A stretch of DNA of 64,000 nucleotides. Origin: an uncultured Eubacteriales bacterium. Lineage in GTDB: Bacteria; Bacillota; Clostridia; Oscillospirales; Oscillospiraceae. The stretch covers positions 22,727-86,726 of the forward strand of contig UQZJ01000001.1 in assembly GCA_900545495.1 (NCBI GenBank). Reading direction: 5' to 3'. The notes under the pieces were generated by a model. That model was not told the DNA's origin. It searched no databases and worked only from the letters and a program-made list of their open reading frames with translations. Below are positions 1 through 64,000 of the stretch, one piece after another. The position numbers and the translations under genes are program-made. Position 1 is the stretch's first letter, and every line of letters begins with the position of its first letter.

Positions 1-740
1 TGGACGCGCTGGCCGCCCTGCCCTTCGGCATCATCGTGCTGCAAAGCGTCACCGCCAAGGGCTACGACAACAGCAAAAAACAGTTCCGGGTGGTCGGCGG
101 CTCCGCCATTCTGGCAGGCGTGCTCCTGCTGGCGGTGTACATGGGTCTTGCCTATCTGGGCGCCACCGTGTCCGGCCAGTACAACGGCACCATCGGCCGC
201 GCCCAGCTGGTCATGGCCATCGTGGAGGCGCTGATGGGCAAGGTGGGCATGATCCTGTTCGGCGTTGTCGTGGGTCTGGCCTGCGTCACCACCGCCATCG
301 CCCTGACCAGCTCCGCCGCCGCCTATTTCGCCGAGCTGTGCCGCGGCAAGGTGCCCTACAAGGCGTTCGTCATTGCCATCTGCGTGTTCAGCGCCGTGGT
401 GTCCAATCTGGGTCTTGACCGCATCGTGGCGGTGGCTGCCCCCGTGCTGGACGTCATCTACCCCCCCACGCTGGTGCTGATCTTCATCTCCCTGCTGATG
501 CCCCGGATGCCGGATCGCGTCAGCCGCGGCGCCTGCATCGGCGCGCTGATCACCAGTGTGCTTTGCACCCTCACCGCCCACGGCGTCAACATCCCCGTCG
601 TACCCAGTCTGCCGCTGTACGATCTGGGTCTGAGCTGGCTGATCCCCGCCGCCGTGTTCGGTCTGGCAGCGTCCCTGCTCCCCTTCCGCGCCCGCAGCCG
701 TGAGAAGCGCATCGTCCCGCTCCCCAACGAGGAGCATTGA
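1..740 (+). CDS. brnQ: Branched-chain amino acid transport system II carrier protein (LIVCS/BrnQ family), 5'-truncated at window edge
   Basis: Reading frame is open from nt 1. It is a polytopic membrane protein whose C-terminal part has helix spacing and motifs typical of BrnQ, ending ...RSREKRIVPLPNEEH. Stop at 738-740. Confidence 0.7.
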   Translation, partial: DALAALPFGIIVLQSVTAKGYDNSKKQFRVVGGSAILAGVLLLAVYMGLAYLGATVSGQYNGTIGRAQLVMAIVEALMGKVGMILFGVVVGLACVTTAIALTSSAAAYFAELCRGKVPYKAFVIAICVFSAVVSNLGLDRIVAVAAPVLDVIYPPTLVLIFISLLMPRMPDRVSRGACIGALITSVLCTLTAHGVNIPVVPSLPLYDLGLSWLIPAAVFGLAASLLPFRARSREKRIVPLPNEEH

Positions 741-884
741 TCTGATGTGACACTACCTTCCAAAGCAGGAGAATGTCCAATGGACATTCTCCTGCTTTTT
801 TCGCCCCATTCCGGTATCCTTAACGCGCCATTAGCGTCCAATGGGCGTATAATACGGCATCAACAGAAGAAACGGAGCGAGGTT

Positions 885-1805
885 ATGGATATTTGGAAGG
901 AACTGCGGGACGAGGGCATTGACCCGTCGCTGCTGGAGGAGATACAGCATTTTCGGGCGGCACACCCCGTACCGCCGGAGGCGGCGGCGCGCATTCCCAT
1001 ACCCCAGTGCCTCTACTACGGCAAGGAGGTCTGGGAGAGCGCGGCGGCGGCGCTGCTGTGCGGCCAGCACCTGCTGCTGGCAGGGCCGAAGGCCACCGGC
1101 AAGAACGTGCTGGCGGAGAATCTGGCCGCTGTATTCGGCCGCCCCGTGTGGGATGTGTCCATGTACGTCAACGTGGACGCCGCCGCCCTGATCGGCGCGG
1201 ACACCCTGCAAAAGGGCGAGGTGGTGTTCCGGGAGGGACCCATCTGCCGCTGCGCCCGGCTGGGCGGCTTCGGCGTGCTGGACGAGGTGAACATGGCCAA
1301 AAACGAGGCGCTGGCTGTGCTCCACGCCACGCTGGATCACCGGCGGGTCATCGATGTGCCGGGCTACGAGCGCATCACGCTGGACGACGCCACCCGCTTC
1401 ATCGGCACCATGAACTACGGCTACGCCGGTACCCGCGAGCTCAATGAGGCGCTGGTGTCCCGCTTCGCGGTGCTGGATATGCCGGTGATCTCCGATACCG
1501 ACCTGCAAAAGCTGCTGCGCCGCACGTTCCCTACCCTGTCGGCCAAGTGGGCGGAGCAGTTCGCCCTGCTGTTCCGCGACCTGCGGCAGAAGTGCGACAG
1601 CGGTGAGATCTCCACCAAGACGCTGGATCTCCGGGGCCTGCTGGCGACGCTGCGCCTGATGGAGACGGGCATCCCCTCCGGACAGGCCCTGAAGCTGGGC
1701 GTCATCAACAAGGCCTTTGAGCCCTTTGAGCGGCAGCTGGCCGCCGACACGGTCTGGGCGCGGATCCCGCAGGATCTCAGCGGCAGCCAGCTGTTCGGAG
1801 CGTAA
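885..1805 (+). CDS. MoxR-like AAA+ ATPase (AAA_5; NorQ/CbbQ/CoxD/CobS-like)
   Basis: ATG at 885 is preceded by GGAGCGAGG. Walker A-like LLAGPKATGKN, Walker B GVLDEVN, and sensor/Arg-finger region NYGYAGTRELNEALVSRF. About 306 aa, typical for the MoxR subfamily. The 46 in-frame codons upstream of Met885 have no start signal. Confidence 0.8.
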   Translation: MDIWKELRDEGIDPSLLEEIQHFRAAHPVPPEAAARIPIPQCLYYGKEVWESAAAALLCGQHLLLAGPKATGKNVLAENLAAVFGRPVWDVSMYVNVDAAALIGADTLQKGEVVFREGPICRCARLGGFGVLDEVNMAKNEALAVLHATLDHRRVIDVPGYERITLDDATRFIGTMNYGYAGTRELNEALVSRFAVLDMPVISDTDLQKLLRRTFPTLSAKWAEQFALLFRDLRQKCDSGEISTKTLDLRGLLATLRLMETGIPSGQALKLGVINKAFEPFERQLAADTVWARIPQDLSGSQLFGA

Positions 1806-1806
1806 C

Positions 1807-3504
1807 ATGGAGCGGCAGGAATTACAGAACCGCCGGGCGGTCAACCAGATCTGGAACGGCGCAGGGCGCTACGATGTACAGCCGGAGCAGGCCGCCTTCG
1901 ACGAGGGCGGCGACCCGGAGCTGTATCTGAACACAGTGATGGGTCTTGCCCGCCGGGACTACGACTTTGCCCGCTTCCAGCCCATGCTCCATGCCTTTCA
2001 GCAGCAGCCGCAGGGCGGGCTGTACAGCGACATCTTCTGGCTGGGGCTGGAGCACGCCGTCTACGAAAAGGAATCGCCCCGCCGTCCGGCGCTGGAGGCG
2101 CTGCGGCGGCAGCACGCCCGCCGTCTGTTAGTGGAGAGCGGTGAGGCCGGCGACCCCCGGCAGATCCCGGCGCTGCGCCGTATCTGGGCGTCCCGGGTGC
2201 TGGGGCAGCCCCATACGGAGGACGACTGGCAGACGGCCCTGCTGGACGAGCTGGCCTTCGCCCCTGAGCTGGATGAGCAGCAGCTGATCCACCGGACGGA
2301 GGAGCTGCTGTATCGGTACTTCCGGCGGGCGCGGCGCAGCGTCACCGACCGCCAGTGGGCGGCGTGGGCGGGGCGCTCCCTGACAAAGGGCGGCGGTGTG
2401 CGGTTCATCAAACCCAACGCCCTGCGGGCGCTGTCCCACACGGACAGCGGCGGCGGTGCAGGACAAGCGCCAAAGTTCCTGTCATTTTTGCAGGGCCGCA
2501 CACCGGAGCCGATTTTGCGCCGCTATGTGGAGGACTGCTTCGGCGTGTCTATGCTGACGCCATCGGAGCTGGCGGAGGCGGAGCGCCTGCTGTGTACCGG
2601 CGTCCACAAAAACTGCCGCCTGCACTTTACCAAGGGCACGCCGCCGGATCGTCCCCCCGCCCCCAACGCGGCGTGGGACGCGGAGCACTTCCAGCAGCAG
2701 CGTGCCAAAAACCGTGCCTACTATCAGGCACACCTCGCCGAGAACCAGATGACCCTCCACCAGCTGACACAGAAGCTGCAAAATGTCCTGCTGCTGCGGC
2801 AGGATGACGGCGGCGCAGGGGCGCGGGCAGGCCGCTTGCAGCCCGGACTGGCGTGGCGCGCCGCCGCGCTGGACGACGAACAGATTTTTCTCCGCCGCAG
2901 TCCCGACGAGCCGGAGGAGCTGTCGGTGGACATCCTGCTGGACGGCTCCGCCTCCCAGAACCTCCAGCAGGAGAAGCTGGCCACCCAGGCCTACCTCATC
3001 GCGGAGAGCCTCACCCGCTGCCATATCCCGGTGCGGGTCAGCTTCTTCTGCTCCGTCAGCGGCTGCACGGTGCTTCGGATCCTCCGAGACTTCGGCCATC
3101 CGGAGGAGAACGACGCCTGCTTTGACTACACCGCCGCCGGATGGAACCGGGACGGTCTGGCGCTGCGGGCCATGGGCTGGCTCATGCGCCGCAGCACCGA
3201 GCCGAACCGGCTGCTGCTTCTGCTGTCCGACGCCAGTCCCAACGACGACCAGCGCATCCCCATCGGCGCGCTGCCGCTGGGCGGGTTTGCGTACAGCGGG
3301 AAGCGGGGCGTGGAGGACGCCGCCGGGGAGACAGCCGTTCTCCGGCGGCAGGGCATCCGCCCCGTGTGCATCTTCACCGGCTCCGATCAGGAGCTGGACA
3401 ACGCCCGGCGCATCTACGGCGCGGCGCTGGAGCGCATCCCCACTGCCGGATGGCTGGCGGACGCGGTCAGCCGCCTGCTGTGCGCCCAGCTCACCCGCAC
3501 ATAA
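1807..3504 (+). CDS. VWA-domain protein (NorD/CbbO/CoxE-like partner of the AAA+ ATPase)
   Basis: ATG at 1807 lies 1 nt after the ATPase stop, so the two are translationally coupled. The C-terminal VWA domain carries the MIDAS motif DILLDGSASQ (DxSxS) plus downstream T and D residues. The N-terminal ~380 aa are helical. The pair architecture matches NorQ/NorD and CbbQ/CbbO. Confidence 0.75.
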   Translation: MERQELQNRRAVNQIWNGAGRYDVQPEQAAFDEGGDPELYLNTVMGLARRDYDFARFQPMLHAFQQQPQGGLYSDIFWLGLEHAVYEKESPRRPALEALRRQHARRLLVESGEAGDPRQIPALRRIWASRVLGQPHTEDDWQTALLDELAFAPELDEQQLIHRTEELLYRYFRRARRSVTDRQWAAWAGRSLTKGGGVRFIKPNALRALSHTDSGGGAGQAPKFLSFLQGRTPEPILRRYVEDCFGVSMLTPSELAEAERLLCTGVHKNCRLHFTKGTPPDRPPAPNAAWDAEHFQQQRAKNRAYYQAHLAENQMTLHQLTQKLQNVLLLRQDDGGAGARAGRLQPGLAWRAAALDDEQIFLRRSPDEPEELSVDILLDGSASQNLQQEKLATQAYLIAESLTRCHIPVRVSFFCSVSGCTVLRILRDFGHPEENDACFDYTAAGWNRDGLALRAMGWLMRRSTEPNRLLLLLSDASPNDDQRIPIGALPLGGFAYSGKRGVEDAAGETAVLRRQGIRPVCIFTGSDQELDNARRIYGAALERIPTAGWLADAVSRLLCAQLTRT

Positions 3505-3506
3505 AA

Positions 3507-3545
3507 ACACACCGCTTGGCGCTACCAAGCGGTGTGTTTTTCTAT
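3507..3545. terminator. Bidirectional rho-independent terminator between convergent genes
   Basis: Perfect inverted repeat ACACACCGCTTGG-cgcta-CCAAGCGGTGTGT flanked by AAAAA and TTTTT. Confidence 0.8.
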
Positions 3546-3570
3546 CAGAGCAGGCGGCCGTGCCGGTCTG

Positions 3571-4455
3571 TCAACCGCCGCAATGTCCCTCCGGCAGATC
3601 TCCCCCGTACAGGGCGCGGCGCAGGGCGGCAATATGCGCCGCCGTGGTACCGCAGCAGCCGCCGAAGATCATCACGCCGCTGTCCAGCATGGCGGGTACG
3701 CAGGCGGCAAACGCCTCCGGTGAGCAATCGTACACCGCCCGGCCATCCACCATAACGGGCAGCCCTGCGCTGGGCTTGGCGATCAGCGGCACACGCGCAT
3801 ACGCCCGCAGCCGCCGGAGCTGGGGCAGCATCTGCGCCCCGGTGGAGCAGTTCAGGCCAAAGGCGTCGATGCCCATGTCCTGCAAAACGGTAAGAGCGGC
3901 GGTGATATCAGTGCCGGAGATGCTGCGGCCGTTCTCGTCGCAGGCGAAGGTGACAAAGATCGGCTTGTCGGTGACGGCGCGGACAGCCAGTACCGCGGCC
4001 CGGGCGTCGGACAGGGAGATCATCGTCTCGATGACGTACAGATCCACACCGGCTGCCTCCAGTCCGGCCACCTGCTGGGCGTAGGCATCCACCAGCCGCT
4101 CAAAGGTGGCGTCTCCCCGCGGCGGCGGAAGAAACAGCCCCGTGGGGGCCATGTCGCCGGCCACCAGCGCTCTGCCGCCGGCAGCCTCCCGGGTCAGGGC
4201 CGCCAGACGGCGGTTGTACGCCGCCACATCTTCCGTCACGCCGTGGGCTGCCAGCCTGACGGCGTTGCCGCCGAAGGTGGGCGTATACAGCACCTGGCTG
4301 CCCGCATCCACATAGCCGCGCTGGAGCTCCCGAATGCAGTCCGGGTGCGCCAGCGTCCACTTCTCCATGCTGATGTCGCCGGTATAGCCGCGCCGTTGCA
4401 GCTCCGTACCGGTTGCGCCGTCCAGAATCAGGGGAAAGTGAAGTTCCATATCCAT
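3571..4455 (-). CDS. Homocysteine S-methyltransferase domain protein (MmuM / MetH Hcy-binding-domain-like)
   Basis: MDMELHFPLILDGATGTELQRRG is the characteristic N-terminus of the Hcy S-methyltransferase family. The conserved Zn-binding Cys residues appear as ...FGLNCSTGA and ...FGGCCGTT. GGAGG lies upstream of the ATG at 4455. Confidence 0.75.
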   Translation of the reverse strand: MDMELHFPLILDGATGTELQRRGYTGDISMEKWTLAHPDCIRELQRGYVDAGSQVLYTPTFGGNAVRLAAHGVTEDVAAYNRRLAALTREAAGGRALVAGDMAPTGLFLPPPRGDATFERLVDAYAQQVAGLEAAGVDLYVIETMISLSDARAAVLAVRAVTDKPIFVTFACDENGRSISGTDITAALTVLQDMGIDAFGLNCSTGAQMLPQLRRLRAYARVPLIAKPSAGLPVMVDGRAVYDCSPEAFAACVPAMLDSGVMIFGGCCGTTAAHIAALRRALYGGDLPEGHCGG

Positions 4456-4582
4456 ACCTCCACGGTGCCAGCGCCGCATGACGGAAAAGGGCGGCGTCTT
4501 CATACAATATCACTACTTTACGGAGGATCGGGGCGCTTTGTCAAGGGGCATTGTGCGCCGCAGCGCCGCCATGACAGCAAAA

Positions 4583-4617
4583 CCCGCCCTCTGCCTTGCG
4601 GCAGGGGCGGGTTTCAT
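4583..4617 (-). terminator. Rho-independent terminator downstream of the cadherin-like gene
   Basis: Hairpin AACCCGCCCCTGCC-gcaa-GGCAGAGGGCGGGTT followed by a T-rich tract on the minus strand. Confidence 0.6.
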
Positions 4618-4621
4618 ACAA

Positions 4622-6247
4622 TCACATATCGTGGATATCCTTCAGAAGATCCTCCAGTGACATGGTGCGGACATCCTCCTCGTCCTTGGACATGGGCTCC
4701 TCCGCCAGCGTCTTTTCCACCGTATCCTCCATCGCGGGGAAGTCCGGGGCAGACGCCGCCGGTGTCGCCTTAGGCGCGGGAGCTGCCGCGGGTGCATCGT
4801 CATCCAGCGGGATATCGAAGTCCTTCCAGTCTCGGGGTGTCGGCGCGGCCTTTTTCGCCGGTGCCTCCTCCCGGGGTACGATGCGAGGCACAGAGCGGGG
4901 ACGCTCCGGCGTGTGCCGCTCCTCCTGCCGCCGGTCACGGTCATCCCTGTCATGCCGCCGGCGGTCATGGCGATCGCGGGGATCGTCTCCTCTGTCGGGG
5001 CCGTCCGGGCCATCGTCATCGTCTCCGCCGCCGGTGCTGCGTCCGATCAGCAGTCCCAGCAGGAACAGCAGGATCAATGCCAGCACCACGCCGCCGCCGA
5101 TGGCGACAACAGTGCGTACCTCACCCAGCAGGGGCAGCTTGACATCCAGCGGGATCTTGAGCATGGGAGCCTCCGGCTCCGGTTCGGGCTCCGGCTCCGG
5201 CTCAGGCTCCGGGAGGGAGACGTTCGGCACCGTGCCGGTATACTGCGGCATCCGGAGGACATGGACGGTGTACTCCTTTTTGGTGACCCGGTCTTCGGCG
5301 GTGCAGGTGACGACAAGGGCGTTGTCCCCCTCCTTCTCAATGGCCACCTCGCCTGTGCCGCCAATGCCGTGTGCTTTGCTGTCATTGGCGGCAGCGGCCA
5401 GCTTCACGGTTTTCGTCTCAAAGGGGACGTACACGATGTAATCCGTGACCGTGCTGCTGAACGCGGGACTGAGGCTGACGCCCTCCACCGTCAACTCCGA
5501 CAGCGAGGCGTCGGTGGACGGCTTGTAGTTGGGATCCTGCTCCCGGGTGGCCTCGATCACATAGCTTTTCGTTTTGCCGTTGGCCGCCGTGACCTTCAGT
5601 GTCACGGTGTTGACGCCCACCGCCAGCTCCGTACCGCTGATGGAGACGCTCTGCCCCTTGTCGGCGCGGTTATAATCCAGACTCAGCTTGGACACGCTGT
5701 AAGGAACCTTGGTGGTGTAGTACGTCGTATCGGGGGAAAAAGCCGGGGACAGGGTGAAGTTGCCGCACATGATGGCGGACAGGGAGCAGTTGTCGCTGGG
5801 CGCAGCGCCCACGCTGCCCGACCAGCTGGCGGTGCCGAGCTCCAGATCCTTCTCGCCGTCAGACGCCACAATGTTTTCGAATTTGGCGGACAGCGCCGCA
5901 CCGGGCTGGGCGCCCGATGCCACCTTCAGCGTCACGGTGATGACTCCGCCGCTGGCGCTGTTGGTGCCGTACACGCTGAAGCGGTTCTGGTTCACCAGAA
6001 TGCTCCAGCCGCTGACAGAGCAGCTGTAATTGGTGAAGGTCAGGCCCTCGCCGCAGTTGAGATCCGCCGTCAGGCCGTAGATCTTGCTGTCCACCGACAG
6101 CGTCAGCGTCACGGAGTTACCCGGCTGCACGCTGCTGCTGCCGGTGAGAGACGCACCCGCGGCATAGGCCGTCCGGGGCAGCGCCGATACCACGATCAGC
6201 AGCGCCGCTGCCATGGACAAAACGGCACGGAACAGTTTCTTTTTCAT
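4622..6247 (-). CDS. Type I membrane protein with two cadherin-like beta-sandwich domains, a (PE)6 linker, one TM helix and a charged cytoplasmic tail
   Basis: Signal peptide MKKKLFRAVLSMAAALLIVVSALPRTAYA. Two repeats follow with the cadherin-like signature (L.ELTV.GVSLSPAFS..VTDY.V.V). Then PEPEPEPEPEPE, a TM helix (VVAIGGGVVLALILLFLLGLLIG), and a tail rich in D/R/H (DRHDRRRHDRDDRDRRQEERH). GGGAGG is 7 nt upstream of the ATG. Confidence 0.7.
   Translation of the reverse strand: MKKKLFRAVLSMAAALLIVVSALPRTAYAAGASLTGSSSVQPGNSVTLTLSVDSKIYGLTADLNCGEGLTFTNYSCSVSGWSILVNQNRFSVYGTNSASGGVITVTLKVASGAQPGAALSAKFENIVASDGEKDLELGTASWSGSVGAAPSDNCSLSAIMCGNFTLSPAFSPDTTYYTTKVPYSVSKLSLDYNRADKGQSVSISGTELAVGVNTVTLKVTAANGKTKSYVIEATREQDPNYKPSTDASLSELTVEGVSLSPAFSSTVTDYIVYVPFETKTVKLAAAANDSKAHGIGGTGEVAIEKEGDNALVVTCTAEDRVTKKEYTVHVLRMPQYTGTVPNVSLPEPEPEPEPEPEPEAPMLKIPLDVKLPLLGEVRTVVAIGGGVVLALILLFLLGLLIGRSTGGGDDDDGPDGPDRGDDPRDRHDRRRHDRDDRDRRQEERHTPERPRSVPRIVPREEAPAKKAAPTPRDWKDFDIPLDDDAPAAAPAPKATPAASAPDFPAMEDTVEKTLAEEPMSKDEEDVRTMSLEDLLKDIHDM
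5168..5212 (-). repeat. Hexanucleotide tandem repeat (CCGGAG-like)n encoding (Pro-Glu)6
   Basis: Plus strand reads ggctccggttcgggctccggctccggctcaggctccgg. It is in-frame within the cadherin-like gene. Confidence 0.8.
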
Positions 6248-6261
6248 GAGCTACCTCCCAC

Positions 6262-8694
6262 TCAGATGGTGCGCTGGCCCACTGTGACCTGCGCAGCCTG
6301 TACCACGTCGGTGATGGTGATGCGGCCGTCGCCGTTGATGTCACCGGCCATCATAGCGGCCTCGTCCAAGTCACCGGCATTGGCGGCGTAATTTTGCAGC
6401 TTGACCACATCGGTGATGGTGATGCGGCCGTCGCCGTTGACATCGCCGGTGACCACGATGGTCAGGCTGGTGCTGCCGCTGACGGCGGTCATGCCCGTAC
6501 CCACATAGCCGGAGGTGACCTCTTGCTTGCCGCTGTACACGGTGTAGCCCGAGTCGTTCAGACTCTTGACGGAGGTCTCCGGCGCGATACCGGTCAGGAA
6601 CCCGCCGGAGGGCTTGGTGGGATCGGCGGGCGTACCGCCGCCCTCGGCCTTGGCGGTCTTGTTGAACTGGGCGGTGTAGGTGATGTCCTTCGTTCCCATA
6701 TAGGTGGCGCCTGCCACGAAGGCCTCGCCGCTCTGATCCGTCCACTGCTTGAAGCTGTAGGTGTACTTGCTGTCCGCCGCCTTCACCGGGTTGGCGGGCG
6801 CCTTGATGAGGTCGCCCTTGGCCAGCTTGAAAGTGCGGACTGCCTTGCCGTCCACCTCAAAGGTGACAGTGTGGAGGTCGTCGAACCGGGCGTACAGCGT
6901 GTGGTTGGAGGCAGCCACCGGGGTGTTGGCCGAGACCTCGGTGCCGTCCTCGCGGAACCAGCCCTGGAAACCGGCCTCGTCCACCGTGGGCAGCTCGCCG
7001 TAGGTGTTGGTCAGGTTATATACACGGCTCTCGATCACCGTGTCGCCCACCTGGAAGGAGATAACGTATTCCTCATCGGTGAACTCGCCGGGGACCTGAT
7101 TCGGGTTTAGATCCACCACAAAGCGCTTTTCCGCCAGCTTGACGGTACCGGCGCTGTTGGTGCCGGTGATCGTCAGCGTATAGGAGCCGGTGGTGAGCTT
7201 ACTGAACGTACAGTCGCTGTCCAGCTCCCACAGGTCGAATTGGTAGGCGGTGCCCCGAATGTTCTTGGAGACATTGAACCCGCTGCTGCCATCGCTGGAG
7301 ACGGCTTTCACCGTGATATTGGAGATAGGGAGGCTGCTGGTCACCACACCGCGCAGGGGGTAGGAGGAATAGTTTGACAGCAGCTCTGTGGTATACCCCT
7401 CGCTGCCGGGGAAGAATGCCCCCTCCAGCCCCCACACGCTGCCGATGGCAGTGATCTGGAGACGGCTGGCGGCCTTTTTATCCTTGGTGAGGGAAACGCC
7501 CTTGTCCTCCAGAAGCAGGTAGCGGCCGGTGGCGCGGTTTTGCAGACAATAGGGCGCGTCGCCCACCAGCGCCCACATCTGCTCGTTGCCGGCGGTGGGC
7601 GCGGCCAGCGTCACCTTGCCGCTGCCGTCGGCCAGACGGCGGTTATTGATGGACAGGGTGTAGTAGCCGCTGTCGTAGTAGGTGAACTGAAACCCTCCGG
7701 CAGAGGCGGCGCCGGTCAGTCCGGAGAGATCGGCGGCCAGCGCCTGGCTGGTGGCGCCGTGGAGCGAAATGCGGTAATCGCCATTGGGCAGCGGCGCATC
7801 GGTGTTTTGGTACAGCATCACAACGGCGTCCGCCGGTTCATTGATGTGCAGGCGGGCGTAGACGCTGAGCTGCACATCGCCGGAGCTGCCGACGAAGTAG
7901 GCCATCGTCTGGCCGGCGACGCCGTACTTCCCTGCTGTGCTGCCAGACATCCGTCTTTCCAAATTGGAGGAGGGGTTTTTGTCCAGCTTGCTGCACTCGG
8001 CGTAGATGGCCTGAATGATCTCCGCCTCGCTCTGGTTTTTGAAGCCGCCCAGCGCGTCGAAGGCGCGGAGGATGACACCGGTGGCGCCGCTGCGGCCATC
8101 GCTGCTGTTGGCGCCGCGGATCACACCGGCGCCGTGGTGTACGCTGCGGCTCCAGAACACGTTGCGCAGTGCCAGCGAGTAGTCTGCGATGTCAAAGGAG
8201 GGGACGGCGGACTTGATGTTGGCCAAGAGATCCGCATAGGCGTGGGTCTCCCAGAAGTCCTTCTGGGACTGGGTGAACTCGCTTGTGTAGGATTCTGCTA
8301 CCCGTTCCCATGTGGCATCGAAATTGCTGCCGTAGCCGGGAGAGTATTTCCCCGCCTGGTTATAGGCATAGGCGTTGTACAGCGTATCACCCATATCCCG
8401 GTAAATGGAGCCTTCCTTGAACTCCTGCAGCCACTTGATGAAGCTCAGCGGCGTTCCGGCCTTGCTGGCAAACATATAAATGCCGTAGGACTTGCCGCCG
8501 GGATCGCCGGGTACCGTGGAGATACGTCCCGGATTGGCGCTGTTGCCCGTCTCGTAGTACTGGCTCAGATCGCCCAGACCGGCGCCCGTCCAGTTCTTGC
8601 TGGCGGCCATCAGCGCGGTGGCCAGCAGACCCAGCACCAGCGCGGCGGTCAGCGCGATCGCGGTTCCTCGTTTCATCCTTTTCATTACATACAC
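6262..8694 (-). CDS. Secreted multidomain protein: GH46/lysozyme-like N-terminal domain, ricin-B-like beta-trefoil, Ig-like repeats and a C-terminal type I dockerin
   Basis: Signal peptide present. The N-terminal block ...YETGNSANPGRISTVPGDPGGKSYGIYMF... aligns with the catalytic Glu/Asp region of GH46 chitosanases (E...IGDGRGYTGGIIGF). A QxW motif region reads NEQMWAL...CLQNRATGRYLL. The two C-terminal repeats VNGDGRITITDVV and INGDGRITITDVV are canonical dockerin Ca-binding loops. The choice between Met1, Met4 and Met7 as start is ambiguous. Confidence 0.7.
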   Translation of the reverse strand: MYVMKRMKRGTAIALTAALVLGLLATALMAASKNWTGAGLGDLSQYYETGNSANPGRISTVPGDPGGKSYGIYMFASKAGTPLSFIKWLQEFKEGSIYRDMGDTLYNAYAYNQAGKYSPGYGSNFDATWERVAESYTSEFTQSQKDFWETHAYADLLANIKSAVPSFDIADYSLALRNVFWSRSVHHGAGVIRGANSSDGRSGATGVILRAFDALGGFKNQSEAEIIQAIYAECSKLDKNPSSNLERRMSGSTAGKYGVAGQTMAYFVGSSGDVQLSVYARLHINEPADAVVMLYQNTDAPLPNGDYRISLHGATSQALAADLSGLTGAASAGGFQFTYYDSGYYTLSINNRRLADGSGKVTLAAPTAGNEQMWALVGDAPYCLQNRATGRYLLLEDKGVSLTKDKKAASRLQITAIGSVWGLEGAFFPGSEGYTTELLSNYSSYPLRGVVTSSLPISNITVKAVSSDGSSGFNVSKNIRGTAYQFDLWELDSDCTFSKLTTGSYTLTITGTNSAGTVKLAEKRFVVDLNPNQVPGEFTDEEYVISFQVGDTVIESRVYNLTNTYGELPTVDEAGFQGWFREDGTEVSANTPVAASNHTLYARFDDLHTVTFEVDGKAVRTFKLAKGDLIKAPANPVKAADSKYTYSFKQWTDQSGEAFVAGATYMGTKDITYTAQFNKTAKAEGGGTPADPTKPSGGFLTGIAPETSVKSLNDSGYTVYSGKQEVTSGYVGTGMTAVSGSTSLTIVVTGDVNGDGRITITDVVKLQNYAANAGDLDEAAMMAGDINGDGRITITDVVQAAQVTVGQRTI
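6310..6449 (-). repeat. Duplicated dockerin repeat segments (about 47 nt, two copies 93 nt apart)
   Basis: accacgtcggtgatggtgatgcggccgtcgccgttgatgtcaccggc is nearly identical to accacatcggtgatggtgatgcggccgtcgccgttgacatcgccggt. Confidence 0.8.
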
Positions 8695-8923
8695 CCTGCC
8701 TTTATCACATATTGGTAAAGCGGTGTGGAAATACCCGCTGATTTACATAATAATAATCATTGACAGTATACCATCGGTTTTTGCCGTTGTCTACAAAAAA
8801 TACGGCGGAAACACAAAAAATACGAAAAATTTGTCGGGCAAACCACAACATTTGGGTAGAAATATCGCAGAAAATGTCGTATAATGACCGGCACAAGCCC
8901 AAAACGAACAAGGAGAATTCATT
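8695..8923. promoter_or_regulatory. AT-rich divergent intergenic/promoter region between the dockerin-protein gene and the DUF4015 gene
   Basis: GC drops sharply here. On the minus strand there is an extended -10 (TGgTATACT, plus coordinates 8765-8773) upstream of the dockerin gene. TATAAT-like elements lie upstream of the plus-strand gene. The small ORFs in this region look spurious. Confidence 0.5.
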
Positions 8924-10606
8924 ATGTCAACAAAGGAAAGAACCGGCAGCGCCGGCCGCACCGTGGGGATCGTCATCATCCTGCTGTGTCTGGCAGGTCT
9001 GGTCTGCCTGGGTATATACCTATACCGGCAGCAGCTGCCGCCGCCCCGACCCGAGACCGCCATCGGCTATGTGGCCTCGGATGCCTCCTCCGCGCCGGTG
9101 TATGACGCCGACAGCGGCGAGATGCTGGGCGTACTGGTGCGGGGCAGTCAGGTGGCCTATGTACCCGCAGATCTGGAGCAGCCCCGGGAGGACGGGCGCG
9201 TGCGCATCGTCAACGGGGAGGACAGCTATGTGCTGCTGGACGCGGCGCGTCTGACCGACGACCCCACCAAGACGGTGCAGGTGGATATCGTGTACGCCCT
9301 GCGGGGCATGAGCCTGCTGGATGAGACGGGCGCCGTCCCCGGCTGCGCCGTGGAAAAGGGCATGGCGTTGACGGTCATCGGCTTTGACGGACTGGATGAG
9401 GACGGCAATGTGCTGCGCTGGAAGGTCTCCTGCGACCGGGGCGAGGGCTACATCGCCGACGCCAACATCCGCATGACGGAGCCGGAGGCGCAGGCCCAGT
9501 ACGACGAGGCGCTGTACCAACTCCACGCCGCGCGGGGCGATAGCTGGGGCGGCGGCGACGCGGCGGGGCTGGACTACTTCCCGGTGGAAAAGGGCCCCAT
9601 CGCAGGCAACGATATGCCCGACGAGGTGCGGGCGCTGTACCTCAACGGCTCTGCCGTCCAGTACGCGGACAACTACCTCCGGGTGGCGGAGGGCAGCGGC
9701 GTCAATGCCTTTGTGGTGGACATCGTGGACGGCACCGCGGTGTCCTACGCCTCGCCGGTGATGCAGCAGTACAGTCCCTCCGCCTACGCGGCGGCCATGG
9801 ATACCATGGAGGGCTTCCGCGCCAACGTGCAGAAGCTGAAGGACGCGGGCTACTATCTGATCGGACGCATCACCGTGTTCAACGACGCTCATCTGGCGGC
9901 GGATCACCCGGAATATGTGATTTCCGACCTCGACGGCACACCGCTGAAGATCAGCTCCATGTACTGGCCCAGCGCCTACAACCGCACGGTTTGGCAATAT
10001 AAGGTGGATCTGGCGCTGGAGGCGGCGTCTCTCGGCTTCAACGAGATCCAGTTCGACTACATCCGCTTCCCCGATGGGGCGTACCGCTATGAGAAAGCCG
10101 GCACCATCGACTACCGCAACACCTACGGCGAGAGCAAGGCGCAGGCGGTGCAGCGCTTCCTGCTGTATGCGGCGGAGCGGCTCCACGGCGCGGGGTACTA
10201 TCTGTCCGGCGATGTGTTCGGTGAGTGCGCCAACCCCTACGTCACCGCCTGTGGCCAGTACTGGCCCGCCATCAGCGCGGCGGTGGACGCCATTTCCGGT
10301 ATGCCCTACCCCGATCATTACAGCGCGCAGGGCGACTATAAGCCGTGGGAGCATCCCTACGACACGGTGCATATGTTCGGTGCATCGGCGGCGGAGCGGC
10401 AGAAGGAAACGGTTTCTCCCGCGGCGGTGCGCACATGGATCCAGGCGTACAACGCCCTCTGGGAGCCGTATAACACCTATGGCGCGGCGGAGATCGCCGC
10501 GGAGGTCAAGGCGCTGCGGGACACCGGCTGCACCGGCGGTTTCATGACGTGGAACGGCGGCTCGGACATCAACAAATACCAGAGCATCATCAGCGCCTTG
10601 CGCTGA
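8924..10606 (+). CDS. Membrane-anchored putative glycoside hydrolase (DUF4015 / GHL family; often annotated 'GTP-binding protein')
   Basis: AAGGAGA RBS. An N-terminal TM helix is followed by SH3-like beta segments, then a TIM-barrel-like region with the characteristic blocks NAFVVDIVDG and FNEIQFDYIRFPD. Confidence 0.65.
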   Translation: MSTKERTGSAGRTVGIVIILLCLAGLVCLGIYLYRQQLPPPRPETAIGYVASDASSAPVYDADSGEMLGVLVRGSQVAYVPADLEQPREDGRVRIVNGEDSYVLLDAARLTDDPTKTVQVDIVYALRGMSLLDETGAVPGCAVEKGMALTVIGFDGLDEDGNVLRWKVSCDRGEGYIADANIRMTEPEAQAQYDEALYQLHAARGDSWGGGDAAGLDYFPVEKGPIAGNDMPDEVRALYLNGSAVQYADNYLRVAEGSGVNAFVVDIVDGTAVSYASPVMQQYSPSAYAAAMDTMEGFRANVQKLKDAGYYLIGRITVFNDAHLAADHPEYVISDLDGTPLKISSMYWPSAYNRTVWQYKVDLALEAASLGFNEIQFDYIRFPDGAYRYEKAGTIDYRNTYGESKAQAVQRFLLYAAERLHGAGYYLSGDVFGECANPYVTACGQYWPAISAAVDAISGMPYPDHYSAQGDYKPWEHPYDTVHMFGASAAERQKETVSPAAVRTWIQAYNALWEPYNTYGAAEIAAEVKALRDTGCTGGFMTWNGGSDINKYQSIISALR

Positions 10607-10655
10607 ACGCACAAGGAGGGACGCGCCGGGCGCGTCCCTCCTTGATTTATGCCAG

Positions 10656-11669
10656 CTATCCCAGCCGGGCCACTGCCGCCTCCGCAAAGCTGTTGTCCAC
10701 CAGCTGTTCAAAGTCCACCCAGTCGGATCTTTGCAGCTCGCCGGCCTCGGTCATCACCGTCTCCAGCCGCTCCAGCGCGGACTGCTGCATCATGGGTACG
10801 GTGTTCCACGCGTCGATCTGCCGGTGGCGGGCGGTGACGGCCTCCAGCACGTCGAGGGCCGTGTCGGGGAACTGCTCGCAGATGGCCTCCGCCACCTCCC
10901 GGTCGGTGTGCTCAGTGATCCACCGCTGCGCCCGGGCAATGGCGTTAGCGAAGCCCTGCACCACGTCGGGGTGGGCCTCCATATAGCTCTGGCTGGCAAA
11001 ATAGGCGGTATAGGGGATCTCGCCGGACTCCTCCCCGATGGAACAGAGGACATAGCCGTGTCCGGCCCGCTCCACCTCGGTGGCAGTGGGCTCAAACAGC
11101 GTCACATAGTCCCCCTGCCCGCCGGTAAAGGCGCCTGCCATCATGTTGAACTGCACGGAGGTGTCCACCACCGCGTCCACCTGCGGAACGACGCCGTTCT
11201 GCTTCATCACATACTCCAGCGTCATCTCCGGCACGCCGCCCTTGCGGCCGCCGATGACCGTACAGCCCCGCAGATCGTCCCACGAGAAGCTGCCGCCGGT
11301 GCGTCCCACCAGAAACGAGCCGTCCCGCTTGGTGAGCTGGGCGAAGATCACCGGGTGATCGTCCTTGCCCTGGTTATAAATGTAGATGCAGCTCTCCGGC
11401 CCTGCCAAGCCGATATCGGCGCTGCCGGACACCACGGCGGTCATGACCTTATCCGCGCCGCCGCCGTTGGTCAGCTCCACCTCCAGTCCCTCGTCGGCAA
11501 AGAACCCCTGCTTCATGGCCACATACTGCGGCGCATAGAATACGGAGTGGGTCACCTCGTTGAGCCGGACGGTGACGGACGCGGCCTGCTCTCCGCCGCT
11601 GCCGCAGCCGGTGAGCAGCACCGGCAGCAGCAGGGCGGCGAGACAGAAAAATGTCAGCAGTTTCTTCAT
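10656..11669 (-). CDS. ABC transporter substrate-binding lipoprotein (NMT1/THI5 - SsuA/TauA family)
   Basis: Lipoprotein signal MKKLLTFFCLAALLLPVLLTGC. The start codon overlaps the permease stop (ATGA). The long upstream in-frame extension in the ORF track is spurious because it overlaps the permease gene. Confidence 0.8.
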   Translation of the reverse strand: MKKLLTFFCLAALLLPVLLTGCGSGGEQAASVTVRLNEVTHSVFYAPQYVAMKQGFFADEGLEVELTNGGGADKVMTAVVSGSADIGLAGPESCIYIYNQGKDDHPVIFAQLTKRDGSFLVGRTGGSFSWDDLRGCTVIGGRKGGVPEMTLEYVMKQNGVVPQVDAVVDTSVQFNMMAGAFTGGQGDYVTLFEPTATEVERAGHGYVLCSIGEESGEIPYTAYFASQSYMEAHPDVVQGFANAIARAQRWITEHTDREVAEAICEQFPDTALDVLEAVTARHRQIDAWNTVPMMQQSALERLETVMTEAGELQRSDWVDFEQLVDNSFAEAAVARLG

Positions 11670-12481
11670 GCTCGTACCCCCCAATAATGATTCAAAAATT
11701 TTTCTCCCCGCAGCACCAGCAGGTACATCAGCACCGCCGCAGCCGCCAGGATCAGCACGCTGGTCATCACCAGATCCATGTTGAACACCTGCGAGCCGTA
11801 GACGATGAGATAGCCCAGACCGGCACGCGAAACAAGAAACTCGCCCATGATAACGCCCACCCACGAAAGGCCCACATTCACCTTCAGTGTGGAGAACAGG
11901 GTGGGACAGTTGGCGGGAAACACCAGCATCCACAGGATCTGACGCCGCGTGGCTCCCAGCGTGCGCATCAGGCGCACCTTCTCCGGGTCGGTGGCACGGA
12001 AGCCCGTGTACATATTCAGGATCGTCACGATCAGCGAAATGGCCAGCGTCATGGTGACGATGGCTCCCGTACCAGCGCCCATCCAGACGATGAAGATAGG
12101 CCCCAGCGCCGTTTTCGGCAGGGCGTTCAGCACCACCAGATAGGGGTCGAGGATACGCGCCGTCGTGTCCGACCACCACATCAGCACCGCCACCGCCGTA
12201 CCCAGCAGCGTTCCAACGGTGAAGCCCGCCACCGTCTCCAGACAGGACACGCCGATGTGGCGCCATAGCTGTCCGGAACGGCACAGCGACCAGAACGTGG
12301 CCGCCATGCGGCTGGGGCAGCTGACCAGAAATCCGTCGGACAGCCCGGCGCGGCAGCTCAGCTCCCAGAAGCCGAACAGCCCGACCAGCAGCGCGATCTG
12401 CCAGATGCGGATGCGGCGCTTCTGCCGCCGGACGCCGGCCAGATACGCCAGCCGGCGCGGAGACAGCGGGATATCAGCCAT
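11666..12481 (-). CDS. ABC transporter permease (BPD_transp_1; SsuC/TauC-like)
   Basis: Six TM helices with the EAA-like loop ...ATDPEKVRLMRTLGATRRQ.... Overlaps both neighbouring genes in operon fashion. Start is Met at 12481 or 12487. Confidence 0.8.
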   Translation of the reverse strand: MADIPLSPRRLAYLAGVRRQKRRIRIWQIALLVGLFGFWELSCRAGLSDGFLVSCPSRMAATFWSLCRSGQLWRHIGVSCLETVAGFTVGTLLGTAVAVLMWWSDTTARILDPYLVVLNALPKTALGPIFIVWMGAGTGAIVTMTLAISLIVTILNMYTGFRATDPEKVRLMRTLGATRRQILWMLVFPANCPTLFSTLKVNVGLSWVGVIMGEFLVSRAGLGYLIVYGSQVFNMDLVMTSVLILAAAAVLMYLLVLRGEKFLNHYWGVRA

Positions 12482-13232
12482 GCACATCCAGCTCCTTCCA
12501 TATCAGATCGAAATACCGGTGGAATTCCGGCGTATTCCGCCGCTCCAGCGGCGGCAGTCCCCGCAGCGGCCCCATATCCAGTACCGTTTTCACCACGGCG
12601 GGGCGGGCGGACAGCACCACCACCCGGTCGGACATACTCACCGCCTCCGCGATGTCGTGGGTCACCAGCAAGGCGGTCTTGCCCTCCTGTCGGATGATGC
12701 GCCAGATATCCGCCGACACCGCAAGGCGGGTCTGATAGTCCAGCGCGGAAAACGGCTCATCCAGCAGCAGGATCTCCGGATCGGTGGCCAGCGTGCGGAT
12801 CAGCGCACAACGCTGCCGCATTCCGCCGGACAGCTGGCAGGGACGCTTTTTGGCAAAGCCCGCCAGTTCATAGCGCGCCAGCAGCTCCGCCACATGGTCG
12901 TAGGCGGCGCTCCCTCTCTCTCGCTGCACCGCCAGACCCAGCGTCACGTTGTCCCAGATGCTTTTCCACTCAAACAGCTGATCCCGCTGTGGCATGAATC
13001 CCACGCGGCGGGACGGCCCTGTTACGGGTACGCCCGCTACCTCGACGGTGCCGCCGGACAGCGTCTCCAGCCCGGCGATGGCGCCCAGCAGCGTGGATTT
13101 GCCGCAGCCGGACGGCCCCACCAGGCTGACAAACTCCCCCTGCGCCACGTCAAAGGATACGTCGCGTACCGCCTCCACCTCCCCGTCGGGGGCCTGATAG
13201 CAGGCGGCAGCATGACGGAGATGTATACTCAT
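12474..13232 (-). CDS. ABC transporter ATP-binding protein (nitrate/sulfonate/bicarbonate type)
   Basis: Walker A GPSGCGKST, signature LSGGMRQR, Walker B LLLDEPFSALD, H-loop VTHD. Confidence 0.9.
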   Translation of the reverse strand: MSIHLRHAAACYQAPDGEVEAVRDVSFDVAQGEFVSLVGPSGCGKSTLLGAIAGLETLSGGTVEVAGVPVTGPSRRVGFMPQRDQLFEWKSIWDNVTLGLAVQRERGSAAYDHVAELLARYELAGFAKKRPCQLSGGMRQRCALIRTLATDPEILLLDEPFSALDYQTRLAVSADIWRIIRQEGKTALLVTHDIAEAVSMSDRVVVLSARPAVVKTVLDMGPLRGLPPLERRNTPEFHRYFDLIWKELDVHG

Positions 13233-13339
13233 TAGACCTGTGACCTCCTGTCACAAAAAATATGGAGAATCCCTCTCCGTTCCCATTCTATGCCGGACAG
13301 CGCCGGTGGTGCGTGCGCCGCAGTCACTGAAATTTTCTG

Positions 13340-13368
13340 TTGACAAATCCAGACGGCGGTGCTATAAC
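13340..13368 (+). promoter_or_regulatory. Sigma-A type promoter upstream of the cysK leader
   Basis: TTGACA (13340-13345), 17-nt spacer, TATAAC (13363-13368). Confidence 0.6.
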
Positions 13369-13417
13369 GTATTAAACCTACCAAACGGGTAGTAAATTGT
13401 CAAAAGGAGGGCATACC

Positions 13418-13504
13418 ATGGGGACGCAGCGCCGCGCAGACCATACAGACTTTCGATGTTGCGAGGGCAGCAGCTGTCCCGCACACGGGTGCGCCATACG
13501 ATAA
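13418..13504 (+). CDS. Candidate leader mini-ORF (28 codons, 4 Cys) in the cysK 5' leader
   Basis: AAAGGAGG lies 7 nt upstream of the ATG. The ORF encodes MGTQRRADHTDFRCCEGSSCPAHGCAIR. Its stop is 24 nt before the cysK RBS. No homology claim can be made. Confidence 0.3.
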   Translation: MGTQRRADHTDFRCCEGSSCPAHGCAIR

Positions 13505-13540
13505 AAGTAACGTAATGTGATACCGAAAAGGAGGATCTGT

Positions 13541-14473
13541 ATGTCCCGTATCTATACATCTGCTGACCAGCTGATCGGCCGGACGCCGCTGCTGGAGCTG
13601 ACCCATATTGAAAAGAAATTCGGCCTGAACGCCCGTATCCTCGCCAAGCTGGAGTATTTCAACCCCGGCGGCAGTGTAAAGGACCGGGTGGCGCTGGCCA
13701 TGATCGACGATGCCGAGGCCAAGGGAGCCTTGAAGCCCGGCAGCGTCATCATCGAGCCCACCTCCGGCAATACCGGCATCGGCCTTGCCTCCGTGGCGGC
13801 AGCACGGGGCTACCGCATCATCATTGTCATGCCGGAGACGATGAGCGTGGAGCGCCGCCAGCTCATGAATGCCTATGGCGCGGAGCTGGTGCTCACCGAG
13901 GGTGCCAAGGGCATGAAGGGCGCTATCGCCAAGGCCGAGGAGCTGGCTAAGGAGATCCCCGGCAGCTTCGTCCCCGGCCAATTCGTCAATCCCGCCAACC
14001 CCAAGGCGCATTTTGAGACCACCGGCCCGGAGATCTGGGCGGACACCGACGGGCAGGTGGACTATTTCGTGGCGGGCGTAGGCACCGGCGGCACCGTCAC
14101 CGGCGTGGGGCGGTATCTGAAGTCTCAAAACGCCGCCGTAAAGGTGGTGGCGGTGGAACCGAAGGCCTCCGCCGTGCTGTCCACCGGCGTGGCGGGCGCT
14201 CACAAGATCCAGGGCATCGGCGCGGGGTTCGTGCCGGAGGTGCTGGACACGGCGGTATACGACGAGATCATCGCCGTGGCGGACGAGGACGCCTTCCGGC
14301 TGGGCCGGGAGCTGGGCCGCAGCGAGGGCGTGCTGGTGGGTATCTCCTCCGGCGCGGCGCTGTGGGCGGCCATCGAGCTTGCCAAGCGCCCGGAGAACGC
14401 GGGCAAGACCATTGTGGCGCTGCTGCCGGACACCGGCGACCGTTATCTGTCCACACCGCTGTTCGCAGACTGA
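13541..14473 (+). CDS. cysK: Cysteine synthase A (O-acetylserine sulfhydrylase)
   Basis: AAAGGAGG RBS. PLP lysine region [15 protein letters not shown], and glycine loop GVGTGGT. Full-length, about 310 aa. Confidence 0.95.
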
Positions 14474-14484
14474 ACCAAGCGAGA

Positions 14485-14514
14485 AGAACGGAGCCCTTCG
14501 GCTCCGTTCTTTTG
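14485..14514 (+). terminator. Rho-independent terminator after cysK
   Basis: AGAACGGAGCC-cttc-GGCTCCGTTCT followed by TTTTG. Confidence 0.8.
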
Positions 14515-14528
14515 CGTCTTTTGCCGCC

Positions 14529-14557
14529 TTGACAGCGCCGGTCTGACGGATTATGAT
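14529..14557 (+). promoter_or_regulatory. Sigma-A type promoter for pyk
   Basis: TTGACA, 17-nt spacer, TATGAT. Confidence 0.6.
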
Positions 14558-14671
14558 GCAGTTACGCGGGCGCACAGGTTTTTTTCTTGCCGCCGCCGGC
14601 GAATACTGCTAAAATAAGGATATATCCTATGCAAAGCAAACGCTTTCCCACGTTGAAAAGGAGTTCATGAT

Positions 14672-16411
14672 ATGAGAAAAACGAAGATCGTTTGTACACT
14701 CGGCCCCGCCACCGACAAGGAGGGCGTGCTGCGGGAGATGATGCTCTCGGGCATGAACGTGGCCCGGTTCAACTTCTCCCACGGCACCCATTCGGAGCAT
14801 AAGGTGCGGCTGGACGCCGTCAAGGCCCTGCGGGAGGAGCTGGATCTGCCGGTGGCGGCCATGCTGGACACCAAGGGGCCGGAGGTGCGGCTGCGCAACT
14901 TCAAAAACGGCTCCGTGGAGCTGGCCGCCGGGCAGGCCTTCACCCTGACCACCGAGGACGTGGAGGGCGACGAGACGGGCTGCGCCATCACCTACCCCCA
15001 GCTGCCGCAGGATGTGAACGCCGGAGACACCATCCTGCTGGATGACGGGCTGGTGCGCCTGACGGTGCTGGAGACGACGGCCAAGACCATCCGCTGCCGG
15101 GTGGAGAACAGCGGCGTCATGAAGAATCACAAGGGCGTCAACGTACCCGGCGTGTCCCTGTCCATGCCCTACATGAGCCAGCAGGACAAGGACGACATCC
15201 TGTTCGGTGTAGAGCAGGGCTTCGACTTCATCGCCGCCAGCTTTGTCCGCTGCGCCGCCGATGTCCGGGAGATCCGCCGCGTGCTGAATGCCGCCCACTC
15301 CCGTATCCGCATCATCGCCAAGATCGAAAATCAGGAGGGCGTCAGCAACCTGCGGGAGATCCTGGCCGAGGCGGACGGCGTCATGGTGGCTCGCGGCGAC
15401 ATGGGCGTGGAGATCGACTTTACGGAGATCCCCGCCATCCAGAAGGACATGATCGCCCAGTGCGTGGCCTGCGGCAAGCCGGTCATCACCGCCACCCAGA
15501 TGCTGGACTCCATGGTCGAAAATCCCCGGCCCACCCGTGCCGAGATCACCGACGTGGCCAACGCCATCTATGACGGCACCAGCGCCATCATGCTCTCCGG
15601 CGAGACGGCGGCGGGCAAGTACCCGGTGGAGGCGGTAAAGACCATGGACGCCATCGCCCGCAAGACCGAGAGCAACATCGACTGCTCCCGCGGGACGGTA
15701 CCGCCCTCCCGCACTCATCTGTCTGTGACGGCTGCCACCGCCCACGCCGCCTGCACCACGGCGGCGGATATCGGCGCCGACGCCATCCTCACCGTCAGTC
15801 AGGGGGGCATCACCGCCCAGATGGTCAGCCGGTTCCGTCCGGAGGCCACGGTGGTGGCGCTGCTGCTGGATCCCCAGATCCGCCGCCAGATGGCGCTGTA
15901 CTGGGGTCTTGTCCCCATCATGATGGAGCGGGCGGACAGCACCGACGAGCTGGTGCATTCCGCCATTGACACGGCGGAGCAGGCGGGGCTTATCAAGCAC
16001 GGCGATCTGGTGGTGGTCACCGCCGGCGTACCCGTGGGCGTGTCCGGCACCACCAACATGATCCGCATCGAGCAGGTGGGCGGCGCGCTGGTCAACGGCA
16101 CCGGCATCGGCGACGAGACAGCCTCCGGCCCACTGTGCGTCTGCCGCACGCCGGAGGAGGTGGCGGGGAAGTTCCGCCCCGGCGATGTGCTGGTGGTACC
16201 CTACACCAACAATGAGCTGCTGCCCTACATGAAGGAGGCGGCGGCTGTCATCAGCGAGGAGATCAGCGCCGAGGGGCATACGGCCACGGTGGGTCTGCTG
16301 CTGCACAAGCCGGTGATCATCGGCGCGGTGCAGGCTACCCGGCGCTTGCAGGACGGCGTGACGGTGTCCGTGGATTGTTCCCGGGGCATCGTACAGATCA
16401 TGCCGCAGTAA
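14672..16411 (+). CDS. pyk: Pyruvate kinase with C-terminal PEP-utilizer mobile domain
   Basis: MRKTKIVCTLGPA..., active-site region MVARGDMGVEI, and a Bacillus-type C-terminal extension (~100 aa). Confidence 0.95.
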   Translation: MRKTKIVCTLGPATDKEGVLREMMLSGMNVARFNFSHGTHSEHKVRLDAVKALREELDLPVAAMLDTKGPEVRLRNFKNGSVELAAGQAFTLTTEDVEGDETGCAITYPQLPQDVNAGDTILLDDGLVRLTVLETTAKTIRCRVENSGVMKNHKGVNVPGVSLSMPYMSQQDKDDILFGVEQGFDFIAASFVRCAADVREIRRVLNAAHSRIRIIAKIENQEGVSNLREILAEADGVMVARGDMGVEIDFTEIPAIQKDMIAQCVACGKPVITATQMLDSMVENPRPTRAEITDVANAIYDGTSAIMLSGETAAGKYPVEAVKTMDAIARKTESNIDCSRGTVPPSRTHLSVTAATAHAACTTAADIGADAILTVSQGGITAQMVSRFRPEATVVALLLDPQIRRQMALYWGLVPIMMERADSTDELVHSAIDTAEQAGLIKHGDLVVVTAGVPVGVSGTTNMIRIEQVGGALVNGTGIGDETASGPLCVCRTPEEVAGKFRPGDVLVVPYTNNELLPYMKEAAAVISEEISAEGHTATVGLLLHKPVIIGAVQATRRLQDGVTVSVDCSRGIVQIMPQ

Positions 16412-16426
16412 AGGGAGGCGACAGCT

Positions 16427-17209
16427 ATGGTCATCGGATTTATCGGCTTGGGCAATATGGCCTCCGCCATGGTGCGGGGCATCGCGGCAGCGCAGCTGGA
16501 GGGCGTGACCCTCTGCGGCCACAATCCCCACCCGGAAAAGGCGAAGGAGCTGGTGGAACAGTGCGGTCTGCGGCTGCTGCCGTCCAATCAGGCGGTGCTG
16601 GATGCCAGCGACGTGGTGGTGCTGGCGGTAAAGCCCCAGATTTTGGAGGGAGTGCTGGCAGAGCTTGCGCCCCCGTCCGGCAGACTGTTCATATCCGTGG
16701 CGGCGGGCAAGGAGCTGGCGTGGCTGGAGGCCCGTCTGGGACAGGCGGCCATCATCCGTGTCATGCCCAACATCAATGCGGTGGTGGGCGCGTCCGTCAC
16801 CGGCTGGTGCGTCAACGATGCCGTCTCTGATGAGCAAAAGGCGCTGGCAGCCACGCTGCTTGGCACCTTCGGCACGGCGGTGGAGGTGCCGGAGAAATTC
16901 ATGGGCATCGTCAGCGCCATCGGCAGCGCCGCCCCTGCCTACACATACCTGTACATCAACGCGCTGGCGGAGGCGGCGGTACAGGCCGGTATGCCCAAGG
17001 GTATGGCGGTGGAGATCGCCGCCGCCATGGCGGAGGGCAGCGGCCGCATGGTGCGCCTGTCCGGCCAGCACCCGTGGGCGCTGATCGACCGGGTCACATC
17101 CCCCGGCGGCACCACGGTGGAGGGTCTGCTGGCGCTCCAGCAGGGCGGCTTTGAGTCCGCCGTTCACGCGGCGGTGCAGGCCGTGCTGAAAAAAGACAAG
17201 CGGATGTGA
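16427..17209 (+). CDS. proC: Pyrroline-5-carboxylate reductase
   Basis: N-terminal Rossmann motif IGFIGLGNMA and a P5CR dimerisation domain. AAAGGGAGG RBS. Confidence 0.9.
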   Translation: MVIGFIGLGNMASAMVRGIAAAQLEGVTLCGHNPHPEKAKELVEQCGLRLLPSNQAVLDASDVVVLAVKPQILEGVLAELAPPSGRLFISVAAGKELAWLEARLGQAAIIRVMPNINAVVGASVTGWCVNDAVSDEQKALAATLLGTFGTAVEVPEKFMGIVSAIGSAAPAYTYLYINALAEAAVQAGMPKGMAVEIAAAMAEGSGRMVRLSGQHPWALIDRVTSPGGTTVEGLLALQQGGFESAVHAAVQAVLKKDKRM

Positions 17210-17213
17210 AAAA

Positions 17214-17250
17214 ATGCCCCACGGCGAGTTTTTCCCTCGCCGCGGGGCAT
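17214..17250. terminator. Stem-loop terminator between proC and the choloylglycine hydrolase gene
   Basis: ATGCCCCACGGCGAG-tttttcc-CTCGCCGCGGGGCAT, 15-bp stem with one mismatch. Confidence 0.55.
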
Positions 17251-17279
17251 ACTGTGAAAAAAACAAAGGAGGCGGCGCC

Positions 17280-18254
17280 ATGTGTACGGCAGCCACATAT
17301 CAGACCAAGCATTTCTATTTCGGGCGCAATCTGGACTATGAGCAGTCCTTCGGGGAGAGTGTGGTCATCACGCCCCGGAACTGGCCGCTGGCGCTGCGCC
17401 ACGGCGCGGCGATGGAGACGCACTACGCCATGATCGGCATGGCCCATATGCAGGACGGCTTCCCCCTGTACTACGACGCCGTCAATGAAAAGGGCTTGTG
17501 CATCGCGGGACTGAACTTCGTGGGCAACGCGGTATACGGGCGTCCGGAGGGCGGCCGGGAGAACGTAGCCCAGTTTGAGTTGATCCCGTGGCTGCTGGGA
17601 CGCTGCGCCACGCTGGCGGAGGCCCGGACGCTGCTGGCACAGGCCAACATCACCGACACGCCCTATTCCGCCGGTCTGCCCACGGCTCAGCTCCACTGGA
17701 TGGTGGCGGATCGCACCGGCTGCATCGTGGTGGAGTCGGTAGCGGACGGGCTCCATATCTACGACGATCCGGCGGGGGTGCTGACCAACAACCCGCCCTT
17801 CCCCACGCAGCTGTTCGCCCTGAATAACTACGCCCAGCTGTCGCCGGAGCCACCAGTGAACCACTTCGCGCCGGCGCTGCCTCTGACAACGTACAGTCGG
17901 GGCATGGGTGCCATGGGGCTGCCGGGAGATCTGTCCTCCCAGTCCCGGTTCGTGCGGGCGGCCTTTGTGCGGGCCAACTCCGTCTCCGGCGACGGCGCGA
18001 CGGAGAGCCTGAGCCAGCTGTTCCACATCCTCGGCTCGGTGGAGCAGCAGCGGGGCTGCTGCCGCTTGGCCGGCGGCGAATGCGAGCTGACACTGTACAC
18101 CGGCTGCTGCAACGCCGACCGGGGCGTATACTACTACACCACCTACGACAACAGCCAGATCACCGCCGTGGATATGCACCACGCCGATCTGGACGGGTGC
18201 GAGCCTGTCAGCTATCCGCTGGTCACGGAGCTGCGGCTGTATCAGCAGAACTGA
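17280..18254 (+). CDS. Choloylglycine hydrolase family protein (bile salt hydrolase / linear amide C-N hydrolase, Ntn-hydrolase)
   Basis: AAAGGAGG RBS. MCTAATY... places the nucleophilic Cys at position 2. Conserved blocks FGRNLDYE and NPPFPTQLFALNNY. Confidence 0.85.
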   Translation: MCTAATYQTKHFYFGRNLDYEQSFGESVVITPRNWPLALRHGAAMETHYAMIGMAHMQDGFPLYYDAVNEKGLCIAGLNFVGNAVYGRPEGGRENVAQFELIPWLLGRCATLAEARTLLAQANITDTPYSAGLPTAQLHWMVADRTGCIVVESVADGLHIYDDPAGVLTNNPPFPTQLFALNNYAQLSPEPPVNHFAPALPLTTYSRGMGAMGLPGDLSSQSRFVRAAFVRANSVSGDGATESLSQLFHILGSVEQQRGCCRLAGGECELTLYTGCCNADRGVYYYTTYDNSQITAVDMHHADLDGCEPVSYPLVTELRLYQQN

Positions 18255-18262
18255 AGCAACAG

Positions 18263-18295
18263 AACGAGGGGTCACGCATCGCGTGACCCCTCGTT
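18263..18295. terminator. Bidirectional terminator between convergent bsh-family and thioesterase genes
   Basis: AACGAGGGGTCACGC-atc-GCGTGACCCCTCGTT followed by TTTATT. Confidence 0.8.
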
Positions 18296-18730
18296 TTATT
18301 GTACCTCCGGCAGCTCCATCTGCTTCATGCGGAAGGTGTATACGCCGTCGGCGCACACCGTGCCGTTTTCATCCTCCACCCGCGCCCGGATGACGTGGAT
18401 GGTTTTCCCCATACGCACCGCCTCCGCATAGCAGGTCAGCCTGCCGCTCTTTGCGGCGGCCAGAAACCGCACCTCACAATTGACCGTGCGGCAAAAACTG
18501 CCCCGCGAGCAGGCCGCCGTCCCCGCCGCCTGATCCATCATCGTGCAGTACACGCCGCCGTGTACGATGCCCATGGGGTTCCAGTGCTGCGCCGTCAGCT
18601 GCAATTCGCTTCTCGCCCAGCCGTCGCCCACGGCCACCACCTGCATCCCGCCGATGGCGGCGTAGGCGCCCGCCTGATTGGCCCGCGCCAGCACCGTTTC
18701 ATACCATGCCTGTTTTTCCTGTTCTGTCAT
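18296..18730 (-). CDS. PaaI-family (hotdog fold) acyl-CoA thioesterase
   Basis: HGGV motif region ...MGIVHGGVYCTMMDQA..., about 144 aa. Confidence 0.8.
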   Translation of the reverse strand: MTEQEKQAWYETVLARANQAGAYAAIGGMQVVAVGDGWARSELQLTAQHWNPMGIVHGGVYCTMMDQAAGTAACSRGSFCRTVNCEVRFLAAAKSGRLTCYAEAVRMGKTIHVIRARVEDENGTVCADGVYTFRMKQMELPEVQ

Positions 18731-19539
18731 TGGTCATTTCCTTCCGTCAAGGGTGTCATCTCGCCCAGCACCACAAAGCGGTAGTTGTCCGCCTCATAGG
18801 AGCAGGTACACATACCCACAATGCGTCCGGTGGGGATGCCCCGCCCGGCGTTGAAGGTAGACTGGCTGATAAAGCGCGCCAGATCCGTATCGTTGAACGA
18901 GGTGTTGAACACCTCATGCTCGCCGGGGACGATCAGCCCCGCGAACAGATCCACCCGGTATGTCCCCGCGTTGGTGTACAGGTAGAAATACGGGTGGGCG
19001 TCGTAGTACCACTGCTGCTTGTACCCGGAGATGGAGGCGAACATGGTACCGTCCGCCATGTGGTGTCCGTACAGCATATTGCTCTGGGAGGTGAAGTCCC
19101 GGTTGGCGCGGGCGTCCAGAAAAATGGTGCCGTACACGCTGTAATTGCCATACAGGTCGTGGTGCAGGTAATAGTCGTTGTCGCCGTCGTAGGCGATGGG
19201 GTAGCTGATGGGCGTGCCCGGACTGTACACATACCCGATGATATCCCGGTAATGGGACTGCCACCAGCCCAGATCGATCTGCGCCGGCGGCGTAAGGCGC
19301 ATGGTTTTTTCCGCTGTCTCGGCAATGTCCGCCCGCAGCTGCTCCACGGCGGCGGACAGCGGCTCCGCCGCGGACAGTATGGCCTCCTCCGCCGCGCAGA
19401 CGCAGGCTCTGGTCGTGTCCTGCATCGACTCCGTCTCCCCTGCCGCAGCCGTTCCCGCTCCCGTAAGCGCCAGCACGCCCCACGAGGGCAGCCCCACCAC
19501 GGCGGCAGCCAGCACCAGCGCGATCCATCTCTTCTTCAT
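18727..19539 (-). CDS. srtB: Class B sortase
   Basis: N-terminal TM/signal. SrtB blocks YGHHMADGTMFASI and the catalytic Cys in GMCTCSY. Overlaps the thioesterase start (ATGA). Confidence 0.8.
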   Translation of the reverse strand: MKKRWIALVLAAAVVGLPSWGVLALTGAGTAAAGETESMQDTTRACVCAAEEAILSAAEPLSAAVEQLRADIAETAEKTMRLTPPAQIDLGWWQSHYRDIIGYVYSPGTPISYPIAYDGDNDYYLHHDLYGNYSVYGTIFLDARANRDFTSQSNMLYGHHMADGTMFASISGYKQQWYYDAHPYFYLYTNAGTYRVDLFAGLIVPGEHEVFNTSFNDTDLARFISQSTFNAGRGIPTGRIVGMCTCSYEADNYRFVVLGEMTPLTEGNDQ

Positions 19540-19673
19540 CGACTCGTCCCCCGCACGCAAAATATGGCACTATTATACGCGGCCTGTCGCCGCATCGTCA
19601 AGCTTCCCCGGAAAATTTCCCCACCTTGCCGGGACATTCGCCCTCCCGGAGGAGCCCTCCTCTCCCACGGACG

Positions 19674-19709
19674 GAAAAAGACCGCCGCGCAGAGCGCGGC
19701 GGTCTTTTT
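19674..19709. terminator. Bidirectional terminator downstream of PFOR
   Basis: AAAAA-GACCGCCGCGC-aga-GCGCGGCGGTC-TTTTTA. Confidence 0.8.
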
Positions 19710-19738
19710 ATGTGCCTTTATCCGTTGGCGGGTACGGC

Positions 19739-22700
19739 TTATTTGTCGTACATCTCCACCAGCTTCAGCAGGTGCTCGTAGCGGGCCTTGGCCTCGTCCT
19801 CGTTGCGCTGGAACAGCACGTCCGCACGCTCGGGGAACTCGCGGGTCAGGCGGGAGTAACGAGCCTCGTTCATCAGGAACTCCTGATAGCCGCCGGCGGG
19901 CGCCTTGGAGTCCAGCGTGAACTTCTTCTCGCCCTCGGGGTTGTAGCGGAACAGGTTCCAGTAGCCGCACTCCACGGCCTTCTTCATTTCCTTCTGGCAG
20001 TTCATCATGCCGCCCTTGATGCTGTGCATCTCGCAGGGGCTGTAGCCGATGATCAGGGACGGGCCATGATAGGCCTCGGCCTCGGTGATGGCCTTGATGG
20101 TCTGGGCGGGGTTGGCGCCCATGGCCACCTGTGCCACGTACACATAGCCGTACTGCATGGCGATCTCAGACAGGCTCTTCTTCTTGATCTCCTTACCGGC
20201 CGCGGCAAACTGTGCCACCTGACCGATGTTGGAGGCCTTGGACGCCTGTCCGCCGGTGTTGGAGTACACCTCGGTATCGAACACGAAGATGTTCACGTCC
20301 TGCTTGGAGGCGATGACGTGATCCAGTCCGCCGTAGCCGATGTCGTAGGCCCAGCCGTCGCCGCCGAAGATCCACATGGACTTCTTGGCTAGGTATTCCT
20401 TCTTGCTGAGGATGTCGGCAGCCAGCGTGCAGGCCTCGCAGTCGCACAGCAGAGCGCCCTTGGCCTTCAGCTCAGCGGCGTGCTCGGCAAGCTGCGGCAC
20501 GGCAGCCAGCTCCTCCACGGTGCAGATGCTCTCCTCCAGTGCCTTGACGTAGGCCTTGGTGGGCTCGGCGTTGGCGGTGCCGTCGTCCATGGTGTCCAGC
20601 CATGCCTGTGCAGCGGCCTTCAGCTCAGGACGGGCCCACTCCACAGCGATGAGCTGGCGGGTCTTGTCAGCCAGATCCTCGCGGATCTTGTTCTGGCCGG
20701 TGAACATACCCAGACCGTGCTCGGCGTTATCCTCGAACAGGGAGTTGCACCATGCGGGGCCGTGGCCCTCCTTGTTGGTGCAGTAGGGAGAGGTAGCCGC
20801 AGGACCGCCCCAGATGGAGGAGCAGCCGGTGGCGTTGGAGACATACATATGATCGCCGAACAGCTGGGTGACGAGACGGGCATAGCTGGTCTCGGCGCAG
20901 CCGGCGCAGGAGCCGGAGAACTCCAGCATGGGCTGCTTGAACTGGCTGCCCTTGACGGTGTTGTCCTGCATATCCTTCTTCTCGGCGACCTCGGCCACGC
21001 AGTAGTCGAACACATCCTGCTGGGCAAGCTCGCCCTCCTGTGCCACCATGGTCAGCGCGTTGACGGGGCAGGCGCCGATGCAGACGCCGCAGCCCATGCA
21101 GTCCAGAGGACTGACGGCCATGGTGAACTTGTACTCGCCCTTGCCCTTGCCGGCCTTCACGTCCACGATCTTGGCGGCCTCGGGAGCCTTGGCGGCCTCG
21201 TCGGCGGTCAGCGCGAAGGGACGGATGGTGGCGTGGGGGCAGACGTAAGCGCACTGGTTGCACTGGATGCACTTCTCGGCGTCCCAAGTGGGAACGGACA
21301 CGGCCACGCCGCGCTTCTCATAGGCGGCGGCGCCCAGCTCGAACTGACCGTCCACATGATCCACGAAGGCGGAGACAGGCAGGCTGTCGCCGTCCATCTT
21401 GCCCACGGGCTCCAGAATATCCTTGACCATCTTCACCAGCTCGGGCTTGCCCTTGAGCTGCTTGGGCTCCTTGGTATCCACGGCGTCGGCCCAGTCGGCG
21501 GGCACGTCGATCTTCTTGTAGGCGGTGGCACCCAGATCGATGGCCTTGTAGTTCATATCCACCACGTCCTGACCCTTCTTCAGGTAGGAGGCCTTGGCCT
21601 TCTCCTTCATGTAGGCGATGGCCTCCTCCTCGGGCATGACCTTGGCCAGAGAGAAGAATGCGGACTGGAGGATGGTGTTGTTGCGCTTGCCCATACCGAT
21701 CTTGATGGCCAGATCAATGGCGTCGATGGTATAGACCTGGATGTTGTTGCGGGCGATATAGCGCTTGGAGGCAGCGTCCATGTGGTGGTTCAGCTCGTCG
21801 AAGTCCCACTGGCAGTTAATCATATACACGCCGCCGGGCTTGACGTCCTGCACCATCTTGAAGCCCTTGATGACATAGCTGGGATTGTGGCAGGCCACGA
21901 AGTCCGCCTTGTTGATATAGTACGGGGAGCGGATGGGCTTGTCGCCGAAGCGCAGGTGGCTGATGGTGACGCCGCCGGTCTTCTTGGAGTCGTACTGGAA
22001 GTACGCCTGCACGTACTTGTCGGTGTGGTCGCCGATGATCTTGATGGAGTTCTTGTTGGCGCCCACGGTGCCGTCGCCGCCCAGACCCCAGAACTTGCAC
22101 TCGATGGTGCCCTCTGCGGCGGTGTTGGGGGCGTTCTCATCCTCGGGCAGGGAGATGTTGGTCACATCGTCCACGATGCCGATGGTGAACTGACGCTTCA
22201 TCTCAGCCTTCTTCAGCTCGCTGTACACGGCGAACACGGAGGCGGGAGGCGTATCCTTGCTGCCCAGACCGTAGCGGCCGCCGATGACCTGCACGTTGTT
22301 CATGCCGGCGTTGGCCAGTGCGGTGACAACGTCCTGATACAGAGGCTCGCCCTGGGAGCCGGGCTCCTTGGTGCGGTCCAGAACGGCGATCTTCTTGGCG
22401 GTGGCGGGAATGGCCTCGATCAGCTTCTCGGGAGCGAAGGGGCGGAACAGGCGGACCTTCACCAGACCCACCTTCTCGCCGTGGGCGTTCAGGTAGTCGA
22501 TGACCTCCTCGGCCACATCGCAGATGGAGCCCATGGCCACGATGACGCGGTCAGCGTCGGGTGCGCCGTAGTAGTTGAACAGCTTATAGTCGGTACCCAG
22601 CTTGGCGTTGACCTTGTCCATGTACTTCTCCACCACGGCGGGCAGCTCGGCGTAGTACTTGTTGCAGGCCTCGCGGTGCTGGAAGAAGATGTCGCCGTTC

Positions 22701-23359
22701 TCGTGGGAGCCGCGCATATGGGGATGCTCGGGGTTCAGGGCATGGCGGCGGAACTCAGCCACGGCGTCCATGTCGCACATATCCTTCAGATCCTCGTAGT
22801 CCCACACGGCGATCTTCTGGATCTCATGGCTGGTGCGGAAGCCGTCGAAGAAGTTGATGAAGGGAACCTTGCCGGACAGGGCAGCCAGATGTGCCACGGG
22901 GCTCAGGTCCATGACCTCCTGCACGTTGCCCTCGCACAGCATGGCAAAGCCGGTCTGGCGGCACGCCATAACGTCGGAGTGGTCACCGAAGATGTTCAGG
23001 GCGTGGGTGGACACGGTACGGGCGGAGACGTGGAACACGCAGGGCAGCTGCTCTGCTGCGATCTTGTACATATTGGGGATCATCAGCAGCAGACCCTGAG
23101 ACGCGGTGTAGGTGGTGGTCAGCGCACCTGCACCCAGAGAGCCGTGAACGGCGCCGGCCGCACCGGCCTCGGACTGCATCTCGACCACCTTGACCTTGGT
23201 GCCGAAGATGTTCTTCAGGCCGTTGGCGCTCCACTGGTCAACAAAGTCGGCCATGGGGCTGGACGGCGTGATGGGGTAGATGGCAGCAACCTCGGAAAAC
23301 GCATAGGAAACATGCGCTGCGGCGTTATTGCCATCCATGGATTTCATTTTTCTTACCAT
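19739..23359 (-). CDS. por: Pyruvate:ferredoxin (flavodoxin) oxidoreductase, single-polypeptide PFOR
   Basis: AAGGAGG is 8 nt upstream of the ATG. MVRKMKSMDGNNAAAH... is the PFOR N-terminus. Two 4Fe-4S ferredoxin motifs (CIQCNQCAYVCP, CMGCGVCIGACP) and a TPP-binding domain GDGW. 1206 aa. Confidence 0.95.
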   Translation of the reverse strand: MVRKMKSMDGNNAAAHVSYAFSEVAAIYPITPSSPMADFVDQWSANGLKNIFGTKVKVVEMQSEAGAAGAVHGSLGAGALTTTYTASQGLLLMIPNMYKIAAEQLPCVFHVSARTVSTHALNIFGDHSDVMACRQTGFAMLCEGNVQEVMDLSPVAHLAALSGKVPFINFFDGFRTSHEIQKIAVWDYEDLKDMCDMDAVAEFRRHALNPEHPHMRGSHENGDIFFQHREACNKYYAELPAVVEKYMDKVNAKLGTDYKLFNYYGAPDADRVIVAMGSICDVAEEVIDYLNAHGEKVGLVKVRLFRPFAPEKLIEAIPATAKKIAVLDRTKEPGSQGEPLYQDVVTALANAGMNNVQVIGGRYGLGSKDTPPASVFAVYSELKKAEMKRQFTIGIVDDVTNISLPEDENAPNTAAEGTIECKFWGLGGDGTVGANKNSIKIIGDHTDKYVQAYFQYDSKKTGGVTISHLRFGDKPIRSPYYINKADFVACHNPSYVIKGFKMVQDVKPGGVYMINCQWDFDELNHHMDAASKRYIARNNIQVYTIDAIDLAIKIGMGKRNNTILQSAFFSLAKVMPEEEAIAYMKEKAKASYLKKGQDVVDMNYKAIDLGATAYKKIDVPADWADAVDTKEPKQLKGKPELVKMVKDILEPVGKMDGDSLPVSAFVDHVDGQFELGAAAYEKRGVAVSVPTWDAEKCIQCNQCAYVCPHATIRPFALTADEAAKAPEAAKIVDVKAGKGKGEYKFTMAVSPLDCMGCGVCIGACPVNALTMVAQEGELAQQDVFDYCVAEVAEKKDMQDNTVKGSQFKQPMLEFSGSCAGCAETSYARLVTQLFGDHMYVSNATGCSSIWGGPAATSPYCTNKEGHGPAWCNSLFEDNAEHGLGMFTGQNKIREDLADKTRQLIAVEWARPELKAAAQAWLDTMDDGTANAEPTKAYVKALEESICTVEELAAVPQLAEHAAELKAKGALLCDCEACTLAADILSKKEYLAKKSMWIFGGDGWAYDIGYGGLDHVIASKQDVNIFVFDTEVYSNTGGQASKASNIGQVAQFAAAGKEIKKKSLSEIAMQYGYVYVAQVAMGANPAQTIKAITEAEAYHGPSLIIGYSPCEMHSIKGGMMNCQKEMKKAVECGYWNLFRYNPEGEKKFTLDSKAPAGGYQEFLMNEARYSRLTREFPERADVLFQRNEDEAKARYEHLLKLVEMYDK

Positions 23360-23514
23360 AACGTGCCTCCTTAAATAAATAGTCTTTTCAAAATTCCGCC
23401 TTCGCCCGTGCGGTACACAGGCAAAAGCACTCCCTCCCCGCCCTCCGCTGGCGGCCGGAAAGGAAGTTCATGCGAAAGCATCCCGTAACAAACGCTTTCC
23501 CGTCTGTATTGTTG

Positions 23515-23543
23515 ATAGTAACACAAACATTTTGCCCTGTAAA
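23515..23543 (-). promoter_or_regulatory. Candidate sigma-A promoter for PFOR, leaving a ~155-nt 5' UTR
   Basis: Minus strand reads TTTACA, 17-nt spacer, TACTAT. Confidence 0.45.
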
Positions 23544-23734
23544 CCTGATTTTTGTGATTTCTACTACTGTGAAACTTTTTTAGCGCCATGCACAAATTTT
23601 CTCATCTCATACCCGCCCGAAAGTGTCGTTCCGCGCAAAACGCCCGCCGCTTTTTTGAAAAAAGCGCTGTTCACCCATCGATTTTTATGATAAGATGAGG
23701 GGTGAACGACATATTGGAAGGGAGATGACGGCCC

Positions 23735-25249
23735 ATGGTGGTCACCGTGCGTTCTCTGGGACTCACCGGCATCCGCGGCTACGAGGTGTCGGTGGAGTGT
23801 TTTCTCTCCGGCGGGCTGCCCGCCTTTGATGTGGTGGGTCTGCCGGATGCCGCTGTCAAGGAATCGCGGGAGCGCGTCCGTGCCGCCGTAAAAAACTGCG
23901 GCGCCAAGTTCCCCGTCAGCCGGATCACCGTGAATCTGGCCCCCGCCCGTGTCCGCAAGGAGGGTACGCTGTACGACCTGCCCATCCTGCTGGGCATTCT
24001 GGCGGCGGCTGAGGAGCTGAAGCCTCTGCCGGAGGACGCCGCCTTTCTGGGTGAGCTGAGCCTCACCGGGGCGCTGCGCCCTGTCACCGGCGTGCTGCCC
24101 ATGGCGCTGTGCGCCGCCCGGCTGGGCATCAAGACCCTGTACGTCCCGGCGCAGAACGCCGCCGAGGCCACGCTGGCCGACGGCCTCACCGTCTACGGCG
24201 TGGAGGATGTGTCCCAGCTCATCGCCCACCTGAGGGGCGAGACGCCCATGACTCCCGCCGCCCGCTGGCAGCCGGAGCCCGCCGCCCGTCCTCTGCCGGA
24301 CTTTGCCGATGTGATGGGACAGGAGAATGTGAAGCGGGGGCTGGAGATCGCCGCCGCCGGCGGCCACAACGTGCTGCTCATCGGCTCGCCCGGCGCGGGC
24401 AAGTCCATGCTGGCACGGCGCATCCCCTCCATTCTACCCGATATGACCCGCGCCGAATCCCTCCAGACCACGGAGATCTACTCCGTAGCCGGCATGACCG
24501 ACGCCGCCCACCCGCTGGTGGATGTGCGCCCCTTCCGCAGCCCCCACCACACGGCCTCCACCGTGTCGCTGGCGGGAGGCGGCGGCACGCCGCGGCCCGG
24601 CGAGATCTCGCTGGCCCACAACGGCGTGCTGTTTCTGGACGAGCTGCCGGAATTCGACAAGTCGGCGCTGGAGACGCTGCGCCAGCCGCTGGAGGACGGC
24701 TTCGTCACCATCACCCGCGCCGCCGGGACGTTGACGCTGCCCAGCCGCTTTATGCTGGTGTGCGCCATGAACCCCTGCAAATGCGGATGGTACGGCCATC
24801 CCTCCGGCCGCTGCACCTGCTCGGAAAATCAAGTGGAGCAGTATATGCGCCGCATCTCCGGCCCCCTGCTGGACCGCATCGATATGTACATTGAGGTACC
24901 CTCCGTGGAGTACGAGGCCATGCGCCGCAAGGATACGCCGGAGTCCTCCGCCGTTATCCGGCAGCGGGTCAACGCCGCCCGGGAGGTGCAGAAGCAGCGC
25001 TTCGCCGGCACGGAGGTGTCCTGCAACGCCTACATGACCCCCGCCATGATCGGGCGGTACTGCCAGCTGGACGACGCCGGTGAACGGCTGATGCAGGGCG
25101 CCTTTGACCGGCTGGGTCTTACCGGCCGCAGCCACGACCGGATCCTGCGTATGGCCCGCACCATCGCCGATCTGGAGGGCAGCGAGCACATCGAGGCGTC
25201 CCATCTGGCGGAGGCCATCCAGTTCCGCAGCAGCGGTATCCTGAAATGA
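23735..25249 (+). CDS. comM: YifB/ComM-family Mg-chelatase-like AAA+ ATPase
   Basis: N-terminal Lon-protease-like domain, Walker A GSPGAGKS, and Mg chelatase ChlI-like C-terminus. 504 aa. Confidence 0.9.
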   Translation: MVVTVRSLGLTGIRGYEVSVECFLSGGLPAFDVVGLPDAAVKESRERVRAAVKNCGAKFPVSRITVNLAPARVRKEGTLYDLPILLGILAAAEELKPLPEDAAFLGELSLTGALRPVTGVLPMALCAARLGIKTLYVPAQNAAEATLADGLTVYGVEDVSQLIAHLRGETPMTPAARWQPEPAARPLPDFADVMGQENVKRGLEIAAAGGHNVLLIGSPGAGKSMLARRIPSILPDMTRAESLQTTEIYSVAGMTDAAHPLVDVRPFRSPHHTASTVSLAGGGGTPRPGEISLAHNGVLFLDELPEFDKSALETLRQPLEDGFVTITRAAGTLTLPSRFMLVCAMNPCKCGWYGHPSGRCTCSENQVEQYMRRISGPLLDRIDMYIEVPSVEYEAMRRKDTPESSAVIRQRVNAAREVQKQRFAGTEVSCNAYMTPAMIGRYCQLDDAGERLMQGAFDRLGLTGRSHDRILRMARTIADLEGSEHIEASHLAEAIQFRSSGILK

Positions 25250-25259
25250 GGAGCAGTCT

Positions 25260-25841
25260 ATGAACATCCCCGCCTTTCTGGTCTACTGCGCCATTATGGC
25301 CGTGACACCCGGCCCCAACAATCTGATGAGCCTGTATCTGGGCGCCTCGGGCGGTTCCCGCTTCTGGCGGTTCTTCGCCGGGAGCATGGCCGGGCTTTTC
25401 GTCAAGTGTGCCCTGTGCGGCCTTCTGAATGTGCTGCTGGCGGAAAAGATCCCGGCGCTGGTGCCATATCTCAAGTGGCTGGGCGCCCTGTATATGCTCT
25501 ATCTGGCCTTCGGCATGGTGCGCAGCGGTCTGAAGCCCGCCGGGGACGACCAGCGCTCCGGCGAGGGCAGCTTTCAGAGTGGCATCCTGCTGCAGGTCCT
25601 GAACGTGAAAAGCTGGGTGGCGGCACTGAGCATTTTTTCCGTGTACGTCATCCCCTTTACAACCGCCGTCGGCGCCATGCTGCTGGCGGCACTGGCCTTC
25701 ACCCTTTTCTGCGCGCTGGCGAGCCTGCTGTGGTTCGGCTGCGGCGCGGCCATACAGCGCCTCTACCGCCGCTTCCGTCTGCCGGTGAGCATCGTGCTGG
25801 CGGCCACGCTGGTGCTGTGCGCCTGGAGCGCGGTAAAATAA
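25260..25841 (+). CDS. LysE/RhtB-family amino acid exporter
   Basis: About 193 aa with 6 TM helices. N-terminal MNIPAFLVYCAIMAVTPGPNN is typical of the LysE family. Confidence 0.8.
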   Translation: MNIPAFLVYCAIMAVTPGPNNLMSLYLGASGGSRFWRFFAGSMAGLFVKCALCGLLNVLLAEKIPALVPYLKWLGALYMLYLAFGMVRSGLKPAGDDQRSGEGSFQSGILLQVLNVKSWVAALSIFSVYVIPFTTAVGAMLLAALAFTLFCALASLLWFGCGAAIQRLYRRFRLPVSIVLAATLVLCAWSAVK

Positions 25842-25875
25842 TACGACAAGTAAAACGACAAGGAGAAACCATACC

Positions 25876-27054
25876 ATGCACGAGATCATCCTGTGCAAGC
25901 TGGGCGAGGTAGTCCTGAAGGGACTGAACCGCCGCAGCTTTGAGATGAAGCTGATGAGCAACATCCGCCGCCGCACCCAGCCCTTCGGCAAATTCAAGAT
26001 CTACTCCCGCCAGTCCACCATCTATGTGGAGCCGGTGGAGGACGCCTGTGACATCGCCGGGGCCTACGCCGCCTGCAAGCAGGTGTTCGGCATCATCGCC
26101 ATCACCCGCGCCCTGCCCTGCGAGAAGTCCAAGGAGGCCATCTTCGACACCGCCAAGACCTATCTGGCCGGCGCCCTCACCGCCGCCAAGAGCTTCAAGG
26201 TGGAGAGTAAGCGCGCCGACAAGACCTTCCCCATGGGCAGCATCCAGCTGAGCCAGTGGGTGGGCGGCGCGCTGCACGACGCCTTCCCCCACCTGACGGT
26301 GGACGTCCACCATCCGGAGCTGACGGTGTATGTGGAGGTGCGGGAGGACGCGGCCTACGTCCATGGCCCTGCAGAGGCCGCTGCCGGCGGACTGCCGCTG
26401 GGGATGGGCGGCCACGCGGTAAGCCTGCTGTCCGGCGGCATCGACAGCCCCGTGTCCAGCTACATGATCGCCAAGCGCGGTGTCCAGCTGGAGATGATCC
26501 ACTTCGCCTCCCCTCCCTACACCAGCGAGCTGGCCCGGGAGAAGGTGCTGAAGCTGGCGCAGGAGCTGACGCCGTGGTGCGGCCGTCTGGCGGTGTTCAT
26601 CATCCCCTTCACCGAAATTCAGGAGGAGATCCGCCGCAAATGCCCGGAGGATCACTTCACCCTGATCATGCGCCGCTTCATGATGCGCCTTGCCGATATG
26701 CTGGCGCAGGAGCTGCGCTGCCGCGCCCTCGTCACCGGTGAGAATCTGGGACAGGTGGCCAGCCAGACCATGCAGGCGCTGGCTGTCAGCGAGGACGTCA
26801 CCACCATGCCGGTGCTGCGCCCCCTCATCGGCCTTGACAAGGAGGAGATCGTGAAGATCGCCCGGAAGATCGGCACCTTCGACACCTCTATCCTGCCCTA
26901 CGAGGACTGCTGTACCGTGTTCACCCCCCGCCACCCCAAGACCAAGCCCAGCGTGGAGGAGGCCCGGGAGTATGAGAGCGCGCTGGACGTGGAGGGTCTG
27001 TGCCAGCGGGCCATGGCCAACCGGGAGATGATCCGCGTCAAGCCCACATTCTAA
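25876..27054 (+). CDS. thiI: tRNA 4-thiouridine(8) synthase ThiI
   Basis: THUMP domain plus PP-loop SGGIDSPV. No rhodanese domain, which is the Firmicutes type. Confidence 0.9.
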   Translation: MHEIILCKLGEVVLKGLNRRSFEMKLMSNIRRRTQPFGKFKIYSRQSTIYVEPVEDACDIAGAYAACKQVFGIIAITRALPCEKSKEAIFDTAKTYLAGALTAAKSFKVESKRADKTFPMGSIQLSQWVGGALHDAFPHLTVDVHHPELTVYVEVREDAAYVHGPAEAAAGGLPLGMGGHAVSLLSGGIDSPVSSYMIAKRGVQLEMIHFASPPYTSELAREKVLKLAQELTPWCGRLAVFIIPFTEIQEEIRRKCPEDHFTLIMRRFMMRLADMLAQELRCRALVTGENLGQVASQTMQALAVSEDVTTMPVLRPLIGLDKEEIVKIARKIGTFDTSILPYEDCCTVFTPRHPKTKPSVEEAREYESALDVEGLCQRAMANREMIRVKPTF

Positions 27055-27067
27055 GGAGGCGTTTTCC

Positions 27068-28327
27068 ATGCCCCGTACTGCGGAGATCATCGCCGTCGGC
27101 AGTGAGCTGCTGACCGGCGGCGTCACCAATACCAACGCCCGGTTCCTGTCGGAGCTGCTGACCGCCGCCGGTGTGGACGTGCTGTATCACACCGCCGTGG
27201 GCGACGACGAGAACCGTCTGGAGGCCGCCGTCACCGCCGCTGCGCGGCGGGCGGAGCTGCTGGTGTTCACCGGCGGCCTCGGCCCCACCTACGACGATAT
27301 GACGAAAACGGCGGTGTGCGCCGCGCTGGACACGCCGCTGGTCTACCACCCGGAGGCGGAGGCGGACATCCGCCGCTATTTCGACACCGTGTTCCACCGG
27401 GAGATGCCTGCCTGCAATTTGCAGCAGGCCTATCTGCCGGCGGGCTGCACCGTGTTCCGCAACCCGGTGGGTACCGCCCCCGGCTGCGCCTTTACCGCCT
27501 GTGGCGTCACCGCCGTGCTGCTGCCCGGCGTCCCCTCGGAGTGCCGGTATCTGGCGGAGCACTGTCTGCTGCCCTATCTGGAGCAGCGCCACGGACAGGT
27601 GATCCGCTCCCACGACCTGCGGATCTTCGGCCTGACGGAGCCGCAGGTGCAGGAGCTTTTAAGCGACCTTCTCCGGCAGGAGGCGGATCTGACCCTGTCG
27701 CCCTTCGCCCTGCCCGGCGAGGTGTCGCTGCACCTGTCGGCCCGCGCCGATGACGAAGCGGCCTGCGAAGCCCGGATGGCGCCGGTGCTGGCGGAGGTAC
27801 GGCGGCGGCTGGGCGGCTATCTCTACGGCGAAGATGTTTCCGGGCTGGAGGAGGCGGTATTCCGCCTCTGCCGGGACAGGCATCTGACCCTCTCCGCCGC
27901 CGAGAGCTGTACCGGCGGCCTCATCGCCAAGCGCCTGACGGATGTCCCCGGCGCGTCGCAGGTGTTTCTGGGCGGCGTGGTCAGCTATACCAACGGAGTA
28001 AAAAACCATGTGCTGGGGGTACCGGCCTCCCTGCTGGAATCCTGCGGCGCCGTGTCCGCTCCCGTGGCCCGCGCCATGGCCATGGGCGTCCGCGTCCTCA
28101 CCGGCTCGGATCTGGCCCTGTCCGTCACCGGGCTGGCCGGGCCGGACGGCGACGACCGGGGCAACCCGGTTGGCACCGTGTTTGTCGCCCTGTCCGCACC
28201 GGAGGGCGTCTTTGTCCGGCAGCTGGCGCTGGGCGGCGACCGGGAGCGTATCCGCACCCTGTCCGCCCACCACGCCCTCGACCTGCTGCGCCGCTATCTC
28301 ACCGATCAAATGACAGAAGGAGAATGA
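27068..28327 (+). CDS. cinA: CinA-family competence/damage-inducible protein (MocF-like + CinA_C)
   Basis: MPRTAEIIAVGSELLTGGVTNTNARFL and a C-terminal CinA domain. 419 aa. Confidence 0.9.
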   Translation: MPRTAEIIAVGSELLTGGVTNTNARFLSELLTAAGVDVLYHTAVGDDENRLEAAVTAAARRAELLVFTGGLGPTYDDMTKTAVCAALDTPLVYHPEAEADIRRYFDTVFHREMPACNLQQAYLPAGCTVFRNPVGTAPGCAFTACGVTAVLLPGVPSECRYLAEHCLLPYLEQRHGQVIRSHDLRIFGLTEPQVQELLSDLLRQEADLTLSPFALPGEVSLHLSARADDEAACEARMAPVLAEVRRRLGGYLYGEDVSGLEEAVFRLCRDRHLTLSAAESCTGGLIAKRLTDVPGASQVFLGGVVSYTNGVKNHVLGVPASLLESCGAVSAPVARAMAMGVRVLTGSDLALSVTGLAGPDGDDRGNPVGTVFVALSAPEGVFVRQLALGGDRERIRTLSAHHALDLLRRYLTDQMTEGE

Positions 28328-28330
28328 CCC

Positions 28331-28804
28331 ATGGCTAAGAACAAAGCCCAAGTAAACGTGAACCACTATGCCAATCAGGAGGAAGCCATCCGCAAGGCAA
28401 AGGGCAACCCCAACAAAAACGTGCATCACAAGAAGAAAAACAGCAACTACGGCGGCTATACCGCCGGCAACTACATGGCACAGAAGATCATGGACAAGGC
28501 CGCCCAGCAGGAGCGGGTACAGCTCCCCACATGGCTGAAGATCTGGCTGGGCGTGGTGTTCGGCGCTCTGCTGGTGGTGCTGGTGCTGCGTCTGGCGGTC
28601 TACAAGGACAGCGTCCTGCTCAACAGCCTGTCCTCTCTGCTGCTGGGTCTGGCGTGCCTGTCCCTGTTCTACATCCGCCGCTTCAAGCACACCAAAAAGG
28701 ACAGCACCCTCTACAAGGCCATTACCGTGCTGCTGACCATCTGCGGCGTGCTCTACACGGTCATGGGTGCGGTGGGACTGCTGATACTGGCCGGTATCCT
28801 GTAA
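28331..28804 (+). CDS. Hypothetical small membrane protein (Lys/Asn-rich N-terminus, 3 predicted TM helices)
   Basis: AAGGAGA is 7 nt upstream of the ATG. The gene sits 3 nt after cinA. No recognisable family. Confidence 0.55.
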   Translation: MAKNKAQVNVNHYANQEEAIRKAKGNPNKNVHHKKKNSNYGGYTAGNYMAQKIMDKAAQQERVQLPTWLKIWLGVVFGALLVVLVLRLAVYKDSVLLNSLSSLLLGLACLSLFYIRRFKHTKKDSTLYKAITVLLTICGVLYTVMGAVGLLILAGIL

Positions 28805-28832
28805 AAAAGCGGGTTTTTCAGCAAAATTGCCA

Positions 28833-28861
28833 TTGACAAGGGCAGTTTTTGTGAGTATAGT
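28833..28861 (+). promoter_or_regulatory. Sigma-A type promoter for the ileS T-box leader
   Basis: TTGACA, 17-nt spacer, TATAGT. Confidence 0.65.
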
Positions 28862-28867
28862 AGCGTT

Positions 28868-29154
28868 ATCTCAAGGATACACTGTATAACTGCGATGATG
28901 GAGACGCGCCCCGCCTCCCTGCCGCGCAAAGAGAGCCGCCATTTGGTGAAAGGCGGACGGGCAGCCGGTCTGGGGTATCACTCCTGAGCATCCGCCTGAT
29001 GGCTTTTCAGCCGGTAAGCGCGGACGGCGGCGGGCCGTTATCTTCCCGTACCCACGGTTGGTGGGGATGAGTGGTCACAGCTGTGACAACGAGAGTGGTA
29101 CCGCAGAGGATGCTTTTACGCGCCTTTGTCTCTTAGGAGGCAAAGGCGCTTTTT
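28868..29154 (+). promoter_or_regulatory. T-box riboswitch leader (tRNA-Ile sensing) upstream of ileS
   Basis: T-box core GAGAGTGGTACCGCAG (29091-29106) overlaps the 5' side of an intrinsic terminator GCGCCTTTG-tctcttaggagg-CAAAGGCGC-TTTTT (29120-29154). A GA-motif/AGAGAG element is present in the stem I region. The specifier codon was not resolved. Confidence 0.75.
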
Positions 29155-29193
29155 ATTTTGTCATTCAAAAAATCAGATAAAAGGAGACGCAAC

Positions 29194-31962
29194 ATGGAGT
29201 ACAAAAAGACACTGAATATGCCCAAGAGCGGTTTTCCCATGCGGGCGGGCCTGCCCAAGCGCGAGCCGGATATGCTCAAGCACTGGGAGGAGATCGACCT
29301 CTACAACGAGCTGCTGAAGAAGAACGAGGGCAAGCCCCTGTTCTCCCTGCACGACGGCCCTCCGTTCTCCAACGGCGCGCTGCACATGGGTCACGCCCTG
29401 AACAAGTCCCTGAAGGACTTTATCACCCGTATGTACGCCATGCGGGGCTACTATACCCCCTATATCCCCGGCTGGGACAACCACGGTATGCCCATCGAGT
29501 CCGCCATCATCAAGCAGAACAAGCTGAACCACAAGGCCATGAGCGTGGCGGACTTCCGCACCGCCTGCCATGAGTTTGCCGACCACTATATCGACGTCCA
29601 GCGCGAGGGCTTCAAGCGCATGGGTGTGGTAGGCGACTGGGAGCATCCCTACAAGACCATGGATCCCGGCTTTGAGGCGCAGGAGGTTCGGGTCTTCGGC
29701 AAGATGTACCAGAACGGCCACATCTACAAGGGTCTCAAGCCCGTGTACTGGTGTCCCCACGACGAGACGGCGCTGGCCGAGGCGGAGATCGAGTACAAGG
29801 ACGATCCCTGCACCACCGTCTATGTCAAGTTCCCCATCCACGACGATCTGGGCAAGCTGTCCCATCTGGATCACAGCAAGCTGTCCTTCGTGATCTGGAC
29901 CACCACCATCTGGACGCTGCCCGGCAACCTGGCCATCGCCCTGCATCCCGACGAGAGCTACGCGGTGGTGAAGGCCCCCAACGGCGAGCTGTACGTCATG
30001 GCCGAGGCGCTGACCGAGAAGGTCATGAAGATCGGCGGCTTCGACAGCTATGAGATCGTGGAGACCCACCCCGGCAGCTTCTTTGAAAATATGCTGGCGG
30101 ACCACCCCTTCCTGCCCAAGACCTCCCGTCTGGTGCTGGCAGACTACGTCACCATGGATTCCGGTACCGGCTGCGTCCACACCGCGCCCGGCTTCGGCGC
30201 CGACGACTATGAGACCTGCCGCCGCTACGGCATGGACATGGTGGTGCCGGTAGACGATCAGGGCAAGCACACCGCCTACGCCGGCAAGTACGAGGGCATG
30301 ACCACCGACGCGTCTAACCCCGTCATTTTGCAGGATATGAAGGACAACGGCTCCCTGTTTGCCAGCGAGGACATCGTCCACAGCTATCCCCACTGCTGGC
30401 GCTGCAAGAATCCCATCATCTTCCGCGCCACCCCCCAGTGGTTCTGCTCTGTGGACTCCTTCAAGGACGACGCCATCGCCGCCTGCGAGGACGTGCGCTG
30501 GGTACCCGCATGGGGCAAGGATCGTATGCGCTCCATGATCCTGGAGCGTACCGACTGGTGCATCAGCCGCCAGCGCCGCTGGGGTCTGCCCATCCCCGTG
30601 TTCTACTGCAAGGACTGCGGCAAGCCCATCTGCACCGAGGAGAGCATCGAGGCGGTGGCCAGCCTGTTCGAGGAGAAGGGCTCCAACGCATGGTTCGATA
30701 TGGACGCCGCCGACATCCTGCCCAAGGGCTTCACCTGCCCCCACTGCGGCAAGGCCGCCGGCTTCGAGAAGGAGACCGACACGCTGGACGGCTGGTTCGA
30801 CTCCGGCTCCACCCATTTCGCCGCCATGGAGCGCGACCAACACTTCTGGCCCGCCACCATGTATATCGAGGGTCTTGACCAGTACCGCGGCTGGTTCCAG
30901 TCCTCCCTGCTGGTAGCCGTAGGCGCGCTGGGCCGCGGCGCTCCGTTCAAGGAGTGCGTCACCCACGGCTGGACGGTGGACGGCGAGGGCAAGGCCATGC
31001 ACAAATCTCTGGGCAACGGCATGGACCCCGCCGAGATCTTCGACAAGTATGGCGCCGACCTGCTGCGTCTGTGGGCAGGCTCCGCCGACTACCACGTGGA
31101 TGTGCGCTGCTCCGACGAGATCTTCAAGCAGCTGAGCCAGAACTATCTGAAGTTCCGCAACACCTGCAAGTTCTGTCTGGACAATCTGGTGGGCTTCGAC
31201 GCCGACCATCTGGTGCAGCCCGATGAGATGCTGCCGCTGGATAAGTGGGCTGTCACCCGCCTGAATACCCTGATCGAGAAGGTGTTCGCCGCCTACGACA
31301 ACTACGAGTTCCACGTGGTATCCCACATGGTCAACGACTTCTGTGTGGTGGATCTCAGCTCCTTCTACTTCGACATCATCAAGGATCGCCTGTACTGCGG
31401 CGAGGAAAACAGTCTGGAGCGCCGCAGCGCCCAGTCCGCCGTCTGGATGATCCTGGACGCCATGACCCGCCTGTTCGCCCCCATCCTGGCCTTCACCTGC
31501 GACGAGGTGTGGCTGGCCATGCCTCACCGCGCCGGTGACGACGCACGCAACGTCCTGCTCAACCAGATGGTGCAGCCCTACGCCGCCTACGCCCTCAGCG
31601 AGGAGGAGATGGGCAAGTGGGCGCGCCTCGCCGCCCTCCGTACCGCCGTCAACGGCGCACTGGAGCAGGCCCGCGCCGACAAGACCATCGGCAAGAGTCT
31701 GGAGGCCGAGGTGGATCTGACCGTCACCGCCGAGGACGCCTTCCTGACCGATATGGATGCCGCCGATCTGGCAGACCTGCTCATCGTCTCGCAGGTTCGC
31801 GTGGAGGTGGGCGCGGAGCAGGACGTGGCCGTCCGTCCCGCCAACGGTGCCAAGTGCCTGCGCTGCTGGAAGGTGCTGCCCACCGTGGGCAGCGACGCCG
31901 GTCACCCCGACCTGTGTCCCCGCTGCGCCGCTGTGGTCAAGAATCTCCCCGTCATCGAATAA
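29194..31962 (+). CDS. ileS: Isoleucine--tRNA ligase
   Basis: AAAGGAGA RBS. HIGH motif (PFSNGALHMGHAL), KMSKS (KAMHKSLGNG), and a C-terminal Zn-binding CxxC...CxxC. 922 aa. Confidence 0.95.
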   Translation: MEYKKTLNMPKSGFPMRAGLPKREPDMLKHWEEIDLYNELLKKNEGKPLFSLHDGPPFSNGALHMGHALNKSLKDFITRMYAMRGYYTPYIPGWDNHGMPIESAIIKQNKLNHKAMSVADFRTACHEFADHYIDVQREGFKRMGVVGDWEHPYKTMDPGFEAQEVRVFGKMYQNGHIYKGLKPVYWCPHDETALAEAEIEYKDDPCTTVYVKFPIHDDLGKLSHLDHSKLSFVIWTTTIWTLPGNLAIALHPDESYAVVKAPNGELYVMAEALTEKVMKIGGFDSYEIVETHPGSFFENMLADHPFLPKTSRLVLADYVTMDSGTGCVHTAPGFGADDYETCRRYGMDMVVPVDDQGKHTAYAGKYEGMTTDASNPVILQDMKDNGSLFASEDIVHSYPHCWRCKNPIIFRATPQWFCSVDSFKDDAIAACEDVRWVPAWGKDRMRSMILERTDWCISRQRRWGLPIPVFYCKDCGKPICTEESIEAVASLFEEKGSNAWFDMDAADILPKGFTCPHCGKAAGFEKETDTLDGWFDSGSTHFAAMERDQHFWPATMYIEGLDQYRGWFQSSLLVAVGALGRGAPFKECVTHGWTVDGEGKAMHKSLGNGMDPAEIFDKYGADLLRLWAGSADYHVDVRCSDEIFKQLSQNYLKFRNTCKFCLDNLVGFDADHLVQPDEMLPLDKWAVTRLNTLIEKVFAAYDNYEFHVVSHMVNDFCVVDLSSFYFDIIKDRLYCGEENSLERRSAQSAVWMILDAMTRLFAPILAFTCDEVWLAMPHRAGDDARNVLLNQMVQPYAAYALSEEEMGKWARLAALRTAVNGALEQARADKTIGKSLEAEVDLTVTAEDAFLTDMDAADLADLLIVSQVRVEVGAEQDVAVRPANGAKCLRCWKVLPTVGSDAGHPDLCPRCAAVVKNLPVIE

Positions 31963-31971
31963 GCGTATTAG

Positions 31972-32007
31972 AAAAGAGAGGACACGCATCGCGTGTCCTC
32001 TCTTTTT
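31972..32007. terminator. Bidirectional terminator between convergent ileS and rluD
   Basis: AAAGAGAGGACACGC-atc-GCGTGTCCTCTCTTT followed by TTTT. Confidence 0.8.
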
Positions 32008-32012
32008 ACGCT

Positions 32013-32927
32013 TTATGCCTTATTTTCCAGCTTCCGAAGCTGCGCCAGAAACTCCTCCGGCAGCGGACAGTGCAGCTCCACCATCTCGCCGGTGCGGGGG
32101 TGGATGAACCGCAGCCCCACCGCGTGGAGACACTGTCCCGTCAGACCCGGCACTGGCTTCTTCGCGCCGTACACCGTGTCCCCCAGAATGGGGTGGCCGA
32201 TATAGGCCATGTGTACCCGGATCTGATGGGTGCGTCCCGTCTCCAGACGGCACCGCACATGGGTCACCCCCGGATACCGGGCGATGACCTCCCAGTGGGT
32301 CACGGCGGGCCGTCCCCCGGCGACCACCGCCATTTTCTTCCGATCCGACGGGTGCCGTCCGATGGGCGCGTCCACCGTGCCGCTGTCCTCCTTCAGGTTG
32401 CCCACCACCAGACACTCATACGTCCGCGCCAGCGTGTGGTCGCTGAGCTGGGCGCTGAGCCCCAGATGGGCGGCGTCGTTCTTGGCAGCGATGATGAGAC
32501 CGCTGGTGTCCCGGTCGATGCGGTGAACGATGCCGGGGCGCTTCTCCCCGCCGATGCCGGACAGCGACGACCCGCAGTGGTGGAGCAGGGCGTTGACCAG
32601 CGTACCGTCCGGGTGTCCCGGCGCGGGATGCACCACCATCCCCGCCGGTTTGTTGATCACGATGACGTCCGCGTCCTCGTACACCACGTCCAGCGGGATA
32701 TCCTGCGCCGTCAGCGCCGTGTCCCGCACCTCCGGCACATCCACCGTCACCGCCTCGCCGCCGGTGATGCGGCAGCTCTTGGCGGCGGGCTTGCCGTCCA
32801 CGGATACCCGCCCCTCCTCGATGTACCGTGCCGCCTGCGAGCGGGTCAGGCCGTTGGCGCGGGAGGCCACAAAGGCGTCCAGCCGCGTCCCGGCGTCCTC
32901 CGCCTCAGCTTTCAGATGCAGCGTCAT
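32013..32927 (-). CDS. rluD: 23S rRNA pseudouridine synthase (RluA family, RluD-like, S4 + catalytic domain)
   Basis: Met at 32927. The longer ORF upstream overlaps lspA. Catalytic block HRIDRDTSGL. Confidence 0.9.
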   Translation of the reverse strand: MTLHLKAEAEDAGTRLDAFVASRANGLTRSQAARYIEEGRVSVDGKPAAKSCRITGGEAVTVDVPEVRDTALTAQDIPLDVVYEDADVIVINKPAGMVVHPAPGHPDGTLVNALLHHCGSSLSGIGGEKRPGIVHRIDRDTSGLIIAAKNDAAHLGLSAQLSDHTLARTYECLVVGNLKEDSGTVDAPIGRHPSDRKKMAVVAGGRPAVTHWEVIARYPGVTHVRCRLETGRTHQIRVHMAYIGHPILGDTVYGAKKPVPGLTGQCLHAVGLRFIHPRTGEMVELHCPLPEEFLAQLRKLENKA

Positions 32928-33390
32928 CCTTCGGCTCCTTCTTGTCGTACTTGTCGTAGAACCACAGGTAGTACACGGCGCCCAGCACCACGCCGATGAC
33001 CACAAAGCAGTCCGCCAGATTGAAGATGGGGTAGTCGATAAACAGCAGGTCGAACATATCCACCACATACCCCCGGCACACCCGGTCGATGACGTTGCCG
33101 ATACCGCCGCCCAGAATGAGCACCCCCGCCGTTACGCCCAGCGGATGGCGGACGATCCTTTTCACCAGCAGCCACGCCACCGCCAGCATCAGCACGATGG
33201 TGACGATGGCCAACAGCCCGGTCTTGCCGGAAAAGCTGCTCCACGCCGCGCCGGTATTGTGCAGCCGCGTCAGCTGCATCACGCCGGGCAGCAGCGGTGC
33301 GGACTGCCCCACCTCCAGATGGGACACCACCCACCACTTCAAAAGCTGGTCGCCCGCCACGCAGGCCGCCAGCGCCACAATATACCACAT
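32905..33390 (-). CDS. lspA: Lipoprotein signal peptidase II
   Basis: AGGGAGGA RBS. Four TM helices. Conserved NTGAAWS and FNLAD blocks. Confidence 0.9.
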   Translation of the reverse strand: MWYIVALAACVAGDQLLKWWVVSHLEVGQSAPLLPGVMQLTRLHNTGAAWSSFSGKTGLLAIVTIVLMLAVAWLLVKRIVRHPLGVTAGVLILGGGIGNVIDRVCRGYVVDMFDLLFIDYPIFNLADCFVVIGVVLGAVYYLWFYDKYDKKEPKDDAASES

Positions 33391-33469
33391 AGGGCATCCT
33401 CCCTGTTTTGGATTCTCCCCCATCATATCCCATTTGCCCGCCGTTTGCAACTTTTATTCCGCGACTTTC

Positions 33470-33498
33470 TTGTATTGCACGGCGCCGCGTGGTATAAT
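33470..33498 (+). promoter_or_regulatory. Promoter for miaB (TTGTAT, 17 nt, extended -10 TGgTATAAT)
   Basis: seen directly in sequence. Confidence 0.55.
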
Positions 33499-33547
33499 AG
33501 AGTATTCAAATATCGCCCCGCATCGACACGGGGCAGGGAGGCCCGAC

Positions 33548-34960
33548 TTGGATAGAAAACAGGTATTGATCCCGGAGGAGCAGACGCTCCGGCAGCGGGA
33601 TTTTGAACAGAAAATACGGGAGCTGCACGCCCAGCGCGGGAAGAGCGTCCGCGCACTGGTGGACACCTTCGGCTGCCAGCAGAATGTGGCCGACAGCCAG
33701 CATATCATGGGTATGCTGGAGGCCATGGGCTGCACCTTCGTCACCGCCCCGGAGGAGGCGGACATCGTGGTGCTGAACACCTGCGCCATCCGCGACCACG
33801 CGGAAAAGCGGGTCTACGGCACGCTGGGCGCGCTGACCCATACGAAAAAGGCCAACCCGGAACAGATCATCTGCCTGTGCGGCTGCATGGCCCAGCGCCC
33901 GGAGGTGGCGGAGAAGGTACGCCAGTCCTACCGTCACGTGGATCTGGTGTTCGGCCCCCAGGCGCTGTGGAAGTTCCCGGAGCTTTTATATCAGGTCTAT
34001 ACCCGCCGCGGCCGCGTGTTCTCCGTGGAGGACGAGCACGGCTCCATTGCCGAGGGTATGCCGGTGGTGCGGGAGGGCCGCACACGGGCGTGGGTGTCCA
34101 TCATGTACGGCTGCAACAACTTCTGCTCCTACTGCATCGTCCCCTATGTGCGGGGCCGGGAGCGCAGCCGTGAGCCGGAACGCATCCTCGAGGAGGTGCG
34201 CCAGCTGGCTGCCGAGGGGTACAAGGAGATCACCCTGCTGGGACAGAACGTCAACTCCTACGGCAAGGATCTGGATACGCCGTGGGACTTTGCCGACCTT
34301 TTAAGCGAGCTGGATAAGATCGAGGGAGACTATCTCCTCCGCTTCATGTCCTCCCAGCCCAAGGACGCCAGCTATAAGCTGTTCGACACCATGGCGCGCT
34401 GCAAGCACGTGGCCAAGCAGCTGCACCTGCCGGTGCAGTCCGGCTGCGACCGGGTGCTGCGGGCCATGAACCGGCCCTACGACCGGGCCAAATATCTGGA
34501 TCTCATCACCTACGCCCGGAAGGTCATGCCCGATTTGGTGCTGACCAGCGATGTGATCATCGGCTTCCCCGGCGAGACGGAGGCCGAGGCCATGGAGACG
34601 GTGGCGCTGGTGGAGGAGGTGCGTTTCGACGCCCTGTTCACCTTCATCTTCTCCCCCCGTCCCGGCACCCCCGCCGCCAAGATGGACGACCCCGTACCCC
34701 GCGCCGAAAAGCAAAAGTGGTTCGACCGCCTCTGCGACGCCCAGAACAGGATCTCCGAGGAGATCCACGCCGGGTATGTAGGCGACACCCTGCGCTGTCT
34801 CATCGACGGCGAGAGCGACGACAGCCGCTGGCCGCTGACAGCCCGCACCGCCGGGGGACGGCTGGTGCATCTGGTGGGTGACCGAGCCGCAATCGGCACC
34901 TACCGCGACGTAAAGATCACCGACAGCAACACGTGGGCGCTGTTCGGCCAACTGATTTGA
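33548..34960 (+). CDS. miaB: tRNA-i6A37 methylthiotransferase
   Basis: Probable TTG start at 33548 with GGGAGG 6 nt upstream. UPF0004 domain Cys triad (FGCQQN, NTCAIR, CGCMAQ), radical SAM CNNFCSYC, and TRAM domain. The six-frame ORF has a spurious N-terminal extension. Confidence 0.85.
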   Translation: MDRKQVLIPEEQTLRQRDFEQKIRELHAQRGKSVRALVDTFGCQQNVADSQHIMGMLEAMGCTFVTAPEEADIVVLNTCAIRDHAEKRVYGTLGALTHTKKANPEQIICLCGCMAQRPEVAEKVRQSYRHVDLVFGPQALWKFPELLYQVYTRRGRVFSVEDEHGSIAEGMPVVREGRTRAWVSIMYGCNNFCSYCIVPYVRGRERSREPERILEEVRQLAAEGYKEITLLGQNVNSYGKDLDTPWDFADLLSELDKIEGDYLLRFMSSQPKDASYKLFDTMARCKHVAKQLHLPVQSGCDRVLRAMNRPYDRAKYLDLITYARKVMPDLVLTSDVIIGFPGETEAEAMETVALVEEVRFDALFTFIFSPRPGTPAAKMDDPVPRAEKQKWFDRLCDAQNRISEEIHAGYVGDTLRCLIDGESDDSRWPLTARTAGGRLVHLVGDRAAIGTYRDVKITDSNTWALFGQLI

Positions 34961-34982
34961 ATTTTTCCAAGGAGGTATCCGC

Positions 34983-37583
34983 ATGGCTGAGCTGACCCCC
35001 ATGATGCGCCAGTACATGGAGATCAAGGAGCAGAATCCCGACTCCATCCTGTTTTTCCGTCTGGGTGACTTCTACGAGATGTTCGGCCCCGACGCCCGCA
35101 CGGCGTCCCGCGAGCTGGATCTGGCTCTGACCACCCGGGACAAGGACAAGAACAAGTCCTTCGATGAGAAGATCCCCATGTGCGGCATCCCCTACCACGC
35201 CTCCGACGCCTATATCGCCCGTCTTATCGCCAAGGGCTACAAGGTGGCCATCTGCGAGCAGACGGAGGATCCCGCCGCCGCCAAGGGGCTGGTGAAGCGG
35301 GATATCATCCGCGTCGTCACCCCCGGCACGGTCATCGACGAGTCCTGCCTCAGCGCCGAGCGCAGCAACTATCTGTGCGGCGTGTATCTGGACGATACCG
35401 GCGCGGGGCTGTGCGCCTGCGACGTGTCCACCGGCAAGGCGCAGGCCACGGTGTTCACCGGCCCTGACCGGGTCCGCGCCCTGCTCAATGAGCTGGGGCG
35501 GTTCGCCCCCGCCGAGGCGGTGATGAACGAAGCGGCCTATTTTGACGAGACGCTGCACCGAACGATGCAGGAGCGCTTTTCCTGCCACATGGAGAAGCTG
35601 TCCGCCGCCCGGTTCACCCCGGAGGACGCGGAGAAAAAGGTGCGCACCCAGTTTGGCCAGGAAGCGCTGGAGCGTCTGCCCCGGGACAACATGACGCCGC
35701 TGCTGGCGCTGGGCGGTCTGCTGGGGTATCTCTATGAGACGCAAAAGACCGATCTGAGTCACCTCGACCAGCTGACATGGTACCGCACCGGGCAGTACAT
35801 GGAGCTGGATCTCACCGCCCGCCGCAACCTGGAGTTGACGGAAACGCTGCGGGGCAAGGAAAAGCGCGGCAGCCTGCTGTGGGTGCTGGACAAGACCAAG
35901 ACCGCCATGGGCGCCCGCAACCTGCGGGCATGGCTCCAGCAGCCGCTGGTGGACGTGGCCGCCATCGACCGCCGGCTCAGTGCCGTGGCGGCACTGGCGG
36001 AGCACACCGTAGCCCGGGAGGAGCTGACACTGGCTCTCAGCGGCATCGCCGATATGGAGCGGCTCATCGGCCGGGTGGTCTACGGCTCTGCCGGCGGGCG
36101 GGATCTGGTGTCCCTCCGCGCCTCCATGGCGCGGCTGCCCGCCGTCAAGGCGCAGCTGGCCGCCTTCCCCTCCGGTGCGCTGCACCAGTTGGATCAGCAG
36201 CTGGAGGATCTCAACGATCTGGCCGCCCTGATCGGGCAGACGCTGGTGGACGAGCCGCCGTTCTCCGTCCGGGAGGGCGAGATGATCCGGGACGGCTTCG
36301 ACCCGGAGGTAGATCGTCTGCGGAGCATCCTCCACGGCGGCAAGAGCTTTCTGGCGCAGATGGAGGCGGAGGAGAAGGAAAAAACCGGTATCCGCACCCT
36401 GAAGATCGGCTACAACAAGGTATTCGGCTACTACATCGAGGTATCCAACTCCTTTAAGGAGCAGGTACCTGACCACTATATCCGCAAGCAGACACTGGTC
36501 AACGGCGAGCGCTACATCACCCAGGAGCTGAAGGATCTGGAGCACGACGTCCTCACCGCCAAGGATCGGGACGCCGCGCTGGAATACGAGCTGTTCTCCG
36601 CCCTGCGCGCCAAGCTGGCGGAGTCCGTCACCCGCGTGCAGCTGGCCGCGTCCCTTATCGCCCAGCTGGATACGCTTTGCTCCTTTGCCGCTGTGGCGGT
36701 GAAGAACAACTACTGCCGCCCCTGCGTGGACGAGTCCGGCGTCATCGAAATTCAGGCCGGACGGCATCCGGTGGTGGAAAAGATGCGCTCCGACGCCCTG
36801 TTCGTCCCCAACGACACCCTGATGGGCGCCAAGGAGGATCGGGTCAGCATCATCACCGGCCCCAACATGGCCGGTAAGTCCACCTATATGCGGCAGGTGG
36901 CGCTGATCGTGCTGATGGCGCAGGTGGGCAGCTTTGTCCCCGCCCACGACGCCCACATCGGCGTGGTGGACCGCATCTTCACCCGCATCGGCGCCAGCGA
37001 CGATCTGTCCGCCGGACAGTCCACCTTTATGGTGGAGATGACGGAGGTGTCCGACATCCTCCGCACCGCCACCAAGAACAGCCTGCTGATCCTGGACGAG
37101 ATCGGCCGCGGCACCTCTACCTTCGATGGGATGTCCATCGCCCGGGCGGTGCTGGAGCACTGCGCCGAAAGGCTGAAGGCCAAGACGCTGTTCGCCACCC
37201 ACTACCACGAGCTGACGGCGCTGGAGCAGACGCTGCCCAACGTCCGCAACTACAATATCGCGGTCCGCGCCCGGGGCGAGGACATCATCTTCCTGCGCAA
37301 GATCATCCCCGGCGGCGCCGACCGCAGCTACGGCATTGAGGTGGCCAAGCTGGCGGGGCTGCCCGACAGCGTCCTCAAGCGCGCCCGCGCCATTCTGGAG
37401 GAGCTGGAAAGCCAGTCCGGCCGTCCCGCCCCCGTCGCCGCGCCGGACGACCAGCTGTCCCTGACCGCCATGGCCGAGAGCGAGGTGGCGGAGCTGCTGC
37501 GCCGGACGCAGGTGGACTCCCTCAGCCCGCTGGAGGCGCTGAACCTTCTGTACGACCTGAAAAAACGACTGGGGAACGGATGA
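34983..37583 (+). CDS. mutS: DNA mismatch repair protein MutS
   Basis: MAELTPMMRQYMEIKEQ..., Walker A GPNMAGKST, 866 aa. Confidence 0.95.
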   Translation: MAELTPMMRQYMEIKEQNPDSILFFRLGDFYEMFGPDARTASRELDLALTTRDKDKNKSFDEKIPMCGIPYHASDAYIARLIAKGYKVAICEQTEDPAAAKGLVKRDIIRVVTPGTVIDESCLSAERSNYLCGVYLDDTGAGLCACDVSTGKAQATVFTGPDRVRALLNELGRFAPAEAVMNEAAYFDETLHRTMQERFSCHMEKLSAARFTPEDAEKKVRTQFGQEALERLPRDNMTPLLALGGLLGYLYETQKTDLSHLDQLTWYRTGQYMELDLTARRNLELTETLRGKEKRGSLLWVLDKTKTAMGARNLRAWLQQPLVDVAAIDRRLSAVAALAEHTVAREELTLALSGIADMERLIGRVVYGSAGGRDLVSLRASMARLPAVKAQLAAFPSGALHQLDQQLEDLNDLAALIGQTLVDEPPFSVREGEMIRDGFDPEVDRLRSILHGGKSFLAQMEAEEKEKTGIRTLKIGYNKVFGYYIEVSNSFKEQVPDHYIRKQTLVNGERYITQELKDLEHDVLTAKDRDAALEYELFSALRAKLAESVTRVQLAASLIAQLDTLCSFAAVAVKNNYCRPCVDESGVIEIQAGRHPVVEKMRSDALFVPNDTLMGAKEDRVSIITGPNMAGKSTYMRQVALIVLMAQVGSFVPAHDAHIGVVDRIFTRIGASDDLSAGQSTFMVEMTEVSDILRTATKNSLLILDEIGRGTSTFDGMSIARAVLEHCAERLKAKTLFATHYHELTALEQTLPNVRNYNIAVRARGEDIIFLRKIIPGGADRSYGIEVAKLAGLPDSVLKRARAILEELESQSGRPAPVAAPDDQLSLTAMAESEVAELLRRTQVDSLSPLEALNLLYDLKKRLGNG

Positions 37584-37640
37584 CAATCCCCGGTATGCTG
37601 TTTTACGAAACCGAACTGCCCTTGAAAGGAGGCTTTTCCC

Positions 37641-39683
37641 ATGCCCCAGATCCAACAGCTCCCGCCTCATCTGGCCGATCTGATCGCCGCCGGTGAGGTG
37701 GTGGAGCGTCCCGCCTCCGTGTGCAAGGAGCTTCTGGAAAACGCGCTGGACGCCGGTGCCTCCGCCATCTCCACCGAGCTGGAGCGAGGCGGCCTGACCT
37801 ATATCCGCATCACGGACAACGGCTGCGGCATCGCGCCGGAGCAGCTGCCCACCGCCTTCCTGCGCCACGCCACCAGCAAGCTGCGCCGCCCGGAGGATCT
37901 GGCCGCCATTGGCACGCTGGGCTTCCGGGGTGAGGCGCTGGCCGCCATCGCCGCCGTGTCCCGGGTGGACATCTTCTCCCGGCAGACCGGCGCGGACTGC
38001 GGCGCTATGCTCCATCTGGAGGGCGGCGTGCCGGAGGCTGTCACCGAGGCGGGTTGTCCCGACGGCACCACTGTCTGCATCCGCGACCTGTTTTACAACA
38101 CCCCCGCCCGGATGAAATTCATGAAGAAGGACACCGCCGAGGGCGCTGCCGCCGCCGGTGTAGTGACCCATCTGGCGCTGAGCCATCCTGACGTATCCTT
38201 CAAGCTGCTGCGGGACGGGCAGGAGATCCTGCACACCCCCGGCGACGGACAGCTGCTGTCCGCCATCTACGCGGCGCTGGGCCGTGATTTTGCCAACAGC
38301 CTGCTGCCCGTGAGCGGCAGCGGCGGCGCGGTGCGGGTGGAGGGCTTTATCACCAAGCCGCTGGCCGGTCACGGCACCCGCGGCCGCCAGCTGTTCTTCG
38401 TCAACGGCCGGTTCGTCAAGAGCCAGCTTCTGGCCGCCGCCGTGGAGGAGGCCTACCGCAACCGGCTGCTGAAGGGCCGGTTCCCCGGCTGCGTCCTCCA
38501 CATTACGCTGCCGGTGAACGAGGTGGACGTCAACGTCCACCCCGCCAAGACCGTGGTGAAATTCCTGTCCGACAAGACTGTGTTTGACGCGGTACACTAT
38601 ACCGTCAAGGACGCACTGGACCGGGAGGGGCAGTCCGCGCCTGCGGAGAAAAAGCCCTTCTACCAGACCATGACGGCCCGGGAGTTCCGGGAGACGGCTC
38701 CCGCCCCGCAGGGCGTGAAGCTGCCCTTTGTCAGCGGCAGGCCCGTCGGCTCCGCCGGAGCCGACCGTCCCACCGTCAACCGTTTTGCGCCCGCCGCGCC
38801 GACGGTGCAGACGCCACGCGAAACGGTACAGCCCGCCGCTGCGCCGCAGGGTGACGTATGGCAGGTGCAGGACGCCGCACCGGAGGCCGGGAAAGCCTTC
38901 ACCGTCCCCAGCGGGCGGGAGGGCGTTGTCTACCGCATCACGCCGCCGGACGCACCGGAGGATAGCCCCGCCCGCGAGCGGGCTGCCGCTGAAACGGAGA
39001 CGGAACCCGCCGCCGCGATGCCGGAGGCGGCAGGCGCAGACGATACGACCCTTTCCGCGCCGGAGGCCGCTCCCGCCCAGCAGGAGCTGGAGATGCCGGA
39101 GACGGCGGACAGCGGTGAGACGCCGTGGCGCATCGCCGGTGAGGTGCTGAAGACCTACATCATCTGTGAGGACGGGGAGCAGAATGTATGGCTCATTGAC
39201 AAGCACGCCGCCCACGAGCGCATCCGCTTTGACGCGCTGAAGGCGGATCCGGTGCCGCCTATGGCCCAGCAGCTGCTGACCCCCGCCGCCGTGACGCTAA
39301 CCGCTGAGGAGTACGGCGCGGTGCTGGAGTCGCTGGACGTGCTGGCGGGCTACGGCTTTCTGTGCGAGGATTTCGGGGACGGCGCCGTGCTGGTGCGGGA
39401 GATCCCCGACTACATACGGGCGGAGGACGCCGCCGCCACGCTGGAGGAGCTGGCGCGGAAGCTGCTTTTGCAGCGGGCCGACCCCGCCGGTGCGCGGGAC
39501 GAGCTGCTGCACACCATGGCGTGCAAATCCGCCATCAAAGCGGGTATGACCACCGACGCCGCCGAGCTGGCGGCGCTGGTGCGGCAGGTGCAGTCCGGCG
39601 CCGTCCGGTACTGCCCCCACGGCAGACCCGTGGCGGTGCAGCTGCGGAAATACGAGGTGGAGAAGATGTTCAAGCGGGCGTGA
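37641..39683 (+). CDS. mutL: DNA mismatch repair protein MutL
   Basis: GHKL ATPase N-terminus IQQLPPHLADLIAAGEVVERPASVCKELLENALDAGAS and a C-terminal dimerisation/endonuclease domain. Confidence 0.95.
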   Translation: MPQIQQLPPHLADLIAAGEVVERPASVCKELLENALDAGASAISTELERGGLTYIRITDNGCGIAPEQLPTAFLRHATSKLRRPEDLAAIGTLGFRGEALAAIAAVSRVDIFSRQTGADCGAMLHLEGGVPEAVTEAGCPDGTTVCIRDLFYNTPARMKFMKKDTAEGAAAAGVVTHLALSHPDVSFKLLRDGQEILHTPGDGQLLSAIYAALGRDFANSLLPVSGSGGAVRVEGFITKPLAGHGTRGRQLFFVNGRFVKSQLLAAAVEEAYRNRLLKGRFPGCVLHITLPVNEVDVNVHPAKTVVKFLSDKTVFDAVHYTVKDALDREGQSAPAEKKPFYQTMTAREFRETAPAPQGVKLPFVSGRPVGSAGADRPTVNRFAPAAPTVQTPRETVQPAAAPQGDVWQVQDAAPEAGKAFTVPSGREGVVYRITPPDAPEDSPARERAAAETETEPAAAMPEAAGADDTTLSAPEAAPAQQELEMPETADSGETPWRIAGEVLKTYIICEDGEQNVWLIDKHAAHERIRFDALKADPVPPMAQQLLTPAAVTLTAEEYGAVLESLDVLAGYGFLCEDFGDGAVLVREIPDYIRAEDAAATLEELARKLLLQRADPAGARDELLHTMACKSAIKAGMTTDAAELAALVRQVQSGAVRYCPHGRPVAVQLRKYEVEKMFKRA

Positions 39684-39709
39684 CCCCTTGACGCACAGGA
39701 GGTGAAGCA

Positions 39710-40654
39710 ATGGCGCAGCGGGTGGTCTGCGTGGTAGGCCCTACCGCGTCGGGCAAGACAAAAATGGGCGTGGCGCTGGCCAAGCGCTTCAACGGTGAGG
39801 TGGTGTCCGTGGACTCCATGCAGATCTACCGGGGCATGGCCATCGGCACCGCCGCTCCCACCACCGAGGAGATGGAGGGCATTCCCCACCACATGATCGG
39901 CGTGGCCGACCCGGCGGAGAGCTGGTCGGTGTCCCGCTTCACCCAGGAGGCCGACCGGTGCATACAGGATATCCTCTGCCGGGGAAAACTGCCCATTCTG
40001 GTGGGCGGCACCGGCCTGTATCTGGATGCGCTGATACGGGGCAATACCTTTGCCGCCGGACAGCAGGGCGGCGCGGTGCGCCGGGAATTGCAGGCGCGGC
40101 TGGCGCAGGAGGGTGCGGCGGCGCTGCTGGCGGAGCTGGCGGCGGTCGACCCGGAGACGGCGGCGCGGCTGCACCTCCGGGATGAAAAGCGCATCCTCCG
40201 GGCGCTGGAGGTCTACCGGGAGACGGGCGAGACCATCAGCGAGCATGACCGGAAAAGCCGGGAGACGCCTGACCGCTACGACGCCCTGTACATTGGACTG
40301 AGCTTCCGTGACCGGCAGGATCTGCGCGAGCGCATCGACCGACGGGTGGACGTCATGGTGGAGCAGGGACTTCTGGATGAGGTACAGGCGCTGCTGGGCA
40401 GCGGTCTGCCTCGGGACGCCACGGCCCTGCAGGCCATCGGCTTCAAGCAGTTTCTGGCGGTGGCCGACGGGACGGCCGCCGTGACCGATGCCGTGGAGGA
40501 GGTCAAGCTCCGCTCCCGGCAGTACGCCAAGCGGCAGCTGACATGGCTGCGGCGCAACCCGGATATCCACTGGATCCTGTGGGAAAAAGAGCCTGATTTT
40601 CCGCAGGCTCTCCAAAATGCGACAGAATTCCTCACCGCCGCCGGCGTATGCTGA
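39710..40654 (+). CDS. miaA: tRNA dimethylallyltransferase
   Basis: P-loop GPTASGKT and [16 protein letters not shown]. Confidence 0.95.
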
Positions 40655-40712
40655 GAGCGGCGGACGGAGGACAGGCCTATCGTCCGCACACAGACATAAA
40701 GGAGCAGACGAT

Positions 40713-40952
40713 ATGCAAAAGACAAACAATCTTCAGGAGATCTTCCTCACCCGCGCCCGGAAGCAGAGCATTCCCGTGACCATCTTTCTGGTCAACGGCT
40801 TTCAGCTGCGGGGCGTCATCGCCGGCTTTGACTGCTTTGTGGTCATTCTGGACTCCGAGGGAAAGCAGCAGGTCATCTACAAGCACGCCATCTCCACCAT
40901 TGCGCCGCTGCGGCCGGTGGAGCTGCGGGAGGACGAGACGCCGGAGGCGTAA
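40713..40952 (+). CDS. hfq: RNA chaperone Hfq
   Basis: AAAGGAG RBS. Sm1/Sm2 motifs ([30 protein letters not shown]). The upstream in-frame extension overlapping miaA is spurious. Confidence 0.9.
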
Positions 40953-40997
40953 GCCTCCGGGCGCGCAGGACGGACATAGAACGCAAAGGAACACACC

Positions 40998-42206
40998 ATG
41001 AAAAAGACATCCCCTCTCATGAAAATACTGCCCATCGCCGTGCTGGCGGCGGTGCTGGTCTATTTCGCCATGCAGCTGTACAACTACCTGTCTGACCCGG
41101 TGAACACCACGCTGGTGGTGGCGGGACAGGCGGAGGACACCATCGCCCTCAACGGCTGGCTGCTGCGGGACGAGGAGGTGCTGCCCGCCCAGAACGGCAC
41201 CCTCAGCCGGGTGCGGCAGGAGGGCGAGCGGGTCGGCGTGGGGCAGGTGCTGGCCCGGGTCTACGCCAATGACGGCGCTTTGCAGACCGTCAGCCAGATC
41301 GAGACGCTGGAGCTGCAGCTCCAGCAGCTTCAGTTCGCCCTGACGTCCTACCTGAACCCGGACGCGGCGCTGAAGCTGGATACCTCCATCACCGGCGATA
41401 TCCTGACGCTGCGGCAGTCGCTGACCGGCGGCGACTACACCGCCGCGGAGGGCGATATCGCCCCGCTGAAGGCCGCTGTGCTCAAGCGGGACCACTCTTA
41501 CGCCTCGCAGGAGGAGATCCAGACGGAGATCAAGTCGGTGGAGGGGCAGATCAAGTCGCTGGAAGCCTCCCTCTCCGGCACCACCGTCACCGCCCGCGCG
41601 TCGGGAACATATTCCGCCGTCTGCGACGGGTACGAGACGGTGCTGACCAAGGCGTTTCTGGAGGACGTGACGCCGGGAAAGCTGGCGCGGCTCCGCCCCG
41701 TTGACGAGCAGAGCAACATGGGCAAGCTCATCTACGGCGACACATGGTACTATGTGGTGACGCTGCCGGAGGAGCAGGCGAGCTATCTCAAGTCCCAAGG
41801 TGCCGTGACACTGCGGTTTGCCAAGGGCTTTGACCAGAACATCCGGATGCAGGTGGTATCCGTGTCCGCGCCGGAGGACGGTCAGGCGGCGGTGACGCTG
41901 TCCTGCCGGAAGTATCTGGCGCAGACCACGCTGCTGCGGCATCAGGCGGCGGACGTGATCCTGCGCACCTACGAGGGGCTGCGGGTGCCGTCCAACGCCC
42001 TGCGGGTCAGCGAGGAGGGCGTCACCGGCGTCTACTGCGTAGACGGCAGCACCGCCGCCTTCCGCCCTGTGACCGTGCTGTATCAGGGACAGGGGTACGC
42101 GCTGGTGCGCGCCGCCGACGGGGCGTCCGACACCCAGACGCTGCGGGTCGGCGATGAGGTCATCGCCACGGCCGGTGCGCTCAGCGATGGAAAGGGCATA
42201 CGATAA
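40998..42206 (+). CDS. HlyD-family membrane-fusion/secretion-adaptor-like protein (single N-terminal TM, coiled coil, beta-barrel)
   Basis: N-terminal TM (ILPIAVLAAVLVYFAM) and a coiled-coil segment (QIETLELQLQQLQFALTSY). No partner ABC/RND pump lies in the window. Confidence 0.5.
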   Translation: MKKTSPLMKILPIAVLAAVLVYFAMQLYNYLSDPVNTTLVVAGQAEDTIALNGWLLRDEEVLPAQNGTLSRVRQEGERVGVGQVLARVYANDGALQTVSQIETLELQLQQLQFALTSYLNPDAALKLDTSITGDILTLRQSLTGGDYTAAEGDIAPLKAAVLKRDHSYASQEEIQTEIKSVEGQIKSLEASLSGTTVTARASGTYSAVCDGYETVLTKAFLEDVTPGKLARLRPVDEQSNMGKLIYGDTWYYVVTLPEEQASYLKSQGAVTLRFAKGFDQNIRMQVVSVSAPEDGQAAVTLSCRKYLAQTTLLRHQAADVILRTYEGLRVPSNALRVSEEGVTGVYCVDGSTAAFRPVTVLYQGQGYALVRAADGASDTQTLRVGDEVIATAGALSDGKGIR

Positions 42207-42249
42207 CGGACGACGATCCGGTCAGAAATACAAAGAGGAGGAACTTCTC

Positions 42250-42945
42250 ATGTCTATTGCGGAGAATATTGCGGCGGTACGCCGCGAGATCGACGAGGCA
42301 GCCCGGGAAACCGGCCGCACCGGTGGGGACATCACGCTGGTGGGCGCCAGCAAGATGAACGACGACGACGCCTGTCAGGAGGCCATCCGCGGCGGCATCG
42401 ACGCGCTGGGTGAAAACCGCGTGCAGGAGATGACCGCCAAGCTGGCGGAAAACGGCTACGACGGCGCACCGCTGCACTTTATCGGCCATTTGCAGCGCAA
42501 CAAGGTCAAGCAGGTGGTGGGCAAGGCCGCCCTCATCCAGTCCGTCGGCTCTCTGGAGCTGCTGGAGGAGATCGAAAAGCAGGCGGACAAGCTGGGGATC
42601 GTGCAGGATATCCTGCTGGAGGTGAACATCGGCGGCGAGGCTGCCAAGAGCGGCTTTGCGCCGGAGGCGGTGGCTGAGGCCGCCTCCCACGCCAAGGAGC
42701 TGGCCCATGTGCGGGTGCGGGGTCTGATGACCATCCCCCCTGCCAGCGCCACGCAGGCGGAAAATATGGTATATTTTCAAAAAGTACACGCGCTATATGT
42801 TGACATAAATCAAAAAATGTACGATAATAAATTAGATTATCTATCCATGGGCATGAGCGGCGACTTCGCCGATGCCATCCGCGCGGGCAGCAACATGGTC
42901 CGCGTGGGTACTGCCATTTTTGGCGCCAGAGACTATACAAAATAA
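42250..42945 (+). CDS. yggS: YggS/YlmE-family PLP-binding homeostasis protein
   Basis: AGAGGAGG RBS. PLP lysine in GASKMN. Alanine-racemase N-terminal fold, about 231 aa. It precedes sepF as in the Firmicutes ylm cluster. Confidence 0.85.
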   Translation: MSIAENIAAVRREIDEAARETGRTGGDITLVGASKMNDDDACQEAIRGGIDALGENRVQEMTAKLAENGYDGAPLHFIGHLQRNKVKQVVGKAALIQSVGSLELLEEIEKQADKLGIVQDILLEVNIGGEAAKSGFAPEAVAEAASHAKELAHVRVRGLMTIPPASATQAENMVYFQKVHALYVDINQKMYDNKLDYLSMGMSGDFADAIRAGSNMVRVGTAIFGARDYTK

Positions 42946-42963
42946 CGCGGGAGGTATTTTTCG

Positions 42964-43428
42964 ATGGGCTTCATGGACGAACTGAAAAAGATCATTCATC
43001 CCTACGATGACGAGGATTACGATTACGAGGACGATTTTGAGGAGCCTTCCAGAGACTCCCGTTCTCCCTTCGATGACCGCAAGGAGGATCGCCGCAGCGA
43101 GGAGCGGCGCGCCGATGACCGCCACAACAAGGTGGTGAACATCCACGCCACCACCCAGCTGAAGGTGGTGCTGGTGAAGCCGGAGCGCTTCGAGAACGCC
43201 TCCGAGATCGCCGATCACCTGAAGGAGAAGCGGACGGTGGTGCTGAATCTGGAGTCCACCAACAAGGACGTGGCGCGGCGGCTCATCGACTTCCTGTCCG
43301 GCGTGGCCTATGCCGGCGAGGGGAAGATCAAGAAGGTGGCCGCCAACACCTACATCATCACACCGTACTCTGTGGACATTATGGGCGACCTCATTGACGA
43401 GCTGGAAAACAACGGACTGTACCTGTAA
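42964..43428 (+). CDS. sepF: Cell division protein SepF
   Basis: Acidic N-terminus and conserved C-terminal FtsZ-binding domain (VVLVKPERFENASEIADHLKEKRTVVLNLE). Confidence 0.9.
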   Translation: MGFMDELKKIIHPYDDEDYDYEDDFEEPSRDSRSPFDDRKEDRRSEERRADDRHNKVVNIHATTQLKVVLVKPERFENASEIADHLKEKRTVVLNLESTNKDVARRLIDFLSGVAYAGEGKIKKVAANTYIITPYSVDIMGDLIDELENNGLYL

Positions 43429-43465
43429 GTACGGCGGATAAAGAAAGGGATCGGAGGGTTCATCC

Positions 43466-44146
43466 ATGTTTACACCGCAGGAAGTTTCTGAGAAGGTATT
43501 CCCCAAGGCGTCGTTCGGCGGCGGCTACAGCATGAGTGTTGTGGACGAGTTTCTGGACGCGCTGACGGAGGATTATTCCACACTGTTTAAGGAAAACGTC
43601 ACGCTGAAGGCCAAGCTGAAGGTACTGGCGGAGAAGGTGGAGGAGTATCGCTCCACCGAGGATGCCATGCGTCAGACGCTGCTGACCGCTCAGAAGATGG
43701 CCGCCAAGCTGGTACAGGAGGCGCAGTCCGAAAAGGACACGATGCTGGCGGAGGCCAGAGCGGAGGCGGCGCAGGAGGTGGCGCGGCTGGCCGATGAAAC
43801 AAAGGCCGCCGAGCAGAAGCTGGCCATGGCGCAGGAGAAGCTGGCGGACTTCATCCGCCGCAGCGACGAGCTGTGTCAGGCGCAGTCCGCCTTTTTGCAG
43901 ACGCTGCCGGAGCTGGAGCTTGTCCCGGCACAGCCGGCGGCGGATGCCGCGCCCTCCGACGCGGTGGTCAGCGGCATCGAGCAGGATATCCTGACCCAGT
44001 ACGAGACGCAGGCGCCGCAGCAGGAGGCAGCGGACGGGGAGCATGACGCCAAGCTCCCGCCGGTGGACGGCAGCGCCGCCCCCAACGAATTTGCCTTTGA
44101 TCTGGGCGAGCTGAAGTTCGGCCGGAACTACGGCGGCAAGGAATAA
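43466..44146 (+). CDS. divIVA: DivIVA domain cell-division/pole-targeting protein
   Basis: MFTPQEVSEKVF...VDEFLD N-terminal lipid-binding motif followed by a long coiled coil. Confidence 0.85.
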   Translation: MFTPQEVSEKVFPKASFGGGYSMSVVDEFLDALTEDYSTLFKENVTLKAKLKVLAEKVEEYRSTEDAMRQTLLTAQKMAAKLVQEAQSEKDTMLAEARAEAAQEVARLADETKAAEQKLAMAQEKLADFIRRSDELCQAQSAFLQTLPELELVPAQPAADAAPSDAVVSGIEQDILTQYETQAPQQEAADGEHDAKLPPVDGSAAPNEFAFDLGELKFGRNYGGKE

Positions 44147-44239
44147 CCCGAAACCATCGAAAAGGCGGCCTCCCGGCCGCCTTTTTTCAAAGCGTGCGCC
44201 CCGCCGCCCCAGACAGGAAAAACAAGGAGGAGAGCAGAG

Positions 44240-45121
44240 ATGACGGAGAAGCCTATCATTGCGCTGCTGTACGATTTTGACAAGACGCTGTGTACCACCG
44301 ACATGGAGGATTACGCCTTTATCCCGGCGCTGGGCTACACCCCGGCGGAGTTCTGGAGCAAGGCCAACACCTTCGGCCGGGACAACCGGATGGACGGCCT
44401 GCTGGCCTATATGTACACCATGATCGAGGAGTGCCGCGCACAGGGTAAACGGCTGGACCGGGAGCTTCTGGTGCGCTGCGGCCACAACATCGAGCTGTTT
44501 CCCGGCGTGCGGGAGTGGTTTCGCCGCATCAACCAATTCGGCGAGACGCAGGGCGTGTCCATTGAGCACTATGTGATCTCCTCCGGCCTGCGGGAGATCA
44601 TCGAGGGCAGCGGTATCGCCCACGAGTTCCGGGAGATATACGCCTGCGAGTTTTTCTACAACGCGGAGGGGCTGGCTACATGGCCCAAGCTGGACGTCAA
44701 CTTCACCAACAAGACCCAGTTCGTCTACCGCATCAACAAGGGCGTACTGGACGTGTCCGACGATAAGACGCTGAACGACTCCATGCCCGACGACAGCAAG
44801 CGCATCCCCTTCACCAACATGATCTACGTGGGCGACGGACTCTCCGACGTGCCGTGCATGAAGATGATGCGGGCCTACGGCGGGCAGGCCATTGCCGTGT
44901 ACCAGTCCGGCAACCGCGCCGGTGTGGAGGATCTGCTGAGCAAGGGGCGGGTGGACTTCATCTTCCCCGCCGACTACCGGGAGGGCCGCGGACTGGACAA
45001 CACGGTGAAGAACATCATCCGCAAAATGGCCATCAGCGATGCGCTGGCCGCCGAAAATGTCCAGCAGCTCCAGATGATCGGACGGGGCGACCTGCCGGAG
45101 CAGGTGGGCCTGTTCGAGTGA
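44240..45121 (+). CDS. HAD-superfamily hydrolase
   Basis: DxD nucleophile motif LYDFDKTL, motif III/IV YVGDGLSDVPCM. Confidence 0.75.
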   Translation: MTEKPIIALLYDFDKTLCTTDMEDYAFIPALGYTPAEFWSKANTFGRDNRMDGLLAYMYTMIEECRAQGKRLDRELLVRCGHNIELFPGVREWFRRINQFGETQGVSIEHYVISSGLREIIEGSGIAHEFREIYACEFFYNAEGLATWPKLDVNFTNKTQFVYRINKGVLDVSDDKTLNDSMPDDSKRIPFTNMIYVGDGLSDVPCMKMMRAYGGQAIAVYQSGNRAGVEDLLSKGRVDFIFPADYREGRGLDNTVKNIIRKMAISDALAAENVQQLQMIGRGDLPEQVGLFE

Positions 45122-45141
45122 AACAGGCAACAGACCAGAAA

Positions 45142-45176
45142 AGCGTCCGCGCACACCGTGCGCGGGCGCTTTCTTG
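45142..45176 (+). terminator. Terminator hairpin after the HAD gene
   Basis: AGCGTCCGCGCAC-acc-GTGCGCGGGCGCT followed by TTCTTG. Confidence 0.6.
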
Positions 45177-45263
45177 TCCTATGCAAACAGGTGGATGCCA
45201 TCCACCGAGCGCAGGTGCGCTTTCAGGTCGTCCAGCAGCAGCTCCGCCGCCTCTCACGAAGCG

Positions 45264-45307
45264 ACAGGGTCGGACACCCATGGTGTCCGACCCTGCCTTT
45301 GTTTTCT
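45264..45307 (+). terminator. Second stem-loop with U-tract abutting the Fe-ADH stop
   Basis: CAGGGTCGGACACCC-atg-GGTGTCCGACCCTG followed by CCTTTGTTTTCT. Confidence 0.5.
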
Positions 45308-46494
45308 CACTGCATAACCTGCCGGATCACGCGGATAAACCGCGCCCGGTCATAGATCACCGGCACGGGGTAGGTGGGGTTGGCCTCCTTGGCCGCCCAC
45401 GCCGCCATCTGCGGCAGATCTTCCTCCCGGATGCAGCTAAAGCCGGCGGGAATGCCCAGCCGGGCGTTCATGGCGAAGATCGCGTCGATAAAGGCGTTGG
45501 CCCTGTCCGCCTCGCTGTCACCGGACAGCCCCACCAGCTCTGCCAGACGTGCCAGCCGCCGGTGCGCCGCCGCGCCGTAGTCCCGCAGAACCACGGGCAG
45601 CAGCACTGCATTGGCAAGGCCGTGACCCACGCCGTACAGACCTCCCAGCGTGTGGGCGATGGCGTGGACGTTGCCCACGCCGGCGCGGGTGAAGGCCACG
45701 CCTGCCTGATAGGAGGCGGTGAGCAGCGCCTGCCGCGCCCCCACGTCGTCGCCGTGGGCGCAGGCGTGCTCCAGCGTGCGGAAGATGGTGACCACCGCCT
45801 CCTCCGCCATGGCATCCGTTTGATGGGTGCGGTAAAACCTGCCAATATATGCCTCCACCGCGTGGGTCAGGGCGTCCATGCCGGTCTCGGCGGTGGTGTG
45901 GGGCGGCAGGGACACGGTGAGCAGCGGATCCAGCACGGCGCAGCGGGGGATCAGGCACAGGTCGTTGATGGCATACTTGTGGTGATCCGCGCCGGTGACC
46001 ACGGCGGCGATGGTGGTCTCCGAGCCGGTACCGGCGGTGGTTGGTACAGCGATAAAGGGCGGGATGGCGCGGCGCACCTTCAAGAGACCCGCCAGCTGCT
46101 CCGGCGCCTTGCCGGGGCGTACCACCAGCGCCGCGGCGGCCTTGGCGGTGTCCATGGGACTGCCGCCGCCCACCGCCACCAGACTGTCACAGTGCGCCTG
46201 CCGATACAGGGCGGCCGCCGCCTCCACGGTGGACACCGGCGGGTTGGGTTGTATGTCGGAGAACAGGGTATAGCCCTCCAGCCGGGACAGCATCTGCTGA
46301 AAGGCGGGGTCGGCGCACTGGCGGCGGCTGGCCACCACCAGCGGGCGGCGGGCGCCGTACCGGGTCAGCCGGGCGGGGATGTCCGCCAGACTGCCGGGAC
46401 CGGTGATCGTCTCCGGCTGACGCCACGGCAGCAGCCGTGCGCCCAGACCGAACACACACTGATAGGCGCGGTATCCAACATGGCGTAAATTCAC
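45307..46494 (-). CDS. Iron-containing (group III) alcohol dehydrogenase
   Basis: Probable GTG start at 46494 with AAAGGAGG 7 nt upstream. GGGSPMD NAD motif and Fe-binding His cluster (ALTHAVEAY...HAIAHTLGG). Confidence 0.85.
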   Translation of the reverse strand: MNLRHVGYRAYQCVFGLGARLLPWRQPETITGPGSLADIPARLTRYGARRPLVVASRRQCADPAFQQMLSRLEGYTLFSDIQPNPPVSTVEAAAALYRQAHCDSLVAVGGGSPMDTAKAAAALVVRPGKAPEQLAGLLKVRRAIPPFIAVPTTAGTGSETTIAAVVTGADHHKYAINDLCLIPRCAVLDPLLTVSLPPHTTAETGMDALTHAVEAYIGRFYRTHQTDAMAEEAVVTIFRTLEHACAHGDDVGARQALLTASYQAGVAFTRAGVGNVHAIAHTLGGLYGVGHGLANAVLLPVVLRDYGAAAHRRLARLAELVGLSGDSEADRANAFIDAIFAMNARLGIPAGFSCIREEDLPQMAAWAAKEANPTYPVPVIYDRARFIRVIRQVMQ

Positions 46495-46540
46495 GAAAAA
46501 GCCTCCTTTTATCGCTCTCCTTGCCCCGGAGCAGCGGCGC

Positions 46541-46566
46541 TCCCACAAGAAAAAGGGGGCGGCTGC
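46541..46566 (-). terminator. Rho-independent terminator of hpf
   Basis: GGGGGCGGTGCAGCCGCCCCC followed by TTTT on the minus strand. Confidence 0.8.
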
Positions 46567-46592
46567 ACCGCCCCCTTGGGATCGTATATCGA

Positions 46593-47132
46593 TTACTCCG
46601 CCGTCTCGATCAGGCCGTAGCCGCCGTTATTGCGGTGGTACACCACGCAGATGGCGCTGTCCTCAATGCGGCGGAACACATAGAACGAGTGGCCCAGCAG
46701 GTTCATCTGCAAAATGGCCTCGTCGGTGCTCATGGGCTTGACGGCAAAGCGCTTGGTGCGGATGATGTCGAAGTCGTTGTCCTCCACTACGTCGAACTCA
46801 GCAGGAACGGAGGAGACCAGTGCGTCGGGCCGCAGGTTCTTGGCCAGCCGCGTCTTGTTCTTGCGGATACGGCGGTCGATGAAGCTGACAGCCTCGTCAA
46901 TGGCGCCGCGCATATCGCCGTCGGGATCCTCCGTCTCCGCACGGAACAACGTGCCGTTGGTGCTGCGGATGGTCAGCTCCACCACACAGCGGTTCTTCTT
47001 CTCCACGGCAAAGGTCACAAAGGCGTCTGCCTCCTCCGGAAAATACTTGTCCAGCTTACTGATCTTCTTTTCCGCGTATTCCTTGATGGAGTCGTTGAGG
47101 GAGATCTTCTTGCAGGCGAATGTGAACTTCAT
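46593..47132 (-). CDS. hpf: Ribosome hibernation-promoting factor (long HPF)
   Basis: AAAGGAG RBS. N-terminal YfiA/RaiA domain and C-terminal dimerisation domain (LIRTKRFAVKPMSTDEAILQMNLLGHSFYVF). Confidence 0.9.
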   Translation of the reverse strand: MKFTFACKKISLNDSIKEYAEKKISKLDKYFPEEADAFVTFAVEKKNRCVVELTIRSTNGTLFRAETEDPDGDMRGAIDEAVSFIDRRIRKNKTRLAKNLRPDALVSSVPAEFDVVEDNDFDIIRTKRFAVKPMSTDEAILQMNLLGHSFYVFRRIEDSAICVVYHRNNGGYGLIETAE

Positions 47133-47433
47133 AATACTTGCTCCTTTCGTCAGTGCGGTAAACACAGGGTAGGGTCGGGGAGCGGGTTCCCTTTATCCTT
47201 GTGTGCATTATAGCAAATCGCAATACGTTTGAAAAGCACTTTTGAGAGAATTTGTGAAAACTTCATAAAGAGTTTATCATTCAGACACATTCGACAGGCT
47301 GCCCTAAAAGTCGCGGTAAACCGGCAAAACCTCCTATTTACACGGGGACAGGCGTGCTGTATGATGATAGAGGAAGCTTTCCAATATCCCACCCGCTTGG
47401 GCCGCTCTGCTTGCAGGGCGGCCCCTTTTTTTG

Positions 47434-47462
47434 TGAAAAAGAGAGACGGCGCATCGCCGTCC
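47434..47462 (-). terminator. Terminator of the DUF2207-like / rSAM operon
   Basis: GACGGCG-atg-CGCCGTC followed by TCTCTTTTTC on the minus strand. A second GC hairpin (47398-47423) sits beside it. Confidence 0.6.
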
Positions 47463-47470
47463 CTCCTGTT

Positions 47471-48562
47471 TCAGGTATCCAATTTTTCGGAAAGCGCCTT
47501 GTCCAGCCGCACCGCGCCGTAGAGATTTTTGGCCGAGCAGCCCGCCCGTCCGCCACCGGCACAGGCGCAGGCGCAGGCACAGGCACAGCTGCTGGCGCAG
47601 GCGCAGTGTCCGCCGCCGCCGAAGCCGCCGCCGCCAGACCCACCGCCGCGGCTGCCGCCGCCGAAGCCGCTGCTACTGCTGCGGGGCGGGCGGGGCCGTT
47701 TCTTGGTGCCAACGCTGCCGGGACGGGGCTTGCCGTCCCGTCCGGCGGGGTACCAGAGGTGGTTGACGAACACATACCGCGTGCCGAAGCCGCCGGCGTA
47801 GCCGCCAGCTATCTCCCGAATGATCCGCACCACCACCCAAACGATAAAGATGGTGATGATCAGCGTCAGGAACAGGGCGGCCATGCCTATGTCCTCGTCC
47901 TCGTCGTACCAGTCGTCATAGTCATTGTCGGGCTGGCTGCCGATGCTGTTCTCCGGGGACAGCACGGTGGGCCAGTCGGTGTAGCGCACCTTCACGTTCA
48001 TCTTGTAGCCGTAGGACTGGTCGGAGGCGGTGATGGTCAATCCATCCGCCACCGTCACGCTGTCCGCGCCGGAAACTGTCCCCTCGGTGAAGTCGCCGGT
48101 CAGACCGGCGGGGTCGTGCCACGTCAGGGTCATGGCCCCCATCTTGGCCTCGTCGAACCATCCGGGGGTGTAATCGTAGAGCACCGCGCCGCCGTCCAGC
48201 CCGTACATATACTCCTGCACCCAGCGATAGGAGAACGTAAACGTCTCGTTTTTCTTGTAGGCGCGGTCCAGATAGATGTACATATAGCGGTTGTCGAAGG
48301 ACAGGCGCTCGATGTTGTCGGTCAGGGCGGTCTTCTCCCGGATGGAGCCGTTGGGGATGCCGACCTTCAGCTCCTGCCCGTAGGGCAGCTCCTCCAGCGC
48401 CGTCCACGTCAGGGAGACGGTGATGGTCAGGCTGCCGTCGTCGGTGTTGGGCAGCACGTCCACGTCGTAGCGGTCGATGTAGTCGTAATCTGCCCATGCA
48501 ATGGCGGTGCAGCACAGCGCCGCCAGCACCGTCAGCAGCAGGATATGCAGCTTCTTCAGCAT
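47471..48562 (-). CDS. DUF2207-like membrane protein with a Gly-rich region and a unique C-terminal (Cys-Ala)n tail
   Basis: AGGGAGGAGGGGG RBS. Signal peptide MLKKLHILLLTVLAALCCTAIAWA. About 250 aa extracellular domain, one TM helix (IGMAALFLTLIITIFIVWVVV), then a cytoplasmic tail ...SSSSGFGGGSRGGGSGGGGFGGGGHCACASSCACACACACAGGGRAGCSAKNLYGAVRLDKALSEKLDT. Its start overlaps the rSAM stop. Confidence 0.7.
   Translation of the reverse strand: MLKKLHILLLTVLAALCCTAIAWADYDYIDRYDVDVLPNTDDGSLTITVSLTWTALEELPYGQELKVGIPNGSIREKTALTDNIERLSFDNRYMYIYLDRAYKKNETFTFSYRWVQEYMYGLDGGAVLYDYTPGWFDEAKMGAMTLTWHDPAGLTGDFTEGTVSGADSVTVADGLTITASDQSYGYKMNVKVRYTDWPTVLSPENSIGSQPDNDYDDWYDEDEDIGMAALFLTLIITIFIVWVVVRIIREIAGGYAGGFGTRYVFVNHLWYPAGRDGKPRPGSVGTKKRPRPPRSSSSGFGGGSRGGGSGGGGFGGGGHCACASSCACACACACAGGGRAGCSAKNLYGAVRLDKALSEKLDT
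47557..47610 (-). repeat. In-frame hexanucleotide repeat (GGCRCA)n encoding the Cys-Ala repeats
   Basis: Plus strand reads GGCACA GGCGCA GGCGCA GGCACA GGCACA GCTGCT GGCGCA GGCGCA. Confidence 0.85.
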
Positions 48563-49941
48563 CGCGCCCCCTCCTCCCTGTTGCCGCCTTGCAGCTGGCA
48601 AATATGGTCCATTTTGGCACTCTCCGCCCGGATGGCGGCGCAGCGTTCGCTGTTCCAGACGGACGCCCAGTCGTCGGTGAGCATATTGCCCAGCGGGGCG
48701 CTGCTCAGCCAGCTCTGACAGGGGATGATGCTGCCGTCCGGCGCCAGCGCCATGTTGCTCAGGCAGGCGCCGCAGCTGGGGATCAGGTGCAGTCCCAGTG
48801 CGCGCAGCGTCTCCTCCGGCAGCCAGCCGGGGCTGGTGAAATCCAGCTCCATGCCCAGCTCCTCCACCACGGCCGCCGCCTCTTGCAGCACCTGTGTCAG
48901 CGCCTGCTCCGTCAGACGGGTGGCGCGGCTCTCCGCGCCCTCGGCGCTGCCGGAGGGGATCAGGCCGGAGCAGGTGGCGTACCGCACACCCAGAGACGCG
49001 GCAAAGCGCAGCGTGGCGGCATAGTCCGTGTTCAGGCTGCACAGCGGCGTGTTCACGGAGACGATCAGCCCCGCTGCCACGGCGTTTCGGATGCCCTGCA
49101 CCGTCTTTTCAAAGCCGTCGGCGCCCACCAGCGCGTTGTGGATGGCCGGGTCAGCGCTGTACAGGGTGACCTGCACGCTGTCCAGGCTTGCGCCGTACAG
49201 CTTGGCGCACAGCTCCGGCGTCAATAGCTGGCCGTTGGTGTTCAGCCGGGTGACGAACCACTGGGCGGCGTCCACCAGCTCCACCAGATCGGCGCGGAGG
49301 GTGGGCTCGCCGCCGGTAAACGTGACCTGCGGGATATTGGCGCTTCGCAGGCGGCGGAGGATGTCCAGCCACTGCTGGGTGGACAGCTCCGGCGCGTCCG
49401 CCAGCGACTGCCCCGCAGCGTAGCAGTGCAGGCACTTCTGGTTGCAGTGCCACGCGCCGTCCTTGCGCATGGCGCTGAGCATCAGATCCATGCGGTGGGG
49501 CGCCGTCATCTCGGCGGCATAGTCGCCCAGCGACAGAACGCCCACCTCCGCCTCCGGCTCCTGTCCCCGGGCGATGGCCACCAGCGAGGTGAGCATCAGG
49601 GACAGATCCTCCGCCAGCTCGGTCTTTTTGGTGAACGGATAGGTCTTGTGTGTCTCCGCCACGGCGGCGTCCGCCATAGCGCGCCAGTCGGACTCGCTGA
49701 TCTCCAGCCCGGCAAAGGGCTCCAGCCTGTCCATAAAGTTGGCCAGCAGAATGGCCCACGACAGGTTCAGCGGTACCAGCTTGTCGCCGTTGAGCAGCAG
49801 CAGAAACGGCGCGTCCGGCGCGTCCTCCCGCGGGGGGATCATGTGGATGCGGACAGCGCCGCGTCCCTTGGGGTCTAATGTAATGTGCCGCACGCAGCGC
49901 AGGTGCTTCCGGCGATATCGCTGCTCCAGAAAAGTGGGCAT
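48556..49941 (-). CDS. Radical SAM / SPASM-domain enzyme with N-terminal PqqD-like RRE domain (RiPP-maturase architecture)
   Basis: GGGAGG is 7 nt upstream of the ATG. N-terminal ~100 aa form a PqqD/RRE-like domain (FLLLLNGDKLVPLNLSWAILLANF). CX3CX2C motif CNQKCLHC, GGEP motif TGGEPTL, and C-terminal Cys-rich SPASM/twitch segment (CGACLSN...PCQSW...RCAAI...HIC). Confidence 0.8.
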   Translation of the reverse strand: MPTFLEQRYRRKHLRCVRHITLDPKGRGAVRIHMIPPREDAPDAPFLLLLNGDKLVPLNLSWAILLANFMDRLEPFAGLEISESDWRAMADAAVAETHKTYPFTKKTELAEDLSLMLTSLVAIARGQEPEAEVGVLSLGDYAAEMTAPHRMDLMLSAMRKDGAWHCNQKCLHCYAAGQSLADAPELSTQQWLDILRRLRSANIPQVTFTGGEPTLRADLVELVDAAQWFVTRLNTNGQLLTPELCAKLYGASLDSVQVTLYSADPAIHNALVGADGFEKTVQGIRNAVAAGLIVSVNTPLCSLNTDYAATLRFAASLGVRYATCSGLIPSGSAEGAESRATRLTEQALTQVLQEAAAVVEELGMELDFTSPGWLPEETLRALGLHLIPSCGACLSNMALAPDGSIIPCQSWLSSAPLGNMLTDDWASVWNSERCAAIRAESAKMDHICQLQGGNREEGARC

Positions 49942-49976
49942 AGGCAAGCCTCCCTTCCATGCATTCAGATGCGTAG

Positions 49977-50005
49977 AGTATACCACAGGCATCGGCGGAT
50001 GGCAA
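49977..50005 (-). promoter_or_regulatory. Strong sigma-A promoter of the rSAM operon
   Basis: Minus strand reads TTGCCA, 17-nt spacer, extended -10 TGgTATACT. It lies just downstream of the divIC terminator. Confidence 0.65.
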
Positions 50006-50046
50006 CAAAAACGCCCCGCCTTCCGGCGGGGCAGCGTGCGCTCTGG

Positions 50047-50340
50047 TCAGTCGTTGACGTCGTAGAAGATACGCTCGCCATCCTCGGCCAGACCCAGCAG
50101 GTCGCGGGCCAGCGCCTTGATGAACTCCGGGTCGTCCTTCTTGCTCAGATCAGAGCGGAGCGCCTCGTTGGCCTGTGCTTTCTCCTGCATCTGCTGGGTG
50201 AGGGCCGCCTCCTGCGCCCGCACATCCTTCAGCCGCCCGTAGACGTTGATGATCTCCACGCCCACCACCACGATGAGCACGCTCAGCACCAGCAGCAGGA
50301 CAGCGCTGGGCTTTTTTTTGCGGGCCTTTTTCTGCGCCAT
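50047..50340 (-). CDS. divIC: Septum formation initiator (FtsB/DivIC family)
   Basis: GGGGGAGG RBS. Basic N-terminus, one TM helix, then a coiled coil (LKDVRAQEAALTQQMQEKAQANEALRSDL). Confidence 0.8.
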   Translation of the reverse strand: MAQKKARKKKPSAVLLLVLSVLIVVVGVEIINVYGRLKDVRAQEAALTQQMQEKAQANEALRSDLSKKDDPEFIKALARDLLGLAEDGERIFYDVND

Positions 50341-50812
50341 GTCTGTCCTCCCCCTTTCGCGGCCCTTTTGACCGCATTCGTACCTTTATTGTAGCGCAGG
50401 CGCGGCGAAAAGGAAAGTGTTTTTTCAGGAAAATGGCGGCTTTTTTCAGCCACCGGACGGCGATCACCGCCGGACAGCACAGCAGACGGCAGAACTGCAC
50501 CGCCGCGTCCAGCCAGAAATTCCACAGCGGACGCAGCAGCGGCGGCAGCGTCAGCCCGTACAGCACCGCGCCCAGCGCCACGCCGGTGAGCATATACAGC
50601 CGCAGCTCCCCCTCCCCGATGCGCAGGGTGAACCACAGCAGCAAAAGCCCCAGCACGGTGATATACAGACCGTCGGCAAGGCCGGTGAGACGCCGGTCAC
50701 GGCGGCGGCGAAGCCGCACGGCGCGCAGCAGGTCATAGACCATGGCGGAGGCTGCGCCCAGCAGCGCCGCCGTCAGGTAGGCGGTCAGCTGTTGGGAGAC
50801 ATGATTTTCCAT
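50150..50812 (-). CDS. yabQ: Spore cortex protein YabQ-like membrane protein (3' end uncertain)
   Basis: Follows yabP with a TGAnATG junction and has multi-TM hydrophobic segments. The ORF as called runs 190 nt into divIC in another frame, so the C-terminal ~60 codons may be a high-GC read-through artefact. Confidence 0.5.
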   Translation of the reverse strand: MENHVSQQLTAYLTAALLGAASAMVYDLLRAVRLRRRRDRRLTGLADGLYITVLGLLLLWFTLRIGEGELRLYMLTGVALGAVLYGLTLPPLLRPLWNFWLDAAVQFCRLLCCPAVIAVRWLKKAAIFLKKHFPFRRACATIKVRMRSKGPRKGEDRHGAEKGPQKKAQRCPAAGAERAHRGGGRGDHQRLRAAEGCAGAGGGPHPADAGESTGQRGAPL

Positions 50813-50813
50813 A

Positions 50814-51101
50814 TCAGCCGAACAGCCGGGACAGGAACGACCCCTGCCGCACCTCCGTGTCCTCGTAGGTCACGGCGTCGATGCGGCCGTCCACCTGCAT
50901 CTCGCCGCCGTCCAGCGACAGCTTGCCGATATGCAGCTCCTCCCCGGTGATGATGAGCGTGCCGGCGCTGGTGGTGGTGACGATGCAGCTCTCGTCAAAG
51001 CGCACCACATCCTCCACGCCGGAGATGCTCAGCTTCTCCCGCCCCTCGATCTGGAGGCGGTGATAGGCGGCGGCGCCGCCGTCGGTCATGTCGTAAGGCA
51101 T
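50814..51101 (-). CDS. yabP: Sporulation protein YabP
   Basis: 95 aa. Conserved YabP core LSISGVEDVVRFDESCIVTTTSAGTLIITGEELHI. Confidence 0.85.
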   Translation of the reverse strand: MPYDMTDGGAAAYHRLQIEGREKLSISGVEDVVRFDESCIVTTTSAGTLIITGEELHIGKLSLDGGEMQVDGRIDAVTYEDTEVRQGSFLSRLFG

Positions 51102-51158
51102 AAAAAAGCGCTCCCTCCCACAGAGTTTTCACTCCATCGTATGAGGGAACGCCCGGTA

Positions 51159-51422
51159 TTATGACAGTTTGTCCGGCTGAGGCGCGGCCTCGCGGTACAT
51201 GGCGGCCGCCGCGTCCTTGCCCACGTTCTCCGTGACGCTCAGCACCTCCACCGTCAGGGTGTTCTGGCCGAAGCGGATGGAGATGACATCGCCCACCTTC
51301 ACATCGTAGGATGCGCGCTGCACCCGACCATTGACGGTGACGCGCTCGTTGTCGCAGGCCTCGTTGGCCACGGTGCGGCGCTTGATGAGGCGGGACACCT
51401 TCAGATATTTGTCAAGACGCAT
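51159..51422 (-). CDS. S4-domain RNA-binding protein (YabO / Hsp15-like)
   Basis: MRLDKYLKVSRLIKRRTVANEA... is an S4 fold. Same position as yabO in Bacillus. Confidence 0.8.
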   Translation of the reverse strand: MRLDKYLKVSRLIKRRTVANEACDNERVTVNGRVQRASYDVKVGDVISIRFGQNTLTVEVLSVTENVGKDAAAAMYREAAPQPDKLS

Positions 51423-51485
51423 AGGATTCCTCCTTAAAACGGTAAAGGAGCCGGTGTGGTCACACCGGCTCCCGTGAAAGCAAAA

Positions 51486-51761
51486 TTACTCCGCGACGGC
51501 GTCCTTCAGAGCCTTGCCGGCCTTGAAAGCGGGTACCTTGGCGGCGGGGATCTCCACGGTCTCCTTGGTACGGGGGTTCAGACCGGTACGGGCGGCGCGC
51601 TTCTTGGTCTCGAAGGAGCCAAAGCCCACCAGCTGCACCTTCTCCTCGGCCTTCAGCGTCTCGGTGATGGTCAGCAGCGTCGCATTAACGGCGGCCTCGG
51701 TGTCCTTCTTGGACAGGCCGGTCTTCTCCGCCACAGTGGCGATCAGTTCGGTTTTATTCAT
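51486..51761 (-). CDS. hup: DNA-binding protein HU
   Basis: [32 protein letters not shown]... with the conserved arm [18 protein letters not shown]-like sequence. The upstream in-frame extension is spurious. Confidence 0.9.
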
Positions 51762-51837
51762 GATACTTCCTCCCAAAAATTCATTTGTTGACGCCGTTCC
51801 CCTCCGGGCGGCGTATCTCAAAACGATCGAGATCGCA

Positions 51838-52626
51838 TTAAGAACGTTTTGCTTCGTTCCACAGGGCGGTCATCTCCTCCAGCGACAGCTGGGAGACCTC
51901 CCTCCCCTGTGCCGCCGCACCGTTCTCCACGGCACGAAAGCGGCGGATAAATTTTTCGCAGGTGCCGTTGACCGCGTCCTCCGGGTCGCAGGCGCAGAAC
52001 CGCCCCACCTTTACGGCGGCGAACAGCACATCGCCCAGCTCCTCCGGCACGTCGCCGTCTTCCTCCACGGCGCGGCGCAGCTCGGCCACTTCCTCCTCCA
52101 GCTTGTCCAGCGCGCCCTGTACATCCGGCCACTCGAAGCCGGCGGACGCCGCCTTGTTCTGGAGCTTTTCAGCCCGCCAAAGACCCGGCAGGCTCCGCGC
52201 CACACTGTCCATGCTGTCGGCCACGGTCTTCTGACCCTTTTCCTGCCGCTTCAGCTTGTCCCAACTGACAAGCACCGACTCGGGCGAGTCCTCGCGCTGG
52301 CTGCCGAACACATGGGGGTGGCGGAACAGCAGCTTCTTCACCACGCCGTCGCACACGTCGTCTATGGTGAAGCGTCCCGCATCGGACTCGATGTCCGCGT
52401 GGAACACCACCTGCATCAGCACGTCGCCCAGCTCCTCCTTGAGAAGCACGGGGTCGTCGTTGTCGATGGCCTCGGCGGCCTCGTAGGCCTCCTCCAGCAA
52501 GCCGCGCCGGATGGGCTGGTGGGTCTGCGCCTTGTCCCAGGGGCAGCCGTCCTCCGAGCGGAGCAGGCGGATGATCTCCAGCAGATCCTCGTAGCCATAC
52601 TGCGGTTTCCTAACAAAATTTATCAT
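51838..52626 (-). CDS. mazG: MazG nucleoside triphosphate pyrophosphohydrolase
   Basis: Two EExxE-type MazG motifs ([30 protein letters not shown]). Confidence 0.85.
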
Positions 52627-52674
52627 ACTTATGCTCCTATTGCAAGAGGTTTTCGCTTTGCCAACCCCAAAAGT

Positions 52675-54261
52675 TCAGCGCAAATGCAGTATTTCCGCGA
52701 TTTTCTCTCCCTTGGGCAGGCCAATAACGTCAGCCCGCGTCACCGCGCCCAGCGCCAGCGCCAATATGCCGTAGACCACGGCGGCGATAAGGATGGCGGG
52801 CAGCACCGCCCAGCGCTCCGGCAGGCAGCGCACCAGCACGCCGTAGGACGAGCGGGCGGCCAGCGCCATCACCGCCGTGATGAGCAGCGGCTTGGCAAAC
52901 AGGTGGAGGTAGGCAGGGCGCTCCGGCACACAGCGGGCGATGGCGATGAGGTTCAGCACCACGATCAGGGCGTAGCAGTACAGCGTGCTGACCGGCGCGC
53001 CCCGGACGTTGGTGGCGGGGTCGCCCACCATCAGGTAGTTGGTGACGATCTTCAGGACGCCGCCGCACAACAGGGTAAAGACGGGGATGTACTCCTTGCC
53101 GTAGGCCTGCAAAACACCGTTGGTGGCCACCATCAGGCACACGAAGATACAGGCAAGGCCCAGAAAGGTCAGGTGGTAGGCGGCGGCCTCGGCGGTATCC
53201 GGCACCGCCGGGTACAGCAGGTGCAGGATGGGCCCGGCCAGCACGGACAGCCCCGCCCCGGCGGGCAGGGCGACGAGGGTAGTCAGCTTCAGGGCAGCGG
53301 CGGTACTGCGTCCCGCGGCGGCGCGGTCGCCCCGGGCCAGCGCGTCGGCGATATCCGGCACCAGACTGACGGTGACGGGGTAGATAAAGGACGGCGGCAG
53401 GACGAACAGCGTCATACCGAAGGTGTACTCGCCGTACAGGGCGCTGGCGGCGGCCTCCGTATATCCCAGCGTGTTCTGGAGGGTGGACATGACCAGCGCC
53501 TGATCCAGCAGGGTGATGAGGCTCATGCCCGCCGCTCCCAGCGTGATGGGGATCCCGGCGGTCAGCAGCTCACGGAGGATCTCGCGCCGCGCAGGCGGCC
53601 GGTCGAAGGCGGCGACGCGCTCCCGCCGGCGCAGGAGAAACACCGCCAGCACCGTCAGCGACAGCAGGGAGCCGGCGGTAACGCCGGCAATGGCCCCGGC
53701 GGCGCACAGTGAGGCGTCCGCGCCCCGGCGCAGCAGCAGCAGGCACAGGGCAAGGCCGATGACCAGCTTTCCGGCGGACTCCGTCATCTGGCTGACGGCG
53801 GTGGGCGTCATGTCGCCCAAGCCCTGCGTATACCCCCGGATGGCGGAGGTCAGGCAGACGAACAGCACCGCCGGGCCGAGGACCCGGATGGCGGGCGCGG
53901 CCAGCGAGTCGTGGAGCAGGCCGCTGAGCACCTGTGGAAACAGGCACATAACGGCGCTGCACACCGCGCCGATGACGGCCAGCAGCGCCAGCGCCGTCTG
54001 GAAAATGCGGCGCTGGGCGTTGCGTCTGCCCTGCGCCGCTGCGCGGGATACCAGCCGGGACAGCGCCAGCGGCAGTCCTGCCGTGGACAGCACCAGCAGC
54101 AGATTGTAGATGTTATAGGCGGCGTAGAAGTGGGCCATGCCCTCCTTGTCCAGCAGGTTGCCCAGTGGGATCTTGTAGAGGGCGCCCAGCACCTTGGTCA
54201 CCGCCACGGCAAAGGCCAGCACAGCGGCGCCGCTGATAAAGTTGTGCCGTCGCTGTGCCAT
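52675..54261 (-). CDS. MOP-superfamily oligosaccharide flippase (SpoVB/YabM-like polysaccharide biosynthesis protein)
   Basis: 528 aa with about 14 TM helices. It sits with mazG/yabO-Q as yabM does in Bacillus. Confidence 0.7.
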   Translation of the reverse strand: MAQRRHNFISGAAVLAFAVAVTKVLGALYKIPLGNLLDKEGMAHFYAAYNIYNLLLVLSTAGLPLALSRLVSRAAAQGRRNAQRRIFQTALALLAVIGAVCSAVMCLFPQVLSGLLHDSLAAPAIRVLGPAVLFVCLTSAIRGYTQGLGDMTPTAVSQMTESAGKLVIGLALCLLLLRRGADASLCAAGAIAGVTAGSLLSLTVLAVFLLRRRERVAAFDRPPARREILRELLTAGIPITLGAAGMSLITLLDQALVMSTLQNTLGYTEAAASALYGEYTFGMTLFVLPPSFIYPVTVSLVPDIADALARGDRAAAGRSTAAALKLTTLVALPAGAGLSVLAGPILHLLYPAVPDTAEAAAYHLTFLGLACIFVCLMVATNGVLQAYGKEYIPVFTLLCGGVLKIVTNYLMVGDPATNVRGAPVSTLYCYALIVVLNLIAIARCVPERPAYLHLFAKPLLITAVMALAARSSYGVLVRCLPERWAVLPAILIAAVVYGILALALGAVTRADVIGLPKGEKIAEILHLR

Positions 54262-54275
54262 GCCGCACCTCCCGC

Positions 54276-55757
54276 TTACTTCTGCATATTCTCGTGGAAC
54301 CGGCGGAACGTCTCCAGATCCTGCCGGATCTTCTCCGGACGGGCGATGTACTCCGTGGGGAACTTGGGGTGGAACACCCGCTCGATCCGGTCGCGCACCG
54401 GGTCTACCATCTTCGTGGAGCCGCCTGCGCCCAGAGACAGGATGCTGTGCAGCTCCTCCATGATGTAGATATTATACAGTCCCTCCGCGCCGGATATGCA
54501 CCAGCCCACGTTCTCAAAGCTGCCGGACATATACTTCTGGCGGTAGAGGTAGTAGGGGGTGAATCCGGCGGTGCGCAGGGCGTCGTTGGCGTAGTCCAGC
54601 ATGGCGGACACGTCCTGCGCCGATGGGATGGGCAGGCCCTCCAGCAGGATGCGGCTGCCCTTCTTCAGGCTGAGGGTGTGGACGGTGATGTTGTCCGCAC
54701 CGAAGGTCAGGCACTTGTCCAGCGTGCGGCGAAAGCCCTCCGGCGTGTCGGCGGGCAGTCCGGCGATGAGATCCATATTCACATGGGGGAACCCCATAGA
54801 GGTGGCCAGCGCCATGGTCGCCTCGATGTCCGCCGCCGTGTGCTTGCGTCCGATAGCCCGCAGCACCTCGTCCTCCATGGACTGGGGGTTGACGCTGATG
54901 CGGTCGGCGCCGTGATCCAGCAGCACCTGCAGCTTCTCCCGTGTGATGGTGTCAGGGCGGCCCGCCTCGATGCAGTATTCCGCGCAGCCCGTCAAGTCAA
55001 AGCTCTTGTTCAGGTGGGTCAGCAGGTGATCCATCTGCTGTGCCGACAGAGTGGTGGGCGTGCCGCCGCCCATGTAGAAGGACTTGACGGACAGCCCCGT
55101 CTCCGCCACCATGCGGGCGGCGGCGGTGATCTCCTGCTCCAGCGCCGCCAGATACGGCTCCATCAGGCCGAAGGACTTCTCCACCGACGCGGACACGAAG
55201 CTGCAATAGGCGCAGCGGGTGGGGCAGAACGGGATGCCCACATAGAGGGATATCTCGTTGGGACGCAGACCGCGCTTGGCGGTCAAGCCCGCCTGCGCCG
55301 TCTCGATGGCCAGACGGCGGCGCTCCGGCGAGACGAAGTAGGTGTCCCGCAGGACGCGGTCTGTCTCCCGCTCCGTCTTGCCCTGCTCCAGCATGGCGCG
55401 GGCCAGCTTGCCCGGCCGGATGCCGGTGAGCGCGCCCCAGCTGGGGGTGATGCCGGTGATGTCCCGCGCCGCCTTGAAGAACGACAGCTTCAGGGCGCGC
55501 TGACGCAGACGCTCCCGCTCGTACTCGTCGGGGGCGTCCGTAAGAACGGCGCGGGAGACGCCCCGCGCCGTTTTGCCGTGATAGTGAAGGGTGGTGACGC
55601 CGGTGGCGTAGCGCTTTCCCTCCGTCAGGGAGACAAGGGCGCAGTCGTCGTCCTCCGGCGTGATGGGCTCATAGACAGGGCGCTCCTCGGGGAAGAATGC
55701 CAGCAGGCTCTGCTCGATGGCGTAGCGGTCGTCGTGGCCGCGGAATTCCAGCTTCAT
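54276..55757 (-). CDS. Radical SAM coproporphyrinogen-III-oxidase-like protein (HemN/HemZ family)
   Basis: AAGGAGCGG RBS. CX3CX2C motif CPTRCAYC, GGGTP motif (MGGGTPT), and HemN C-terminal domain. 493 aa. Confidence 0.8.
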   Translation of the reverse strand: MKLEFRGHDDRYAIEQSLLAFFPEERPVYEPITPEDDDCALVSLTEGKRYATGVTTLHYHGKTARGVSRAVLTDAPDEYERERLRQRALKLSFFKAARDITGITPSWGALTGIRPGKLARAMLEQGKTERETDRVLRDTYFVSPERRRLAIETAQAGLTAKRGLRPNEISLYVGIPFCPTRCAYCSFVSASVEKSFGLMEPYLAALEQEITAAARMVAETGLSVKSFYMGGGTPTTLSAQQMDHLLTHLNKSFDLTGCAEYCIEAGRPDTITREKLQVLLDHGADRISVNPQSMEDEVLRAIGRKHTAADIEATMALATSMGFPHVNMDLIAGLPADTPEGFRRTLDKCLTFGADNITVHTLSLKKGSRILLEGLPIPSAQDVSAMLDYANDALRTAGFTPYYLYRQKYMSGSFENVGWCISGAEGLYNIYIMEELHSILSLGAGGSTKMVDPVRDRIERVFHPKFPTEYIARPEKIRQDLETFRRFHENMQK

Positions 55758-56377
55758 CGTGCCGCTCCTTGCCGCATATAGGGATTGACGCGGCGCTCAT
55801 AGTCCAGCGTAGTCTCCCGATCGTGGCCGGGCAGCACCCGCAGGTTTCCCTCCAGTGCTGCCAGACGACCCAGCGACGCCAGCATCTTCCGGTAGTCGCC
55901 GCCGGGGAAGTCGCACCGGCCGCAGGAGCAGCGGAACAGGGTGTCGCCGGCGAACAGCACGCCCTGCCCCTCCACCAGCAGGCAGACGGAGCCCTCGGAG
56001 TGGCCCGGCGTCTCCAGCACCCGGAGGGTCAGCCCGCCCAGCGGCAGGGTATCGCCCTCCTTATAGTAGCGCTGGTTCTCCGGCCCCACCTTGCGGAACA
56101 GCAGCTCGCCGCGCTCCGTGTCCGCGGCGTCCTTCTCGTGGATATATACCGGCACGTCCGGGTGCTTCTCCAGCAGCGGCCGGACGGCGGAGGTGTGGTC
56201 GAAGTGGCCGTGGGTCAGCAGGATATATTGCAGGGTACAGCCGCTCTGCGCCACCATGCGCTCCACCTGCGGCGCGTCGTCGCCGGGGTCGATGAGCGCG
56301 CAGACCTTTGCCGTCTCGTCGCACAGCAGGTAGCAGTTGGTCATGATGGGCCCCACCTGTAGAGATGTGATCTTCAT
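55754..56377 (-). CDS. MBL-fold metallo-hydrolase (glyoxalase II-like)
   Basis: AAAGGAGAG RBS. HxHxDH motif LLTHGHFDHT. 4-nt overlap with the downstream gene. Confidence 0.8.
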   Translation of the reverse strand: MKITSLQVGPIMTNCYLLCDETAKVCALIDPGDDAPQVERMVAQSGCTLQYILLTHGHFDHTSAVRPLLEKHPDVPVYIHEKDAADTERGELLFRKVGPENQRYYKEGDTLPLGGLTLRVLETPGHSEGSVCLLVEGQGVLFAGDTLFRCSCGRCDFPGGDYRKMLASLGRLAALEGNLRVLPGHDRETTLDYERRVNPYMRQGAAR

Positions 56378-56391
56378 CGCGCTCTCCTTTC

Positions 56392-56838
56392 TCACAGCTG
56401 GTCGGTGTCCACCACCAGCGTCAGCGGGCCGTCGTTCAGGCTCTCCACCTGCATGTAGGCACCGAACTCGCCGGTCTCGGTGTGGAAGCCCTTGCTGCGG
56501 CACTCCTGCACGAACTTTTCATACAGAGGGATGGCCACCTCGGGCCGGGCGGCAGCCAGGAATTCCGGGCGGCGGCCCTTCTTGCAGTTGCCGTACAGCG
56601 TGAACTGGGAGATGATGAGCAACTCGCCCTTCACCTCGTCCAGACCGCGGTTCATCTTGCCGTTCTCGTCCTCAAAAATGCGAAGCCCGGTGAGCTTGTC
56701 CGCCAGCTTGACGGCCTGCGCCTCGGTGTCCTCGTGGGTCACGCCCAGCAGGATGAGGAAGCCCTCTCCGATCTGGCCGTGTACCTTGCCGTCGATGGTG
56801 ACGGATGCGTGCTTCACGCGGGTCAATACTGCTCTCAT
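56392..56838 (-). CDS. dtd: D-aminoacyl-tRNA deacylase
   Basis: [29 protein letters not shown]... and the SQFTLYG motif. 148 aa, downstream of relA as in Bacillus. Confidence 0.9.
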
Positions 56839-56861
56839 GACATATCGCTCCTTTTTCTGGT

Positions 56862-59066
56862 TTAACCGGCGGGGCGGGTGACCCGCATGACGCCGGAGAT
56901 CTGCTCGATCCTCCGCATGACCGTTTGCAGCTGCTGGCTGTCGGACACGTCCGTGTCCAGCGTGATGAGGGCAAAACCGTCCGGCGTGCTGCGGGCGTTC
57001 AGGGAGGAGACATGGGTCTTGGTGCTGGACAGTACCGTGGAGATGTCCACGATCAGGTTCAGGCGATCCTTGGCCACCACCTCCAGCGTGGTGCGGTAGC
57101 TCTCGCGGGTGTTGCTGCCCCACGACACATTGATCCAGCGTCCCGCCTCCTCCGGCTTGCGGCGGGCGGGGTCGGCGTTGGGGCAGTCCGCCCGGTGGAC
57201 GGAGATGCCGTAGCCCCGGGTGATGAAGCCCACGATCTTGTCGCCGGGTACAGGGGTGCAGCACTTGGAGAACTTCACAAGGCAGTTGGTCAAACCCTCC
57301 ACCACGATGCCCTGCTCCCCCTTGGGGCGCTGGGGTACGGCGGGACGGGCCTGCTGGGGCTGGTCAGCCACCGGTACCTCCGCCTGCCGCTCCGCCTGAT
57401 GCTGGTGGAGAATGCGCTGGATATCCTCCCGCAGACGGCCCATGACCTTCAGGGCGGTCACGCCGCCGTAGCCGATGGCGGCGTACATATCGTCCAGACT
57501 GTTGTAGCACAGCTTCTTCAAAACGCTGGGGAGATTCTCCTCGCTGGTCAGCTCCTTCAGGGTGACGCCGGTGCGCTTCAGCTCCGCCTCGAAGCTCTGG
57601 CGGCCGTTGACGATGTTCTCGTCCCGCTTCTCCCGCTTGAACCACTGGCGGATCTTGCTGCGGGCATTGCTGGAGCGGGCGATCTTCACCCAGTCGCGGC
57701 TGGGGCCGTGGGCGGAGTTGCTGGTCATGACCTCCACCACGTCGCCGTTGCGCAGGTGGTAGTCGAACTGGACGATGCGGCCGTTGACCTTGGCGCCGGT
57801 CATGTGGTTGCCCACGGCGGAGTGGATGGTATAGGCAAAGTCGATGGGCGTGGCGCCGGCGGGCAGGTTGATCACGTCACCCTGCGGCGTGAACACGAAC
57901 ACCTCGTCGGCGAACATATCCACCTTCAGGGAGTGGATAAAGTCCTCGGCGTCGGCGCCCTCCTGATTCTCCAGCAGGCGGCGCACCCACTCGTAGCTGC
58001 GCTCGTCGCCGGCGCCCTGCCCGTTCTGCTTGTACTTCCAGTGGGCGGCCACGCCGTACTCGGCGATCTCGTGCATCTCCTTGGTGCGGATCTGCACCTC
58101 GAAGGGGATGCCGCTCTCGCCCACCACCGTGGTGTGCAGGCTCTGGTACATATTGGGCTTGGGTGTGCCGATATAGTCCTTGAAGCGGCCCAGAATGGGC
58201 TTGTACAGGTCGTGGATCAGACCCAGCACGTTGTAGCAGTCCGCCACCGTGTCCACGATGACCCGGAAGGCGAACAGATCGAACACGTCGTCCAGCGACT
58301 TGTTCTGGGTGTACATCTTGCGGTAGATGGAGTAGGGGTGCTTCATGCGGGCCTGCACCGTGGCGTCGATGCCGGCCTCCCGCAGGCGGGAGGTGATCTG
58401 GTCATGGACGGAGGACATGAAGCCGTCGTACTCCGCCGCCTTCTCGTCCAGCGCCTCGATGATCTCCCGGTAGCCAACGGGGTCCAGATATTTCAGGGAC
58501 AGATCCTCCAGCTCCCACTTCATGCGCTGCATACCCAGACGGTGGGCGATGGGGGCGTAGATCTCCATGGTCTCAAAGGATTTCTGCTTCTGCTTCTCCG
58601 GCGTCTGATACTCCATGGTGCGCATATTGTGGAGTCGGTCGGAGATCTTGATGAGGATGACCCGGATATCCTTGGCCATGGCCATCAGCATCTTGCGGAG
58701 GTTCTCCATCTGCTCCTCCTCCTTGGAGGTGTAGTGGACACGGGTCAGCTTGCTGACGCCCTCCACCAGATCCGCCACGGTGGGAGAGAACAGCTTGCTG
58801 ATCTCCTCGTGGGTGGCGTCGGTATCCTCGATGGTGTCGTGGAGCAGCGCCGCCACAATGGACTCGGTGTCCAGATGCAGCTCCTCCGCCACGATCTGCG
58901 CCACCGCCAGCGGATGGGTCACAAAGGGCGAGCCGTCCTTCCGGTTCTGCCCGGCGTGGTGGGCGGCGGCATACTCGTAGGCGGCGTGGATCTGGTCGAA
59001 CCCGGCGGACGGGTTGTAGGACTTGACGGTTTCAACAAGATGGTCGTACATTTCCTGCGGCGTCAT
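56862..59066 (-). CDS. relA: Bifunctional (p)ppGpp synthetase/hydrolase RelA/SpoT
   Basis: HD domain (HDTIEDT), synthetase domain, then TGS and ACT domains. 734 aa. 4-nt overlap with recJ. Confidence 0.95.
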
Positions 59067-61153
59067 TGTCCAACGCCCCCTTTCTCGGTGATCTCATGGA
59101 GCCACAGCAGGCAGGGCGATTGCCCCAGCACCACCTTCAGGCCCCGGTGCAGCCGGATGGTCACATCGTCCCCCTGCCGCTCCAGCGTCAAAAGTCCCCG
59201 TTCGGCAAAGACGGACAGGCACAGGGCCGCCCGGGGGAACGGCTCTGTCTTTCCCAGCTCCGCCGCCAGCGCACGCAGCAGCGGCAGGTAGCCGGTGGTG
59301 AGGCCGCCGTCGGGGACGGTGCGCTCCAAAAACCGCCACGCGGCGGCGAATTGATCCCGTGTGGGCAGCAGCCGCCGGGCATCCCGGACAGGCATGGGCT
59401 GCCGCGCCGTGCAGCGATCCGCCAGTGTCAGAGACTCCTGCTCCCGGCCGCTGGCGCACAGGGACGGCCGCAGATCCACCATCTGGAGCTGCACCGTCCG
59501 GCTGCCCCGGAACTCGTTGACCTGTAAATAGAAGGCGGCGTCCACCCGGTCGCCCACGCGGCAGCCGCAGTCCTCCGCCACGGTGGAGAAGAAGATGCCG
59601 TCAAACTGGGCGCTGCCCTTGCCCAGGCGCAGCTTGAGATGCCGGTTCTGGCCTACGTTCTGGGTGCGCAGCAGCGTGGCGCCCAGCAGGCAGAACACCG
59701 GCCGGGCGTTGCCGCTGCCGTAGGGCTCCAGCGCGGACAGGGCGTCCAGCTCCTCCAGCGTCACGGCGGAGGGGTGCGTGATGGCCACGTCCACGTCCAG
59801 CACGGACACGGGGGCCTCGCCGCCCCGGAAGCTGCGGGCGTAGTCGTTCATCCGCTCGCGGAAGGCGGGGATGTTCGACTCGTCAATGGTAAAGCCGGCC
59901 GCCAGCTCGTGGCCGCCGAAGCCCAGCAGCAGATCCTTGCAGTTTTCCAGCGCCGCAAAGAGGTTGAAGCCGCCCCAGCTGCGGCAGGAACCCTTGCCGG
60001 TGGTGCCGTTGAGGTGGATCATAAAGCTGGGACGGGAATATTTCTCGGAGAGGCGGCTGGCCACGATGCCCACCACGCCCTGATGCCAGCGGCTGCTCTC
60101 CAGCACCAGCGCGCTCCGCTCCCGTTCGGGCATATGGGCGATCATCTCCTCCGCCTGAGAGTAGATGGTCTGCTCCACGTTCTGCCGCTCCCGGTTCAGG
60201 GCGCACAGCTCCCGCGCCATGCGATCCGCCTCCTCCGGGTCGGTGCAGAGCAGGAGATCCGCCGCCTTGTCGGCGGCGCCCATGCGGCCCGCCGCGTTGA
60301 TGCGGGGCGCCAGCACAAAGCCGATCTGGACGGAGGTGATCTCCCGGCCGGTAAGACCCGCCTCCTTCAAAAGCGCCTGTAAGCCGATGAAATCGGAGTG
60401 CTCGATCACGGCAAGTCCGCGGGACACGATGGTGCGGTTCTCGCCGGACATCTGCATCACATCCGCCACGGTGCCGATGGCCGCCAGCGTACAGTAGCGG
60501 GCGAACAGCGCCTCCTCCCGGTCGGGGCCGCCCAGCGCCAGCGCCAGCTTCAGCGCCACGCCGCAGCCCGCCAGATGCTTGAAGGGGTAGGGGCAGTCGG
60601 GCCGGTGGGGATCCACCACCGCCACGGCGCGGGGCAGTGTCTCCTTGCACTCGTGGTGGTCGGTGATGACCACGTCCATGCCCAGGGAGTTGGCGAAGTC
60701 CACCTCCTCCACGCCGGTGATGCCGCAGTCCACCGTGATGAGAAGCCGTGCGCCCCTGCGGTACAGCCCCTCAATGGCGTCGCAGCTCAGGCCGTAGCCG
60801 TCCTCGATGCGGCGGGGGATATAGTGCAGCACGTCGGCGCCCCGACTCTGGAGGTAGTCCACCAGAATACAGGTGGCGGTGATGCCGTCCACGTCGTAGT
60901 CGCCGAACACGGCGATCTTCTCCCCGTCCGCCAGCGCCTGCTGCACGCGGGCCGCGGCCTTGTCCATATCCGCCATCAGGAACGGGCTGTACGTCAAACG
61001 CTGCTCCTGCTCCAGAAAGGCGGCGGCCTCCTCCTCCGTTGCGATGCCACGGGAGGCCAGCACCGCCGACACAAGGCAGGGATACCCCGCCGCGGTCAGC
61101 CGGGCCGCCGCCTCGGGATGGGGCGGGGCAATGTGCCATTTTTGGAATTTCAC
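59063..61153 (-). CDS. recJ: Single-stranded-DNA-specific exonuclease RecJ
   Basis: GTG start with GGAGGTG RBS. DHH motifs (GDYDVDGITA, DHH in ITDHHE) and DHHA1. Confidence 0.9.
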   Translation of the reverse strand: MKFQKWHIAPPHPEAAARLTAAGYPCLVSAVLASRGIATEEEAAAFLEQEQRLTYSPFLMADMDKAAARVQQALADGEKIAVFGDYDVDGITATCILVDYLQSRGADVLHYIPRRIEDGYGLSCDAIEGLYRRGARLLITVDCGITGVEEVDFANSLGMDVVITDHHECKETLPRAVAVVDPHRPDCPYPFKHLAGCGVALKLALALGGPDREEALFARYCTLAAIGTVADVMQMSGENRTIVSRGLAVIEHSDFIGLQALLKEAGLTGREITSVQIGFVLAPRINAAGRMGAADKAADLLLCTDPEEADRMARELCALNRERQNVEQTIYSQAEEMIAHMPERERSALVLESSRWHQGVVGIVASRLSEKYSRPSFMIHLNGTTGKGSCRSWGGFNLFAALENCKDLLLGFGGHELAAGFTIDESNIPAFRERMNDYARSFRGGEAPVSVLDVDVAITHPSAVTLEELDALSALEPYGSGNARPVFCLLGATLLRTQNVGQNRHLKLRLGKGSAQFDGIFFSTVAEDCGCRVGDRVDAAFYLQVNEFRGSRTVQLQMVDLRPSLCASGREQESLTLADRCTARQPMPVRDARRLLPTRDQFAAAWRFLERTVPDGGLTTGYLPLLRALAAELGKTEPFPRAALCLSVFAERGLLTLERQGDDVTIRLHRGLKVVLGQSPCLLWLHEITEKGGVGQ

Positions 61154-61296
61154 GGTGGGTCACCTCCCTCCTGCCGGCGGCAAGGACTATGCCGCCAGAA
61201 TAATAATCGTGATAATTCTTTATTATAGCAAATGCGGCGGAAAAGGTAAAGAGCAAAATGCGCGTCCCGCCCAGCTTGCAGGCGGCGGCAAGCAGG

Positions 61297-61325
61297 TTGC
61301 ATTTGTCGAAAGGATGGGGTACAAT
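61297..61325 (+). promoter_or_regulatory. Sigma-A promoter for the E2-like gene
   Basis: TTGCAT, 17-nt spacer, TACAAT. Confidence 0.55.
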
Positions 61326-61361
61326 GGATCATATAATCCAGACAGAATCGAGGATATGCCT

Positions 61362-62234
61362 ATGCGTCCTGACGGAACGAGAGTAAAAAATCTGCCGCCC
61401 ATCGTGGCGGCGATCCCCTATATCATGCCCAAGCGCTACGACGCCCAGAACAGCATCACTGAGAACATCGACGAGGAGGTCCTCAAGGCCTACATCCGCG
61501 AGAAGCGGCGCAGCGGCATCCGCATCAACCACATGGCGGTCATCATCGCCGCCTACTACAAGGCGGTGCAGACCAACCCCAAGCTGAACTACTTTGTGAT
61601 GAACAGCCGCATCTACAAGCGCAACCACTTCTGCGTGTCCTTCGTCATCCTGAAGAAGCTGGCGGACGGCTCGCCGGATGAGACGACGCTGAAGATCTTT
61701 CTGGAGCCGCAGGACACGGTGTTCACCATCCAGCAGAAGATCGCCGATGCCGTCGACGCCAACAGCCGGACGGAGCAGAAAAACAGCACCGACAAATTTG
61801 CCCGGTTCATGTTCTCCGTTCCGGGGCTGCCCAAATTCGTGGTGTGGCTGGCGTACCATCTGGACAAGCACGGTCTGCTGCCCCGGAAGATCATCGACCT
61901 CAGCCCCTTCCACACCAGTATGTTCATCACCAATCTGGCATCCATCAAGACCAGCTACATCCACCACCACTGCTATGAATTCGGCACCACCAGCGTGTTC
62001 GTGTGCATGGGCAGGCCGGTACCCAACTATATGAGCGGCGACCTGCACAAGAAGATGATGCCGCTGGGTATCGTCATGGACGAGCGCATCTGCACCGGCT
62101 ACGAGTACGCCTCATTTTGCAGCGACTTCCGCAAGTACATCCGCCAGCCGGAGCTGCTGGAGATGCCCTTTGACGGCAGCGCCGCGCCGGAGACGGCAGC
62201 GGGCGAGACAACGGAGACGCCTGTCTCCGTGTAA
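61362..62234 (+). CDS. 2-oxoacid dehydrogenase E2-type acyltransferase catalytic-domain protein (CAT-like fold, no lipoyl domain)
   Basis: About 290 aa. C-terminal block ...GIVMDERICTGYEYASF resembles the DHRxxDG active-site region of E2/CAT acyltransferases. The start (Met 61356 or 61362) and the family call are tentative. Confidence 0.5.
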   Translation: MRPDGTRVKNLPPIVAAIPYIMPKRYDAQNSITENIDEEVLKAYIREKRRSGIRINHMAVIIAAYYKAVQTNPKLNYFVMNSRIYKRNHFCVSFVILKKLADGSPDETTLKIFLEPQDTVFTIQQKIADAVDANSRTEQKNSTDKFARFMFSVPGLPKFVVWLAYHLDKHGLLPRKIIDLSPFHTSMFITNLASIKTSYIHHHCYEFGTTSVFVCMGRPVPNYMSGDLHKKMMPLGIVMDERICTGYEYASFCSDFRKYIRQPELLEMPFDGSAAPETAAGETTETPVSV

Positions 62235-62255
62235 CGCGACAATTTCATAGCTGCA

Positions 62256-62294
62256 AAAACACAGGGACGGCGCTTTCGCGCCGTCCCTGTGTGC
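62256..62294. terminator. Stem-loop terminator (U-tract on minus side) serving atoE, between convergent genes
   Basis: AAAAA-CACAGGGACGGCGC-tttc-GCGCCGTCCCTGTG. Confidence 0.7.
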
Positions 62295-62326
62295 GGTTGG
62301 GGGGGATATTGTGAGGATGGTATTTC

Positions 62327-63697
62327 TTAGAAGAACAGACCCCAAGCCAGGAAGCCCAGGCAGGCCACCACGCCGGTGAACAGCAGGACGATCACCAGAT
62401 AGCCCATGATGTCGCGGGCAGACAGCTTGGCGATACCCAGAGCAGGCAACGCCCAGAACGGCTGGATCATGTTGGTCCACTGGTCGCCCCAGGCGATGGC
62501 CATGGCGGTACGACCGGCCTCGATACCCATCTCCGCGCCGCCGGGCATCATGATGGGACCCTGCACGGCCCACTGGCCGCCGCCGGAGGGGACGAAGAAG
62601 TTGACGATACCGGCTGCCAGGAAGGACAGCATGGGGAACGTCACGTTGTTGGAGATGCTTACGAAGAACTCGGAGATAACGCCTGCCAGAGACACGCCCT
62701 GGTCGTTGGCAGCCACCATCATGCCCATGATACCGGCATAGAACGGGAACTGCAGCAGGATACCGGCGGCGCCGGCAGCGGCTTCGCCGATGGCGTCCAC
62801 ATAGCGGCGCAGGTCGCCGTGGAGCAGCAGGCCCAGGAACAGGAAGATCATGTTCACGATGTTCAGACCCAGCGTAAAGCCGTTCTGCACGAAGTAGTAC
62901 ACGATGTAGATGAAGCCAAAGACCACGGTGATGAGCCACAGGCTCTTGGAGTGCTCCAGCTTCTCAGCGGGGGTATCCAGCTTGTACTCCTTCTCCGCCT
63001 CGTCCACCAGCAGAGCCGGGTCGACGGTGACGGTGCGGTCCTTGTCGGGGTGCATGGCATAGTTCACCAGAGGCATCACCAGCAGGATGGCACCGCACAT
63101 GATGAGGTTCATGGGATGGAACACGGTGGCGGTGATGGGTGCCTGATAGGTCACCTCACCGAAGGCCTTGCCGGCCACCAGATCCAGAGGGATGGAGCCG
63201 GACAGACCGGCGTGCCAGATCACGAAGCCGGAGTAGGCGGAGGCGATCAGCAGCGGGTAGTCCACGGTGGGCACGCGGCGCACGACCTCCTTGGCCAGCA
63301 GCGCGCCGATGACGAGACCGAAGCCCCAGTTCAGCCAGCAGCAGATGGTGGACACGAAGGTGGTGACCAGAATGGCCTGCTTCTCATCGTGGCACAGGCC
63401 GGCCACCGCGCGCAGCGCCTTCTTGCAGGGCTTGGCGGAGGCCATGGCGGAGCCGAATACCAGCACCAGAGCCATCTGCATGGAGAACGCCAGCAGATTC
63501 CAGAAGCCGCCCTTCTGATCGCCCCACTTGGCGATGATGTCGATGGGGCCCATGCCGGTGGCGCACATGGCACCGACAAACACCACGAGGGTCAGGATGA
63601 TGGCGAACAGGAATGCATCCGGCAGCCACCGGTTGACGACGCGCACGCAGCCATTGGTGAATTTCTTGAACACAACGTCACTCTCCTTAACATACAC
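62327..63697 (-). CDS. atoE: Short-chain fatty acid transporter (AtoE family)
   Basis: 456 aa polytopic membrane protein with the AtoE/TIGR00366-like conserved N-terminus MYVKESDVVFKKFTNGCVRVVNRWLPDAFLFAIILT. Confidence 0.85.
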   Translation of the reverse strand: MYVKESDVVFKKFTNGCVRVVNRWLPDAFLFAIILTLVVFVGAMCATGMGPIDIIAKWGDQKGGFWNLLAFSMQMALVLVFGSAMASAKPCKKALRAVAGLCHDEKQAILVTTFVSTICCWLNWGFGLVIGALLAKEVVRRVPTVDYPLLIASAYSGFVIWHAGLSGSIPLDLVAGKAFGEVTYQAPITATVFHPMNLIMCGAILLVMPLVNYAMHPDKDRTVTVDPALLVDEAEKEYKLDTPAEKLEHSKSLWLITVVFGFIYIVYYFVQNGFTLGLNIVNMIFLFLGLLLHGDLRRYVDAIGEAAAGAAGILLQFPFYAGIMGMMVAANDQGVSLAGVISEFFVSISNNVTFPMLSFLAAGIVNFFVPSGGGQWAVQGPIMMPGGAEMGIEAGRTAMAIAWGDQWTNMIQPFWALPALGIAKLSARDIMGYLVIVLLFTGVVACLGFLAWGLFF

Positions 63698-63882
63698 ATT
63701 TTTTCTGCGGATACCGGTCCGGCCTTCCCGCCGGAGCTTCCGATATACCGTATGAAAACAGTTTACTACGTTAAGAAATTAACTGCAACCCCTAAAACGG
63801 ATTTTGTTAAATTTTTAATGAACTCCCATCTGTAAGAAGTCTACGTTATGCCAAAAATTGTGTAGAACGTACAAAAAAATTC

Positions 63883-63920
63883 AGGGAGGCAACGTCTCCG
63901 TTGTCTCCCTGTTTTTCGCT
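63883..63920. terminator. Bidirectional terminator in low-GC intergenic region
   Basis: AAAAAAATT-CAGGGAGGCAACG-tctcc-GTTGTCTCCCTG-TTTTTCG. Confidence 0.7.
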
Positions 63921-63929
63921 TGCGTACAT

Positions 63930-64000
63930 TATTGCCACGAATTGTCCGTCCCGCCGAAGGGATCGTTGGGGCGGAAGGTATCGTCATGGGGCGGCGTGTT
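63930..64000 (-). CDS. 3' end of an unidentified minus-strand CDS running off the window (...TPPHDDTFRPNDPFGGTDNSWQ*)
   Basis: Open minus-strand frame from the window edge to a TAA at 63930-63932, directly followed by the bidirectional terminator. Confidence 0.3.

Follow-up and report, generated by a model that had tools for sequence, protein, structure and literature searches.

We found that cysK in a 64,000-nucleotide stretch of DNA from an uncultured Eubacteriales bacterium (referred to here as the window; all coordinates count from its first nucleotide) is preceded by a short open reading frame (ORF) that, judged from comparison with related loci, is very probably a conserved, translated regulatory leader. 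The leader belongs to a family that is widespread in gut Clostridia and apparently undescribed, recurring upstream of cysK, with a sister family upstream of metY, across many uncultured Oscillospirales-type Clostridia of the gut and rumen. Its constant feature is a single pair of codons, CGA-UGU, encoding Arg-Cys. We consider it reasonably probable that the leader pauses the ribosome at this dicodon according to the supply of Cys-tRNA and that the pause unmasks the Shine-Dalgarno (SD) sequence and the AUG of cysK.

The original prediction described a promoter, a strong SD and a 28-codon ORF with four Cys codons in the cysK leader, and direct reading of the sequence placed all of them at the positions that had been given (Table 1). 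The Cys codons are codons 14, 15, 20, and 25, the first two forming the CC pair that had been pointed out. The ORF does end ahead of the cysK SD, but at a slightly different distance: the core GGAGG begins 25 nt after the stop codon (TAA, 13502 to 13504), where 24 nt had been counted. The leader ATG, with its strong SD, lies ~42 nt 3′ of the predicted +1, and initiation is therefore not of the leaderless type. The promoter architecture (TTGACA, 17 nt, TATAAT or TATAAC) is kept in 103 distinct cysK leaders; a promoter consensus scan missed the cysK promoter of the window solely because it required a T at the last −10 position. The assignment of cysK is secure, with a score of 454 bits against the TIGR01139 equivalog (cutoff, 351). 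The extended core of the leader, TTYCGATGTYG, occurs once in the window, compared with 0.07 expected occurrences. The window contains no tRNA genes and no metY. Divergent to cysK, on the minus strand, lies an operon for an Ssu/Tau/nitrate-type ABC transporter (12474 to 13232, 11666 to 12487, and 10656 to ~11690), for which every specific family match scores below its cutoff. An inverted TTGACA at 13397 to 13402 was considered as the promoter of this operon and rejected because it is not kept in the related loci L001 and L084.

Table 1. Features of the cysK leader region in the window
Feature	Position	Strand	Details and basis
cysK promoter	13341..13369	+	−35 TTGACA 13341-13346, 17-nt spacer, −10 TATAAC 13364-13369; read from the sequence
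Operator-like DNA element AACCTACCAAACGGGTAGTAA	13375..13395	.	Begins 6 nt past the −10
Leader ORF Shine-Dalgarno AAAGGAGGG	13403..13411	+	7 nt 5′ of ATG 13418
Leader ORF MGTQRRADHTDFRCCEGSSCPAHGCAIR, 28 codons + TAA	13418..13504	+	Sequence and comparative evidence
Putative sensor codons CGA-UGU-UGC (Arg13-Cys14-Cys15)	13454..13462	+	Codon comparison across the family
Predicted masking helix, 5′ strand	13439..13454	+	MFE folds; RNAalifold consensus of 4 sequences
Predicted masking helix, 3′ strand (GGAGG 13530-13534 to AUG 13541-13543)	13530..13545	+	MFE folds; RNAalifold
cysK, O-acetylserine sulfhydrylase/cysteine synthase A	13541..14473	+	Pfam PALP; NCBIfam TIGR01139 equivalog

To examine conservation, we collected relatives using CysK as an anchor that is independent of the leader, which yielded 80 loci from one-genome-per-species contigs and 80 metagenome loci. 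Leaders that could be aligned with the window at the DNA level were confined to L081 (leader 95% identical, CysK 98% identical), L001 (an Oscillospiraceae MAG; leader 75% identical), L084 (leader 68% identical), and five conspecific metagenome contigs (L161 to L165). The AGGAGGG SD is kept in L001, L081, and L084. In L001, which is the nearest diverged relative, the SD, the ATG, and the TAA are all retained, and the reading frame accommodates two 3-nt in-frame indels (MRTRPADHTDFRCCRGGCSASGHTIQ). The ORF is intact in the five conspecific contigs, and the conspecific single-nucleotide polymorphism at 13447 (A>G) is synonymous and preserves the base pair at this position. A tblastn search with the 28-residue peptide returned L001 as its sole match. 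The peptide as a whole is thus not conserved, and we therefore anchored the wider search on the nucleotide core.

This search identified many distant cysK leaders that carry an SD-led short ORF containing CGATGT, read as Arg-Cys, in otherwise unalignable sequence; the cultured species Pygmaiobacter massiliensis (L044) belongs to the family. Of 152 distinct cysK leader zones, 56 contain the hexamer and 7 its reverse complement, and CGATGT ranks fourth among all hexamers in the zone from −170 to −40 before cysK, behind promoter hexamers. Among 58 distinct leaders with CGATGT, 52 have an ORF in the CGA-TGT frame with an SD, a start codon (ATG in 47), and a stop before cysK, compared with 5 and 8 for the other two frames of the same leaders. 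Conservation of the ORF and its Cys codons in orthologous leaders had been put forward as a check, and both the frame and the Cys codon proved to be strongly conserved. Short ORFs are common in DNA of 65% GC, and an ORF could arise by chance in a GC-rich leader such as this one, but the conservation of the leader ORF refutes that explanation, to which we assign a vanishingly small probability; on this comparative evidence, the leader ORF is not a chance ORF.

What is conserved within the ORF is considerably less than the peptide. Family peptides range from 4 to 28 amino acids (for example, MKRC, MIMPGTRC, and MEAYLVFRCCKM), with unconserved N termini and with Arg-Cys located 6 to 12 codons from the start. 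Across 44 distinct peptides, conservation does not extend upstream of position −2, and the codon following CGA-UGU is UGY in 17, CGN in 15, and a stop in 8, so that some leaders end directly in R-C-stop. The variable length and the unconserved N termini indicate that what matters is not the peptide itself but the position and identity of the codons. The description of the ORF as Cys rich accordingly holds for the window, with its four Cys codons, and not for the family, in which only Cys14, and usually also Cys15, is conserved.

We then compared codon usage in all short ORFs with an SD and an ATG in cysK leaders, allowing any Arg codon. Arg immediately before Cys is encoded by CGA in 44 of 50 cases, compared with 17 of 155 for other Arg positions, and Cys immediately after Arg is encoded by TGT in 50 of 50, although the sequences counted are not phylogenetically independent and p-values derived from them are optimistic. 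Both codons are rare in the genes of the window: in the eight verified genes, 2.5% of Arg residues are encoded by CGA and 25% of Cys residues by TGT. Since the flanking sequences have diverged beyond alignment, the invariance of CGA-UGU argues for selection despite shared descent. As judged from these codon comparisons, the selected unit is one CGA-UGU dicodon and not a run of Cys codons. A sensor with just one or two Cys codons would be weaker than the codon runs of classical leaders.

A second, independent family of leaders bears on the nature of this unit. In the flanks of ~30 loci, a metY gene (O-acetylhomoserine sulfhydrylase-like) lies upstream of cysK, and many of these metY genes share the promoter and operator architecture of cysK. 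In 16 distinct metY leaders, the encoded peptide is conserved (for example, MENYFEKLVRANFRFGRMCRCI) and has the motif F-E-K-L-V-R-A-N-F-R-F-G-R-M, whose N-F-R-F-G codons vary synonymously, indicating selection at the amino acid level. The Arg codon before Met is CGA in all 16. When Arg before either Met or Cys is considered, CGA is used in 24 of 29 cases, compared with 2 of 33 for other Arg positions in the same peptides, where AGA or CGT is found. Many metY leaders contain both CGA-AUG and CGA-UGU, including those of two Fibrobacter MAGs (MRCRMCN.. and MKVRMCN..). An Rfam scan of the 16 metY loci placed no family over the leaders and detected neither a T-box nor a SAM riboswitch there; the Rfam T-box model did recognize a T-box at another site, in L040. 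When the flanks of all loci were searched for further leader families built on CGA followed by a fixed codon, those of cysK and metY were the only ones found. Taken together, the sequences suggest that the unit selected across cysK and metY leaders is CGA plus a sulfur amino acid codon. Such a unit would be hard to explain by an RNA helix or a peptide alone, and it is what would be expected if the ribosome waits for Cys-tRNA or Met-tRNA just after decoding CGA.

The amino acid-level conservation of the metY peptide also speaks for a different type of sensor, in which the nascent ..F-R-C chain would act as an arrest peptide and respond, in place of tRNA charging, to a small molecule within the exit tunnel (cysteine, sulfide, or O-acetylserine, for example), in the manner of TnaC and SpeFL. 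Consistent with this, Phe before Arg is kept in cysK leaders with both UUU (12 of 44) and UUC (11 of 44). However, cysK leaders can be as short as MKRC or MIMPGTRC, nothing upstream of position −2 is conserved, and Arg and Cys are fixed as codons rather than as residues alone. Stalling induced by the product would, moreover, have the wrong sign, turning on a biosynthetic gene when its product is abundant. We therefore regard an arrest peptide as quite unlikely in the cysK leaders and favor a ribosome that responds to the codons themselves.

How such a ribosome could act on cysK is suggested by the predicted fold of the leader. In the minimum free energy fold of the window leader, 13442 to 13454 pairs with 13522 to 13543, and RNAalifold analysis of the window, L081, L001, and L084 gave a consensus long-range helix (the masking helix in Table 1). 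Its 5′ strand consists of leader codons 8 to 12 plus the C of CGA, and thus ends at the first base of the dicodon. Within it, an anti-SD sequence, CUUUC (13450 to 13454), and CAUA (13442 to 13445), which pairs with UAUG at the cysK start, would mask both initiation signals, and the U-to-C changes seen on the 5′ strand among the four sequences convert G·U to G-C pairs and so keep the pairing. The pairing probability of the cysK SD in the window is 0.96. A fold prediction had been suggested as a second check of the original proposal, and in the window and its closest relatives the cysK SD is indeed occluded in the predicted folds. Over its full length, the leader of the window has no exceptional folding stability (z = −0.44).

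To evaluate the effect of a stalled ribosome, we calculated the energy needed to open the cysK ribosome-binding site (RBS) with the stall footprint masked. In the window, this energy decreases from 7.7 to 5.6 kcal/mol, compared with 8.7 kcal/mol for control masks. Across the family, the mean decreases from 6.78 to 5.35 kcal/mol when the footprint is forced to be single stranded, compared with 6.41 kcal/mol for control masks (Wilcoxon p = 8e-4), and a decrease of at least 2 kcal/mol is seen in 14 of 47 leaders, compared with 2 of 47 for the mean of each leader's own control masks. SD masking is clear in only about one-third of the members and absent in some, and L001 shows no shift in the single-sequence calculation. 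Pairing potential between the two regions is nonetheless specific to each leader: the 21 nt around CGAUGU pair with the 50 nt preceding their own cysK at −10.4 kcal/mol and with those of other members at −9.4 kcal/mol (permutation p = 0.0002), compared with −8.4 kcal/mol for shuffled segments and −6.7 kcal/mol for other leader windows. Immediately 5′ of CGA, 27 of 44 distinct peptides have a YUY codon (UUY for Phe or CUC for Leu), compared with ~6% expected, and YUY-C is complementary to GGAG. RNAalifold analysis of 13 diverse members gave no consensus structure and hence no alignment-based covariation across the family, an outcome that we attribute to partner strands lying out of register in the MAFFT alignment.

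In about one-third of the members, a CAACAUC box complementary to CGAUGUUG precedes the cysK SD and lengthens the helix. We considered this box as the cause of the CGAUGU invariance and rejected it because of its restriction to this third of the family. The invariance of CGAUGU could stem from recognition by something other than tRNAs. In its fullest form, such an explanation would make CGAUGU(UG) an RNA motif for a trans-acting protein or small RNA, or part of a riboswitch-like fold, with the ORF being incidental. Conservation at the nucleotide level and the complementary CAACAUC(G) box would both fit, yet an incidental ORF would not be expected to keep its frame, SD, and start in 52 of 58 leaders, no Rfam family matches the leader of the window or those of 20 related cysK loci, the 13 diverse members share no consensus structure, and the corresponding metY unit is an in-frame CGA-AUG. 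We consider an RNA motif of this kind very improbable, and we return to a leader that is read by the ribosome.

The promoter region points to a second, DNA-based layer, and cysK is probably under two layers of control. The element at +1 has the consensus AACCTAC-N6-GGTWGGT (ACCTA-N9-TAGGT) and is found in 76 of 103 distinct cysK promoters, at a constant distance of 6 to 7 nt past the −10. It occurs once in the window, also precedes metY genes, and is present in a second copy across the −35 in ~20 promoters. From a few G·U variants we had at first read it as a 5′ RNA hairpin (AACCUACC..GGUAGU); that reading was rejected because the half-site mismatches are not RNA-like (Watson-Crick, 308; other, 133; G·U on the plus strand, 9; G·U on the minus strand, 6), the offset from the −10 is fixed, and the second copy spans the −35. 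More than 90 of 160 related loci, including L001, have an Rrf2-family gene next to cysK, and the encoded protein scores above the cutoff for TIGR00738 and below the cutoffs for the CymR and IscR equivalogs; no Rrf2-family gene was found in the 64-kb window. Position, palindromy, and synteny suggest that the element is probably the operator of a CymR-like repressor. The original prediction had cited T-box and CymR control as the norm for cysK in Firmicutes and had noted that no T-box is present. Its statement on the T-box was borne out, as no Rfam family matches 12800 to 14000 on either strand at an E value of ≤10. Its mention of CymR, on the other hand, should not be read as meaning that such control is absent here, given the operator-like element.

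The presence of this element raises the question of whether the leader needs to sense anything. Translation of the leader could open the cysK RBS constitutively, by plain translational coupling or a helicase effect, with the Rrf2-type operator alone providing regulation, and the element does also occur alone, in some cysK leaders that have no leader ORF (L086, L090, and L111, for example). Constitutive coupling would, however, leave unexplained both the invariant Cys codon behind a rare CGA and the Met and Cys codons behind the same CGA in metY leaders, and we judge it decidedly improbable.

We therefore favor the following sequence of events for a cysteine-responsive leader. Transcription would begin a few bases past TATAAC and would probably also be subject to an Rrf2/CymR-like repressor bound at the +1 element. 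Ribosomes would load on the strong leader SD and translate the leader. When Cys-tRNA is ample, CGA-UGU would be passed and translation would terminate at the leader stop codon. A ribosome at that codon, or one that has departed, would leave the 5′ strand of the helix uncovered; 13439 to 13454, including its anti-SD, would then pair with 13530 to 13545, and cysK would be poorly translated. When Cys-tRNA is scarce, the ribosome would wait with Arg-CGA in the P site and UGU in an empty A site, and its footprint (~−15 to +15) would cover the 5′ strand of the helix, leaving the cysK SD and AUG free for translation. What the sequences show is an ORF whose frame is conserved, a dicodon that does not vary, and a helix that is predicted in the window and its near relatives; from these we infer the stalling, its dependence on cysteine, and the reason that CGA is fixed. 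CGA is decoded by a tRNA-Arg with inosine at position 34 in most bacteria, and UGU is decoded via a G·U wobble. This suggests that a poorly decoded I:A wobble pair in the P site may make filling of the A site rate limiting, in which case a single Cys codon could be enough.

The mode of control is predicted to be translational rather than based on a terminator. No terminator-like site was detected on the plus strand between 13418 and 13540, the spacers of the family contain no U-runs, and classical transcription attenuation of the trp or his type was rejected for this reason. The idea of a leader peptide that reports cysteine supply through attenuation thus gains support from the conservation of the ORF and its Cys codon and from the folds that occlude the cysK SD; the Cys-codon leader is retained from the original prediction, and its mode becomes masking of the SD and AUG.

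Instead of SD masking, or alongside it, the same sensor could govern Rho-dependent termination or the decay of the mRNA in the spacer, the untranslated stretch that separates the leader stop codon from the cysK SD. An output of this kind via the leader ribosome has been proposed for tna, and it was once proposed for the mycobacterial cys leaders. The family spacers are G poor and comparatively C rich (A, 38%; C, 24.5%; G, 13.5%; U, 24%) and in this respect rut-like, the leader of the window has no intrinsic terminator, and SD masking is weak in many members. At 25 to 76 nt in most members, however, the spacers are short, and it is not evident how a ribosome halted ahead of the spacer would impede Rho. 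Transcription termination was, in addition, excluded for the mycobacterial leader Ms5788A (bioRxiv 10.1101/834739). We consider an output through Rho or decay unlikely, though not negligibly so, and retain SD and AUG masking as the preferred output.

The two leader families together raise a broader possibility, which we put forward tentatively and hold to be somewhat less likely to be right than wrong. CGA-X may be a modular "hungry-codon amplifier," in which a rare CGA in the P site makes the next single codon (UGU for Cys or AUG for Met) a sensor of its amino acid. Gut Clostridia would use it in at least two leader families, with CGA-UGU in cysK and CGA-AUG, often plus CGA-UGU, in metY; the metY version would also include the conserved nascent peptide ..LVRANFRFGRM and, in certain species, a Met- and Cys-rich classical attenuator ahead of it. 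If true, leader peptides would follow a design principle that has not been described in bacteria. The cysK family is unusual in having one Cys codon behind a fixed rare CGA in the place of the usual codon runs, and it offers a testable hypothesis on codon-pair effects in bacterial decoding and a compact, portable part for amino acid-responsive switches. In Firmicutes, the control of amino acid genes is generally attributed to T-boxes, riboswitches, and repressors, with leader-peptide sensing considered uncommon. The leaders described here would add unannotated but functional small ORFs to genome annotation, and they concern the supply of sulfur amino acids, which in these Clostridia shapes H2S production and host interaction.

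With respect to novelty, no account of a leader peptide for cysK or metY in Clostridia or Firmicutes, or of the metY motif, turned up in a full-text literature search of incomplete coverage. The original prediction, which held that no such leader is an established mechanism for cysK in Firmicutes, agrees with this result, but the logic of a Cys-codon leader is already established in mycobacteria. ORFs of this kind were predicted in Actinobacteria in 2005 (PMC1262725), and in Mycobacterium smegmatis they have been shown to attenuate translation in response to cysteine (Canestrari et al., bioRxiv 10.1101/834739). In Ms5788A, the Cys tract is predicted to pair with the downstream SD, and a stall at low Cys-tRNA was proposed to expose it; Rv2334A precedes cysK1-cysE in Mycobacterium tuberculosis (bioRxiv 10.1101/834739). 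From these precedents, the leader logic itself is not new, having been found in mycobacteria, including at cysK1, and predicted before cysS in Rhodobacterales. Similar to the mycobacterial leaders, the window ORF is a short Cys-codon ORF before a cysteine gene, with a leader strand predicted to pair with the downstream SD. In contrast, the mycobacterial ORFs are leaderless (with a 5′ AUG or GUG), carry runs of Cys codons at the C terminus, and belong to Actinobacteria, whereas the window ORF is led by an SD, has a 5′ untranslated region of ~40 nt, contains one invariant Cys codon (one or two at the core) behind a fixed CGA, and belongs to Clostridia. No sequence homology between the two is apparent.

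In the Rhodobacterales, uORFC-8-2 precedes cysS and has tandem Cys codons, usually at codons 14 and 15, which were proposed to sense Cys-tRNA (RNA Biol 2021, PMC8632094). The window ORF has its tandem Cys codons at the same positions. The alphaproteobacterial leader, however, forms two stems, the first of which contains the tandem Cys codons, ends in an intrinsic terminator, and mostly uses UGC, whereas the window and its family have no terminator, an invariant UGU, and cysK as the downstream gene.

For the DNA-based layer, the closest parallel is CymR, an Rrf2-family repressor of cysK in Bacillus subtilis and Staphylococcus aureus that is also predicted in Clostridium acetobutylicum (PMC3828012). 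As in those systems, a palindromic site overlaps the cysK promoter and an Rrf2-family gene lies beside cysK in many relatives. Unlike in those systems, the neighboring regulator falls below the CymR and IscR cutoffs and has no counterpart in the window, and the comparison concerns the +1 element and not the leader ORF. For the dicodon, the closest parallel comes from yeast, in which inhibitory CGA-X pairs leave ribosomes with empty A sites and slow elongation, an effect that additional tRNA relieves in part (Tesina et al., bioRxiv 10.1101/755652). The slowing at these pairs, with their I:A wobble, is the behavior that a one-codon tRNA sensor would need; the yeast pairs cause detrimental stalls in a eukaryote and are not regulatory, and the extension to bacterial ribosomes is by analogy.

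Among the classical leaders, trpL, hisL, leuL, pheL, and thrL resemble the cysK leader in that their codons match the amino acid of the pathway and the position of the ribosome is read out through alternative pairing, which is predicted here. They differ from it in having a terminator/antiterminator pair and a run of codons, whereas the output in the cysK leader would be the initiation of translation. In that output, the cysK leader is more similar to the leaders of ermC, cat, and cmlA, in which a stalled leader ribosome melts a hairpin that hides the SD, as we propose for cysK. There, the stall is triggered by an antibiotic together with the nascent peptide; here, the trigger would presumably be a hungry Cys codon in an unoccupied A site.

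The leader ORF that precedes cysK (window 13418-13504, plus strand) not only carries the CGA-UGU (Arg-Cys) dicodon of its family but also ends on the rare codon CGA, followed directly by UAA (AUA-CGA-UAA, window 13499-13504). Among related loci retrieved with CysK as the anchor, this terminal CGA-UAA is kept in L081 and not in L001, which reads CAA-UAA. A variant cysK leader ORF, MKHQILFCTCATGRCRSRNAEYGDHR, with three Cys codons, was observed in two further loci, L082 (~245-396) and L105, whose CysK proteins are 95% and 85% identical to that of the window; in L105 an insertion of ~165 nt separates the variant ORF from cysK. Its Arg-Cys pair is encoded by CGC-UGU and not CGA-UGU in both loci, showing that the dicodon rule has exceptions.

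An operator-like element, AACCTAC-N6-GGTWGGT, lies at 13375-13395 in the window; across the loci, 76 of the 103 distinct promoters of cysK carry it. The element sits at a fixed offset 3' of a near-perfect TTGACA-17-TATAAT promoter, and in some cysK promoters a second copy lies across the -35 hexamer. A gene of the Rrf2 family adjoins cysK in >90 of the 160 loci, and scores for CymR and IscR were below threshold; the 64-kb window contains no Rrf2-family gene. The window also holds a second perfect TTGACA on the minus strand (13397-13402), inverted relative to the one at 13341-13346 on the plus strand (repeat I3), with TAGGTT 17 nt further on. We considered this hexamer as part of a divergent promoter sharing the operator and rejected it, as it is not kept in L001 or L084, two loci with alignable cysK leaders.

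On the other side of this intergenic region, a 65-nt stretch upstream of the divergent ABC ATPase start (13233-13297, minus strand) is ~100% identical across the window, L081, and L001 and close to fully identical in L084, while the remainder of the region is about 75% identical in the same comparison. Read along the minus strand, the stretch contains, in this order, a possible -10 element (TAGAAT), a terminator-like hairpin, and a hairpin (GUGAC-AGGAGG-GUCAC) that displays the transporter SD in its loop. It has no Rfam match. Two hits in locus flanks, a THF riboswitch in L104 and a T-box leader in L040, show that the Rfam scans were working; neither is related to cysK regulation.

Features of the cysK and metY loci (L-handles, related loci in their own coordinates)
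Feature	Location	Strand	Context or source
Terminator-like hairpin GGAGAGGGAUUCUCC + U6	window 13278-13264	minus	terminator scan
metY leader	L014:1527-1705		upstream of metY-like gene
metY leader	L122:525-708		upstream of metY-like gene
metY leader	L040:1001-1187		upstream of metY-like gene
metY leader	L146	minus	upstream of metY-like gene
Further metY leaders	L036, L042, L159, L061, L025, L032, L043, L045, L066, L050, L059, L068
Tandem metY leader region	L032:~1218-1640; also L025, L043, L045, L066		roughly 200-350 nt before metY
THF riboswitch	L104:1576-1669	minus	Rfam scan, locus flank
T-box leader	L040:165-420	minus	Rfam scan, locus flank

A second leader-peptide family, comprising 16 distinct leaders among the related loci, precedes metY-like (O-acetylhomoserine sulfhydrylase-like) genes. 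These leaders encode ..FE(K/A)LVRANFRFGRMC(R)C, a peptide whose amino acid sequence is conserved while its N-F-R-F-G codons vary synonymously. CGA-AUG is present in all 16 leaders and is accompanied in many by CGA-UGU. The peptide motif was absent from the literature searched.

In five loci, the metY leaders form a tandem arrangement. A short ORF rich in Met and Cys (e.g., MKKSGFTTIMMEMCMQFYCMCMTF.., with 7 to 9 Met and 4 or 5 Cys) is followed by a GC-rich hairpin, CCGGGAGACUUUAUCGGAGUCUCCCGG, and a U-run, 3' of which lies a short ORF with CGA-AUG/CGA-UGU. No SAM riboswitch was found in these leaders by Rfam scan. The Met/Cys-rich ORF, hairpin, and U-run together resemble a classical transcription attenuator responding to Met/Cys.

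Follow-up and report, generated by a model that had tools for sequence, protein, structure and literature searches.

A radical SAM/SPASM enzyme paired with a membrane protein that ends in a conserved Cys-Ala tail: a candidate enzyme-substrate module of gut Clostridia

Described systems and the layout of the cassette

RiPP-type radical SAM maturases have been studied almost solely as makers of small secreted peptides. SkfB, CteB, and SuiB have a common three-domain plan, and SkfB, AlbA, and CteB consist of an N-terminal RRE, a radical SAM core, and a C-terminal twitch/SPASM region with auxiliary clusters (PMC6231123). In CteB and SkfB, Aux I has an open coordination site (PMC6231123). The target in such systems is Cys-rich and is encoded beside the enzyme. 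QhpD makes several intramolecular Cys thioether links in QhpC, which is a lasting part of a protein; the genes of the two lie in a single operon, and the enzyme is used once per substrate (PMC7876137). QhpC is the small, soluble gamma subunit of quinohemoprotein amine dehydrogenase. Its 28-residue N-terminal leader is subsequently removed, and the acceptors of its links are Asp and Glu. The anaerobic sulfatase-maturating enzyme, anSME, is a SPASM enzyme that modifies Cys in a full-length protein. A SPASM-type enzyme is also genetically locked to a repeat or Cys-rich partner in the HxsABCD, TIGR04133/TIGR04134, and FibroRumin systems, all of which are predicted systems from other phyla with different partner architectures. 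HxsABCD targets His-Xaa-Ser repeats, and TIGR04133/TIGR04134 is a radical SAM-lipoprotein pair.

The window, that is, the whole 64,000-nt stretch of Oscillospiraceae DNA that was analysed, carries on its minus strand a cassette of two genes whose layout resembles these systems in some respects and departs from them in others. The features of the cassette are as follows.

47399..47473, minus strand: terminator region, a GACGGCG-AUG-CGCCGUC hairpin and U-run followed by a second GC-rich hairpin (folding)
47471..48562, minus strand: gene of a predicted single-pass type I membrane protein, 363 aa plus stop; its start overlaps the enzyme stop
47474..47515, minus strand: variable C-terminal 14 residues AVRLDKALSEKLDT, which differ between species
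47516..47608, minus strand: Cys-Ala tail core HCACASSCACACACACAGGGRAGCSAKNLYG, residues 319-349, candidate substrate and docking motif
47609..47818, minus strand: predicted cytoplasmic linker, residues 249-318, conserved GGFGTRYVFVNHLWYPAG.DG.PRPGSVG, a Pro/Arg stretch and a Gly-rich stretch (alignment)
47819..47884, minus strand: predicted transmembrane helix, about residues 227-248, Kyte-Doolittle peak 2.9, then RIIREI
47885..48562, minus strand: predicted signal peptide (1-24) and acidic ectodomain (25-226) (hydropathy, charge)
48556..49941, minus strand: gene of a radical SAM/SPASM-type enzyme, 461 aa plus stop (Pfam PF04055 and PF13186)
48559..48780, minus strand: SPASM/twitch-like C-terminal region, residues 388-461 (Pfam SPASM, residues 390-449)
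49423..49446, minus strand: CX3CX2C motif (C166, C170, C173), the radical SAM [4Fe-4S] site, 100% conserved
49537..49941, minus strand: N-terminal domain, residues 1-135, predicted winged-helix RRE-like fold (alpha, four beta strands, three helices)
49949..49958, minus strand: putative ribosome-binding site GGAAGGGAGG, read from the sequence, 7 nt before the ATG at 49941
49977..50005, minus strand: sigma-70-type promoter-like site, TTGCCA, 17-nt spacer, TG-extended TATACT (10/12 matches)

A preliminary description of this DNA had proposed a compact two-gene operon with overlapping genes, a promoter and a terminator of its own, and no small precursor ORF beside the enzyme gene, and each of these points was borne out, the promoter as a promoter-like site. 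The 3' end of the enzyme gene and the 5' end of the membrane-protein gene overlap by 7 nt at the junction ATGCTGA, which holds both the enzyme stop (TGA, 48558-48556) and the start of the membrane-protein gene (ATG, 48562-48560). The long ORF of the enzyme opens at 49992, and the -10 hexamer of the promoter-like site sits inside that ORF. The real start is M18, at 49941, with the ribosome-binding site ahead of it; the resulting length of 461 aa, that of nearly all 120 listed homologs, supports it. Within the promoter-like site (50005..49977) the -10 hexamer is preceded by TG, and four such sites were observed in the region, against 0.6 expected from shuffles. The terminator hairpin of divIC (50033-50012) lies immediately upstream of this site. 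At the other end, the terminator region 3' of the membrane-gene stop folds at -45 kcal/mol (z-score -6.2). A small precursor ORF would not fit into the cassette. No short leader-bearing precursor was found beside the enzyme, and the only adjacent Cys-rich product is the 363-aa protein itself.

The enzyme and its nearest relatives

The enzyme contains CNQKCLHC and GGEP, as had been claimed, and matches Radical_SAM (PF04055) with an E value of 8.5e-21 (75.3 bits against a Pfam cut-off of 29.5). Its C-terminal region matches SPASM (PF13186) over residues 390-449 with 32.1 bits against a cut-off of 21.5 and contains C390, C393, C408, C434, and C448. With the canonical seven-Cys SPASM motif taken as CX9-15GX4C ... 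CX2CX5CX3C ... C, the first half is present as C393-x9-G403-x4-C408, whereas the CX2CX5CX3C half is absent and the spaced C434 and C448 occur instead. Eight Cys outside the core motif are conserved in the enzyme family, including C245, C301, and C324, and these could be ligands for auxiliary clusters.

Which family does the enzyme belong to? Neither Pfam nor NCBIfam assigns the window's proteins, or 86 diverse members of the membrane-protein family, to a curated family, and a placement among enzymes of the anSME, AhbD, or HemW type was not obtained. Every NCBIfam match of the enzyme falls far below its cut-off, the best being NirJ2 (94 bits against 500). WgkB is among the best matches (E 5e-24), but the SuiB/StrB- and WgkB-type scores reflect the generic core only (85 bits against a cut-off of 650). 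The models for SkfB (59 against 300), StsB (53.8 against 625), TIGR04133 (81.5 against 425), and HxsC (56.7 against 268) are likewise sub-threshold, and the models for SCIFF maturases, anSME, and QhpD are not among the 25 best of 58 NCBIfam matches. An anti-phage defence role was rejected, the PADLOC match to pVip being confined to the generic viperin core (residues 165-306) and the tail DNA pattern being absent from viral contigs.

The closest solved relatives of the enzyme are SkfB and SuiB. SkfB is the best match by both sequence (E 2e-16) and fold (Foldseek E 4e-11), at ~22% identity, and SuiB aligns across the whole enzyme model (430-452 columns). The fold also matches anSME (E ~2e-8); however, the sequence match to anSME in the PDB is marginal (E 2e-4) and anSME is without an RRE domain. 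As modelled, the domain order and the nearest structures of the enzyme are those of RiPP maturases.

The N-terminal domain displays a beta sheet followed by three helices, the arrangement of a winged helix-turn-helix. It had been called a PqqD-like RRE. The RRE-like fold was found in the model, but the sequence-level part of that claim was not, as PqqD (PF05402) has no match to the enzyme at E <= 0.1 and the domain, used as a profile query against PDB sequences, returned no relevant match. The likeness of the modelled domain to an RRE is solely one of fold.

The membrane protein and its Cys-Ala tail

The ectodomain of the membrane protein has a net charge of -24 and its C-terminal region one of +11, and the combination of a signal peptide, an acidic ectodomain, one transmembrane segment, and a basic C-terminus predicts that the tail is cytoplasmic. 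The earlier placement of the tail on the enzyme's side of the membrane agrees with this prediction from hydropathy and charge, and the tail would share a compartment with the Fe-S enzyme. Homologs are numerous, with 1904 word-indexed matches at E <= 0.001, and the family comprises at least 445 clusters at 50% identity. The ectodomain and the transmembrane helix are kept family-wide. The linker, on the other hand, varies by clade; it may be Gly-, Ser-, His-, or Arg-rich, and Lachnospiraceae members have a zinc ribbon in its place. Ten diverse members are annotated as 'hypothetical protein' only, and the window's protein has no family match in Pfam or NCBIfam.

The protein had been described as DUF2207-like, and this stands as a remote likeness in part of the family. 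DUF2207 (PF09972) weakly matches 10 of 86 members (best E 1.9e-5), and in one of them, P0505, the score of 23.0 bits lies under the gathering cut-off of 24.4; the window's protein is unmatched by this model even at E <= 10. The ectodomain bears a remote similarity to the N-terminal domain of DUF2207. In some members the profile of the extracytoplasmic N-domain is shared, and it is likewise followed by a span of the membrane and by a cytoplasmic end rich in Gly. DUF2207 proteins are typically longer, with several transmembrane segments, and are not known to carry a Cys-Ala tail or to have a radical SAM partner.

The tail has the reported sequence and eight Cys, though these span 23 residues (C320-C342) and not 20. 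The identical 31-residue core occurs at 104 loci in 89 different DNA versions, with third-position variation in 30 of 31 codons. An assembly artefact or a frameshift is ruled out by these counts, as is a DNA-level repeat or hairpin as the driver of conservation, since the variation is almost all at third positions. The tail is under selection at the amino-acid level, and no other part of the protein is as conserved. Across the 445 clusters, C-terminal ends read (CA)n-GGGRAGC[S/T]xK[D/N][F/L]Y, with the family-wide core CACACAGGGRAGC[ST]xK[DN][FL]Y. Among the best 150 representatives, all full-length members have the (CA)n-GGGRAGC part; orthologs, in other words, keep the tail. An N-L-Y versus D-F-Y split in the motif tracks phylogeny. 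A search of the window with the DNA pattern for CACAGGGRAGC returned a single occurrence, against none in 100 shuffles. Few short sequences in this analysis are as strongly conserved as the tail motif. The conserved GGGRAGCSxK(D/N)(F/L)Y, rather than the variable 14-residue end, is the candidate docking motif, and the candidate ligand of the enzyme's N-domain is the tail peptide containing GGGRAGCSAKNLYG.

Several other identities for the tail were rejected. Four of 86 members match the Pfam family 'YxzE-like putative bacteriocin'; in the one member examined (P0422) the match covers the transmembrane/juxtamembrane segment with 22 bits against a cut-off of 40 and was judged spurious, and the tail peptides alone are unmatched. 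The FibroRumin Cys-rich RiPP model gave non-significant scores on tails (E 1.5-3.5). The TIGR04134 model weakly matches 1 of 86 family members (E 0.0017). The anSME substrate motif C/S-x-P/A-x-R is absent from the tail. By inspection, the spacing of GRAGC misfits a glycyl-radical site, whose fingerprint is R-[IVT]-[CSA]-G-Y, and the enzyme is not a PflA-type activase.

One reading of the tail needs no chemistry on it. The CxC repeats, which follow a conserved His, resemble metal-thiolate sites of the metallothionein type that would need no enzyme, and the Lachnospiraceae zinc ribbon lies next to the tail. The tail could then be a metal or iron-sulfur module and the enzyme its obligate partner, with the tail supplying or holding a cluster, electrons, or sulfur, or anchoring the enzyme for another substrate. 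Two further points lend themselves to this reading: tight gene linkage fits an obligate complex without covalent modification equally well, and possible acceptors in the tract are limited to Ala, Ser, and Gly, which is awkward for crosslinking. However, X positions usually tolerate variation in metal sites, whereas in these tails near-invariance extends to the Ala positions and to the GGGRAGCSxKDFY segment, which suggests recognition by an enzyme. Furthermore, the enzyme has an RRE-like domain of a peptide-binding type and a maturase-like fold, ten tail peptides searched in Pfam at E <= 10 gave one spurious match (MoCoBD_1) and no metallothionein, and no second conserved candidate substrate is found near the cassette. 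We consider the metal-module reading unlikely.

Gene linkage and a proposed modification of the tail

Linkage of the enzyme and tail genes is near-universal. At 77 of 77 species-level genome loci with upstream DNA, the gene immediately upstream, in the same orientation, encodes an enzyme homolog. In a tail-first sample of metagenome loci collected by DNA pattern, an enzyme gene adjoins the tail gene at 68 of 71 assessable loci, upstream in 67 and directly downstream in one (L117). The three exceptions are 5'-replaced, rearranged, or truncated copies of genes that are linked to the enzyme on sister contigs. Enzyme-first look-ups return the same pairing; the occurrence of the enzyme family apart from a tail gene was sampled within two clades. 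The neighbourhood survey that had been proposed therefore finds enzyme homologs adjoining tail-bearing genes in Oscillospiraceae, Lachnospiraceae, and other metagenomic clades. Because the flanking genes differ between clades, the two genes of the cassette are the unit.

This linkage bears on whether the enzyme acts on something else. The enzyme fits no curated family, and the small-molecule SPASM/twitch enzymes BlsE, BtrN, MoaA, and NirJ are among its matches, points that would fit a small peptide or small molecule from elsewhere as its true substrate and an independent membrane protein. Near-universal linkage of overlapping or abutting genes in varied contexts, for enzymes that are 41-98% identical (128 distinct sequences), speaks against such independence, as does the striking selection on the tail. 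The enzyme's RRE-like N-domain is also unlike small-molecule SPASM/twitch enzymes; BtrN, MoaA, and BlsE are, to our knowledge, not known to carry an RRE domain. An unrelated substrate is highly improbable.

The pairing, in hundreds of gut Clostridia, of the enzyme with a membrane protein whose Cys-Ala tail hardly varies suggests an undescribed modification of a whole membrane protein in place of a small free peptide. The proposal withstood all of the computational checks that the preliminary description had set against it. We regard the cassette as probably an enzyme-substrate pair in which the enzyme modifies the tail and the tail stays tethered to the membrane, at a probability of roughly 0.6. 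The architecture, translational overlap, predicted topology, tail conservation, linkage, and RRE-like fold are directly supported. The role of the tail as substrate and the thioether chemistry are inferences, as is the earlier proposal that the RRE binds the variable 'follower'.

How would the enzyme act? With its plan of an RRE, a radical SAM core, and auxiliary clusters, it would work on the cytoplasmic tail of its co-transcribed partner. The RRE-like domain would dock on the near-invariant GGGRAGC(S/T)xK(D/N)(F/L)Y segment, and reductive SAM cleavage would be followed by hydrogen-atom abstraction within the adjacent (Cys-Ala)n tract. The Cys thiols might then be joined to nearby carbons in intramolecular thioether links. 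This is the least certain step, and other Cys-centred or Lys/Tyr-centred chemistry is possible. SuiB/StrB and WgkB substrates are short free peptides, and no KGDGW- or WGK-type motif is present here, but the conserved K-(D/N)-(F/L)-Y beside the Cys tract may in principle host a Lys-aromatic crosslink. The product would remain on the inner face of the membrane within the mature protein, as a rigid, sulfur-rich, or metal-binding structure below the DUF2207-like ectodomain. A more specific proposal is that the tail is crosslinked into a sulfur-rich structure, tethered to the protein at the cytoplasmic side of what would be a sensor-like membrane protein, and represents a new modification class. 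Such a structure might be a ladder of thioethers, for instance, or a novel cofactor derived from the protein that binds metal or is redox-active. This proposal is tentative and on balance doubtful.

Does the product stay attached? The module has no protease or exporter gene, which points to a product that is retained. It could instead be that the membrane protein is an oversized precursor whose C-terminal 30-45 residues are released as a free RiPP through a protease and an exporter whose genes lie elsewhere. Large RiPP precursors exist, the borosin core peptide being the C-terminus of a full-size enzyme; the enzyme is similar to RiPP maturases, and tandem duplicated tail genes on locus L106 resemble RiPP clusters with several precursors. 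Yet in none of the clades examined does the cassette have a conserved protease or transporter beside it, the variable linkers show no conserved cleavage-type motif before the tail, and the ectodomain and transmembrane helix are conserved, which a mere leader would not need. Release of a free peptide is very unlikely.

Read as a tethered enzyme-substrate pair, the cassette departs from the described systems on several counts. Set against SkfB, AlbA, and CteB, the candidate target forms the C-terminal end of a 363-aa membrane protein and has no leader at its N-terminus; its core alternates Cys and Ala, with no obvious acceptor side chains and a spacing unlike known sactipeptide or ranthipeptide cores, and no protease, exporter, or immunity gene is present. 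The enzyme also lacks the CX2CX5CX3C stretch of SPASM. This gap, the acceptor-poor tract, and its unusual spacing count against the enzyme-substrate reading. Compared to QhpC, the target is membrane-anchored, its conserved motif is C-terminal to the Cys tract, and the tract is without Asp or Glu acceptors. Crosslinking on a protein as such has a precedent in QhpD and QhpC (PMC7876137), and what is new here is a target that is anchored in the membrane and has no leader. No description of this system turned up in literature searches by sequence string and keyword.

The module points to RiPP-type machinery acting on a full-length membrane-anchored protein. A modification of the tail, if true, would represent a new substrate class and possibly new chemistry for SPASM enzymes, would give the first functional handle on DUF2207-like membrane proteins, and would mean that genome-mining pipelines restricted to short precursors overlook such systems. 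If the tail is crosslinked, such machinery would build a permanent functional part of a membrane protein that is widespread in gut Clostridia. The family is spread among abundant human and animal gut Clostridia (Oscillospiraceae, Lachnospiraceae), and with two genes, a 30-residue target, and cultured isolates among the carriers, for example Vescimonas sanitatis MH37-1 and Brotocaccenecus cirricatena CLA-AA-H272, the hypothesis is directly testable.

Layout of the cassette and its surroundings

The preliminary description of the window had proposed that a radical SAM/SPASM enzyme and a membrane protein with a Cys-rich tail are paired on the minus strand. This observation was confirmed, as both ORFs, their overlap, and the Pfam domains of the enzyme were found. 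A promoter-like site and a terminator hairpin, as claimed for the pair, were also located.

50005..49977, minus strand: promoter-like site TTGCCA-17-TATACT with a TG upstream (motif scan)
49992 to 48556, minus strand: upstream ORF, the enzyme in its long form (ORF reading)
48562-47471, minus strand: membrane-protein gene, 363 aa (ORF reading)

The TGA stop of the enzyme and the ATG start of the membrane protein share the sequence ATGCTGA. A strong hairpin followed by a U-run (-45 kcal/mol, z -6.2) lies 3' of the membrane-protein stop, and the next gene, hpf, has a promoter-like site of its own. Because the promoter-like site occupies 50005..49977, the first ATG of the upstream ORF falls within the promoter. 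The enzyme starts at the second Met at 49941, preceded by GGAAGGGAGG. From this start the product has 461 aa, and nearly all homologs among the 120 listed are equally long. The mechanical ORF start at 49992 (stretch 49942-49992) is upstream of the -10 hexamer, so that an automated gene call could carry 17 false residues. At 480 aa, the homolog P0124 exceeds the usual 461 aa. Beyond the operon terminator, a second GC-rich hairpin (47399-47424) has an A-run before it on the minus strand and a T-run after it on the plus strand. This arrangement resembles a plus-strand terminator, though no plus-strand gene ends there.

The gene order is SpoVB/MurJ-like, MazG, HU, S4, YabP, YabQ, DivIC, enzyme, membrane protein, HPF, and Fe-ADH. 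A conserved sporulation/cell-division cluster (50047-54261; its S4 gene is S4/YabO) directly precedes the cassette. In locus L078 the cassette occupies the same neighborhood but is inverted relative to it, and Lachnospiraceae cassettes have a genomic context unrelated to this cluster. The nearest genome is L001, an uncultured Oscillospiraceae MAG with protein identities of 98% (enzyme) and 97% (membrane protein).

Pairing of the enzyme and tail genes

How constant is the pairing? In a species-level sample of genomes, whose loci were found via the membrane protein, an enzyme homolog (51-98% identity) lay directly upstream on the same strand in 77/77 loci with upstream DNA; the remaining two loci were contig-edge fragments. 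A metagenome sample was collected with the tail-only DNA pattern CACAGGGRAGC and yielded at least 120 loci. Among the loci listed, 71 were assessable (at least 1.9 kb of upstream DNA), and 67 of these had the enzyme upstream (42-98% identity). Only one of the 71, L117 (5392-7690), showed a swapped order, in which the tail gene comes first and an overlapping radical SAM gene follows directly downstream. Each of the three exceptions without a linked enzyme among the loci listed was an altered copy. Over its last 262 residues L135 matches the enzyme-linked L141 at 100% identity, but it carries an integrase and its 5' part is foreign. L137 matches L140 at 95% identity over 354 residues, and its 5' part has been replaced; the tail gene of L186 is truncated. 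In L135 (90-2236) the foreign N-terminus is adjoined by an integrase-like gene, and in L137 (371-2065) the N-terminus is Pro/Glu-rich; a radical SAM gene is absent upstream of both. The 5' replacement in these two loci could be a real rearrangement or a chimeric assembly.

Look-ups that started from the enzyme covered two clades. A protein without a Pfam match (362, 424, 432, or 449 aa) was always directly downstream, and the two of these proteins for which a translation was made (432 and 424 aa) both had the tail. In the Lachnospiraceae-type clade the enzyme is about 50% and the membrane protein 28% identical to that of the window, with the same plan, a cytoplasmic zinc ribbon, and a tail ending ...SCACASSCACACACASSGRAGCSVKDFF. 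The genes flanking the cassette differ completely from clade to clade. The two-gene cassette is the conserved unit. A separate small precursor ORF had been reported as missing, and none was found in the cassette; across the clades compared, it contained no protease, transporter, or small ORF.

Some contigs or MAGs hold more than one tail gene. The contig L106 (1-1894) has two in tandem, of which the first is truncated at the contig edge and the other is complete at 424 aa, and both encode a zinc ribbon and ...CACACACAGGGRAGC[ST]TKDFY. The presumed substrate gene is duplicated here. L007 and L036, both from MAG UMGS1315, are separate cassettes on two contigs with differing tail proteins; the second could be a paralogous copy or bin contamination.

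The membrane protein and its conserved tail

Hydropathy indicated a single TM helix at about 227-248 and, at the N-terminus, a signal-like segment of residues 1-24 that ends in AWA. The tail is predicted to be cytoplasmic because the net charge is -24 in the ectodomain and +11 in the C-terminal 115 residues. The protein has no family match in Pfam or NCBIfam. It had been described as DUF2207-like, a label that has to be reduced to a remote resemblance and not membership, since the DUF2207 N-terminal domain gave weak matches in only 10/86 diverse relatives (best E 1.9e-5; one relative at 23.0 bits vs. a cut-off of 24.4) and none for the window's protein. A 'YxzE-like putative bacteriocin' Pfam match (22 bits vs. 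a cut-off of 40) covers residues 231-290 of the homolog P0422, spanning the TM helix and juxtamembrane segment outside the Cys tail; such matches occur in 4/86 members. In the Lachnospiraceae-type loci L079 (2860-4185), L080 (6398-7696), and L082 (6338-7612), a cytoplasmic zinc ribbon, CPGCGx9-10CxYCG, sits after the TM helix and before the tail, and the linker is Ser/His/Arg-rich, in contrast to the Gly-rich linker of the window's protein.

The tail stood up to a check for an assembly frameshift, as 104 of the loci retrieved encode all 31 residues without change, via 89 different DNA sequences. Third positions vary in 30/31 tail codons and first or second positions in only 3, which shows strong selection on the amino acids and rules out a DNA repeat as the cause of the conservation. 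In the 120 best homologs listed, which are 56-99% identical, every full-length protein keeps HCACASSCACACACACAGGGRAGCSAKNLYG except for two single-residue variants; three truncated or frameshifted entries also lack it intact. In a comparison of about 75 species genomes, identity in the ectodomain falls to 47%, and the tail segment is constant save three single-residue variants.

When 1.84 billion representatives were searched exhaustively with HMMER, 445 clusters fell into the family at E <= 0.001. A G-R-x-G-C core was present near the C-terminus in 99 of the best 150 of these clusters; the other 51 were mostly fragments or frameshifted calls. The family-wide core reads (C-A)n-G-G-G-R-A-G-C-[S/T]-x-K-[D/N]-[F/L]-Y, with 4-10 Cys, and beyond it lie 9-35 variable residues, often rich in Lys. 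The window's tail is the Oscillospiraceae flavor of this core, and the motif is very widespread and appears to be new. Tail peptides of five homologs (P0401, P0482, P0483, P0434, and P0394) matched TIGR04135, a FibroRumin radical SAM-modified Cys-rich RiPP, non-significantly (E 1.5-3.5, about 8 bits), a resemblance that appears to reflect shared Cys-rich composition only.

A peptide-maturase-type enzyme and its candidate substrate

Pfam placed Radical_SAM at residues 166-299 of the enzyme (E 8.5e-21) and SPASM at 390-449 (32.1 bits vs. a cut-off of 21.5). All 58 NCBIfam matches were far under their cut-offs, the best being NirJ2 (94 bits vs. 500), with SkfB at 59 bits vs. 300; the enzyme is thus in no curated family. 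The closest solved protein was SkfB (E 2e-16, with a profile of 55 homologs), followed by GDGT-MAS, PqqE, BlsE, MoaA, SuiB, BtrN, CteB, and anSME. An AF2 model of the enzyme (pLDDT 75, pTM 0.79), compared by Foldseek, likewise matched SkfB best (E 4e-11), then SuiB (E 1e-9; whole length, 430-452 columns aligned), BlsE (E 2e-9), anSME (E about 2e-8), and PqqE (E 4e-8). The radical SAM cysteines C166, C170, and C173 are conserved in a comparison of 128 distinct sequences of the family (41-98% identity), as are C245, C301, C324, C390, C393, C408, C434, and C448. The first half of the SPASM motif is C393-x9-G403-x4-C408; the CX2CX5CX3C half is missing in this comparison, so the auxiliary-cluster domain is SPASM/twitch-like rather than canonical.

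SkfB, CteB, and SuiB share the three-domain plan of the enzyme (PMC6231123). Its N-terminal domain had been called a PqqD-like RRE (RiPP recognition element). Pfam gave no PqqD match in the enzyme; the winged-helix fold did appear in the model. Modeled alone (residues 1-135, pLDDT 87.5), the domain forms a helix, four strands, and three helices. Neither Foldseek against the PDB at E <= 0.001 nor a profile search of PDB sequences returned a match. The domain also showed likeness to MibB, TbtB, McbB, MccB, PbtF, NisB, and TigE, a radical SAM enzyme, and OmpR-type winged helices scored about as high, as expected from a shared fold. The model supports an RRE fold with moderate strength.

What does the cassette do? 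An enzyme-substrate pair, with the membrane-protein tail as candidate substrate, fits best because a peptide-maturase-type enzyme with a predicted peptide-docking domain is translationally coupled to a protein whose sole extreme conservation is a Cys-rich cytoplasmic segment with a near-invariant flanking motif, possibly a docking site, and because gene linkage is near-universal and the target gene is occasionally duplicated. The N-terminal domain (1-135) would dock on the tail segment GGGRAGCSAKNLYG, and the product would be Cys-to-carbon thioether links in the tail. This chemistry is the leading guess, by analogy with SkfB, CteB, and QhpD, the last of which makes such links in a polypeptide that remains part of a working protein (PMC7876137). 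Another chemistry may apply: Ala, Ser, and Gly are the only residues between the cysteines, the alternating Cys spacing has no known precedent, and a crosslink of another type could form at the conserved K-(D/N)-(F/L)-Y. In the main rival explanation, the tail would bind metal or a cluster in the manner of a metallothionein and do no more than partner the enzyme. The proposed maturation system is partly supported: each prediction that could be computed holds, but the substrate role and the chemistry stay at the level of proposals.

As an enzyme-substrate pair, the module would work like RRE-dependent radical SAM peptide maturation systems. The enzyme logic is known; a leaderless, C-terminal, membrane-tethered substrate architecture would be new. 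The module failed the membership tests of all the named families with which it was compared, namely sactipeptide or SCIFF equivalogs, anSME, and DUF2207. Literature searches by keyword and sequence string found no description of it in the papers covered, and source records call the family proteins 'hypothetical'. The cassette is abundant in gut Clostridia and has been overlooked by precursor-based mining. It consists of two genes only and is carried by the isolates Vescimonas sanitatis MH37-1 (L053) and Brotocaccenecus cirricatena CLA-AA-H272 (L057).
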